Assembly: GCA_964016885.1 (NCBI GenBank)
Contig: OZ024743.1
Span: 81,778,001 to 81,842,000 of the forward strand
Direction of reading: 5' to 3'
From: Eledone cirrhosa
Lineage: Eukaryota
Length of the DNA stretch: 64,000 bases
Made by a program: the position numbers and the translations under genes. Shown here piece by piece: positions 1 through 64,000 of this stretch. Under the pieces are notes generated by a model that was not told the DNA's origin, did not search any database, and saw nothing but the letters and a program-made list of their open reading frames with translations. Numbering within the stretch: the stretch's first letter is position 1; every line of letters starts with the position of its first letter.

Positions 1-541
1 AGACTTATGATCAAATGCATTCCAGCTCTGACCATCCTTTTTTGTGTGTGTGTGTTTTTTTTTTCCCGACATATATTCTGAATATAATTTAACCGACATG
101 TAATTTCATTTTAAAGATGTCATTAAGCGGATTTGTGTTTCTCTTTCTAGCATACCAAGCGTCCACATAGAGGCTATTTTGTTGGCTGGAGAACTTCTAT
201 TGTTCTGTTCCTGTAGTACTGACCAAAATAATTTAAACGTGTTGGTTTTATTTCACTTAGACCAACGTAACTACAATGACCAATATGTTAACAGGCTATC
301 ACTGCCTAATCTCCAGGGTAACACTTTTGCCATCTTATCAGCGGGTCGCACCTGATATGTCCTGCCGTGACCTAGTTCGGAATAGAATTTACTCCCTCAT
401 AATCTGTCTCCTCCCCCCCTCCCCGCCTTTTTTCTTGCTTTTTGTTACCATTTTGAAAATTGGAAATATTTTATTTCCTCCAAAAAGTTATACTCGCTGC
501 AAAATGTCAACCTTTATTCCTGCTACTGGTGTTGTTTCTCG

Positions 542-581
<40 letters not shown>

Positions 582-749
582 TCTATTACTACTATGGACA
601 GGAAGTAAGTTAGTATGTACACTTACACACACCCACACATACACCCACACACACATAACCCATTGTTGGACAACAAACATGACCACTACCACCAACACTA
701 ACCGTCTGTTTAGTTAGACAACGTAAGAACCACCAACACCAGCACTTGT

Positions 750-1215
750 AAAAGCAAAACTCGCCATCTTCAATTCGGTATTCGTGTCAACCCTTATCTA
801 TGGTCGTGAATGTTAAGTAACGACTGAAAGAATACTTTCACGAATAGAAGCGGCCGAAATAGGATTCCTCCGAAGGGTCTTTGGAGTTACGTTACTCGAT
901 AGAGTGTGTAGCTCGGAGATCAGAGAGTCACTCCAGGTAGAGCTACTTCTCCAAATCGAGAGATCACAGCTCTGGTATTATGGGCTTGTGTTTAGAATGT
1001 CTCAGGAAAGAATCGCTGGACAGTTTTTACGGTAAAACCAAACGACAGAAGGCCCAGGGGTAGACTCCGAGCAAGATGGTTGGATAATATTCATGAGCTT
1101 AGCTGGTCTCACTTGGGAATCCAGCTGGATCAGTTGGAGACGTTCGCTACTGACAAGACCCACTGGAAGGAGTGTTTGAGGATTCTGAACCCACGAACTG
1201 TCCAGGAATATGGGG
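750..1215 (+). mobile_element. RTE-clade (Rex3/Expander-like) LINE, decayed 3' fragment
   Basis: Manual translation KAKLAIFNSVFVSTLIYGREC*VTTERILSRIEAAEIGFLRRVFGVTLLDRV...RRPRGRLRARWLDNI...W matches the post-RT C-terminus of Rex3/Expander RTE elements; contains a stop and a frameshift. Confidence 0.8.
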
Positions 1216-1265
1216 GCAAAAAAGGAAAAAGAAGAAAAAAAAGAAGGTAAATGCATTTTTCAGTG

Positions 1266-1269
1266 TATA

Positions 1270-1349
<80 letters not shown>

Positions 1350-1351
1350 TA

Positions 1352-1421
<70 letters not shown>

Positions 1422-1430
1422 CACACACAT
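1266..1430. repeat. (AT)n microsatellite, representative of dozens of (AT)n/(GT)n/(GA)n/(GATA)n/(TAG)n tracts in the window
   Basis: Directly visible; such tracts generate the [18 protein letters not shown] and ERERER ORFs. Confidence 0.98.
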
Positions 1431-1709
1431 AAATTTACATTCAAATACATTTACATACTTTCAAAACACGTAGCTATGACAACGTATCTTTCTTCATTTT
1501 TGTAAGTTGCAACAGGTTAGTGAAGCTGGTCCCAATGACGTGATGATGATTCCTCAGTTCGTTCCTATCTTCCGACAATGTGACCCCTATACATAGAAAT
1601 ATCCCTTCCTTCAACTCTCAATGAGCCCAGGAAATGTGACATCGGTCTGATTTGATATCAAAACATAAGAAATGAAATTAAAAAGCTGAGGTTCTACCAA
1701 TTTAATAAC

Positions 1710-2065
1710 TTCTTGTACAAACAGAGTTAGATATTTGTGGAAGAGAGTGGCTGTCAATAAAGTAGACCTCAGTAAATGACTGGTACATTATTTTATAAGC
1801 TCCGGAAATGTGAAGATCGAAGTTGATTTCGGTGGAATTTGAACTCAGAGAATAAATGAAATAAAATCCATGTTCTAAACATTCTATAATAATGGTTTCT
1901 ATTTTAGGCAAAAAGCCAGCAATTATAGAAGAGTAAAGGTGATTATAACGACCCCAGATAATGACTGATACTTCAATATATCTTCCCCGGAAAAGTGAAA
2001 AGCAAAGTTAACCTCGACGTGGCTAAATATCGTAAACCATTTTCTCCGATACTTGAACACTTCTG
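1710..2065 (-). mobile_element. Two degenerate tRNA-derived SINE copies (family A)
   Basis: Reverse complement resembles CTGAGTTCAAAT...GCCTTTCATCC...GTCGATAAAATAAGTACCAG, seen in better-preserved copies at 15.0-15.4 kb and 23.4-24.2 kb. Confidence 0.6.
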
Positions 2066-2084
2066 TCAATCCAAAAAACTAAAT

Positions 2085-2745
2085 AGCGAGTAAGTGAACA
2101 AAGAAAATTTACAAAACTAGTTCCGAAACACGAGACAAAAAAGCGAGACTAAAGGATCTCTAATTGCAGCACATGAGCAAAGCCTCCCCACCAGTAACTA
2201 CCTAAGATATGTAATGAAGCAGAACACAGTAACTGTAAAATATGTGGTGATGGAGAAAAAAACAATTAACCACATTATCTCTGGCTGCCCAATCTTAGCC
2301 AAAAAATAAATATATCCAGACATGATAAGAATTGCGATTTACAGACATTGGAATTCATGCCAACACCATGAAATAATAATACAACGCTGTACAAACATAC
2401 ACAAGGACAGCAACTATATTCTGGGTTACATCAATACGCCCATACTGGGAGATCAACGTTAACTGACCGTATAGCCAAAGTTCACAAACATTGTCTTTAC
2501 TAAGGCATGTAACCGCACAGATGACAATATACCCTTCAATGAAAGGGATAAATTATCTAAATATAAAGATGTTGCGGTAGATATAACGATTTAAATAATA
2601 GTAGAGGCTCTGGGAATGATAACAAAGCAAAGAGAGATACATAACCAAAACCCCAGAGATATATAGATATGAGCACTACTAGGTGCTGGATATACCCCAG
2701 AGATATATAGAAAATAGCACTAGGTACTGGATATACTACAGAGAT
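2085..2745 (+). mobile_element. R4/Dong-clade non-LTR retrotransposon, C-terminal CCHC and restriction-like endonuclease remnant
   Basis: Frameshifted translation SETKGSLIAAHEQSLPTSNY...CKICGDGEKTINHIISGCPILAKK..RHD...DDNIPFNERDKLSKYKD...IIVEALGMI...KIALGT, the typical R4/Dong ORF end. Confidence 0.8.
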
Positions 2746-5326
2746 ATATAGATATAAGCACTACTAGGTGCTGGATATACCCCAGAGATATATAGAAAAT
2801 AGCACTAGGTACTGGATATACCCCAGAGATATATAGATATTAGCACTACTAGGTACTGGATATACCGCAGAGATATATAGATATAAGCACTACTAGGTAC
2901 TGGATATACCCCAGAGATATATAGATATAAGCACTACTAGGTACTGGATATACCCCAGAGATATATAGATATTAGCACTACTAGGTACTGGATATACCCC
3001 AGAGATATATAGATATTAGCACTAGGTACTGGATATACCCCAGAGATATATAGATATTAGCACTACTAGGTACTGGATATACCCCAGAGATATATAGATA
3101 TTAGCACTACTAGGTACTGGATATACCGCAGAGATATATAGATATTAGCACTAGGTACTGGATATACCCCAGAGATATATAGATATTAGCACTACTAGGT
3201 ACTGGATATACCCCAGATATATATAGATATTAGCACTACTAGGTACTGGATATACCCCAGAGATATATAGATATTAGCACTACTAGGTACTGGATATACC
3301 CCAGAGATATATAGATATAAGCACTACTAGGTACTGGATATACCCCAGAGATATATAGATATAAGCACTACTAGGTACTGGATATACCCCAGAGATATAT
3401 AGATATAAGCACTACTAGGTACTAGATATACCCCAGAGATATATAGATATTAGCACTACTAGGGACTGGATATAACCCAGAGATATATAGATATTAGCAC
3501 TACTAGGTACTGGATATACCCCAGAGATATATAGATATTAGCACTTCGAGGGACTGGATATACCCCAGAGATATATAGATATTAGCACTACTAGGTACTG
3601 GATATACCCTAGAGATATATAGATATTAGCACTACTAGGTACTGGATATACCCCAGAGATATATAGATATTAGCACTACTAGGTACTGGATATACCCCAG
3701 AGATATATAGATATTAGCACTACTAGGTACTGGATATACCCCAGAGATATATAGATATAAGCACTACTAGGTACTTGATATACCCCAGAGATATATAGAT
3801 ATAAGCACTACTAGGTACTGGATATACCCCAGAGATATATAGATATAAGCACTACTAGGTACTGGATATACCCCAGAGATATATAGATATAAGCACTACT
3901 AGGTACTGGATATACCCCAGAGATATATAGATATTAGCACTACTAGAGACTGGATATACCCCAGAGATATATAGATATATGCACTACTAGGTACTTGATA
4001 TACCCCAGAGATATATAGATATAAGCACTACTAGGTACTGGAGATACCCCAGAGATATATAGATATAAGCACTACTAGGTACTGGATATACCCCAGAGAT
4101 ATATAGATATAAGCACTACTAGGTACAGGATATACCCCAGAGATATATAGATATTAGCACTACTAGGTATTGGATATACCCCAGAGATATATAGATATTA
4201 GCACTAATAGGTACTGGATATACCCCAGAGATATATAGATATTAGCACTACTAGGTACTTGATATACCCCAGAGATATATAGATATTAGCACTACTAGGT
4301 ACTGGATATACCCAGAGAGATATAGATATTAGCACTACTAGGTACTGGATATACCCCAGAGATATATAGATATTAGCACTACTAGGTACTGGATATACCC
4401 CAGAGATATATAGATATTAGCACTACTAGGTACTGGATATACCCCAGAGATATATAGATATAAGCACTACTAGGTACTGGATATACCCCAGAGATATATA
4501 GATATAAGCACTACTAGGTACTGGATATACCCCAGAGATATATAGATATTAGCACTACTAGGTACTGGATATACCCCAGAGATATATAGATATAAGCACT
4601 ACTAGGTACTGGATATACCCCAGAGATATATAGATATAAGCACTACTAGGTACTGGATATACCCCAGAGATATATAGATATTAGCACTACTAGGTACTGG
4701 ATATACCCCAGACATATATAGATATAAGCACTACTAGGTACTGGATATACCCCAGAGATATATAGATATAAGCACTACTAGGTACTGGATATACCCCAGA
4801 GATATATAGATATTAGCACTACTAGGTACTGGATATACCCCAGAGATATATAGATATTAGCACTACTAGGTACTGGATATACCCCAGACATATATAGATA
4901 TAAGCACTACTAGGGACTGGATATACCCCAGAGATATATAGATATTAGCACTACTAGGTACTGGATATACCCCAGAGATATATAGATATAAGCACTACTT
5001 GGTACTGGATATACCCCAGAGATATATAGATATTAGCACTACTTGGGACTGGATATACCCCAGAGATATATAGATATTAGCACTACTAGGTACTGGATAT
5101 ACCCCAGAGATATATAGATATAAGCACTACTAGGGACTGGATATACCCCAGAGATATATAGATATAAGCACTACTTGGTACTGGATATACCCCAGAGATA
5201 TATAGATATAAGCACTACTAGGTACTGGATATACCCCAGAGATATATAGATATAAGCACTACTAGGGACTGGATATATCCCAGAGATATATAGATATTAG
5301 CACTACTAGGTACTGGATATACCCCA
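2648..5326 (+). repeat. 44-bp minisatellite, about 60 copies
   Basis: Unit ATACCCCAGAGATATATAGATAT(A/T)AGCACTACTAGGTACTGGAT; period 44 (GCACTACTAG at 2887 and 2931). Confidence 0.97.
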
Positions 5327-5411
5327 AATACCCAGAGCTGTGCTCGGTAATGCAGTAGCAACAAACAATAAATTACTACTACTGCTACTATTACTACTTA
5401 TTATTATTATT
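5327..5411 (+). mobile_element. Probable 3' UTR and (CTA/TTA)n tail of the Dong-like element interrupted by the 44-mer
   Basis: CCCAGAGCTGTGCTCGGTAATGCAG...AATAAA followed by a trinucleotide tail directly after the last satellite unit. Confidence 0.6.
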
Positions 5412-5447
5412 GCTTTTTACACGCAGAAATGCCGATTTTTACCGACT

Positions 5448-7538
5448 TGTATTGTACTGTATTGTCCTGTATTGTCCTGTGTTGTCCTGTATTGTCCTGT
5501 GTTGTCCTGTATTGTCCTGTATTGTCCTGTATTGTCCTGTGTTGTCCTGTATTGTCCTGTGTTGTCCTGTATTATCCTGTATTGTCCTGTGAAGTCCTGT
5601 GTTGTCCTGTATTGTCCTGTATTGCCCTGTGTTGTCCTGTATTGTCCTGTGTTGTCCTGCGTTGTCCTGTATTGCCCTGTGTTGTCCTGTGTTGTCCTGT
5701 GTTGTCCTGTGTTGTCCTGTATTTTCCTGTATTGTCCTGTATTGTCCTGTGTTGTCCTGTATTGTCCTGTATTGTCATGTATTGTCCTGTGTTGTCCTGT
5801 ATTGTCCTGTGTTGTCCTGTATTATCCTGTATTGTCCTGTGTTGTCCTGTATTCTCCTGTGTTGTCCTGTGTTGTCCTGTGTTGTCCTGTGTTGTCCTGT
5901 ATTATCCTGTATTGTCCTATGTTGTCCTGTATTGTCATGTGTTGTCCTGTATTATCCTGTATTGTCCTGTGTTGTCCTGTATTCTCTTGTGTTGTCCTGT
6001 GTTGTCCTGTAGTGTCCTGTATTGTCCTGTGTTGTCCTGTGTTGTCCTGTGTTGTCCTGTATTGTCCTGTGTTTTCCAGTATTGTCCTGTATTGTCCTGT
6101 GTTGTCCTGTATTCTCCTGTGTTGTCCTGTGTTGTCCTGTGTTGTCCTGTATTGTCCTGTGTTGTCCTGTGTTCTCTTGTGTTGTCCTGTGTTGTCCTGT
6201 ATTGTCCTGTGTTGTCCTGTATTGTCCTGTGTTGTTCTGTATTGTCCTGTATTGCCCTGTATTGTCCGGTGTTGTCCTGTATTGTTCTGTATTGTCCTGT
6301 GTTGTCCTGTGTTGTCCTGTGTTGTCCTGTATTATCCTGTATTGTCCTGTGTTGTCCTGTATTGTCCTGTGTTGTCCTGTATTGTCCTGTGTTGTCCTGT
6401 ATTCTCCTGTATTCTCCTGTGTTGTCCTGTATTGTCCTGTGTTGTCCTGTATTATCCTGTATTGTCCTGTGTTGTCCTGTATTGTCCTGTGTTGTCCTGT
6501 ATTGTCCTGTGTTGTCCTGTATTATCCTGTATTGTCCTATGTCGTCCTGTATTGTCATGTGTTGTCCTGTATTATCCTGTATTGTCCTGTGTTGTCCTGT
6601 ATTATCCTGTATTGTCCTGTGTTGTCCTGTATTCTCTTGTGTTGTCCTGTGTTTTCCTGTATTGTCCTGTATTGTCCTGTGTCGTCCTGTGTTGTCCTGT
6701 GTTGTCCTGTATTGTCCTGTGTTTTCCAGTATTGTCCTGTATTGTCCTGTGTTGTCCTGTATTCTCCTGTGTTGTCCTGTGTTGTCCTGTGTTGTCCTGT
6801 ATTGTCCTGTGTTGTCCTGTGTTCTCTTGTGTTGTCCTGTGTTGTCCTGTATTGTCCTGTGTTGTCCTGTATTGTCCTGTGTTGTCCTGTATTGTCCTGT
6901 GTTGTTCTGTATTGTCCTGTATTGCCCTGTATTGTCCGGTGTTGTCCTGTATTGTCCTTATTGTCCTGTGTTGTCCTGTGTTGTCCTGTGTTGTCCTGTA
7001 TTATCCTGTATTGTCCTGTGTTGTCCTGTATTGTCCTGTGTTGTCCTGTATTGTCCTGTGTTGTCCTGTATTCTCCTGTATTCTCCTGTGTTGTCCTGTA
7101 TTGTCCTGTGTTGTCCTGTATTATCCTGTATTGTCCTGTGTTGTCCTGTATTGTCCTGTGTTGTCCTGTATTGTCCTGTGTTGTCCTGTATTCTCCTGTG
7201 TTGTCCTGTATTGTCCTGTATTGTCCTGTATTATCCTGTATTGTCCTGTATTGTCCTGTATTATCCTGTATTGTCCTGTGTTGTCCTATATTGTCCTGTG
7301 TTGTCCTGTATTATCCTGCATTGTCCTGTGTTGTCCTGTATTGCCCTGTATTGTCCTGTATTATCCTGTATTGTCCTGTATTGTCCTGTGTTGTCCTGTA
7401 TTCTCCTGTGTTGTCCTGTATTATTCTGTATTGTCCTGTGTTGTCCTGTATTATCCTGTATTGTCCTGTATTGTCCTATATTGTCCTGTGTTGTCCTGTG
7501 TTGTCCTGTGTTGTCCTGTGTTGTCCTGTGTTGTCCTT
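5448..7538 (+). repeat. 10-bp minisatellite (RTTGTCCTGT), about 200 copies, inside a probable Tx1-type 3' UTR fragment (5412-7581) flanked by (ATT)n
   Basis: Unit directly visible. The distal flank CCCTTATGGTAAATAAAGAAAG resembles the Tx1 3' end CCCCTGTGGCAAATAAAGAAAG at 19900-19925 (-). Confidence 0.9.
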
Positions 7539-7949
7539 AATGTTATACGTTGTGTCAACCCTTATGGTAAATAAAGAAAGCATTATTATTATTATTATTT
7601 GAAACTTCCTTTCAATTCTGCTTCTGTCCGAAATCAAGTCGTCAACCTGACACCTGAGGAAGCAACATTTGGTAATCCATTCACTTTACTATCAATTGTC
7701 ATATAAATTATGTCACAAGGGCACAAACAACAGTAAATGTCTTTGCAAGGTATTTAAATTGAACAATGCCCTTCTCAGGACATGGATGGTACCAGTTAGC
7801 ACTATTTTCTATATTTCTTGCAGGGATGGCTTACCAGGCATCTGGTCAGAATATTATTCAGATGAAGAGAAAAGAAAAGATCTTCTAGGGATGAGAATAT
7901 GAAGGTCAATTTGAAAGAAATACACAGGATATCAAGGATAAAACAACAT

Positions 7950-8380
7950 TATGCTTTTGGTTTAAGCAAACTGAATTGAAACCTGCCACTGAAATCTTTA
8001 TATCTACAGAGCAAAACGAAGCTCTTGTTACCAATTTGGTGAAGTATAACTTCTACAAAACTTCTGACACCCACAAATGGAGACACTGTGAAAAGAATGT
8101 GGAAAATGTAATCCATTAGGTTACCATGGTAAAGTCTGTCTATACCTTCATTAGCTTTTATGTCGAAAATACCAATATGAAGTTATAGAATACGAACATG
8201 TGTCTTGTAAAGTAATGCAGGAGGATGGGAAAGCAACGATATTCTGGAATAATGATTTTAAAACTGATAGAGTAATTGAGCTTCACCCACCGGCCATTGT
8301 CGTATTGAACAAGACAAATACTGTCAGATCATCGATGTGGTCATACCAAATGACACAAATATTGCGAGTAAGATCGACGG
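7950..8380 (+). mobile_element. Second R4/Dong-clade fragment (restriction-like endonuclease region)
   Basis: WFKQTELKPATEIFISTEQNEALVTN...EHVSCKVMQEDGKATIFWNNDFKTDRVIELHPPAIVVLNK..IIDVVIPND; decayed. Confidence 0.75.
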
Positions 8381-9089
8381 TACTGACGTGAGCGGAACAT
8401 TGACCATTAAGCAGAGTAAATTTAATGTACGTCACTCAGTCATCTAACGAATCATATTTCTATGAAATATAGAGTTTTGTTCAAGGACAAAACACGCCGA
8501 CCGTTACAAGAATCGAACTCACGACATTAGAGTCGCGAGACGAGGAAACTCATGCCACAACCAACGCCTTCTGTTTCCCGTTCCTAAATAACAATCTAGC
8601 GAATTAATGGTATTTCCTTACAAACCAACAACAGTTGTTATTGAATGTTGCATAATTCTCCATTTTCAGGTCACTTCATTCAAGATGTCTGCCAAGATTA
8701 AATAAAAACCGATTTTTTCCGCTTTTGTTTTGTCTTTTCTTTCTATGTTTTTGTTAAATTTTTTGTTTATATATTATTATTCTAAGAACTATCTTTAAGT
8801 ACTGTCGTCTAGTTAACTGCCATTCTTCATCTCTAATACTCTAAAGATATCATCAATTCATTCAGACTAGCAGAAGATATTTCCCATATCTCCTCAATGT
8901 TTTTTTATGCCTGTCACGTAGGAATTGTCCACATGTCCGCCATCTTCTTTTTTTAAATATTTACTTTCAGATTTATACAGCATCCTCATGTCAGCTTGTC
9001 TTTTAAACCATGAAATAGGAATTTTTAATATATATTATTACCATTATCAATATTATTATTAATATTATTATTATTATTATTATTATTAT

Positions 9090-9398
9090 TCCTTGAGTCT
9101 CAGTCATTGATGTTAGTTAACTGGAAAGTCCGTTGGAATGAATATCAAGCCACTACCTGCAGCCTCAGATATTCAGGACGTATCGGAGGGTTCTTGCTGT
9201 TCCCAGCAAGCATGCCTTTTGAAGCGTTCCAAAAAGCGTGAAGGGGCCGATTTTCTTTAACCATCCCTGGAAACTTTTGGAGATAGTCCCCAGTGCGCCG
9301 ATGACAATCGGGATCACTTTGACTTCATGGCAGTTCCAAATCCTTTTTACCTCCCATTTTAATTCCTGGTATCGGTAAATTTTCTCCCTCTCCTTCTC

Positions 9399-9400
<2 letters not shown>
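9090..9400 (-). mobile_element. R4/Dong 3' end (5'-truncated copy) inserted in (TAA)n
   Basis: EKEREKIYRYQELKWEVKRIWNCHEVKVIPIVIGALGTISK...LQKACLLGTARTLRYVLNI*; (TTA)n on both sides, the known Dong target. Confidence 0.88.
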
Positions 9401-9468
<68 letters not shown>

Positions 9469-9679
9469 GGCGACCTACGTAGTAAATCGTATCATCGTGA
9501 GCTCCGCAAAGGTTTGTTATTTCCGTTTGTTAAAAAATTGCCAGTTATGGAAAATTTGTATTGTTAACTATATATAAGCGCACATACATTGTTTTCCGAA
9601 AAGGACACCCAAAAAGATTGGGGCCTTGTGCCCAAAATTTAAACTTTTATGATTATCAAAAAATTTCTTTGAAAAAAAA

Positions 9680-11671
9680 ATGGCTAATTCACCTCTGCAC
9701 CAAGCAGCTGAAAGCCTTCCTCACAAATTAACACCTCACACCGACACCACCATTGTAAATGATACTACGTTTGCCAACACAAACAATTTAAGCACTAGCA
9801 ATATTTTAAATTTGTCACAGGCAGACATTCATTTCCCGCCATTACCGATGACTGCAGGTGTTAAAGCCGCCACCACCACCACCGCGACAACCCCCACCCC
9901 CACCACCACCGAGATAACAGAAACAAAAGGAAAAAATAAGACAACTCGTGATGTCGAAATATTTTCAACCAAAATGGACTCTTCCAAACCGAACTCCACT
10001 GACGTCATCACCACCACAACTGAAACTAAAATTAATAATAACAAAAATAACGATAGCAACAACAACAACAATGACATTAAAAAAACCACCCTGAGTTTTG
10101 CCAGAGTAGCAAAACCGTGCGAAGCATTTACGGTAACTCAGGAGGAATTAGAAAATGCTAAAAAAATGGTAAAGAAAGATGGGTACAGGGTCAGCCTCAC
10201 CCCCCACCCACCCTAATAAAATGGAGCATCGGCGCCTATGCACCGTGTCGTATCGAACAATAAATGTAAAATCGCGCCGAGTGGAACGGGCATCTGAGTC
10301 CCAAATCCAAAAAGCTTTGGGACATGTGTGGGCAAGAAAAACTCACATCAGACGTGGGCACAAATATGGAACCGTGGACGTGTTCTTTGAAACACCACAG
10401 GAGGCTATAGAACACTCCATGGGCCCATTAAGAAGTGACGACTTCACACTCGTCCCAAGCTATTGTGGCCAGAGACTCGTAAAGATCAGGGTGACCCATG
10501 TTCCACCGGCCATCGAAATTCCCTGGCTTATAGCGGCCGTCCTCGCCGGCATCGAAGCCAACACAAAGATAATAGCAATAGCAAAAGAAAAGCAGGAGAG
10601 CTGGTCCGGATCTGGGATGGAGCTCCTGATCCAAGCGGACCAAAAAAGCATTGAGGAGATCCCAGAGGTAATAGACCTCACTGACGGCAGCCACCTCACC
10701 GTAATTGTCGAGGGCAGAAGGCCTAGGTGTGTCGTTTGTGGTGAAGGAACCCACCTAAGGGCTTTCTGCCCTCAGGTTAAAAGGTTGAGGCCACCTCTCC
10801 TACCCACCCCAGTGACTCAACCATCAACACTACCAGTAGCAGAGATGGCAGCAACAACTGTAGCAGCAACAACAGAAGCAACTATAACAGCAACAACCCC
10901 AGCAACAGTAGCAAAACCAACACCAACACCACCACCACCAGCAAAACTAACACCACCACCACCCAACGCTTCAGAACTAGCACCAGCGCCTACACCATCC
11001 ACCACGCCACAAACAAAACTAACGCCTGTGGAGGATTTTCCACTCCCCGGCCTATCACAACTGGAGACAGATTGTGACGACGAGGAGTGGGAAACGGTAT
11101 CAGGAAAAAAAAAGAAACCAAAAAAGAAAAAAATTCTCTTCCTTCCCCCTCCAAAAACAAAATACAGAGGGGAACAAATAAATTAACAAACAAAAAAGTT
11201 AGGACAGATATGCCACCATCCACACCAGCATCAACAACCCCATCACCCCAAACACCAACACCATCACCATCATTAACCCCAACACCACCATCACCTACAC
11301 CACAAAAGTCACCAAAATGCGAAACAGAAACAAACCCACAACAAAAGCAAACAAGACAAAACAACCAAAACGATACACACTACACAGCATTAAATTTGAA
11401 CAACAAGCAATTATTACACTACATCCAACACAACACCAGCATCACAGAAAAAAACTACACAACAACCCCAAAATTCACACCACCTCCACACATACAAATC
11501 AATCGCATCACGCAGAAAACGTACACGACACTAAAACAAAAATTCCCCAAAGACATCGGAGACTTCCGACAAGCACTCTCCAGGAGGATTTATAAGGACA
11601 TCCTTCCTGAGGAGGCCACAAGCAGTGAAAAGGATGGAAAAACCGTCCTTCCTCTACGAGAAGTAAGGTAA
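9680..11671 (+). pseudogene. Tx1 ORF1 (CCHC zinc-knuckle nucleic-acid-binding protein), broken by frameshifts
   Basis: Pieces 9680-10216, 10179-11186 (VEGRRPRCVVCGEGTHLRAFCP) and 11087-11671 are colinear with ORF1 at 28844-30706. Confidence 0.85.
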
Positions 11672-11705
11672 GTGGTCTTTCCCATCTTTTCCACTCCATT
11701 TCAAC

Positions 11706-14700
11706 ATGACCTCCCTCAGAATAGGCAGCATAAATGCGCGTGGCTTGGGGTCGTCATGGAAGCAGGGCCACCTGCTCAACGACCTCGGGTCACTAAACAT
11801 AGATGTAGTGGCCATCAGCGAGACCAGAATCTCCGAAGCACGGGCCTTCGCACCGATCTTCGGCAGCTACGATGTGTACGCATCTCCCAGCCGTCCGGGA
11901 TCTATGGGGGGGGGGGGAGTTGCTCTGCTTTTTCGGAGAGGTTTGGATCTTGCCATACGGGCCATCTTCCTGGACCCAGAAGGTAAGTTGGTAGTGCTGG
12001 ATGTGACCAGCGGAGACGGGCAAGCTTTCAGGTTAGTGGCCGTCTATGCCCCGACAGGAGCAGGGCGGCCTGATTTCTTCCGGCGTCTGGAGACCTTTCT
12101 TGAAACGTCCCGCTCTTTAGTGTTAGTGGGCGACTAGAACGGAATCTTAGATGCACGCTGGGATTGTGTGGGATTAGAGGATAGGGAAGGAGGGTGCAAG
12201 AGTCTCACCAACCTGCTCAGGCGTTTTGAACTGTCTGACAGGTACCGATTGGATTTCCCGAATGTACCAATGTGGACTTGGACAAATCGCATAGGGTCAT
12301 CCAGATCATATCTAGATAGAGTATTTTGTAGGGAAATAGATAGGTCTAGCATAGGCTGTCCACAATTCAAGATTGTCAGCTACACAGACCACAAATTCGT
12401 GATCTGTGTGCTTGACTTAGATAGGCTGCATAGACGAGGACCCGGCTACTGGAAGCTAAACGCGTCCTTACCAGCGCGCAAGGCCTACAGAGACCGGATT
12501 TGCGAACTAGTTAAGCGGGCGTTGACGGGGGCCATCGTCAACAACAAGTGGTGGTTTGCTCTGAAAAGAGCAATTAGAATAGAGTCCATTAGGTTTAGTA
12601 AGGCTTTAGCAATAGAGAAAAATAGAGCAGAGGGAGAATTAGTTAGAAGATTAGACGAGGCGTTTTGCAAAGGCATCGCGACCGACGTACTTGCGGCGAA
12701 ATTGGCCCTTGACCAATTCTTCAATGCAAAGCACGAAGGCTGCGTTGTCAGAGCTAGGGTGCGTGCTCTCAGACACGAGGGGACGAAAGCCGTTCAATGG
12801 GCCCGAGTGGCGGAGGCGCGTCGTGGCAACAAAGCCACGATCCGGTCTTTGGTGGACCACGACGGGCGCATGCTACTCGATCCCGGGCAAATGTGTGAAG
12901 CTTTTCAGCGACACTTCGCTCAACTGTTTGGGAGCAGTGGCGGGCCGGCTCAAGGGATGGACTTTAGTGTCTACCTCGACGGACTGCCGCGGCTCTCGGC
13001 CACTGAGGTGGAGTGTTACGAAAAGCCGATAACAGCCGCTGAAGTACGGGAGGCAATGACTTGCTGCACAAGGGGTAAATCGCCTGGTTTGGATGGTCTG
13101 CCCTATGAACTTTACGTACAAATGCCAGACTTGTTCGGAGGCCTCTTGGCGGACGTCTACTGCAACTGGCAACAGAACGGGAGAATTCCCAGCTCTGTGA
13201 GCCGAGGAGCGGTGGCGCTGCTGAGAAAGGATCCGAACAAGGGGGATAACATAGATAATTTTAGGCCCATAACTCTGCTAAACACAGAGTTCAAGATTTT
13301 GGCCAAGGTGCTAGCAAAGAGGTTGGCGCTTGTCGTTGGTGGTCTGGTGGGAGAGGCGCAGACATGCGCCATTTCCGACAGATCCATCCACGACAACCTC
13401 CACCTCATGCCATACATCGTAGAGAGGGTAGCTAGGGAACCTGGCACAGGTGGGTCTTTGATCAATTTAGATCAGTCGAAAGCCTTCGATAGGGTCGACT
13501 ATCGTTACCTAGCGGCAGTCCTGAGTGCGGCTGGCTTTGGGCCCGTCTTCAGAGGCTGGATCGCTGCCATGCACAGCGACATCTGCTCTGTAGTGAGAGT
13601 GAACGGTCACCTTTCGGAACCGTTCAACATCATGCGCTCGGTCCGCCAAGGATGTCCCCTCTCGTCCCTATTGTACGTATTGACTCTCGAGCCATTACTG
13701 CACAAACTGGAGACGTTGAGGGGGTCCCGCGCGAACTTGGATGCGGAAGATCCGTGTCAACATATGCGGACGATGTCACCGTAGTGGTGTCGAACGCCAA
13801 ACACATCGAGGCGATCGGCACTACACTAAGAGCATACGAAGCGGTGACAGGAGCAATGATCAACCAGGAAATGTCAGTGGGCCTGCAGCTCGGCACCTGG
13901 AGAGGCAGTTCCATGCCGTCCAACAGCGTCGTCGGGCGCTGGACGGACGGACCGGTTAAATTGCTAGGGGTCTGGTTCGGTCCAGACCTCCAGACGGACA
14001 AAAACTGGGACGAGGTAACGAGCAGGGTGGCTTCTCTCACCCAGAAATGGGCCGAGAGGAAGCTATCCCTGAAAGGTCGAGCGGAGGTGGCTAACGCGTA
14101 CATCGCGTCCGTCATCTACTACCGCCTGACCGTCGTACCTTGTCCTAAGCCCCGCCTGACTGCGCTGGAGCGTTTGCTCTTTCGCTTTTTGTGGAAGGGA
14201 CGCGCTCCGATGGTCAGGCGGTCCATCTGCTGTCAACACCCGCTACGTGGAGGGCTGGGCATGCCGTGGCTGATGATGCGCAGGCACGTGCTCAGGTTAC
14301 GACATCTCCACCTCTTCCTCGACGGTGATCAGGTGTGGTCGCCGTTTGCTAGACACGTCTTTCCCCAGCTCGTCTCCTTGACGGAGCTGCAGTCCTGGGT
14401 CAAGCGAAGACCGAGAGGGAGCACTTGGAGACTGGAATGTCTTCAGGCGCTCACAGCCCTTGACCAATCGTTCTATAGATGATTAGTGGAGGGGAAGAGC
14501 GACGACGTACTTGGAGAAACTCTAGGCGTCGACGAAAATCAACTAGCCAATCTCTTCGGAAGGACTTTCGGGCCGGAGCCTATGGACAACTTCCAGAAAT
14601 CCCTGGCCTGGCAGTGCTACCGGGGAGCTTTGCCAGTTCGAGATAAACTCTACAGGTATGGAGGTGCCGTCAGCTGGGCATGTCCGAGATGCGCGCAGGG

Positions 14701-14980
14701 CGACGAAACCGTCCTGCACGCACTCGTCCAGTGTCCGAGCATTGCTGACTTGTGGGTTTATGTCGAACACCTGCTGTCACGTGTAGGACGGATCCAGCTA
14801 TCAGCTGAGTCCATTGTGAGGATTGCCCTGCCCCCTTCCTTTAGCCGGGAAGGGCAGGCAGATTTTATCTGTCTGGTGGCCATGGCGAAAGAGATAGTAT
14901 GGTGGACCCGTTTGAAAGGGCTGAAGACGAGAACTTACCTCTTCGGTGATGTCCTGATTAACTTTTTCAAATTTCATTAA
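11706..14980 (+). pseudogene. Tx1 ORF2 (APE endonuclease plus reverse transcriptase), disrupted
   Basis: MTSLRIGSINARGL..ISETR..VGD* (TAG at 12135), YLDR, TDHK, SPGLDG, NFRPITLLN, KAFDRV, RQGCPLS, frameshift near 13720, YADD, CPRC..H..C; further stops near 14480 and 14978. Confidence 0.92.
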
Positions 14981-15027
14981 AAAAGGAAAATCAGGGTAGT
15001 ATTATTATTATCAACATCATCATTAAG

Positions 15028-15415
15028 ATGGTGAATTGGCAGAAAGGTTACAACGTCGGACAAAATGTTTTACAACATATAGTTAAGTCCTTTGACGTTC
15101 TGTGTTCGAATCCTGCAGAGGTTAGTTTTGCCTTTCATCCTTACGGGGTCAATAAAATACAGTACCAGTAATGTACTGGCGTCAATTTAATTCTATTTCC
15201 CCCTGTTGGCATTGTGCACAAATCAGAAATCATTATTGCTATCGGTAGAGGGTCGGACGCCATGCTTTGACGCATAGAATTACGGCCTTTGCCATTCTGA
15301 GTTCAAATCCCGCCAAGGTTAACTTTGCCTTTCATCCTTACGGGGTCGATAAAATAAAGTAGCAGTTATGTACTGGGGTAATTTCTGGCCTTGTGCCAAA
15401 AGTAGAAACAATTAT
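15028..15415 (+). mobile_element. Two tandem tRNA-derived SINE copies (family A)
   Basis: B-box GTTCGAATCC / GTTCAAATCC followed by the core GCCTTTCATCCTTACGGGGTCGATAAAATAAAGTA..CAG and the tail CTGGCCTTGTGCCAAAAGTAGAAAC. Confidence 0.8.
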
Positions 15416-15553
15416 TGCTTCGGAACTTTACTCTGATCTATGACTTCGCTTTTCATTCTTCTTGGGGTCCTCTTCCTAGGATCTATAAAATAAACTACTA
15501 GTCAAAAAGAGGGGAAAAAACCAAAAGATGAATGAGAGAGAGAGAGAGAGAGA

Positions 15554-15610
<57 letters not shown>

Positions 15611-15917
15611 GGTTTCTACAGGTTTGAAAAATTTGAAAGAAATTAGTGAATAAAAAGATATGACGGCTATCAGTGGCGAAAATAAATTAAGCTTCTGGAA
15701 ATCACTGTATACATACATTTTTATACTAAATATATATATTTGTATATTATATATATATATTTGTACATTATATATATGCGTGTGTGTGTGTGGGCGGGGA
15801 GTTATATACATGTGAGTGTGGGCGTATTTGTGAGAGAAGCACGAAATAGTTTTCAAAGAGATATCTGTGTATATAAGCAATCTTCTGCACATAACTATGC
15901 AAATATGCATCCAGATT

Positions 15918-15952
<35 letters not shown>

Positions 15953-15979
15953 AACCACAGACCCTCCATCTCAACTCTA

Positions 15980-16015
15980 CTTTTGAAAAGCAGAAAAACT
16001 GCGAAACCGGTAAAG
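15980..16015 (+). ncRNA. Degenerate type I hammerhead ribozyme
   Basis: CTT-TTGAAAA(core C3 and G8 mutated)-GCAG aaaaa CTGC-GAAA-CCGG-TA-AAG, followed by AATAAA, in an (AT)n-flanked island. Confidence 0.5.
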
Positions 16016-16073
16016 GAACCAAATAAATATATAGAGATATTTTTAAATAAGACTCCAGTTGCATTTTCTATTT

Positions 16074-16156
<83 letters not shown>

Positions 16157-16450
16157 TATGTATGTATGTATACGTACATACATATATGTATACAGACGTA
16201 CAGTAGTATGTATATATATATACATACATGCACACATATATATGCACGTATCGGTTTACCGAACATTTATTATAATGCTCGGTGTGTTTGTTTGTAAACA
16301 AACAAACAGCCCGAATTACGCCGTACATTCTATTCCATTTATCGTTTTCGGTGTGCCCGGCCGACTGAACTCATTCGATATGCAAATTAGGCTGCTCAGA
16401 CGTTAATATGCATAAGGAAAGTATATACTTTCAGACGTTCAACCATCTGG

Positions 16451-16509
16451 CAGGAAGGTATACGATGCTGACGATAGCTAATAAGCTTGAAACTAGTACA
16501 TCCTTCCTG
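16451..16509 (+). ncRNA. Type I hammerhead ribozyme, copy 1
   Basis: CAGGAAG gtatac GATG-CTGACGA-T AGC taataa GCT T-GAAA-CTAG-TA-CATC CTTCCTG; bulged stem I, palindromic stem III (ACTAGT), predicted cleavage after 16498. Confidence 0.8.
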
Positions 16510-16900
16510 TGTCAGTGTTGAACAAAAAGGTGACGTGTTTGGCTAAACATTGTACGGCGTAATTCGGGCTGTTTGTTTGTTTACAAACAAACAAACCGAG
16601 CATTATAATAAATGTTCGGTAAACCGATACGTGCATATATATATATGTGTGCATGTATGTATATATATATACATATTACTGTACGTCTGTATACATATAT
16701 GTATGTACGTATACATACATACATACTTACATTTAAGTAAGTGCCGTACTAAGAGTGAGAAATTAAATTTCGTTTCATTCTTTTCCATTTATCGTTTTCG
16801 GTGTGCCCGGCCGACTGAACTCACTCGATATGCACATTAGGCTGCTCAGCCGTTAATATGCATAATAAAAATATATACTTTCAGACGTTCAACCATCTGG

Positions 16901-16959
16901 CAGGAAGGTATACGATGCTGACGATAGCTAATAAGCTTGAAACTAGTACATCGTTCCTG
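16901..16959 (+). ncRNA. Type I hammerhead ribozyme, copy 2
   Basis: Same motif exactly 450 bp downstream; stem I ACGATG/CATCGT; predicted cleavage after 16948. Confidence 0.8.
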
Positions 16960-17233
16960 TGTCAGTGTTGAACAAAAAGGTGACGTGTTTGGCTAAACAT
17001 TGTACGGCTTAATTCGGGCTTTGTTTACAAACAAACAAACCGAGCATTATAATAAATGCTCGGTAAACCGATACGTGCATATATATATGTGTGCATGTAT
17101 GTATATATATATATACATATTACTGTACGTCTGTATACATATATGTATGTACGCATACATACATACATACTCTAATTTAAGTAACTGCCGTACTAAGAGT
17201 GAGAAATGAAATTTCGTTTCATTCTATTCCATT

Positions 17234-17312
<79 letters not shown>

Positions 17313-17420
17313 GAAAATTTCAGAGGGGTTAAACATTTTCCAATTACCCACTCTACTACCCTAAGTATTGAGTACTCTGGTGCGTTATGGTCCATCTTGT
17401 TCCTTACCACACCTCCTTCG

Positions 17421-17507
<87 letters not shown>

Positions 17508-17898
17508 TGCATGTGTATATGTGCATAAGTATGTCTTTTCAGAAAGTGAGAAAAAGGCTAACTCTGCCATGAAAGTACGCCAATGAGAAAGTAAAAACAA
17601 GCGAGGACAAGAGATATTGGTTGAGAGGATGTGTATGTATCTGTGAGCGCCCCTGTGCGTATATATATGTGTTAGCACTTCTGTGTTTGTATGTAGGTAG
17701 GTGTTAGCGCCTGTGAGTGTGCATGTACGTGTTAGTGCCTGTGTGTGTGTGGATGTGGGTGTGTCGGTGTGGGTGTGCGTGTGTGTGTGTGTGTCTGAGT
17801 GCATGAATATATAAATTGCTTTTTCTGGAAAGATAAACAAGAAAAGGTGTAAATATTTTATAAATTGGATTCTGAACTCAATGGAGCAACAGAGATAA

Positions 17899-18027
<129 letters not shown>

Positions 18028-18032
18028 GAGAA

Positions 18033-18091
<59 letters not shown>

Positions 18092-18356
18092 GAGAGAGAG
18101 AGAGGGGGGGGTAGAAAATTGAATAAAAATAATTTGGTAAAAGAGAGACCTAAAGAGATAGAGGGGGGGGGCTTGCCTTTAGATTGAAGAGAGGATGGAC
18201 GTGAAAATGAAAAATGAACAAAGAAAAATAAGGGGCTGAAACATTTAAAATGGTTTGAAAAGAAATATGTTTATCTCATATATATATGTGTGCTTGTGTG
18301 TGTGTGTGTCTGTGTGTGTGTGTGTGTATGTGTGTGTGTGTGTGGTGTGTGTGTGT

Positions 18357-18401
<45 letters not shown>

Positions 18402-18519
18402 ATATATTGTAACGATATCTACATTGCAAATACCAAACTTGAAAAATATTACATGGAGTTGATATGATTAATTAATCAAGTCGTTTCCCCAACATGGCCA
18501 CAGCCAAAAGATGGGAATA

Positions 18520-18695
18520 ATAATGGTTTCTGATTTAGACACAATGCCCACAATTTTAGGGGAAGGTGAAAGTCGATTAAATCTACCCCAGTACGTTACT
18601 AGTACTATATTTTATCGACCCCATAAGTATGAAAGACAAAGCTAACGTCGGCAGGATTTAAACTCAGAACAAGAAGGGCCGTACCGTACCTAATA
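18520..18695 (-). mobile_element. SINE family A copy
   Basis: TTTTATCGACCCCATAAGTATGAAAGACAAAG...GGATTTAAACTCAGAAC is the reverse complement of the SINE core. Confidence 0.7.
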
Positions 18696-18696
18696 C

Positions 18697-18848
<152 letters not shown>

Positions 18849-18865
18849 ATGTCTGTGTATGCATC

Positions 18866-19436
18866 TATGTTTGAAGGTGCGTTGAATTGGGCGAAGGTGT
18901 CCACCACACGAACCAAAAATGCAGTACCGGGACTATGTCAGGGGCACCTTGGCTTGCACTGAAATTTCATCTGACGAATGGGAGAAGTTGCTGAGGAGTG
19001 TATGAGTGGTGACGTTTGATCAAGTTAGGAAGTGATCTGTTTGAAACTCGTCGAAAGGAACACCAAACACTGAAAATGAAGGTGAGGAAAAGGAACTGTT
19101 ATGAAGTGTCAGCTGTTGAGCAGCCTCTGGTTTGCCAGCATTGTGGTGGAGTCTGCCTGAGCAAAGCTAGTTTGACTAGACACGAACAATATCAGTAGAC
19201 CTCAGGTAGATTACGAACAGCATGATCTGAAAAGGAGTGCTAGCATGGGAGGTCTCAAAAGATACATGAGAACGCACAGTGAGAACCAAGCGGTGGAAAG
19301 TCAGAGGAATCTACAGTTGCCATGTATGTACCAGAGAATGCAAGTCTTTGGCTGCTTTGAAGAGCCACATTCGTGTCTCACAGTTTTGAACATTTCATCA
19401 AGCGATGGCAATACTCAAACACGAGCTTGCAGCCAT
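18866..19436 (+). mobile_element. RTE (BovB-like) LINE 3' fragment ending in up to three C2H2-like fingers
   Basis: PKMQYRDYVRGTL..EISSDEWEKL..RLIKLGSDLFETRRKEHQTLKMKVRK, then CQHCGGVCLSKASLTRH, SMGGLKRYMRTH and CHVCTRECKSLAALKSHIR. Confidence 0.72.
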
Positions 19437-19450
19437 CATATATATGCATA

Positions 19451-19539
<89 letters not shown>

Positions 19540-19695
19540 TTAGGTTTATTGGATCACCACTGCATAGAACAGGTCATTCCGTATGGTCAACCTCGATGTA
19601 ATATTATGGAGAGCACTCGACGTAATACAACTCACACGTCTTCGTTTTTGTTGTTGGTGGTGCGGAGTACGGAGATACTAATTATAATATATATT

Positions 19696-19747
<52 letters not shown>

Positions 19748-19899
19748 CATATATATATATATGTATATACGTATATATATATGACCTTCCCAAAGTATAA
19801 CAATATATATATATATATATATATATTGTGTGTGTGTCTATCTTGATAGATACATATAGAGATCAATATAGAGATAGATAGATAGATAGATCGATAGAT

Positions 19900-20873
19900 A
19901 TCTTTCTTTATTTGCCACAGGGGGGTACAAAAATGGGACATTACAAGACGTGACGGCGGGGGTTTTACATAAAAATCATATAACTTTAACATTAATAAAT
20001 AACAATAAACTATATATAATAAAATAACAATTGAAATCCCCAATAGGAGGGAACGTTACTGCAGGGTTGTTTTACACCCCGTGGATAGAACAACCCTCAA
20101 CACCAGGAACACGTTTTGTAGGTATTCCTGTCTTCCCTCTGTTTATCTTCCTCAACCTACAGGTTTATATACAGAGAAGGCCCATTCACTCGGGCCATTT
20201 TCGCCACATTCACCCACCTTTCAGCGAATTTACTGGGGTGTAGCACATCTCTCTCCACTCCCACCTTCCTTCTGAAGTGATACTTAAAGAAGGGGATAAG
20301 TTGTTGTCCGGAGAGAAAGGTGTTTGCCCTCAGTACTTTTAACCTCGTCCACCATATTACCTCTTTCGCCATAGACACCAGACAGAGGAAGACCGCCTCT
20401 CCTTCATTCTTAAATGAAAGCGGCCGGGTGATCCTCACGATAGACTCGGCGGACAACTGGATGCCTTCCACACGTGACAGTAGCTGTTCGACATAATTCC
20501 ATAGGTCGGTCACCCCTGGGCACTGAACAATTGCGTGCAGAACGGTTTCGATGTCCTGCTCACATCTTGGACAGGTCCTTTTGGCAGGATCTCTGCCAGG
20601 GCATCCGTGCCTGTAGATTTTGTCTCGAACTGGTAGAGCTCCTCGGTAACACTGCCAGGCCAGAGACCTCTGGAAGTTATCCATAGGCCCTGGATGGAAA
20701 GTCCTCCCGAACAGACTAGTCAGTTCGTCCTCCTCGATGCCTAGAGTTTCCCCGAGAACGTCGTCGCACTTATCCTCCACTAATCCCTATAGAATGTCGA
20801 AGTGGAGTCTCCACTGATTGCCGTTTCCGCTTGGTAGAGGGCTGTGAGCGCCTGTAGGCACTCGGGGTGCCAA
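19900..20873 (-). mobile_element. 5'-truncated Tx1 LINE (ORF2 C-terminus plus 3' UTR) inserted in (GATA)n
   Basis: ORF 20157-20780 is homologous to the ORF2 end (MDNFQRSLAWQCYRGALPVR..CPRC..H..C..RWVNVAKMARVNGPSL); 3' end GTGGCAAATAAAG; GATA repeats on both sides. Confidence 0.92.
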
Positions 20874-21282
20874 GATAGATAGATAGATAGAAAGGCAGAG
20901 AAAGAGAAATTAGATCGATTTAATAACAGAGGCACAATTTACTGATCCAGTTTTTGTGAAACTGGACACCGTAGGTTGAGTAAGGTGGATTAGAAACATG
21001 TTATGGAGCACATCATATCGATTGGTTTATAGGAAAGCCTCAAATATATGAAACAGGTGGATAACTATCAAGAGAGCCATAAGGATTCCAACAGTTAAGT
21101 GAAATATAGGTGGGATATTTACAGATCTAATCCCCCGGAGCAGAATATAGGGGCTACCCTAAACATTCATCTTGGTCAACATTCTTGGAGTTTGACCACC
21201 AAGAAAAACTGCCAACCAACAGAATTTAGACTTGATATGTGAGAGAGAGGGGGGAGAGTGAGGAAGTGTGAGAGAGATAAAT

Positions 21283-21558
21283 CATACCCACATATCTATT
21301 GTGTGTGTGAGAGAGAGGGGGTGAGAGAGAGAGGGGGTGAGAGTGAGAGAGAGAGAGAAAGAGAAAGAGAGAGGGGGATGAGAGTGAGAGAGAGAGGGGG
21401 TGAGAGAGAGAGAGAAAGAGAAAGAGAGAGAGAGAGAGAGAAGACTTACCCACATATCTATTGTGTGTGAGAGAGAGAGAGATAAAAAGAGAGAGAAAGA
21501 AAGAGAGAGCGAGAGAGAGTGAGAGAGAGAGTGGTGGGTGAAAGTGAGAGAGAGAAAG

Positions 21559-21589
<31 letters not shown>

Positions 21590-21645
21590 GAGTGTGTATG
21601 TGTGAGAGAGAGAGAGAGAGATAGAAGACATACCCACATATCTAT

Positions 21646-21704
<59 letters not shown>

Positions 21705-21722
21705 CACATATCTATTGCGTGT

Positions 21723-21782
<60 letters not shown>

Positions 21783-21797
21783 CCCACATATCTATTT
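21283..21797 (+). repeat. Compound repeat: CCCACATATCTATT(GTGT) motif five times, separated by (GA)n
   Basis: Motif near 21285, 21447, 21631, 21702 and 21783. Confidence 0.8.
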
Positions 21798-21835
21798 TCT
21801 CCATCATTTATAATGGTGAATACATTTATCGTGCA

Positions 21836-22804
21836 CTAGCAGTAAAGCCCGGCGTTGCTCGGGGTCGCTCAGTAGCTGTGTTAAAGTTACAATGTTAAGT
21901 TTCTTTCTTGGCTTAAAAACTGTAGTGTCTACTGTGCAGACTTGCATGTGGTGTTTTTGATTAATATTCCCTCAACCAACAATATGCCTTATGAAGTTAA
22001 GAAAACATAACGATAACCCGAATGTTATAACAAAAGAGGATGCTGGGGATAGAAACTGCACTGGTTATTTATTAACAAAGATCGAAAATGTAAACACTGC
22101 AACGCAGAGAAAAACATTAGCGTAACCAAATTATCAGTTATGTCTGTCTGCACGCCTATATCACCTCTCTGCACGACTGTCTGTCTGCACGCCTATATCA
22201 CCTCTCTGCACGACTATCTGTCTGCACGCCTATATCACCTCTCTGCACGAATGTCTGCCTGCACCCCTATATCACCTCTCTGCACGACTGTCTGTCTGCA
22301 CGCCTATATCACCTCTCTGCACGACTGTCTGTCTGCACGCCTATATCACCTCTCTGCACGACTGTCTGTCTGCACGCCTAACGAAATTTACAGATACATA
22401 TATTTTAAATAAACTTATATAATTTTTGCTTTTTTTTACGAAATATTTGCTTGTTTTACGTAGTCTTTAAATAGACTTGTTTTCAAGTAAAAATATTGTT
22501 TTAAAAGGCTTTTAAATGGAAATGAAGCAAAACGGAAGCTTATGTAAAGAGAACGTAAGACGCTACGCTGAATGTAAACAGAACAAAGGGAAATAACTGA
22601 TCACTTACGCTCAAAAATCGATACATTATATTCGATTTCGTCAGATAGGGCGGGTCAATTTGAAATTATTTTTTTTCCGATGTCTTCGCTAGGGCTCAAT
22701 GTACAAGTATAGCAATTTCGGTGCAATTCCGTGAGAGATTCTAAGAGGAGATGTGTGCCAAAAATCGATAGACAGACAGACAACCACAGTTTTATATATA
22801 TAGA
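21836..22804 (-). mobile_element. Non-autonomous Helitron (about 970 bp)
   Basis: Minus strand begins A|TCTATATATATAAAAC..(CTGT)n and ends with the GC hairpin CCCGAGC-AAC-GCCGGG followed shortly by CTAG|T: canonical 5'-TC, CTAG-3' and A^T target. Confidence 0.85.
22141..22380 (+). repeat. 37-bp tandem repeat (about 6.5 copies) internal to the Helitron
   Basis: Unit TGTCTGTCTGCACGCCTATATCACCTCTCTGCACGAC. Confidence 0.92.
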
Positions 22805-23413
22805 TAAGCTTAAATTATTTTGACGTTGCAAAATGAAATATGACAATACGAGTTCTAATCAAGTCAGGGAAAGTAATTTTAGATTTTCAATGTCATTCGT
22901 TACAGCACCCCCACCCTAATATCATGGTGACAGAGAATTCGAGAATCGATTTTAAAAAAAGATTTATTCGGATGTAGGTACGAGTTCAAATCATAGAAGT
23001 GCTGTAAGGGTTTACTTCCCAGTTCTCTAAGTCATACCACTTCCACAAATATATCTGTATGGTTTCCTACCATTCTCACGTCACATACGTAGTCGTAGAT
23101 TTTTAATAACACATTTTTAACCTCGAAATTACGAAGAATTCAAGAGACGATGAAACAAAAAAAGCTGTTTTATTCGGAAGTGGATGCGATTTCGTATCCC
23201 AGCCAAGGTACTGTTCTGAGGTACGTTAGACATGTCTATATTTAACAAGTCAGACAAAAAATTATTTACATAGCAACAATAGTGTCAAATTTACGATTGC
23301 GGTGTAATTAAAAATCTACAAAACATTACCAATTGGTGGTAAAGAGGCCTACCTTGTGATGTTCATCAAATTCCCTTCTTTAATTAAGGTAAACAATATT
23401 CATTTGACTGTAA

Positions 23414-23886
23414 TGATTGTTTCTACTTTTGGCACAAGACCAGCAATTATCCAGTGCATTACTGGTACTTTATTTTATCGACCCCGTAAGGATGAAAGGC
23501 AAAGTTAACTTCGGTGTTATTTGAACTCAGACCGTAAAGGGACGTAACTATGCTGAAAAGCATGGCGTCCGACCCTCTATCGATACTGCCAATCCACAAT
23601 AATTGTTTCTACTTTAGGCACAAGGCCAGCAATCACCCAGTGCATTACTGGTACTTTATTTTATCGACCCCGTAAGGATGAAAGGCAAAGTCAACCTCGG
23701 CGGGATTTGAACTCAGATCATAAAGGGACGTAACTATGCTGGAAAGCATGGCGTCCAATCCACAATAATAATAATTAGTAAGAGTAGCAGTAGTAATAAT
23801 TTATTGTGTTGCTACTGCATTACCGAGCACAACTCTGGGTGTTTTGGGCGTATCCAGTACCTAGTAGTGCTTATATCCATATCGCT

Positions 23887-23956
<70 letters not shown>

Positions 23957-24005
23957 GTAAAAGGTAAACAGAAATAACAACACAATCGGTACAGTATATG
24001 GAAGG

Positions 24006-24053
<48 letters not shown>

Positions 24054-24250
24054 TATTAATAATTATTTCTACTTTAGGCACAAGGCCAGCAATTACCCAG
24101 TGCATTACTGGTACTTTATTTTATCGACCCCGTAAGGATGAAAGGCAAAGTCAACCTCGGCGGGATTTGAACTCAGATCGTAAAGGGACGTAACTATGCT
24201 GGGAAGCATGGCTTCCGACCCTCTACCGATACTGCCAATCCACCGCACTA
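23414..24250 (-). mobile_element. Three closely related SINE family A copies (23414-23600, 23600-23760, 24060-24250)
   Basis: Each has ACTGGTACTTTATTTTATCGACCCCGTAAGGATGAAAGGCAAAG...TTTGAACTCAG. Confidence 0.85.
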
Positions 24251-24326
24251 TTAATAATGAGGTCAAAGCTCAGGCAGTCCTTTACAATGAAATAGCTCAA
24301 AGAAAGAAGTATTTCTGAGCCATGTA

Positions 24327-25178
<852 letters not shown>

Positions 25179-25409
25179 ATTTCTATTTATTTGCCACGAG
25201 GGCACAAAAGAAGGGGACATTTACACAGTGGGGGAGTTTACATAAATCGAGTAAAGAAAAAAGGAATAACAATAATAATATAACAATAAAAAGTCCTCAA
25301 AAGGGAGGGGGCGTGTTGGGGATTGCACATACCCCCGAAAAGTGTGCAACTCTTTTCGCGGGGGAAGCCCAGAGAGGAGGCGCTCCCCCTTTCCTCTTCA
25401 CTTCTTCAC

Positions 25410-28400
25410 CTACAGAACAATGTAGAGAGAAGGCCCATTTACACGGGCCATTCTCGCTTCTTTCACCCACCTTTCATAAAACTGTCTGGGACCAAGCACT
25501 TCTCTCTCCATCCTGATTCTTCTTCCGAAGTGGTATCGGAAGAAGTAAACCAGGTGATGGCCGGAGAGAAAGTCACCCGACCTCAGACCTTTCAGGCGCG
25601 TCCACCACACAACCTCTTTCATCATGGCTATTACGCACAGAAAGACCGCCTCTGCTTCATTTCTGAAGGGAGGAGGCGGCTTGATGTTCACCACAGACTC
25701 GGCGGTTAATCGAATCGGCGCCACACGCGACAGCAGTCGTTCGACGTAGCCCCACAGATCGGCAACGCCCGGGCAGTGTACCAGTGCATGCGCAACGGTT
25801 TCCTCGTCGCGCACGCATCTGGGACAGATCTTTTTCGCGGGATCCCTGCCCGGGCGCCCGTGTCTGTAGAGCTTTTCTCGAACGGGCAGAGCCCCCCGGT
25901 AACACTGCCAGGCTAGGGACCTCTGGAAGTTGTCCATGGGTCCCGGGCCGAAAGTTCTACCGAACAGGCTGGCCAGTTCGTCCTCCTCCATGCCTAGCGA
26001 CTCTCCAAGGGTGTCGTCGCCCCTGCTAGCCACCAACCCTCTATAGAATGTCGAGGTGGATTCTCCACTGACAGTCGGGTCCGCTTGCCAGATAGCCGTG
26101 AGCGCCTGGGCACACTCAGTGTGCCAGTTGCCCAGTTTTCTCGGTCTTTGCTTCACCCAGGATTGCAGTTCGGTGAGCGAGACGAGCTGTGGGAAGGCTC
26201 GCCTCACAAACGGGGCCCACACCGGCTGACCGTTGAGGAATACCTGTAGATGCCGTAGCCTCAATGCGTGCCTACGCATCAACAGCCACGGCATACCCAG
26301 CCCTCCTTTCGAAGGGTGCTGGCAGCAGATGGATCTCCTCACCATGGGAGGCCGCTTCTTCCAGAGGAACTGGAAGAGCATGCGTTCCATGATGGTGAGC
26401 TTTTCCTTGGGGCAAGGCACGACGGTCAGGCGGTAGTAGATGACGGACGCTATGTAAGCGTTCGTCACCTCCGCCCGACCTTTCAGTGATAGTTTGCACT
26501 TGGCCCACTTCTGGGTCAGCGCAAACACCCTGCTCGTCACCTCGCCCCAATTCTTCTCCACCTGGAGGTCCGGTCCGAACCAGACCCCGAGCAGCTTCAC
26601 CGGGCCCTCCGTCCACCGCCCGACGACACCGTCTAACGGCATCGGTTTGCCCCTCCACGTTCCGAGTTGCAAACCGACTGACTTGTCCTGGTTCAGCTTA
26701 GCCCCCGTCAGCCTTTCGTATTCCTCCAGTAGGGTGGCGATCGCCCCGATTTCCGAGGCGTCCGCCACCATTACTGTTACGTCGTCGGCATAGGCCGAGA
26801 CCGCTTTGTGCAATCCCGGTTCCAGGGGTATGCCCCGCAGCAACTCCAACTTCCGCAGCAGTGGCTCGAGAGTCAATACGTACAGAAGGGAGGAGAGGGG
26901 GCACCCCTGTCTGATGGATCGGGTGATTTGAAACGGCTCCGAGAGGTAGCCGTTTACTTTAATCCTAGAGTAGATGTTGCCACTGTGCATGGCAGAAATC
27001 CAGCCCCTGAAAACGGGTCCGAAGCCCGCCGCCGCTAGCACCGCATCCAGGTAACCATGGTCGACCCTATCGAACGCCTTAGATTGATCCAAGTTGATCA
27101 GGGCCCCACCAAAGCCGGGTTCGTAGCCAACCCTCTCTATGATGTATCGCATGAGGTGGAGGTTGTCGTGAATGGACCTGGACGGGATAGCGCATGTCTG
27201 CGCGTCTCCCACCAAACCACCCACCACAAGCGCCAACCTCTTCGTCAACACCTTGGCCAAAATCTGTAACTCTGCATTCAGCAGAGTTATGGGCCTAAAG
27301 TTACTTAAGTCGTCCCCCTTGCTCTCGTCCTTCCTCACTAGCGTGACCACGCCCTTGGTCACAGAACAGGGAATTCTCCCGTTCTGTTGCCAGTTGCAAT
27401 AGACAGCCTCGAGGAGTTCGGAGAACAAGACCGGCATAGCTAAATAAAGTTCGTATGGTAGACCATCGAGACCCGGGGATTTGCGTCTGCTGCATTGGCT
27501 GAGCGCTTCCCCGATTTCAGTGGCTGTGATTGGCCCTTCGCAGCACTCCGCTTCGCCGCTCGAAAGACGCGGTAGACCGTCGAGGTATGGACCGAAGTCC
27601 ACATCCCCGTCCGGCCCCCCGCCACCTCCGAACAGTCGAGCAAAGTGCCTTTGAAAGGTCTCGCACATTCGCTCAGGTTCAAGGATCACCCGTCCATCCT
27701 GGTCTCGCAAAGACCGAATGGTGGATTTAATCCCACTCTTGGCTTCTGTCACGCGGGCCCAGCTAACAGCTTTGGTCCCCTCGTTTCCTAAAGCACGTAT
27801 TTTACTTCGGACAACGCAGCCTTCGTGCTTCGCGTCAAAGAACTGGCTCAATGCCGTTCTCGTCGCTAACACTCTGGCTACGTCTCCGCTCCTAATCGCC
27901 TCTTCTAGTTTATCTGTTAACTCCCTTTCCCTCCTATTTCTATTCGCCGCTAGTTCCTTACTGTAACCTATCGAACTTACTCTAATCTCTCTCTTTAGAG
28001 ATATCCACCACCTACTGTTGACGATCGCTCCCGTCAACCGCATCTTAACTAAGCTACTAATCCGGTTTCTGTAATCTTTCTTTGTCGGTAAGGACAAGTT
28101 CATCTTCCAGTAACCGGGACCCTGTCTATGCGTTCTATCAAGGTTGACCACGCAGGTCACTAATTTGTGATCTGAATAGCCAACCATGATCAGTTCTGGA
28201 CAACTAAATACGTCCCTATCCTTACTCCTAACCAAAAACCTATCTAGGTACGATCTAGATTGTCCACTGCGGTTTGCCCAGGTCCAGGTTGGCGCAGTTG
28301 GACAATCTAGTCGAAATCTATCGGCCAGGTCGAATCGATCGAGTAACCCCTTGAGGCTGCTACACCCCCCTCTATCGGGACATGCCCCTGCATAGTCCCA

Positions 28401-28838
28401 ACGCGCATCTAGGATTCCATTCCAGTCCCCCACTAAAAGCAGGGAACGCGACGTTCCTAGAAAAGTCTCCAGACGTTGGAAGAAGTCGGCTCTCTCCGCC
28501 CCGAAGGGAGCATAAAGACCGACCAGTCTGAAAGCCCCGCCTTCACCACCTCCGACGTCCAGCACCAGTAATCGACCCCCCGGGTCCGAGTGAACAATCT
28601 GTACGTCGAGAGTCAGACGTTTATCCAGCAGTACGGCAACTCCCCCCCCGCCTCCGGGTTGACAGAGAGATGCGTGCATCTCAAAGTCATCGAAGGCGGG
28701 CGCCAGCTGTCTCACGCTGCTGATCCGACTCTCGCAAACAACCATCACATCTATACTTTGTGACCTGAGGTCACTTAGAAGCTTTGCTTGCTTCCAAGCT
28801 GAGCTCAGGCCACGCGCGTTCAAACAGCCAACTCTCAA
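25410..28838 (-). CDS. Tx1 ORF2p: APE endonuclease, reverse transcriptase and C-terminal zinc-binding domain
   Basis: CLNARGL, CESR, VGDWN, YLDR, SDHK; SPGLDG, NFRPITLLN, DQSKAFDRV, RQGCPLS, YADD, KLLGV; CPRC..ETVAHALVHC. No ATG at the expected start (ATA at 28845-28847). Confidence 0.93.
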   Translation of the reverse strand: MRVGCLNARGLSSAWKQAKLLSDLRSQSIDVMVVCESRISSVRQLAPAFDDFEMHASLCQPGGGGGVAVLLDKRLTLDVQIVHSDPGGRLLVLDVGGGEGGAFRLVGLYAPFGAERADFFQRLETFLGTSRSLLLVGDWNGILDARWDYAGACPDRGGCSSLKGLLDRFDLADRFRLDCPTAPTWTWANRSGQSRSYLDRFLVRSKDRDVFSCPELIMVGYSDHKLVTCVVNLDRTHRQGPGYWKMNLSLPTKKDYRNRISSLVKMRLTGAIVNSRWWISLKREIRVSSIGYSKELAANRNRRERELTDKLEEAIRSGDVARVLATRTALSQFFDAKHEGCVVRSKIRALGNEGTKAVSWARVTEAKSGIKSTIRSLRDQDGRVILEPERMCETFQRHFARLFGGGGGPDGDVDFGPYLDGLPRLSSGEAECCEGPITATEIGEALSQCSRRKSPGLDGLPYELYLAMPVLFSELLEAVYCNWQQNGRIPCSVTKGVVTLVRKDESKGDDLSNFRPITLLNAELQILAKVLTKRLALVVGGLVGDAQTCAIPSRSIHDNLHLMRYIIERVGYEPGFGGALINLDQSKAFDRVDHGYLDAVLAAAGFGPVFRGWISAMHSGNIYSRIKVNGYLSEPFQITRSIRQGCPLSSLLYVLTLEPLLRKLELLRGIPLEPGLHKAVSAYADDVTVMVADASEIGAIATLLEEYERLTGAKLNQDKSVGLQLGTWRGKPMPLDGVVGRWTEGPVKLLGVWFGPDLQVEKNWGEVTSRVFALTQKWAKCKLSLKGRAEVTNAYIASVIYYRLTVVPCPKEKLTIMERMLFQFLWKKRPPMVRRSICCQHPSKGGLGMPWLLMRRHALRLRHLQVFLNGQPVWAPFVRRAFPQLVSLTELQSWVKQRPRKLGNWHTECAQALTAIWQADPTVSGESTSTFYRGLVASRGDDTLGESLGMEEDELASLFGRTFGPGPMDNFQRSLAWQCYRGALPVREKLYRHGRPGRDPAKKICPRCVRDEETVAHALVHCPGVADLWGYVERLLSRVAPIRLTAESVVNIKPPPPFRNEAEAVFLCVIAMMKEVVWWTRLKGLRSGDFLSGHHLVYFFRYHFGRRIRMEREVLGPRQFYERWVKEARMARVNGPSLYIVL

Positions 28839-28843
28839 TTGAT

Positions 28844-30706
28844 CTATTTTGGTGTTGAAAGTGAAGAAAGAAAAGCACTTACCTCTCCGGGTGGCGTAAT
28901 TTCCATGGCATCAGGTGTGTTGGGTGGAGGGATGTTTTGTGGTGGTGTGGGGGTACACGTGTGTGGTGGGGTTGGGGTATTTGGAGTTGTGTCAGGGAGA
29001 GGGGCGGTTATGGGGAAATCTTTCAAGAGGACGCGATTCAACGGTTTTAAACAGGGGGGGCTCACGTCCCGTCTAAATTGTTCTTTTAAGGAACGATAAA
29101 GGTCCAGAGGGACCTTTATCATTTTTAAATGGGTGAAGTTCTCTGTTGAGATAAAGTTTGGCCCTTCGGTCTGCACCATAGGGTTATTGTTTATTAATTT
29201 AACCAGTTTTTTGTTTTCTTTATTTATATATGTGTATTGCAACGTCTTTTTTTGTGATGCTGTCAATGTTTCGGAGAGGGGAGGCGCAGATTTATTTTTG
29301 TTTGTTGAGGGTGGGGTGTTTTTGATTGGAGTTGGTGTTTGTGTGTGGGTTATTTGTGGTGTGCTGGGTGTGTGTTTTCTTTTTTTTCTTTTAACTTGTC
29401 TGAAGGCTTCTCCTCCTTCTTCTTCAGAAGTTGGGGGAAACTCTTCAGCGCTAGGTGGGAGGGACGTGTTGTGTGGTTGTTTTTTTTTTGCGGGAGGGGT
29501 AGATTTGTTACTGTTTTTTTTATTATTTGTTTGGAATGGGTTTTGTGGTGGTGGTGGTGGTAATGTTTGTGTCGTGCTTGTGGTTGGTAATGGTGGTGGT
29601 GATGTTTGTGTTGTGGTTGGTGGTGGTGATTTTTGTGTCGTGCTTGTGTTTGGTGCTGGTGGTGGTGATGTTTGTGTTGTGTTTGTGGTTGGTGGTGTCT
29701 GTATTTTGTTTGCTGTGTGTGGTATTAGTGTATTTTTGGAGGTGGGTGGTGCTGGTGTACTGTTTGTGGTGGGTGTGGGCAATAGTCCTTTTTGGGGGAT
29801 ACGTTTCGGGCAGTTAGCCTTAACGTGTCCCCTTTCCATGCATAAATAGCATGCTGGTCTTCTCCCCTCTACAATTATGTCTATTGGGGTAAGGTCATCC
29901 AGCCAGATGCGATCCGGGATTTGTGCTATTCTTTCGGGCCTCATTTGGACTAGTATGTCGAGGCCCATTCCCAGGAACGCATCTCCAGTTGCCTTCCCCA
30001 TTGACAGCATAGTGTCTTCGCCCATATCAATGAAGCCAGCAATAGCCCACCAGAAGTCCATTGTGGGCAGCATTGTTTTTACTTTTATTCTCTGAGTTCT
30101 TCTACCCATGTAGGAGGGATAGAAGCTATATGTTGTCGACGAGAGTGGGCTTAGGGAAAGCTGAACCGCCGTTTCTTTGTCTCTTGTTAGGACCGAAATG
30201 CTGCCATAGAGTCGGTCCTTTCGTATGAAGAGAATATTCTTCATATAGTCTTTTAGGACTAACTCTATTTCCATTTGGCTGGGCTGTGCTGGCTTTCTTG
30301 ACTGGTTTAGTATAGTTCTGTATATAACTGTGTTTTCTGCTCTGGCTTTCTTGAATTCTGGGGGGGAGTTAATGGAAAACATTCCGTTTTCCCCCAAAAC
30401 AATATGTTTCTTTGCTTCGGCCAGTTTTTCTCTGGCGGCAGTTAGGTCAATTGGTGTGTATGTAATGGATTGCTTTGTTTTCTGGGCGAAAGTTGCCCTG
30501 TCGTTATTTGTATTATTTTCTGTTTGTTTGTTTTCTGTTTGCTCATTTTCCTTAACATTTGTTTTTTCATTTTGTTTGTTTGTTTCAATGTCTAATTTTG
30601 TTGTAATTATTTTTTGTTCTTCAGACTTGGGGGGCGTGGCAGAGCTAATGGCAGACATGTCTGCCATCTTTTCCGCCATGCTGCCAAGAAAGAAATTTTT
30701 CGGCAA
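28844..30706 (-). CDS. Tx1 ORF1p: CCHC zinc-knuckle protein with Pro/Thr-rich tail
   Basis: VEGRRPACYLCMERGHVKANCP (CX2CX4HX4C); homologous to ORF1 of the 9.5-kb copy. The true start is probably a downstream Met (MAEKMADM). Confidence 0.88.
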   Translation of the reverse strand: MPKNFFLGSMAEKMADMSAISSATPPKSEEQKIITTKLDIETNKQNEKTNVKENEQTENKQTENNTNNDRATFAQKTKQSITYTPIDLTAAREKLAEAKKHIVLGENGMFSINSPPEFKKARAENTVIYRTILNQSRKPAQPSQMEIELVLKDYMKNILFIRKDRLYGSISVLTRDKETAVQLSLSPLSSTTYSFYPSYMGRRTQRIKVKTMLPTMDFWWAIAGFIDMGEDTMLSMGKATGDAFLGMGLDILVQMRPERIAQIPDRIWLDDLTPIDIIVEGRRPACYLCMERGHVKANCPKRIPQKGLLPTPTTNSTPAPPTSKNTLIPHTANKIQTPPTTNTTQTSPPPAPNTSTTQKSPPPTTTQTSPPPLPTTSTTQTLPPPPPQNPFQTNNKKNSNKSTPPAKKKQPHNTSLPPSAEEFPPTSEEEGGEAFRQVKRKKRKHTPSTPQITHTQTPTPIKNTPPSTNKNKSAPPLSETLTASQKKTLQYTYINKENKKLVKLINNNPMVQTEGPNFISTENFTHLKMIKVPLDLYRSLKEQFRRDVSPPCLKPLNRVLLKDFPITAPLPDTTPNTPTPPHTCTPTPPQNIPPPNTPDAMEITPPGEVSAFLSSLSTPK

Positions 30707-31062
30707 AAATAGATATTTATTTTACCCCCTAAAAAGGGGGTAAATGCAAAAATGTTTCCCTAAATAACAGGGGTTAGTGTTCCAAATGTGTTGCACTAAA
30801 AAATTTATCCGGTACTTACAATAGTAAGGGTAAATCCCGATGGAATAGCGGAGCCGATGCGAAGCGTGTCTTACTCTATCAAGATAGATAGATAGATAGA
30901 TAGATAGATATACACGGGTGCGTATGATTGTGTATAGAAGATTATATTAATAAGAGGAATTCCAACTTTGTCTGATTTACTCGTTTTATTTACAATCCTT
31001 TAAAATGTATAATGGTATTAGAATGAAATAGTATGGTAGAATATTAAATGTTAAGTATTAAT

Positions 31063-31101
31063 TGAACAAATACTTTCATGCTTTCGCAATCTTCAGGTTC
31101 A
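31063..31101 (-). ncRNA. Minimal type I hammerhead, left arm
   Basis: Minus strand: TGAAC-CTGAAGA-T TGC GAAA GCA T-GAAA-GTAT-TT-GTTCA. Confidence 0.65.
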
Positions 31102-31173
31102 TAAAGTGTGGTGACAGTCAAGTTTGCAATTTTCAACTGTGAAAATTGCAAACTTGACTGTCACCACATATTA

Positions 31174-31212
31174 TGAACCTGAAGATTGCGAAAGCATGAA
31201 AGTACTTGTTCA
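31174..31212 (+). ncRNA. Minimal type I hammerhead, right arm
   Basis: TGAAC-CTGAAGA-T TGC GAAA GCA T-GAAA-GTAC-TT-GTTCA; GNRA loop 2, palindromic stem III AGTACT. Confidence 0.75.
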
Positions 31213-31365
31213 ATTAACACTCAGAATTTAATATTCTATCATGCCATTTCATTATAATACCATTATAAATTTTAAAGGATTGTAAATAAAACGAGTAAAT
31301 CAGACAAAGTTGAAATTCCTCTTATTAATATATATATATATATATATAACTTTGATAGGTTTAGG

Positions 31366-31438
<73 letters not shown>

Positions 31439-31538
31439 CTTTAATAGGTTTCTGCCAGTATTGGCCCAGGCTACGTCTAACTTAATAGCACCACCTGGCG
31501 AATTCTTTCAAATCAGAATTTGGACACCATGGCCCACC

Positions 31539-31601
<63 letters not shown>

Positions 31602-31915
31602 CACACACACCTGTACTCACATAGACCAATGTGAGCAGAAGCCCACTCCTACGTACAGAATGAGCAAGTCAAACTACCAGAAGTAGGAGAGAAAGCTGAT
31701 CACCTAGAAGTTAGCTGAACTATATTTAGATGAGAGAAGCAGTAAAGTTCTCTCTGAAAGATGTTAATTTAGTCCAGTTTGATCACACGTGATACCGTGA
31801 TATCGCAGGCAGATTAGATTCCATTAAGTCGTTGACTGACGAACTTCTTGGATCTTCCACGTGTTCGGGAAATAAATGATCAAAGACAATTAAATATTGT
31901 AGTGTATGGTGTGTG

Positions 31916-31946
<31 letters not shown>

Positions 31947-31968
31947 TTGTGTGTGTGTGTCTATATAT

Positions 31969-32000
<32 letters not shown>

Positions 32001-32011
32001 GTGTGTGTGTG

Positions 32012-32050
<39 letters not shown>

Positions 32051-32136
32051 TGAGCTTAATCCTCACTTTGCCAAATGAATAGTTGTTTTCTCAACTTGTC
32101 TGAACTTTTATACACACACACACACACACACACACC

Positions 32137-32169
<33 letters not shown>

Positions 32170-32256
32170 ATGACTCCAACGTTGGACGAGATATCTGAGA
32201 TATGAGTCTGTGTTCTCTTTTGTGAGGGTGGTGGATATTAACCTCATTTGGCTGTT

Positions 32257-32301
<45 letters not shown>

Positions 32302-32545
32302 AAATTAGTAGTTGTAGTGGTGGGTGTGGTTCTATTGTGGGGTTTGACTTCATGGAAAGATTAGCTGCTATTTCTAGCAGTCCCAATGTCCAGATAATCA
32401 TATTTCATATGTATCTTTATACACCAAATCACGGTCTATTAGTGCTGTCACTAGATACGAGCGGTGCTTACCCAAGAAACTTTACATTCTATTCAAAGGC
32501 TCGGATCTATTACCACTGAGCACACACACACACATTTAATATGTG

Positions 32546-32646
<101 letters not shown>

Positions 32647-32662
32647 GTGCGTGCGTGCGTAC

Positions 32663-32765
<103 letters not shown>

Positions 32766-33029
32766 TGTGTGTGTGATTGTAGTGTCAAGAATTTTCGTTC
32801 AGAATTTATTTATAATAATACATATATATTTTTTCCTCTCTCCTCGTAATTTACTATTTTTGATGAACGAATAACGTCTGATACGTTGAAACATTCTTTT
32901 TACTCTTCTACAAAACGTGTAACTAACAACAGTTTGTCTTGCTGTTCTTCGTGTGTCTCTTCCTTGTAATTTGACCTAAAGAACACGTATATGCAAACAC
33001 ACCCATATAAACACTCACCCACATACGCA

Positions 33030-33335
33030 GTAAAGGTGTCTAAAATGTCTGGTCTAAGTCAAAGGTCTGTCTCAAGCCAGGACACTCGTCAGACCAGTAC
33101 TTATCCCAGTACTTATTGTGGTGTTAAGATACTGAAAGTACAATACTCCTCCCTGGATAGGACACCATCGCAGGTTTATACCTCCAGTTATTGCTGGTAT
33201 TCATATTCAGCTGAGTATAATGGAGTATCGTGAAATGAAGTGTTTAGCTCAAGAACACAACACACTACCCAGGTTTCGAGGCCACAACAATATGATTAGT
33301 TCAATAGCCTTACCACTAGGCCACACACCTCCCCA
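33030..33335 (-). mobile_element. tRNA-derived SINE (family B head)
   Basis: Minus strand reads GTGGCCTAGTGGTAAGG...GTGTTGTGTTCTTGAGCTAAACACTTCATTTCACG..CTCAGCTG (A-box plus SINE body). Confidence 0.65.
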
Positions 33336-33535
33336 GTAAAAGAGTGGGTCAAGAAATATATTGAAAGAAATTTATAGCACAGAAATGGTGTGCTACTATA
33401 ACCACAGGTCTTCTGGGCAAGACAGCTGAGCAGAAGACTTCAAAGTTATTGTATTTTACGTTGACATGGAAATGTTATTAGCCACTGTAATATGAGAAAA
33501 GAATTTAACACTTTCATGACCATCTCATTAACTAT

Positions 33536-33700
33536 AATAATTGTTTCTACTTTTGGCACAAGGCCAGCAAATACCCAGTGTCTTACTGGTACTTTATTTT
33601 ATCGATCCCGTAAGGATGAAACTCAGATGGCAAGGGCTGTAACTTTATGCGTCAAAGCATGGCGTCCGACTCTTTACCGATACTGCCAATCCACCGCCCA
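33536..33700 (-). mobile_element. SINE family A copy with internal deletion
   Basis: CTGGTACTTTATTTTATCGATCCCGTAAGGATGAA|ACTCAG...GATACTGCCAATCCACCGC. Confidence 0.75.
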
Positions 33701-35109
33701 GCCGCCGGTTATTTTGCTATTCTATCCCCGGTGAAATTTTATTTTAAGTGGTAACATTCCTGCGATAATTAATCTTCTTTAGACATTAGAAAAACATTAT
33801 ACATTCCAAAAAAGATATTACTAGAAAATCCATACCTTATAAAATATATAGGACGGGTTGGGGTCTCAATATGTAAACTAAACGACTAATTTTGGTTTTA
33901 AAAACAAATTAAGGGAAACAACCTAGAAAATTACAGATTTTCCGCCCCCATCCCGCTTATTCAACCCCTCCCCTTATTATTTTGGACCCGAGAGAACGTA
34001 TTTCCTATCTAACCCTACATTTGTTTCTGTAAATAATTATTTCTCCAAAGTTAATCATCCATTTAATCCTGTTTGCCATTTGGGTTGATACGATAGAACA
34101 TTTATTTTAATAATTTATTTCTCCGATATAATTTATATGCTAGAAATTAAGGATTAAAATGTATTTATCTTTAATCAGTTTCTCGTGTCATTAATCACTA
34201 TAAACTATTGGGTTTCTCTTATGCAAATCATTAATTTATTAAAACGAAAATTTCCCTGTTTGTATGATGTTTCATATATCTACTAATCCGGATATATATG
34301 TCATGCTAATCTTGAATTCCAAACATTAAGTACGTTCAACGATATTGACATCATTACTACCAGCACGGGTCGACGAGTTTCTAATAAAATACACGGCATA
34401 TTACTGTTCCACTCATTTTGGAAATTACGAAAAGCTTGGTGTACTTTAATATAACAACCAACTTTTTAAATAAATTACTGTTTAGAATATATCTGCAGAA
34501 AAGATTCTTACATTAAATTACGTTGGAAAATATAAAATTAAATGTGAATATTTTAGACCAAGAGGTTTTGCATCATAAAACCTGGGGTAGTTTCAGGCGG
34601 ATTTGGTATGGAAAGAATTTAAAATATTAGAAATAAAGATAATATTAGGAGCGAAAAATGGAGGCAAAGCGAAAAACCAGACTTCCTTGCGGCTTATAAA
34701 ACCCGAGCAATAACTAACTTTAAACTGATATAGTCTCTTATATAATTTGGTTGATTCTTTTTTGTAACACTTTATATATTTAGATGTGGATAAGTGGTTA
34801 AGGCTTCGATATTACTGCATTTTATTTTAAGCGGCCCTGTATTAGATGGAAACTGTAACAGCCCATCTTATCGACTTTAATACAAAAGGTCAACCTAGTT
34901 ACACATTGTCTTATGCTGAATTTCCCTCAGTATTACCTTAAACGTACACGTGTCTGTGAATGCTCTGTCATTTCCCCCTTAATCTCAGGTGCAGGCTCTT
35001 CCATTAATAAAACAACTGGAACGCTCATCTTCGAAACCGACGGAATTCAATTCTTTCTTTCATTCCATATGTAAATACCATATAACTTTCCTGATGTAAA
35101 AGCCAGGGC

Positions 35110-35460
35110 TTTGTAATTAGGGGTTTAGATTCAGGATCTTAGGGTGGTAAGTTCAATTTCCGTGTTGTAACCTTGAGAAAGAGAATTTTTCACATTGCCC
35201 CAGTCCACTCAGCTGGCAAAAATGAGTTGTGCCTGTAATTGAAAGCCTTGTTACACACTGTGTGATGTTGATTCTCTTTAAGGACTACATTAATGACACA
35301 CGTTTCTGTGAAATATTCAACTACATGAAAGTCTACATTTATATCGCCCACAAACTGTTTTGTTGTTCAAACAATCACAGGTTGTTATGTAGATACAACA
35401 ATCACAGGTTGTTATGTAGATACAACAAAAAAATGGAACATTGGTCGTTGTATATATTCA
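35110..35460 (+). mobile_element. SINE family B copy
   Basis: GTTCAATTTCC..GTGTTGTAACCTTGAGAAAG..TTTCACATTGCCCCAGTCCACTCAGCTGGCAAAAATGAGT. Confidence 0.6.
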
Positions 35461-36029
35461 ACAAGAAAAATATATTTTTAAATTCCATGGCTGTTTTCTT
35501 TTTTATGGTTAACATTGGATGTTATATTAGCAACAATAACCTGATACTACATCAGAAAATAATACTTTAATGACATTTTGGAGGCTGCTGCTTATCTTCC
35601 ACAGAAATGGGATTTAATCGACATTTCCAGTGCCATTTTCAGGTTTTAACGCTTCAAAATCTGTTATATGCAATAGGTATTAAGTTGCCATAATGCCGAT
35701 GTTCTGGAAATGTATAGACTACAACGATGATGATGATGATGATGATTGGTAATGATGATGATGACGACGATGATCATGATAAGGATTTTATCGATGTTTG
35801 ACCACGGCAGCGACTTGGCAAAAATGTCTGAGCAATTGATTAAAATGCTGCTCGATATTTGATCCGCCTCTCTGCATTCTGAGTTCAAATATCACCGAAA
35901 TCAATTAGCCTTTCATTTTTTCGGGATTGATAAATAAAGTATTGAACAAGGGCAGTGGATTGGTTGAATTATAACAGCGTCGGACGTGTTCTGAGTTCGC
36001 TTATGATGTCATTGATACGAAACTATATC

Positions 36030-36330
36030 GGCTGTTACATGGAGAGGAGAGTCTGGCATACATACTTTTATAAAACACCTTGCTCAGGCCTGCGCCTTGG
36101 AGAAGGACTGTCCAAGTGCACACACATATATACATATATTCCTTAATCGGATCCGGACAATACATGCCAGAGCAGCCTATCATCGCCGTCGATGGAAAAT
36201 GAAAGACAGCCCAGCCTGTGATTGTGGGGACCCTGACAATGCTGCGTGTTGTTCGGGATTGCTCCATCAGATACCCGGCGGCCTCGAGACAATCCTTAAT
36301 ACTGTACACGATCTCTTCTTGACATACCTC
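36030..36330 (+). mobile_element. Non-LTR retrotransposon C-terminal cysteine-domain remnant (clade uncertain, RTEX/Ingi-like)
   Basis: LNRIRTIHARAAYHRRRWKMKDSPACDCGDP...PGGLET matches LNRLRTG..W....SP.CDCG-type LINE ends. Confidence 0.6.
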
Positions 36331-36885
36331 TCAATTGTACATATGTCATGCGACAACAAGTACACACGTATGGTCAATATTGAACAAGCCCCCCTCCCTC
36401 TCTTATCAGACGAGAACAGGGACTAAATAAACACAACACGGTAGACAACAACAACAACAACAACAACAAGGACGAAAACAGCAACATAAAGGCCACTTAC
36501 GTCAATAGACGAATGATTTTAAGGCTTCGGTTCGCTTCCTATCAATTAATTATGAGAGTAAGATGTATTAAATTGTACAGCAAGCATAATCAGATCTAGA
36601 GACACACCTATGTATAATTGTAAAAAACCTCAGATAATCCCATTTGGAAGTATAAAATATCACAACTATTGCTTCTATATATCATCTGATACCTACACAC
36701 TCTACACAACATAATTCCTGTTATACATCTAAACTGTCAACTGTTACCATCTTTAGGATATGTTTAGACATCAAAGTAAACCATTACTTGCTTCTCCTAT
36801 ATAATTACACAATTTCACCTATAATACTTCAATATATGTGTGTCAGTGTGTGTGAGTGTGTAATGTATATGTATCTTTATATATG

Positions 36886-37030
<145 letters not shown>

Positions 37031-37076
37031 AGAAAATGCGAAGTAGTTTCAGATGTTAAAGTCCTTTAATGATAAT

Positions 37077-37151
37077 GCTGTGATACATATTTCAATGGGG
37101 ACAGTGGCGACACTCTTCGGTGTACCCAGTGCCGTGACATCATCAGACAGC
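37077..37151 (-). ncRNA. Type I hammerhead with extended stem II
   Basis: Minus strand: GCTGT-CTGATGA-[46-nt imperfect hairpin]-GAAA-TATGTA-TC-ACAGC, with ATTAAA 6 nt later. Confidence 0.68.
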
Positions 37152-37672
37152 TTCTTACAACTGAATTGACAAGGGAATGGACCAAGCGGGTGTTCTTGAA
37201 TCCGTCGCCCGTTCCCTTATATATATATACAAGAAAGTAGTACAGCAAAATCGGAGCTCTGGTTGTGGGCAAGCTAACGAATGCTGTCGGGAAGTGCAGC
37301 CAAAAGCACTCAATAAGGAATTTTACCTTAGAGTTATAACATTACGTTTAGACAGCTATGCAAATTGAAGACAGCGACCGAAAAGCGAGCCGTTAGGACC
37401 AGAACAACGAAAAAACCAACTCAGGGAAAAGTTTGACTGTTACCTGGACCATCATGGACATATTACATAAAATTATATAACATCTCCACTAGGTTTCTGT
37501 AAATCCGAAATCAACAAAATCCATTTGCAGGGGCCTGCAAGTTAATTGGGCTTTGGAAGATAGAACAGTGGAATTTACTTCATCAACAAGTTTTCGTTCT
37601 GTCTGCCTCCTCCGGTTGCAAGAACTAGTAGTAAGCACTACTAGTAGTCACGTGGTTTCTCCTAAGGGAGGT

Positions 37673-37886
37673 AACCTGGTGGTGCACATCTCCTTTCCCG
37701 GTCTGAATACACCAGATTTCGTCCAGAGAAGAATCGTTAGTGAAAGAATGGAAATGAGAAATAGATATAGCAGAAAAATCGACCCTAGTACTAGTTTGGT
37801 AGTTCTTTTATCGACCTCGAATGGATGAAGGGTAAAGTTTTCCTTCGCGGGATTTGAAATCAGAGAGGAGAGAGCCAAAACGAATA
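37673..37886. repeat. Left arm of a 214-bp inverted duplication (partner 41005-41218); part SINE A, part unique sequence
   Basis: Reverse-complement match with about six substitutions counted by eye. Confidence 0.92.
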
Positions 37887-38736
37887 GCGTTCCACCCTCT
37901 ACCGATACTGGCAATCCACCGACTGCCAAACAGATAATCGAATCACATAAGGTAAAATGAAGAAATAAAATATAAAAAAATAAGATAAAATAAATAATAA
38001 AATAATAAGGTACGATACAATAAAATGAAGAAGTAAAAAAAAATGAAGAAGTAAAAAAAAATAATAAATAAATGAATAAAAAGAATAAAATGCGTGTTTG
38101 TTATAGCCAATATCAAATATCAAAGAAGAATAAAGTGCGTGTGTGTTATAGCCAATATTAAAGTTTGAAAGATTTGGAAAATATTGACTGAAGTATTAAG
38201 GCTATGTGTCAGAAGCGGGAAGTGCAAAGGATTACGATTTTTACACTATCATGGGGTGGTGCGTTTTAAGAGCAAATGAGGCAAGAGTGGAGTGTAAACA
38301 CCATAACCTGAGTGTCAAAATCCGGAAATGCAGAGGATTACAGTTTTTAATTCGGCATAGAGTACATATGCGTGTATGTCAACCCACATCGTTGCAAGCC
38401 CACACGCACCAACACGGGCTCAGGTGCATCCCATATTCTCACATACCCACACACACTCAGATTATACAAACACACACACACCCATATATATACATGTATA
38501 TATATATACTCGCACACACACGCTCACACATACATACATACACACGCGCACACACACACACACACACACAGCACGCACATATGTAAGTATCAGGGCATGT
38601 ACAATCTTAAATAACAGGATCTATATATGGACATATGCATAAGTCTGTGCTGCCATAGGAGTCGATCGAGGCAGGGGTAGGGGTGCTGAAAGTGTTGGTG
38701 GGGGTTTACCGTGGGCTTGGTGTGGCGGGGCTATTG

Positions 38737-39010
38737 TCCCTATAGCTTGAGGGAAGTTCCCTTCCCAATGCGTTGTTGTTGCCCATATAGCTAGAGGAAG
38801 GTCCCGGTCCTGAGGTGTCTACATGTCCCGGGGAAGTCCCTATATCTTCAGGGAAGTTCCCATCCCAAAGTGTTGTTATTGTTCATATAGCTTGAGGAAG
38901 GTCCGGGCCTAGAGTGTCTACATGTCCCGGAGAAGTCCCTATAGCTTGAGGGAAGTTCCCCTCCCAGTGTGTTGCTATTGTCCATATAACTTGAGGTGTC
39001 TACATGTCCC
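38737..39010. repeat. ~99-bp tandem triplication at the end of the GIY-YIG ORF
   Basis: GTCCCTATAGCTTGAGGGAAGTTCCC recurs at about 38737, 38837 and 38935. Confidence 0.8.
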
Positions 39011-39345
39011 GAACAAGTCAGTTCTGAGGTTTATCAGGCTGCTTCCACCGCTGAGTATCTCGAGGGTCTCGCTCAGACATAGCTTGCAGATGCCAGATCC
39101 CCTTTTATCAGGTGGTACTTTCCTGATTTGGGACCAGGCCAGAGAGTACGGGGTCCTGTCCAGCTTGAGCTTCCAGATCAGTTCGGAAAGAGCCGTACTT
39201 TTCCTTTTGTCCTCCCTGTTAAAGGAATGGCGATGATTATACCATCGGTCCTTAAAGCTCGTTGATGTGGCTCCTATGTAAACGTGTTCAGAGTTGGGGG
39301 TTTTTACTCTACATCCGTATATTAAGTTCTTCCTTAATTTGTATT
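38975..39345 (-). mobile_element. Penelope-like element GIY-YIG endonuclease fragment
   Basis: NLIYGCRV...VYIGAT..FKDRWYNHRHSF...STALSELIWKLK...CKLCLSE..I...LINLRTDLFGTCRH; the upstream RT is replaced by a satellite. Confidence 0.88.
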
Positions 39346-40756
39346 CTACCAATACAATAGAATGTAAGGTATGAAACTCTCTACTAATACAATATAAGGT
39401 ATGAAACTCTCTACCAATACAATGTAAGGTATGAAACTCTCTACCAATACAATGTAAGGTATGAAACTCTCTACCAATACAATATAAGGTATGAAACTCT
39501 CTACCAATAGGATGTAAGGTATGAAACTCTCTACCAATAGAATGTAAGGTATGACACTCTCTACTAATACAATGTAAGGTATCAAACTCTCTACCAATAC
39601 AATATAAGGTATGAAACTCTCTACTAATAGAATGTATGGTATGAAACTCTCTACCAATAGAATGTAAGCTATGAAACTCTCTACCAATAGAATGTAAGGT
39701 ATGAAACTCTCTACCAATAGAATGTAGGGTATGAAACTCTCTACTAATAGAATGTAAGGTATGAAACTCTCTACCTATAGAATGTAAGGTATGAAACTCT
39801 CTACCAGTAGAATGTTAGGTATGAAACTCTCTACCAATAGGATGTAAGGTATGAAACTCTCTACCAATACAATGTAAGGTATCAAACTCTCTACCAATAG
39901 AATGTAAGCTATGAAACTCTCTACCAATACAATGTAAGGTATGAAACTCTCTACCAATACAATGTATGGTATGAAACTCTCTACCAATACAATGTAAGGT
40001 ATGAAAATCTCTACCAATAGAATGTATGGTATGAAACTCTCTACCAATAGAATGTAAGGTATGAAAATCTCTACTAATAGAATGTATGGTATGAAACTCT
40101 CTACCAATAGAATTTAAGATATGAAACTCTCTACCAATAGAATGTATGGTATGAAACTCTCTACCAATAGAATTTAAGATATGAAACTCTCTACCAATAG
40201 AATGTATGGTATGAAACTCTCTACCAATAGAATTTAAGATATGAAACTCTCTACCAATAGAATGTAAGGTATGAAACTCTCTACCAATAGAATGTAAGGT
40301 ATGAAACTCTTTACCAATACAATGTACGGTTTGAAACTCTCTACCAATAGAATGTAAGGTATGAAACTCTCTACCAATAAAATGTAAGGTATGAAACTCT
40401 CTACCAATAGAATGTAAGGTATGAAACTCTCTACAATAAGGTATGAAACTCTCTACTAATAGAATGTATGGTATGAAATTCTCTACCAATAGAATGTAAG
40501 GTATGAAACTCTCTACTAATAGAATGTATGGTATGAAACTCTCTACCAATAAATACAATGTATGGTATGAAACTCTCTACTAATAGAATGTATGGTATGA
40601 AACTCTCTACCAATAGAATGTATGGTATGAAACTCTCTACCAATAGAATGTAAGGTATGAAACTCTCTACTAATAGAATGTATGGTATGAAACTCTCTAC
40701 CAATAGAATGTAAGGTATGAAACTCTCTACCAATAGAATGTATGGTATGAACTCTC
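39346..40756. repeat. 30-bp minisatellite, about 47 copies
   Basis: Unit AATGTAAGGTATGAAACTCTCTACCAATAG. Confidence 0.96.
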
Positions 40757-41004
40757 TTAGGTCAACAACCCATCTGTGGTCTGTATCGGCCACCTTGAGT
40801 CAGTGATTTCCTGTTAGGTCAAACCATAACACTATACATAGAAGGCACGTCTTTTGAACCATTCTTCAGCAACTCTGTTATATTGCTTACACTTTTTCTC
40901 TTGTCCATTAATTACTGTATTTTATGCAAAATATAATTTGAGTATACTATTAGCAGGCAGCGAAATGGCTGAGTCGTTATAACGTCATATAGAATGTTTT
41001 GCAG

Positions 41005-41218
41005 TATTCGTTTTGGCTCTCTCCTCTCTGATTTCAAATCCCGCGAAGGAAAACTTTACCCTTCATCCATTCGAGGTCGATAAAAGAACTACCAAACTAG
41101 TACTAGGGTTGATTTTTCTGCTATATCTATTTCTCATTTCCATTCTATCACTAACGATTCTTCTCTGGACGCAATCTGCTGTATTCAGACCTGGAAAGGA
41201 GATGTGCACAACCAGGTT
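41005..41218. repeat. Right arm of the 214-bp inverted duplication
   Basis: See 37673-37886. Confidence 0.92.
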
Positions 41219-41609
41219 TTAAAATGCCCAAGAAAAGCCATATGTCAATACAGTACCCCTCCGACACCTTCAGGATTTACGGGAATATGCATGCATAATA
41301 TGAGGCTGGTTTCTGAAGTTACAATAACGGGTACTACGTCTTTTTGTATGATATATATTAAGTACAGCCATATATATGTAAATATTTTTCTAAACCTACA
41401 CCATGTTGTGCTTCAAAATCTCGATTTCACACATAAAAGACGCCGGGTGTGTCGAAATATTTTTGTGTTCGTTCTTCACAAATAAATTCCCAATACAGTC
41501 GAAGAAGGTGTCATGCTTAGGTGACTAAGGGAGATAATTATGTTGAGCTTGTATGTTTCTGTTTTTGAGAAATTAAGTAAAAATATAGCTAGGTCTCAAT
41601 ATACATTTT

Positions 41610-41723
<114 letters not shown>

Positions 41724-42509
41724 TCTGCATGACGTGGAATCTGCTGATGAAACAATGCCACAGACCCAGAGGAAAATCGACTAAAAGCAATTTGAAGTGT
41801 TATAACTATAAAGAGAATTCATTTAAAGTATATTATTTAAATCAGCCACAATTATTGATGACAGGGGTATACTATACATAATACACATCTGCCATAACTA
41901 TAAATAGTAAAAAAAAAGAAATAGTCTCTGGTTGGTATGAATAAAATATTAAATAGAGTTGTGATAATTGGTGAACTACTGTTGAAACATCAAACAGCCA
42001 ACAGAACCATTTAAAACTGCACAAATTAATAAATTTTAATAGGTCTGGTCATAAAAGTACAGCATAGAACATATATAGAGTAAGTGTAAGAATGCATCGT
42101 GAGACGGCATCAGACATATGTTAGAATAGCAAAACAGGTGTTGGAGACTATAAAAGACAACAATTATATCAGCCATAAATAAAAGACATCAAACAGAACC
42201 GTCACAAGTGCACCGTTCTACTCGGGGGAATTTCAATATTGCAAGTGTTATAAACAAGAGAAAGAAAAAAAATTACTATAAAATGATTTCAACGAAAATA
42301 CTTTTAAAATAATGGCTATTCCATCTCTTCGAATACGAAATACTGTTATATAGTTGCGGGTATTGTCGTACAAAAACATTAAATATATGTCAAGTGTGTA
42401 TACACTCTGTTTTTCATATATAAAACGTGTATATAGTCTGTTTCTCGTATATAATATAAACAACATTGATCCGACTGACTCAACGTTTCGTACAATCTTT
42501 CTGTAGAAT

Positions 42510-42600
42510 GTTGTAGTTAGGACGTTCCTGTTCCACGGTCACGTGGACGAGAGTTCGATTCCCGGTACTGCGTTGTGTCTTTAACACACCTTATTTCACG
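42510..42600 (+). mobile_element. SINE family B head running directly into the 28-bp satellite
   Basis: B-box GTTCGATTCC at 42553-42562, then CGTTGTGTCTTTAACACACCTTATTTCACG. Confidence 0.7.
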
Positions 42601-45600
42601 TTATGTCTTTAAGTCACTTTATTTCACGTTCTTTCTTTAAGACACCTTATTTCACGTTGTGTCTTTAAGATACCTTATTTCACGTTATGTCTTTAACACA
42701 CCTTATTTCACGTTATGTCTTTAACACACCTTATTTCAGGTTATGTCTTTAAGACACTTTATTTCACGTTAATTCTTTAACACACCTTATTTCACATTGT
42801 GACTTTAAGACACTTTATTTCACGTTATGTCTTTAACACACCTTATTTCACATGGTGTCTTTAAGATACCTTATATCACGTTATGTCTTTAACACACCTT
42901 ATTTCACGTTGTGTCTTTAAGACACCTTATTTCAGGTTATGTCTTTAAGACACCTTATTTCAGGTTATGTCTTTAAGACACATTATTTCACGTTGTGTCT
43001 TTAAGACACCTTATTTCACGTTGTGTCTTTCAGTCAGCTTATTTCACATTATGTCTTTAACACGCCTTATTTCACGTTATGTCTTTAAGACACCTTATTT
43101 GACGTTATGTCTTCAAGACACCTTATTTCACGTTATGTCTGTAAGACACCTTATTTCACGTTGTGTCTTTAAGACACCTTATTTCATGTTATCTCTTTAA
43201 CACACCTTATTTCAGATTATGTCTTTAAGACACCTTATTTCACGTTATGTATTTAACACACCTTATTTCACGTTGTGCCTTTAAGTCACCTTATTTCACT
43301 TTATGTCTTTAACACACCTTATTTCACGTTATGTATTTAAGACACCTTATTTCACGTTATGTTTTTAAGACACCTTATTTCAGGTTGTGTCTTTAAGACA
43401 CCTTATTTCACGTTATCTCTTTAACACACCTTATTTCAGGTTATGTCTTTAAGACACCTTATTTCACGTTATGTATTTAACACACCTTATTTCACGTTAT
43501 GCCTTTAACAGACATTATTTCACGTTATGTCTTTAACACACCTCATTTGACGTTATGGCTTTAAGAAACCTTATTTCACGTTGTGTTTTAAGACACCTTA
43601 TTTCACGTTGTGTCTTTCAGTCAGCTTATTTCACATTATGTCTTTAACACGCCTTATTTCACGTTATGTCTTTAAGACACCTTATTTGACGTTATGTCTT
43701 CAAGACACCTTATTTCACGTTATGTCTGTAAGACACCTTATTTCACGTTGTGTCTTTAAGACACCTTATTTCATGTTATCTCTTTAACACACCTTATTTC
43801 AGGTTATGTCTTTAAGACACCTTATTTCACGTTATGTATTTAACACACCTTATTTCACGTTGTGTCTTTAAGTCACCTTATTTCACTTTATGTCTTTAAC
43901 ACACCTTATTTCACGTTATGTCTTTAAGACACCTTATTTCACGTTATGTTTTTAAGACACCTTATTTCACGTTGTGTCTTTAAGACACCTTATTTCACGG
44001 TATCTCTTTAACACACCTTATTTCAGGTTATGTCTTTAAGACACCTTATTTCACGTTATGTATTTAACACACCTTATTTCACGTTATGCCTTTAACAGAC
44101 ATTATTTCACGTTATGTCTTTAACACACCTTATTTGACGTTATGTCTTTAAGAAACCTTATTTCACGTTGTGTCTTTAAGACACCTTATTTCACGTTGTG
44201 TCTTTAAGCCAACTTGTTTCACGTTATGTCTTTAACACACCTTATTTCACGTTGTTTTTTAACACAACTTATTTCACGTTGTGTCTTTAAGTCACCTTAT
44301 ATCACGTTATGTCGTTAAGACAACTTATTTCACGTTACGTCTTTAACACACCTTGTTTCACGTTATGTCTTTAACACACCTGATTTCACGTTATGTCTTT
44401 AACACACCTTGTTTCACGTTATGTTTTAAGACACCTTATTTCACGTTGTATCTTTAACACACCTTATATCACGTTATGTCTTTAAGACAACTTATTTCAC
44501 GTTACGTCTTTAACAGACCTTGTTTCACGTTATGTCTTTAACACACCTTATTTCACGTTATGTCTTTAACACACCTTGTTCAACGTTATGTCTTTAAGAC
44601 ATCATATTTCACGTTGTGTCTTTAACACCCGTTATTTCATGTTATGTCTTTAACACACCTTATTTCACGTTATGTCTTTAACACACCTTATTTCACGTTA
44701 TGTCTTTAACACTCCTTGTTTCACGTTGTGTCTTCAAGACACCTTATTTCACGTTATGTCTTTAAGACACCTTATTTCACGTTGTGTCTTTAAGACACCT
44801 TATTTCACGTTATCTCTTTAACACACCTTATTTCAGGTTATGTCTTTAAGACACCTTATTTCACGTTATGTCTTTAACACACCTTTTTTCACTTTATGAC
44901 TTTAACACACCTTATTTCACGTTATTTCTTTAAGAAAGCCTTATTTCACGTTATGTCTTTAAGGCACCTTATTTCACGTTTTGTCTTTAAGACACCTTAT
45001 TTCACGTTATGTCTTTGACACCTTATTTCACGTTATGTCTTTAACATACCTTGTTTCACGTTATATCTTTAAGACACATTATTTCACAAGCTTTCCAGCA
45101 TAGTTACGTTCCTTTACGATCTAAGTTCAAATCCCGCCGAGGTTCACTTTGCCTTTCATCTTTACGGGGTCGATAAGATAACTTACACTGGGTAATTGTT
45201 TGCACTGGGTAATTGCTGGCCTTGTGACTAAAGTAGAAGCAGTTATGTCTTTAACACACCTTATTTCACGTTATGTCTTGAAGACACCTTATTTCACGTT
45301 ATGTCTTTAACCCACCTTATTTCACGTTATGTCTTTAAGACACTTTATCTCAGGTTGTGTCTTTAAGACAACTTCTTTCACGTTACTTCTTTAACACACC
45401 TTATTTCATGTTATGTCTTTAACACACCTTATTTCACGTTATATCTTTAACACACCTTATGTCACGTTATGTCTTTAACTCACCTTTTTTCACATTATGA
45501 CTTTAACACACCTTATTTCACGTTCTGTCTTTAAGTCACCTTATTTCACGTTCTGTCTTTAAGTCACCTTATTTCACGTTATATCTTTAAGACATCTTAT

Positions 45601-48600
45601 TTCACGTTATGTCTTTAACACACCTTATTTCACGTTATGTCTTTAACACACCTTATTTCACGTTATGCCTTTAAGACACATTATTTCACGTTATGTCTTT
45701 GACACCTTATTTCACGTTATGTCTTTAACACACTTTATTTCACGTTATATCTTTAAGACACATTATTTCACATGCTTTCCAGCATAGTTACCTCCCTTTA
45801 CGATCTGAGTTCAAATCCCGCCGAGTTTGACTTTGCCTCTCATCCTTACGGGGTCGATAAGATAAATTACCAGTAATGCACTGGGTTTTTGCTGGCCTTG
45901 TGCCTAAAGTAGAAGCAGTTATGTCTTTAACGTTATTGTTTCTTTAAGATACGTTATTTCACGTTGTCCCTTTGACACACCTTATTAGACGTCTTTAAAC
46001 ACTCCTTATTTCACGTTGTGTCTTTAAGTCACCTTATTTCAGGTTATGTCTTTAAGACATCTTATTTCACGTCATGTCTTTAAACACTTTATTTCACATA
46101 TTGCTTTAACACACCTTATTTCACGTTATGTTTTTAAGACAACTTATTTCACGTTGTGTCTTTAAGACACATTTTTTCACGTTATGTCTTTACCACACCT
46201 TATTTCACGTTGTCTTTAAGACACCTTATTTAACGTTCTGTCTTTAACACACCTTATTTCACGTTATGTCTTTAACACACCTTATTTCACATTATGTATT
46301 TAAGACACCTTATTTCACGCTATGTCTTTTAAGACACCTTATTTCACGTTGTCTCTTTGACACACCTTATTTCACCGTGCGTCTTTAAGTCACCCTATAT
46401 CAGGTTATGTCTTTAAGACTTCTTATTTGACGTCATGACTTTAAGACACCTTATTTCCTATTGTGTCTTTAACAAACCTTATTTCACGTTATGTCTTTAA
46501 AACACCTTATTTCACGTTGTGTCTTTAACACACCTTATTTCACGTTGTCTCTTTAACACACTTTATTTCACGTTGTCTCTTTGACACACCTTATTTCACG
46601 TCTGTAAACACTCCTTATTTCACGTTGTGTCTTTAAGTCACCTTATTTCAGGTTATGTCTTTAAGACATCTTATTTCACGTCATGTCTTTAAACACTTTA
46701 TTTCACATAATGCTTTAACACACCTTATTTCACGTTATGTTTTTAAGACAACTTATTTCACGTTGTGTCTTTAAGACACCTTATTTCACGTTTCTTTTAA
46801 CACACTTTATTTCACGTTATATCTTTAAGACACCTTATTTCAAGTTATGTCTTTAGGACATGTTATTTCACGTTCCGTCTTTAAGATACCTTATTTCACG
46901 TTCTGTCTTTAAGTCACCGTAATTCACGTTCTATCTTTAAGACACCTTATTTCATGTTATGTCTTTAAGCACCTTATTTCACGTAGTGTCTTTAACACAC
47001 CTTATTTCACGTTTTGTCTTTAAGACACCTTATTTCACGTTTTGTCTTTAAGACACCTTATTTCACGTTATATCTTTAAGACACCTTATTTCACGTTCTG
47101 TCTTTAAGTCACATTGTTTCACGTTATGTCTTTAAGACACCTTATTTCACGTTGTGTCTTTAAGTCACCTTATTTCACGTTATCTCTTTAAGACACCTTA
47201 TTTCACGTTATGTATTTAAGACACATTATTTCACGTTATGTCTTTAAGAGACCTTATTTCACGTTCTGTCTTTAACACACATTATTTCACGTTGTGTTTT
47301 AACACACCTTAATTCACGTTATGTCTTTAAGACACATTTTTTAGCGTTATGTCTTTACCACACCTTATTTCCCGTTGTCTTTAAGACACCTTATTTAACG
47401 TTCTGTCTTTAACACACCTTATTTCACGTTATGTCTTTAACACACCTTATTTCACGTTATGTATTTAAGACACATTATTTCACGTTATGTCTTTTAAGAC
47501 ACCTTATTTCACGTTGTCTCTTTGACACACCTTATTTCACCGTGCGTCTTTAAGTCACCCTATATCAGGTTATGTCTTTAAGACATCTTATTTGACGTCA
47601 TGACTTTAAGACACCTTATTTCCTATTGTGTCTTTAACAAACCTTATTTCACGTTATGTCTTTAAAACACCTTATTTCACGTTGTGTCTTTAACACACCT
47701 TATTTCACGTTATAACTTTAAGACACATTATTTCACAAGCTTTCCAGCATAGTTACGTTCCTTTACGATCTAAGTTCAAATCCCGCCGAGGTTCACTTTG
47801 CCTTTCATCTTTACGGGGTCGATAAGATAACTTACACTGGGTAATTGTTTGCACTGGGTAATTGCTGGCCTTGTGACTAAAGTAGAAGCAGTTATGTCTT
47901 TAACACACCTTATTTCACGTTATGTCTTGAAGACACCTTATTTCACGTTATGTCTTTAACCCACCTTATTTCACGTTATGTCTTTAAGACACTTTATCTC
48001 AGGTTGTGTCTTTAAGACAACTTCTTTCACGTTACTTCTTTAACACACCTTATTTCATGTTATGTCTTTAACACACCTTATTTCACGTTATATCTTTAAC
48101 ACACCTTATGTCACGTTATGTCTTTAACTCACCTTTTTTCACATTATGACTTTAACACACCTTATTTCACGTTCTGTCTTTAAGTCACCTTATTTCACGT
48201 TCTGTCTTTAAGTCACCTTATTTCACGTTATATCTTTAAGACATCTTATTTCACGTTATGTCTTTAACACACCTTATTTCACGTTATGTCTTTAACACAC
48301 CTTATTTCACGTTATGCCTTTAAGACACATTATTTCACGTTATGTCTTTGACACCTTATTTCACGTTATGTCTTTAACACACTTTATTTCACGTTATATC
48401 TTTAAGACACATTATTTCACATGCTTTCCAGCATAGTTACCTCCCTTTACGATCTGAGTTCAAATCCCGCCGAGTTTGACTTTGCCTCTCATCCTTACGG
48501 GGTCGATAAGATAAATTACCAGTAATGCACTGGGTTTTTGCTGGCCTTGTGCCTAAAGTAGAAGCAGTTATGTCTTTAACGTTATTGTTCCTTTAAGATA

Positions 48601-51600
48601 CGTTATTTCACGTTGTCCCTTTGACACACCTTATTACACGTCTTTAAACACTCCTTATTTCACGTTGTGTCTTTAAGTCACCTTATTTCAGGTTATGTCT
48701 TTAAGACATCTTATTTCACGTCATGTCTTTAAACACTTTATTTCACATAATGCTTTAACACACCTTATTTCACGTTATGTTTTTAAGACAACTTATTTCA
48801 CGTTGTGTCTTTAAGACACCTTATTTCACGTTTCTTTTAACACACTTTATTTCACGTTATATCTTTAAGAAACCTTATTTCACGTTATGTCTTTAGGACA
48901 TGTTATTTCACGTTCCGTCTTTAAGACACCTTATTTCACATTCTGTCTTTAAGATACCTTATTTCACGTTCTGTCTTTAAGTCACCGTATTTCACGTTCT
49001 ATCTTTAAGACAACTTATTTCATGTTATGTCTTTAAGCACCTTATTTCACGTAGTGTCTTTAACACACCTTATTTCACGTTTTGTCTTTAAGACACCTTA
49101 TTTCACGTTATATCTTTAAGACACCTTATTTCACGTTCTGTCTTTAAGTCACATTGTTTCACGTTATGTCTTTAAGACACCTTATTTCACGTTGTGTCTT
49201 TAAGTCACCTTATTTCACGTTATCTCTTTAAGACACCTTATTTCACGTTATGTATTTAAGACACATTATTTCACGTTATGTCTTTAAGAGACCTTATTTC
49301 ACGTTCTGTCTTTAACACACATTATTTCACGTTGTGTTTTAACACACCTTAATTCACGTTATGTCTTTAAGACACATTTTTTCACGTTATGTCTTTACCA
49401 CACCTTATTTCACGTTGTCTTTAAGACACCTTATTTAACGTTCTGTCTTTAACACACCTTATTTCACGTTATGTCTTTAACACACCTTATTTCACGTTAT
49501 GTATTTAAGACACATTATTTCACGTTATGTCTTTTAAGACACCTTATTTCACGTTGTCTCTTTGACACACCTTATTTCACCGTGCGTCTTTAAGTCACCC
49601 TATATCAGGTTATGTCTTTAAGACATCTTATTTGACGTCATGACTTTAAGACACCTTATTTCCTATTGTGTCTTTAACAAACCTTATTTCACGTTATGTC
49701 TTTAAAACACCTTATTTCACGTTGTGCCTTTAACACACCTTATTTCACGTTGTCTCTTTAACACACTTTATTTCACGTTGTCTCTTTGACACACCTTATT
49801 TCACGTCTTTAAACACTACTAATTTCACGTTGTGTCTTTAAGTCACCTTACTTCAGGTTATTTCTTTAAGACATCTTACTTCACGTCATGTCTTTAAGAC
49901 ACCTTATTTCACATTCTGTCTTTAAAATACCATATTTCTCGTTCTGTCTTTAAGCACCTTATTTTACGTAGTGTCTTTAACACACCTTATTTCACGTTAT
50001 GTCTTTAAGACACCTTATATCACGTTGTGTCTTTAAGACACCTTATTTCACGTTCTGTCTTTAAGACACCTTATTTCACGTTATATCTTTAAGACACCTT
50101 ATTTCACGTTCTGTCTTTAAGGCACATTATTTCACGTTATGTCTTTAAGACACCTTATTTCACGTTGTGTCTTTAAATTTACCTTCTTTCACGCTATCGC
50201 TTTAAGACACCTTATTTCACGTTATGTCTTTAAGACACCTTACTTCACGTTATTTCTTTAACAGACCTTATTTCACGTTCTGTCTTTAACACACATTATT
50301 TCACGTTGTGTCTTTAACACACCTTATTTCACGTTATGTCTGTAAGACACCTTATTTCACGTTGTCTCTTTAATATACCTTATTTAACGTTATCTCTTTA
50401 ATCTTCCTTATTTCACGTTATGTCTTTAAGCCATCTTATTTCACGTTATGTCTTTAACACATCTTATTTCACGTTCTGTCTTTAAGACACCTTATTTCAA
50501 GTTGTGTCTTTAAGACACCTTATTTCACGTTCTGTCTTTAACACGCCTTATTTCACGTTCTGTCTTTAACACGCCTTATTTCACGTTGTGTCTTTAAGTC
50601 ACCTTATTTCACGTTCTGTCTTTAAGACACCTTATTTCACGTTTTCCCTTTAAGACACCTTTTTTCACGTTATGACTTTAACACACCTTATTTCACGTTA
50701 TGTCGTTAAGACACATTATTTCACGTTATGTCTTTAAGACTCCTTATTTCACGTTTGGTCTTTATGTCACCCTTTTTCAGGTTATGTCTTTAAGACATCT
50801 TATTTCACGTCATGTCTTTAACACACCTTATTTCACGTTATGTTTTTAAGACAACTTATTTCACGTTGTGTCTTTAAGACACCTTATTTCACGTTGTGTT
50901 TTAACACACCTTATTTCACGTTATGTCTTTAAAACCCCTTATTGCACCTTCTGTCTTTAAGACACCTTATTTCACGTTCTGTCTTTAAGACCCCTTATTT
51001 CACGTTGTGTCTTTAAGACACCTTATTTCACGTTCTGTCTTTAACACACCTTATTTCACGTTGTGTCTTTAAGTCACCTTATTTCACGTTCTGTCTTTAA
51101 GACACCTTATTTCACGTTTTGCCTTTAAGACACCTTTTTTCACGTTATGACTTTAACACACCTTATTTCACGTTATGTCGTTAAGACACATTATTTCACG
51201 TTATGTCTTTAAGACTCCTTATTTCACGTTGTCTTTAAGTCACCCTATTTCAGGTTATGTCTTTAAGACATCTTATTTCACGTCATGTCTTTAACACACC
51301 TTATTTCACGTTATGTTTTTAAGACAACTTATTTCACGTTGTGTCTTTAAGACAACTTATTTCACGTTGTGTTTTAACACACCTTATTTCACGTTATGTC
51401 TTTAAGACCCCTTATTGCACCTTTTGTCTTTAAGACACCTTATTTCACGTTATGTCTTTAAGACACCTTATTTCACGTTGTCTCTTTAACACACCTTATT
51501 TCACGTTATGTCTTTAAGACACATTATTTCACGTTATATCTTTAAGACACCTTATTTCACGTTGTCTCTTTAAGACACCTTATTTCACGTTATGTCTTTA

Positions 51601-51822
51601 AGACACATTATTTCACGTTGTCTCTTTAACACACCTTATTTCACGTTATGACTTTAAGACACCTTATTTCACGTTATGTCTTTAAGACACCTTATTTCAC
51701 GTTCTGTCTTTTAGTCACACTATTTCACGTTATGTCTTTAAACACCTTATTTCACATTGTCTCTTTAAGACACCTTATTTCACGTTATGTCTTTAAGACA
51801 CCTTATTTCACGTTATGTCTTT
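42571..51822 (+). repeat. 28-bp satellite array (about 9.2 kb, roughly 300 units) with higher-order duplications and four embedded SINE A patches
   Basis: Unit GTTATGTCTTTAA(G/C)ACACCTTATTTCAC; 587-bp and 2649-bp periods; patches at about 45087-45247, 45771-45922, 47736-47896 and 48420-48571. Confidence 0.97.
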
Positions 51823-51824
51823 AT

Positions 51825-52203
51825 GTGCAATATTTAGGGGATGTAGTGCAATATTTAGGGGCTGTACTGCAATATTTAGGGGATGTTCTGCAATATTTAG
51901 GGGCTGTACTGCAATATTTAGGGACTGTACTGCAATATTTATGGATGTAGTCCAATATTTAAGGGCTGTAGTGCAATATTTAAGGGATGTAGTGCAATAC
52001 TTAAGGGATGTAGTGCAATATTTAAGGGCTGTAGTGCAATATTTAGGGGCTGTACTGCACTATTTAGGGGATGTGCTGCATTATTTAGGGGCTGTACTGC
52101 AATATTTAGAGACTACTGCAATATTTAAGTGATGTAGTCCAATATTTAAGGGGTGTAGTCCAATATTTAGGGATGTAGTGCTATATTTAGGGATGTAGTG
52201 CAA
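51825..52203 (+). repeat. 21-bp minisatellite, about 18 copies
   Basis: Unit TGCAATATTTAGGGG(A/C)TGTA(G/C), abutting the 28-mer array. Confidence 0.92.
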
Positions 52204-53159
52204 GAGATATCAATGATTACATTACAGAGAGAGCAGGCAGAACTACTACAAAACATCTAGTCCACCACCCTAGACTGGTACTTTATTTATCGACCCCGAA
52301 AGAAGGAGGAGCAAGTTAAGCTTGGTGGGATTTGAGCTTAGATTACTGAGAGAGGGAATAAACGCCGGAGTATTTGACCCCACGGAGTATTGACCCCACG
52401 ATCTAACGAAAATTCAAACCTCTTTCTTGTTATAGGATACCTGTTCCATTAGTTCCATCAATATGAAAATAACCTGCAAGTGACTGAGCATTCCATATAT
52501 CCTGAACCTCTCAGGGAGATTCAGCTTGACACTGTTGGACAAGAGTAACGTGTTGTATTACTTGCACAGTCAATCTGACGATATTATAAACACTGGGACA
52601 AGAGTGACGTATTGTATTACTGGTACAGTCAATCTGACGGTGTAACAAACAGTTTCCGTCAAACCAATTTCACTTTCAGGGTATAAGAGGACCTGAGGCT
52701 ACGCTAAAGGAGACTTACCCAAGATGCCAGGATGTGGTATCGAGCCCATGACTTAATAGCTATCTGGCTATGCTGTATCAAATAAATTGAATCCTTCGTC
52801 CATGACCGATGATGGTTTTTTTTAAGTGTTCCACTCCAGTACACAAGCCTAGACAAGGTAGTAGCTTGTATAGACTTTTACCTTTCCTACGGACAACAAC
52901 TGAAGCGTTAAGAGAGAGACTGTCATATATGGCCGATTGCTTGTTTTCCATAAATACGAGGTACACTCAAGAAGTTTTGAAACTTTTTTTTCTTTTCTGG
53001 TATTTTTATTGATTTATGTAACTGTCACTCTAATATTGGGGAAACAATCTCGTATTTATGGAAGACAAGCAATGGCCCTCACATGTTAGTCTCCATTCAC
53101 ACTTCCGATGTTGTCCACGGGAAAGGCAAAAGTCGATACAGGCTGGTCCCAGTGGAGAT

Positions 53160-53400
53160 ACGTGACTTAGTGTATTCGAGTCACGATCGTATGGTAGGGA
53201 GTTCGATTCTCAAACCGGGCATCGTTTTGTAACTTTGAGCAAGACACTCTATTTCACGTTACTCCAGTTTACTCAGCTGTCAATAATGAGATGAACCTTA
53301 TAATTCAAAAACTACGTTATGGGTGCACATGTCTGTGTAATGCTAAGGCACTTACGTTAATTTCACGAATACGTAGGTCCATTGATTTACTGAATTATGT
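53160..53400 (+). mobile_element. SINE family B copy
   Basis: GAGTTCGATTCTC..TTTGAGCAAGACACTCTATTTCACGTTACTCCAGTTTACTCAGCTG. Confidence 0.7.
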
Positions 53401-53835
53401 CCCAGCTGAGTGTACTGGGGCAATAAGAAATAGATTATCTTGCTCAAGGATACAACACAACACCAGGTCCAGGAATCAAACTCACAAACTTATTATCATG
53501 ATCCCATCTTCTAAAACCTTCCTGCATCACCATAACACTATCATTTTATCAATTCCATATAAACGCCATTTTCTCATCATACAGCAAGCTATCTGGTCTC
53601 TCCAAAAATACCACATCACATTAGAATCTGCTATTCTCAGAATTACTATCATAAAAGCCTGCAGGCATTTGGCCTTCATCACCAACTCCCCTGTTACGTA
53701 GAAACAAAAATGTCTTCCTCAGCATCGCTATTCCTTACCACCATTATCAAATAGCATCTTCATTTAGAATTTGATTGCAGACGACAAAAATAAACTCCCT
53801 GGACATTGCGGAATTCTGAAGATCTCTCTCTCTCA

Positions 53836-53918
<83 letters not shown>

Positions 53919-54018
53919 CATGTATATATATATTCATAAATACATGTATATGTAGAATGTATATATACACATACATACATACATACACACACATACGCAC
54001 ACATATATACATAGATAC

Positions 54019-54051
<33 letters not shown>

Positions 54052-54085
54052 CATATATATACCTATATATACACTTCTTTATATG

Positions 54086-54136
<51 letters not shown>

Positions 54137-55289
54137 CTACTTCGTTTCTGTTCCATAGCTCAGTCTTAATATCTAAATCTCATCTGCATATCTTTAAACA
54201 CGTCTGAATCTTATTTGCATATTTCTGAATGCATCTGCATCTTGTTTGCATAATTCAGTGTCCGACTAGTTTCTATATTATATAGAAGAAGAGTTATCAG
54301 TTATTAGCTTCCATCGTCTTCAGCATATAACATTGCTGAGGTATTAGTCCCTCTCCGGTAGATGGCGTGACACTCCCAATATCCGGCAAAGATTAAAGGT
54401 CAAACTACTATTTATCATGACGAGGTTCAATATAAGAAAATGAAGACAGTGGAACACCTACCATTCAAAATATGATTTTAAAGAGCTGGAAAAAAAAAGA
54501 GGAATTGCTATAAGACTTGTGCCAAGCTTTCTATAATATATAGCGAGTATATGAATAGTTGACAACACTTGTGCCAAGCTGTATTAGCCTTTGCCTTTCT
54601 CGTGGACAACATAATATACAGCGAGTACCTGAGTTGTGGCAACTCTTAAGCCAAGCTGTATGGGCTTTAGCTTTTCTCGTGGACAACAATATATATAGCG
54701 TGTATATAATTTACTATTTTACTTGTTCCAGCCATCCGGCTGAGGCCATGCTGGAGCACCACCCTGTATATATATATAGTCGATGAATTGGAGTCATGTT
54801 TATCAGTCTTTACCTTTCACAACGGTGACCTGGTGATGAGGGACTGGTACACAAGGACGACTAATGATCTTCCACTGAACAACTTAACAAGGTTTGAGCC
54901 ATAAGGAGTAACTTTCCAGGTGTGAACCCATGATCAGTGAAGATAGAAAGGGACATTTGTTTTATGTAATAGAGGTTATTTGATGTAAGTTTCAGTAATG
55001 TTGTTTGTCAGGAGTTTCATGTGGGGAGTTATGTTTAGTTCAACAAAACATCAGTTCACGTTTTAAACAGCAGAAGTTAAAACAACTGGAATGCAACTTA
55101 TGACGTGCTGTGTCATGTGCCGCCGGTTTGAAGGTGGTATCAATCCTGACGGGTGTAGGATCAGTTGGTTCGAATTTGCGGACGTCAGAAGATAACCTTT
55201 GACATGCACTTAGTAGGTTTGTTGTCGAGTGATGGACGGTAGGGACGTAAATCAGTTCTCCGGGGACTGTGATACTAGCCCCCTCAAAC

Positions 55290-55625
55290 CTGCGCAGTGC
55301 ACTCTACATGTGAGTGGAATTCCACTGAAACAAGTGGAGAAGCTCAAGTATCTTAGGGCCGTGTTCATAGGGGTAAATTAATTGTGCAAGAATTGCAGGA
55401 GCTGGTGGTGCAGTAATGTGTCAGCTTCAGCGTTCGGTAATGAGAAGAAGGGAGGTAGGTGTAAAAGTCAAACGCTATCTTCAATTCGGTATTCATGCCA
55501 ACACTTCCATATGGTGATGAATGTTGAATAATGACTGAATACAAGCGACCGAAATGGGTTTCTTTCGAAGGGTCTTTGGAGTAACGTTACTCGATAGTGT
55601 GCGTAGCTCGGAGATCAGAGATTCT
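55290..55625 (+). mobile_element. RTE (Rex3/Expander-like) fragment, same family as 750-1215
   Basis: CTLHVSGIPLKQVEKLKYL...; shares TCTTCAATTCGGTATTC and CGAAGGGTCTTTGGAGT..CGTTACTCGATAG..GCTCGGAGATCAGAG with 767-925. Confidence 0.78.
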
Positions 55626-55680
55626 TGTCTGATGATCCTGCGACTGGATAGGTGATACTTCAAAGTAACAACACACAAAT

Positions 55681-55756
<76 letters not shown>

Positions 55757-55858
55757 GTATATATATATATATAGAAATAATAAATGCGAAGACTAAAATC
55801 CAAAGAAGATCCGTTATGGGTGAAAGCAGCGATTCTTTGCTTAAACTTCAATCTGTTA

Positions 55859-55980
<122 letters not shown>

Positions 55981-56114
55981 GTATATGTTGGTTGTATATA
56001 TGATTCCAGTTCCTCAGTGAAATAACAACCCAACCAGGGACTGGGCATATCAGAATATTGACAAAATTATACACCTCAACAACATATGTACTTGTCTATA
56101 CCACACTAATTCGG

Positions 56115-56169
56115 ACTGCCTGAAGAGGTCACAGCCAAAGATGGCTGTCACCGAAATATATATAGCAGT
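56115..56169 (+). ncRNA. Type I hammerhead ribozyme with canonical core
   Basis: ACTGC-CTGAAGA-GGT c ACAGCCA aaga TGGCTGT c ACC-GAAA-TATATA-TA-GCAGT, immediately followed by AATAAA; in an (AT)n-flanked island. Confidence 0.85.
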
Positions 56170-56256
56170 AATAAACGAAGTTAAATTTTAAACATTTGAC
56201 TTTTTATTTTACATTATTTTATATATATATTTACTTTGGCATTTCCGTTCACTTTT

Positions 56257-56303
<47 letters not shown>

Positions 56304-56707
56304 GCGAAAAGTGAACGGAACAGTCCAATAAACCCATATACCACCCCCTCTCTCACCATCCCTCTATCTATCACCACCCGCTCTCACCATCTCTCTATCT
56401 ATCACCTCCCTCTCTCTCTCACCATCCCTCTATCTATCACACCCTCTCTCATTATCCCTTTATCTCTCACCCTCTCTCACCATCCTCTATCTCTCACCCC
56501 TCTCTCAATCATAACCCCTAAACCACCACCCCCACTCTCTCTCAATATCCCTCTATCTCTCACCTTCTCTCACTATCCCTCTATCTCTCACTATCCCTCT
56601 CTTCCAAAGTCTAACACCAACAACTTAAAGGAGTCAAATTTCTGGACTCTGTTTACGTTTGTGACTGTTTCACCAAGGTGGACAGAGCTTTTAGTCATCT
56701 CAGTTGA

Positions 56708-56792
<85 letters not shown>

Positions 56793-56814
56793 ACTGAGAT
56801 GACTAAAAGCTATG

Positions 56815-56853
<39 letters not shown>

Positions 56854-56935
56854 GTTTAGATAGATAGATAGATATATGTGTGTATGTGTGTGCGTGTAAA
56901 TGTGTGTATATATATGTATACATGTATGTATATAT

Positions 56936-56973
<38 letters not shown>

Positions 56974-57074
56974 TGTCAACATACTTGAGTACCTATGAGC
57001 ATAAGAATGTGTGTATACAGGTGTGCTGTTGAACACGTTTTATATACTTACATATAAGTACACACACACGTATA

Positions 57075-57165
<91 letters not shown>

Positions 57166-57759
57166 GTGATGTCTCCAGATCTACAGATTGTTAGATGACA
57201 GAGGCGTCGAAACTGAAGAAGCAAAAAGCTTTTATTTATCACTGAATGATTATGAAACAGTAAAAGTGACTTTCTGACTGTATAAGCGGCGGCGGGGGTA
57301 GTTGTATGGAATGGAGGCGGTGCGGGTGGAGGGGCTAGCCCGTGGATCGAAACCACACCACATCAAAGAGCTGAGATAAAATCAAGATGTTTGCTTATTT
57401 TGAAAATCCAAATCGAATTGAGTCCCATCCTATTTTATACTGACAACAGACTGATGACATTAAGCAGAAGTAAGTAATTTTAAGCTTACATCGTAAAAGT
57501 AAGATAGCAGAGAACAGAGTGGACTAGGCGGCTTTTTGGCTTTTATTGAACAAGAATAGTGTTAGGCAAGTAAAAAGACTGGGTCTGGGTCAAACTCTGT
57601 TGTCAGCTACAATAGAAATATCCACATCAAGTTTTATATAAAGCCATTTGTGTTCAAAATGGAAAGTCTGAACGACTTGCTGCTTACACAGGATTGGTCA
57701 ACTGTAAGATGAAAACACCACAAACTTTCTATATTGTTTACATATGTATATATGTACAT

Positions 57760-57814
<55 letters not shown>

Positions 57815-57867
57815 ATCACTTATATGCATACATACATTTTACTGGCTTTAACCTCCGGACTGCTATT

Positions 57868-57975
<108 letters not shown>

Positions 57976-58125
57976 ATACTTTGGGAGAGTCATGTTGCCA
58001 ATAAGAAACACACGCACCAGTGTTTTCAGTCCAATTTATTATAAATTAAATTATAAATTTTAAAAAATATTTATAAATTTCCGGTTGGTTGGTTGGTTCT
58101 ACAACCCGACGGTTGTTCATATATT

Positions 58126-58168
58126 GTCAAACTTATTTCGTCACACATTCTGTGACCTCATCAGTGAC
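58126..58168 (-). ncRNA. Type I hammerhead, slightly degenerate
   Basis: Minus strand: GTCA-CTGATGA-g GTCACA gaatg TGTGAC-GAAA-TAAG-TT-TGAC. Confidence 0.62.
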
Positions 58169-58550
58169 CGGAGATTCTTTTCTTTGTCTTGTGCCTCTCC
58201 TTTGTTCTGTCCTACGCCATCTTGTTTTTGTGTGTGTTGTGTGCTTAGTTTGCGCATGTGTTACATATGTTAATAATAAGTATGGACGAGGTGTCAAATG
58301 TGCATTATGCTTATTCAGGTGTGATGCGCGTTTCGTGATTTATCAGCTCATGGTTCGATCTCTATTCATCGGGCCCCACTATGGAATAAAAAAAACTCAG
58401 CAGCTTTCTGTTTACTTAACGGGTCATTTGTATATATATATATGGGGGGGGGGGGGTACTGATGCAGGATTTGAACTCTGAGGATAGAAAGACGTAACGA
58501 AAACCACGTTGTATTCTATCAAAAGTTCTTACGACTTTGCCAACTCATTG

Positions 58551-58646
<96 letters not shown>

Positions 58647-59187
58647 TCTTACACATACACACACACTTACGTACATATTCTATATGACATCCGGGTAACG
58701 TTGACCTTTCTATGTGAAACTCAATCAAGCCACCATTTGATAATTAAAAGCCTATACAAGCGCCATCTTTGACGATTGAAATTCCTTAATTTCCATCAAT
58801 TCACCAATTCCGACAGTTCCAGAGAACATCTATTTCTATAGAGTAGTCCAATTAAAGCAGTTCATTTCTCCTTCTCTGTATCGATTCTTTATCGATCTGT
58901 CACTAATATAGTTTTTTTCTCTATGTATTGTATTTTTTGTTCGTTTATTTTGTTTTTGCACTTACTGTTTTATGTTTTGTTGTTATTTTTTGTTTTTTAG
59001 TTACTGTTTTACCCTTTTTTTTGTTTTGTTTTTTTTTAGTTACTGTTTTTGGTAACGTTTGTTGTTGTTGTTATTCTGAAAAACTTAAGGTAAGCTCCGG
59101 GCGAAACGATTTCCAGGAACACATTTTTCGAAATTTCCACTGTTGAAGATGATTTCAGTTTCTTCAGGCCGTTCATAGCCGATTCAA

Positions 59188-59249
<62 letters not shown>

Positions 59250-59251
<2 letters not shown>

Positions 59252-60060
59252 TTTTGTTATTGTAGCCGATTTCTTTGAAAGGGAGAGAGAAAATAGTTGT
59301 AGTTGTTTTTGATAAAACTGGTAGCAGTTGTTGTTTTAGCCATAACTGCGGCTAAAACGTTGGGGTGGAGGAGATACGAAACAGTTAGGGTAGGGGGTAT
59401 ATGAAATAAAGAGCAACCAACAACAACAGATACAATAACAAGATGTCCCCAGTGGAAGGCTGACAGCACAACTAAGACCCAAATCAAGGAACCCTATAGT
59501 TCTACGATTACCGAGATTACCAGGTGTAAATCTTCCTATACCTATCAGTAATTCTCGGCCCCTAGTTTCATGCTGAGCGTAGCCCCATCTACAGGGGCCA
59601 TACTCGCTTCTCTCACCCACATCTCAGTAACTGCACTGACGTACAGTTCTTTGTCTTTCTCTCTAAAGGAATATCGAACAAGGTTTAATTGAAGAGGAAA
59701 GAGTCTGTCCTGAGTCCTTTTCGATGTATCAACGACACAATTTCTTTCATCACAACCCCTGTATCGAGAAAACCTATCCTCCATACTTTACCTTTCCTAG
59801 CGAAAACAAGTCAAAGTTGGGATCGTCACAAATGATGCAGACAATAGCTGGATCAATCCTACACGTAATAACAAAAAAGATAAGTGAAGGATCTGATCGA
59901 CAAATCGGCAAAAGTAATATTTCTTCCACTGTTTTTTCCTTCGCTCATATTATCTGCTGGTTGCAATGTCTGGTAGAATGGAGAGGGATTCGATCACAGA
60001 AAGCTCAGAATTGCATCAAGTTCGCAGAGCTTCCCGTTCGACAATTCCATCTTGAAGTGG
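59250..60060 (-). mobile_element. Old Tx1 3' fragment ending in a (CTA)n tract
   Basis: MKEIVSLIHRKGLRTDSFL and MWVREASMAPVDGATLSMKL align with MKEVVWWTRLKGLRSGDFL and RWVKEARMARVNGPSLYIVL of the intact ORF2; upstream boundary uncertain. Confidence 0.65.
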
Positions 60061-60691
60061 ATCATTTTTTCATTTATTGACCTCGAAATGATAAAAGACA
60101 AAGTTGAACCCCGCAGGATTTGAACTGAAAATACAGAGACCAATTTCTATCCGTGTGTGTGTGTCTGTCGGTGTGTGTGTGCATGTGTGTCTGTCTGTGT
60201 GTGTGACTGTTTCTGTATGCGTGTCTGTTAACGCTACAGCTCGCACCTATAGAGGTCTAGCTGGTCTCATACATGGTCACATCTCATGGGATTCTATGAT
60301 GTTTTTATGATGGAGTGGGAGCCAGTCTTGTCATAAAAATCAACATAGAGTGAAGTGTCCTGTTTAAAACCACGAATAACCCCGTCTAGGAATCGATTCG
60401 ATGCCCTTATATTCATGAGACCCTCTAAACACTACTGCCTAGTGGTAGACATGTAATATAGAGAGCTCCCTCCATAACCCCATACAGCTTTCAGGGATGC
60501 AATCAACAGACAATACCAACAATTTCTTTAGCAATGTTTGGCGCAATACCAACGTAATAAGTATATATGTGTATATATATGTATGTATGCGTGTGTGTGT
60601 ATATGTGTGTGTATGTGTGTGTGTGCATGTGTGTGTATATATATATGTGTGTGTGTGTGCGTGTGTAAACTCCAGGTGCAATGTATTTATG

Positions 60692-60928
60692 ACCACCACC
60701 ACTACTATCACCACCACTACCACCTCCACCACCACCACCATTAGCACCACCACCACAACCACCACCACTACCACAACCACCAGCACCACCACTACCACCA
60801 CCACAACCACCACTACCACCACTACCACCACCACCACCACCACCACCACCACCAACACCACCAACACCACCACCACCACCACCACCACCACCACCACCAC
60901 CACCACCACTACCACCACCACCACCACA
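60692..60928. repeat. (CAC)n trinucleotide tract
   Basis: Directly visible; source of the poly-T, poly-V and poly-G ORFs. Confidence 0.95.
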
Positions 60929-61146
60929 CAGATCTACACCACACACCATAATCTTCCTCACAGTCAATGACGGCCATTTTAAACAGAGCTGTTCTCTACC
61001 AATTTCTTAAAATGCTTCTCTTCTTAAATCACTCTTCATTTAATTTAACGACACAGACACGCTTTCTCTCCCTCTCTTCCTCTCTCTCTCTCTCATCGTT
61101 ATATATATTCTTATATAACGTGTGTGTGTATATATATATATATAAC

Positions 61147-61208
<62 letters not shown>

Positions 61209-61616
61209 TTGTATGAGCGTGTATGTATATTTGTATTGCTACATACACACTGCACTCCTCTCCCCCTCCCCTCATTACTTGACCACTTCCATCCCCAATA
61301 TAACTATATCACCTTCAACGTCCATTGTATTCTCCTCACCACCCTCAACCCCATGTCCATCTAACACAGTATGTCTCTCACCATTAAACCACCATTATTA
61401 CCCGTCATGCAACTGCATTCTACATTGTTGGCCTTTCAATAGTAGTAGTAGTAGCAGTAGTAGTAGTCGCAGTAGTAGTAGTAGTACTTTATAAATTTGT
61501 TTATGCATATATTTATATATTTTCACTTTTTTCTTTTACTGGTTCCAGTCATTAGATTGCGGTCATGCTGGGGCAACATATATACATATAATGTCTGTGT
61601 GTGTGTATGTGGATGT

Positions 61617-61730
<114 letters not shown>

Positions 61731-61734
61731 GTAT

Positions 61735-61810
<76 letters not shown>

Positions 61811-61820
61811 GTATATATAC

Positions 61821-61890
<70 letters not shown>

Positions 61891-62066
61891 GGATGTATTG
61901 TGGAAACATTGCCAGAATCGATCTGTTTTTAACAATGACTGCAGTCACCTGCCAACACGGAAAGCCAATTTGGAGGTGAGAGGTCAAACAGGCTACTGTG
62001 GAGCCAATTTCGGCACTGCACACTCCATTAAAGGTAACCACAACTATTCTAGTGGTGGTAGTGGCT

Positions 62067-62162
<96 letters not shown>

Positions 62163-63061
62163 CAGTGGTATTGTGAAACAGATTCTGGTTCCAGTTTGTA
62201 AAACACTGAAAGCAGTGTACCACCTTTCAATTGTAAACCAACTCACACTCTATTTCCAATAGTAATTGGACTCAGGCCACGCTGGAGCTTCACTGTTCAT
62301 TAGATTGTCGCCATGTTGGGACCTCATCAGTCAATGTATTGTGGCCACGCTGCAGCACTACTCATCAATGGACTATTGCCAGGTTGGTATACCAGCAGTC
62401 ACTGAAGGGGCCGGGGTTTAAGAGAATCTTAAGCGAGAAGAAATATAATGGATCCTAAAACTTAAGCTCATCATCAGGTCTTACGACGTAGTCACCTCCA
62501 TCCAATTGACCCAACTAGAAATGCAAGTACTTGGGCATATCCTCGGTGTAGTAACCTCAAGTCGTACAACATAGTCACCTTCATCGAGGGGACACAACTA
62601 CAGGTGTAGGTTCTTGTCAGTTGTGTACCCTGGAGTCACTGGGTGTTTCAGGCCTTACATCTTACACCTTCCTCCAGATGACCCAACAACCGATGTAAAC
62701 TTACACCCATCGTCAATATCGTATCCTGTAGTCTGTGGGTGGTCAGGATCTTCAACAAACAAGCTTCACCAAACCTCAATCTGTGCCCAACTGTGATCCA
62801 TACTACTGACACCATCGGTTAATTCAATTCCGCCATCAGCCTCTATATACCCTCCCAGTTGTACAAGGAGCCATCTAGATATCCTCTGCGTTGGTTCCAG
62901 GTTCTTCACCATTCAATCTCCTCTGGTCACTGTCGTTGTCTAAAGAAGAAAGAAAAAACATTCGGTTGAGTTGAAAGTAAAGAGAAACTGTGTGTACGTA
63001 CGCATAGATATATGATTGATAGATATATCAAAATATCTATATCTATATCTATATCTATATC

Positions 63062-63185
<124 letters not shown>

Positions 63186-63387
63186 TGTGTGTGTGTGTAA
63201 TGAGTAACACAACAATTATTCCGAAACCTTGAGTAATGGAATAATTATATTGTGTTATTTATTACATAATTAAATAGCTCTGTACTATACATGGAGCACT
63301 CTTCTTTCCTTTACCATTTCCACGGAAATACTAAACACTAAACACACACGCACACATATATATGTATGTGTGTGTCTGATGTGTGTG

Positions 63388-64000
63388 TGTTGAAAAGTTC
63401 CTATCTTTGGGTAAAAGAAAATACAGGAGGATCAGTTAAATATGATTTTATTCAACATATTCTCCTCTCAGATTCACACACTTATTGCAGTGGTCCTTCA
63501 GTTTTTCTAAGCCCTGTATAAAGAACGTGGAAGGTTGGTCCTCGAGCCAGGCCTTTGTAGCAGCGTTCTCTTGAGTTGTTTCTTCAGTTGTGGGAAGGTG
63601 ACTAAGGACGGTGGTCTACCAATTCGAAGCGAAAGTCCTGTATTTTCCATAGAGTTTCATGTGTTGTGTATGCTGGTGCATTGTCCTTCAAAAATAACAC
63701 ACCACAGCTCAGCGTCCCACGTCGTTTCTGCTCAAAGCTTCACAGAGACATGTAGTATTCTGTGTTGATGGTGTGACCTTTGGCATGTGTTTTATGAGTG
63801 TATTCCATCTTAGTCCCAGAACACTGAAGCCAGAGTCTTTCCAGCTGACATCTGAATCCTAGACGTGGTGAACTGTTGTGGGACACCCTCATTGTATACT
63901 GTTTAGTCTGGAGATCGTAATGACAAAGCCAAGTTTCATTCATGGTGACTAAATAACCCATAAAACCAGCCTCTCCCGCTCCAAACCGGCCCCAAATCAC
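63388..64000 (-). mobile_element. Mariner-type transposase pseudogene with 3' end, running off the window
   Basis: LVTMNETWLCHYDLQTKQ (VTxDETW), KGHTINTEYY, DNAPA, and C-terminal QGLEKLKDHCNKCVNLRGEYVE*; multiple frameshifts. Confidence 0.85.

Follow-up and report, generated by a model that had tools for sequence, protein, structure and literature searches.

The locus considered here raises two questions: to what class of element do two tandem hammerhead-bearing units preceded by an inverted partial unit belong, and by what enzyme, and from what form of RNA, were they inserted? It lies in a 64,000-nt stretch of Eledone cirrhosa DNA (hereafter the window; GenBank assembly GCA_964016885.1, contig OZ024743.1, positions 81,778,001 to 81,842,000 of the forward strand), and its features are listed in Table 1 in window coordinates. 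A preliminary description had read the module as a candidate retrozyme, that is, the source of a self-cleaved and possibly circular RNA.

The locus consists, in order, of a (TA)n tract, an inverted arm, two units in direct orientation, 16 further bases (to 17235) and a second (TA)n tract. The two units align with 94% identity over 469 nt, the reading frames that overlap the unit are of low complexity only, and its layout is not of the LTR type. By alignment, the inverted arm is an inverted copy of 16551-16729, with about 96% identity, and is nearer to unit 1. This confirms the arrangement given in the preliminary description, namely two tandem units of about 450 bp, each with a complete hammerhead core, an inverted arm of 175 bp and (TA)n flanks. 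The extent assigned to the module holds for the units, the arm and the flanks, but the ends of the insertion are not unit boundaries; they are two 3' ends that are fixed throughout the family, the short end (S) on the left (16153) and the tail end (T) on the right (17235).

Table 1. Features of the hammerhead-bearing insertion and its immediate flanks
Feature	Positions	Strand	Remarks
3' end of the L220/L221 PLE family	15949..16077	+	ORF-bearing family; outside the insertion; its terminal TA tract took the insertion
(TA)n tract, left side of target	16078..16152	.	from the sequence
Inverted arm	16153..16327	-	175 bp; unit positions 226-404; outer end is the family short (S) 3' end
Head-to-head arm junction	16326..16327	.	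2-nt overlap (microhomology)
Tandem unit 1	16326..16775	+	450 nt, non-coding, subfamily A
Type I hammerhead 1	16437..16523	+	predicted cut after 16498; stem I has a mismatch private to this copy (16503)
Predicted cut-to-cut monomer	16499..16948	+	450 nt
Internal copy of 56-nt tail	16736..16791	+	between S site (16729-16735) and T site (16791); inferred RT start-site pair
Tandem unit 2	16776..17219	+	444 nt
Type I hammerhead 2, intact	16887..16973	+	predicted cut after 16948
Terminal 56-nt tail	17180..17235	+	17235 is the family tail (T) 3' end
(TA)n tract, right side of target	17236..17309	.	from the sequence

The type I hammerhead core is complete in both units: stem II has 4 bp and is closed by U.U, stem III is a palindrome of 2 bp (ACTAGT), and stem I is bulged and extends into a GTTCAAC/GTTGAAC helix. 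The pair of type I hammerheads reported earlier therefore stands as far as the cores are concerned, but stem I of unit 1 carries a mismatch private to that copy. The helices fit the canonical build as PMC4209133 describes it, where hammerheads of that build are said to be inefficient at cleavage in monomeric form and efficient as dimers. From the palindrome and this literature we argue that self-cleavage would likely take place in a dimer formed through stem III. The 96-nt ribozyme pieces fold with z scores of -3.7 (hammerhead 1) and -3.0 (hammerhead 2). An Rfam search gave no match at the gathering score; a 131-nt piece with hammerhead 2 gave a weak match to Hammerhead_HH9 (17.6 bits, E 0.035, below the cut-off of 52). 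The miRNA matches that Rfam gave were rejected as TA-repeat noise.

For covariation, 20 ribozymes (15 distinct) were chosen across subfamilies. Stem cells were paired in 95.5% of cases and two pairs were altered on both sides; since the rows are related sequences selected by their core, this conservation of pairing is modest support. Differences between subfamilies in the stems mostly preserve pairing. In a variant table from three runs of unstated kind (one sample, contigs), no variant at 10% or more was found in the core outside loop II; since about 2 were expected, this does not count as evidence. When folded as a circle, the predicted monomer pairs 67% of its nucleotides (z -7.9 relative to 30 shuffled sequences); the predicted monomer circles of subfamilies A and B are 67-71% paired with z about -7.9, to which TA-rich palindromes contribute. 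An octamer motif, ATGCAAAT, lies at 16380-16387, 118 nt ahead of the cut, is followed by a TATA-like run and recurs in the reference units of subfamilies A and C; it may be an internal promoter, although its spacing is atypical for snRNA genes.

The shared 31-nt ribozyme core has 24,749 exact matches in the 3.0-Gb genome, the 39-nt version found in the window (subfamily A) has 1,916, and subfamily B, whose unit measures about 422 nt, has 7,802; the reversed-pattern control gave 0 in each case, and exact-match counts are lower bounds. Together with subfamily C, whose units measure 466-538 nt, there are at least three subfamilies. The genome count that the preliminary description had proposed as a check thus reveals a high-copy family rather than a sequence with no other copies. 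The copies are dispersed over many contigs and range from monomers to multimers, mostly with 1-3 units in two-armed, head-to-head insertions. Subfamily A, with 5.5% divergence between insertions, is aged, and the window copy is an aged member of the family, whereas in some arrays of B and C the units show 0-1 differences from one another.

We examined 173 distinct loci (200 fetched, 27 overlaps dropped; individual loci are given L numbers), comprising the top BLAST hits, the core matches listed first for contig C1, matches to a tail pattern and hand-picked B and C loci. This sample is non-random and mostly from contig C1, and each locus was read for 1.5-4 kb on each side. Some loci contain higher-order arrays of units, with a period of two in L172 and L173 and of four in L267/L268, as if the retrozyme were seeding satellite-like DNA. 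In both period-2 arrays, alternate ribozymes carry a lesion. The lesion string of L173 has three matches, at one other locus and in a different haplotype; that of L172 has 20 matches, and none of the 16 other matches has the L172 haplotype. Given this distribution and the period of four in L267/L268, an origin of the period-2 arrays from dimer circles was rejected as unsupported.

The 5' ends of the copies are ragged; the 3' ends are fixed at two positions, S and T, that lie 56 nt apart. Among the 275 arms of at least 100 nt, 122 end at S, 121 at T and 32 elsewhere. A TA run follows 216 of the 243 arms that end at S or T, as against 18% of background positions. The insertion ends merge into (TA)n, so that a target-site duplication is unreadable there. 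In subfamily A, S and T lie about 232 and 288 nt past the ribozyme cut; since neither is at the cut, copying starts inside the RNA. A GTAAGT donor coincides with the S site in subfamilies A and C and has a different position in B; an intron reading was dropped. Where two arms meet head to head, overlaps of 1-4 nt are the commonest class.

The two ends are distributed between arms by a simple rule, one short and one tail. There were 105 head-to-head pairs, in 29 of which at least one end was unclassified; the remaining 76 comprised 71 S+T, 2 S+S and 3 T+T (binomial p 3e-16 against 0.5). The proportion of S+T is similar in each sampling set (15/16, 25/27, 2/2, 12/13, 10/11 and 7/7). As a control we used an ORF-bearing Penelope-like element (PLE) family, L226/L237, in which the GIY-YIG domain scores above and RVT_1 below the Pfam cut-off; over 28 loci, 16 of 17 pairs were S+T, the tail measured about 35 nt and the flanks were TA. 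The tail of PLEs is described as often present at a single end (PMC8557442), and we found no published count of S/T pairing in PLE insertions in the literature. In vitro, the protein of the anole PLE PAc cuts and extends both target strands, and reverse transcription begins at two internal positions, between which the tail lies (PMC11167929).

The mechanism that we propose would proceed as follows. A tandem copy would be transcribed by read-through, two hammerheads would cleave, likely as a dimer via the palindromic stem III, and ligation would give a circle of 420-500 nt. At a (TA)n target, a PLE protein dimer would cut both strands, of which one would prime at S and the other at T, 56 nt apart and likely on the same RNA. 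Each cDNA would travel a variable distance round the unit, and the two cDNA ends would then join head to head by microhomology. Tail arms of 52-63 nt that stop at S (6 of 88) are as expected if both primers sit on one RNA, with a Poisson p of about 0.001 against neighbouring lengths for a length window chosen after the data were seen. Taken as a complete chain, in which a non-LTR retrozyme is copied into (TA)n by a PLE enzyme from a self-cut and re-ligated circular RNA, this account is in our judgment probable, if only by a little. A broader and more tentative proposal, which we hold somewhat short of probable, is that PLE integration is dual priming: one dimer with one RNA would split two start sites between the strands of a double-strand cut, giving the inverted arms and the one-sided tail, while the retrozyme would offer a ribozyme-made circle that both RTs lap, a process of which about 25,000 copies would be the record.

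The evidence on the template comes from the cut site and from comparisons of units. Of the 275 arms, 3 have a 5' end at most about 6 nt from the predicted cut, as compared with about 8 expected if uniform, although core-selected loci are biased against such arms. Spans across the predicted cut have the exact length in 278 of 280 cases, and in 27 of 28 in loci that were not core-selected. With no pile-up of 5' ends and no scar at the cut, the template would be a circle or an uncut multimer, and a cleaved linear monomer copied with template jumps is unlikely. In subfamily B, units of one insertion diverge by 1.6% when they lie in the same arm and by 1.3% when they lie in opposite arms, as against 4.1% between insertions, and the arms are closer to each other than the median of other copies in 13 of 15 insertions. 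In subfamily A the effect is weak; the corresponding values are 5.2% and 4.8% against the background of 5.5%, with opposite arms (4.8%) closer in 18 of 28. In L171 every unit in both arms has one private haplotype, whereas in L111 and L179 arms or units differ in haplotype; one template per event is therefore common but not universal.

The strongest competitor of the circle is an uncut, linear read-through multimer copied by the PLE enzyme, in which case the ribozyme would be dispensable or act later and either template switching or duplication of the local DNA would renew the arrays. The cut site fits this template equally well; ribozyme mutants of the anole PLE insert normally in vitro, with uncut RNA as the main substrate (PMC11167929); insertions of mixed haplotype exist; and the arrays of period two and four are amplified at the DNA level. 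However, 5' truncation can only shorten a linear template, yet young arms of 4-5 units are near-identical across both inverted arms (L171, L246). The pairing of stem I has also been kept in three subfamilies, and retrozymes of coral, mussel and axolotl are reported to accumulate as circles (PMC7229834). We consider this alternative possible but rather unlikely. In favour of the circle, then, are L171, where the multi-unit arms that flank one junction are near-identical, the strongly paired predicted circles and the circles of other metazoans. Against the full chain are the barely raised identity within insertions of subfamily A, the mixed haplotypes of L111 and L179, the thin covariation, a tail-only peak that consists of six arms, and a partner PLE not found among 14 PLE 3' regions. 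Local DNA amplification, as in L267/L268, can also make tandem units alike, uncut RNA is the favoured substrate in PMC11167929, and in Xenopus eight of nine predicted retrozyme dimers gave no cleavage (bioRxiv 10.64898/2026.07.22.740005).

The part of the proposal that concerns the enzyme stands more firmly. The genome contains many PLE families (150 scored matches among 10,596 candidates in a GIY-YIG search), and intact PLE frames are present, such as one of 938 aa in L220. A PLE protein match was found near 41 of the 173 loci with no join at a fixed position, and in none of the 173 did a same-strand PLE ORF reach an arm without a TA tract between them; where a same-strand match lay upstream (10 arms), a TA tract separated every one from the arm. 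Since no PLE ORF runs into the unit in these 173 loci, the repeat is not an ordinary pLTR, a reading that the preliminary description had tied to constant attachment to an RT ORF; within the distance read, the unit is non-autonomous. The tail, the inverted arms and the (TA)n targets are common to the retrozyme family and the ORF-bearing PLE family. The earlier suggestion of a non-autonomous family mobilised by Penelope RT is thus supported by the 24,749 cores, the absence of an attached ORF in the 173 loci, the PLE-type tail, the inverted arms and the targets, and we regard this family-level reading as very probable. The L220-family 3' end on the left flank of the window copy shows nesting in shared TA tracts and not descent. 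It has a hammerhead-like fold with a core off consensus and a different palindrome (ACCGGT) as stem III; similar hammerhead-like variants sit after the ORF in L214, L226, L236 and L238.

A search of flanking PLEs and of 50 GIY-YIG loci found no partner PLE, and the best of 84 alignments of three units with 14 PLE 3' regions (z 3.6) was AT-rich and unconvincing. The L226/L237 family has, near its short end, a 14-nt string in common with the end of the retrozyme tail; a 12-nt part of this string also occurs inside the L220 ORF, and the link is therefore a lead only. With many PLE families in the genome and about 14 3' regions compared, the PLE-type ends could also belong to 5'-truncated pLTR debris of an unsampled autonomous PLE. 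In such debris the tail should not lead straight into the next unit, as it does here, nor would arrays of several ORF-free units and the lack of an attached ORF in 173 loci be expected. A tail departing from both normal continuations at two tested bases has 40 matches genome-wide, and the 27 distinct ones examined are within the 173 loci. We therefore consider this origin improbable.

The inverted arm has another possible source, a fold-back copy of the first cDNA that is resolved by the endonuclease at S, in line with the reading of the tail given in PMC8557442. In the window, the direct arm does contain the whole span of the inverted arm, whose sequence is nearest to that of unit 1, and one arm could be contained in the other in 49 of the 71 S+T pairs. 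In the other 22 neither arm fits inside the other, which fold-back of one cDNA cannot explain; as a general rule it is contradicted, and we judge it very unlikely. A satellite or MITE-like repeat spread at the DNA level with a chance ribozyme look-alike would account for the inverted ends, the TA flanks, some long higher-order arrays and the lack of an Rfam match at the cut-off, but it is hardly credible in view of the dispersal on many contigs, the ragged 5' ends, the unequal arms, the two fixed 3' ends and an S+T rule in common with an RT-bearing family.

On every testable feature the hammerhead repeat groups with the non-LTR retrozymes, and it behaves like them. As described for coral, mussel and axolotl in PMC7229834, such elements are tandem, non-coding, AT-rich units of 150-450 nt with a type I hammerhead, a self-paired predicted circle and thousands of copies, in genomes that also contain PLEs; axolotl HHR_Amex2 even has the U.U at the base of stem II. 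The differences are that circles are reported there, whereas the Eledone family is known from genomic DNA with the circle predicted, and that the Eledone copies have (TA)n flanks instead of readable target duplications. Two-armed, head-to-head insertions of 1-3 units with two fixed 3' ends are a feature of Eledone that is not described in the available portions of PMC7229834.

With the pLTR and tail of PLEs (PMC8557442; PAc, PMC11167929) the family shares partial tandems, an inverted 5'-truncated arm, a frequently one-ended tail, two internal RT start sites, AT-rich targets and a hammerhead with palindromic stem III. In contrast, the Eledone unit has no ORF, its tail is 56 nt rather than 30-40 nt, and a parent family was not found among the 14 PLE 3' regions. 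PLE hammerheads are described as minimal, with a long helix II and a short helix I (PMC4209133), whereas those of Eledone are canonical, with a 4-bp stem II, a long bulged stem I and a 2-bp stem III. The MRC1-type elements of Chlamys (PMC8557442) are likewise non-autonomous PLE derivatives in multicopy head-to-tail insertions, but their 3' sequence is common to them and an autonomous family, and no canonical hammerheads are reported in that group. Xenopus retrozymes have also been claimed to depend on PLEs as non-autonomous derivatives (bioRxiv 10.64898/2026.07.22.740005), from their co-occurrence with PLEs and their similarity to pLTRs across 35 genomes, mostly of vertebrates, with tandems ascribed to local amplification; in Eledone the link is the anatomy of the insertions, with no convincing pLTR similarity to the 14 PLE 3' regions.

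The retrozyme class and its link to PLEs are thus already in print (PMC7229834; bioRxiv 10.64898/2026.07.22.740005). The Eledone family itself was not found in the main texts of the literature, cephalopod and tail-aware descriptions included, and a repeat-library name may already exist. The added value is a quantified one-short-one-tail rule common to a retrozyme and an ORF-bearing PLE, which links retrozymes with PLE enzymes through the anatomy of their insertions and not through co-occurrence. Both the enzyme that moves animal retrozymes and the origin of the inverted arms and one-sided tail of PLEs are called open in the available portions of this literature. The unit, a very high-copy substrate of 450 nt, offers a small RNA for a direct test of dual priming and rolling-circle copying.

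Several other repeats were observed in the sampled loci and in the window. Other PLE families with their own hammerheads, nested at one another's TA ends, are present in L102, L108, L223 and L244, and in some of these hammerheads a U.U pair underlies stem II or stem III is palindromic. An 853-bp inverted duplication in L107 (4773-7896) consists of a PLE endonuclease end and part of a retrozyme unit that had inserted inside that PLE. In L230 (4800-4960), a different TA-flanked repeat has a terminal hairpin that resembles one inside the retrozyme tail. An unnamed short repeat lies between two TA tracts at 17310-17421 in the window and has matches in more than 40 fetched loci, often beside retrozyme insertions. 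Elsewhere in the window, a PLE endonuclease-region fragment (38996-39352, minus strand) adjoins a 30-bp satellite at 39355-40757, and long satellite arrays with 44-bp, 10-bp-based and 28-bp units occupy 2650-5326, 5448-7537 and 42571-51823.
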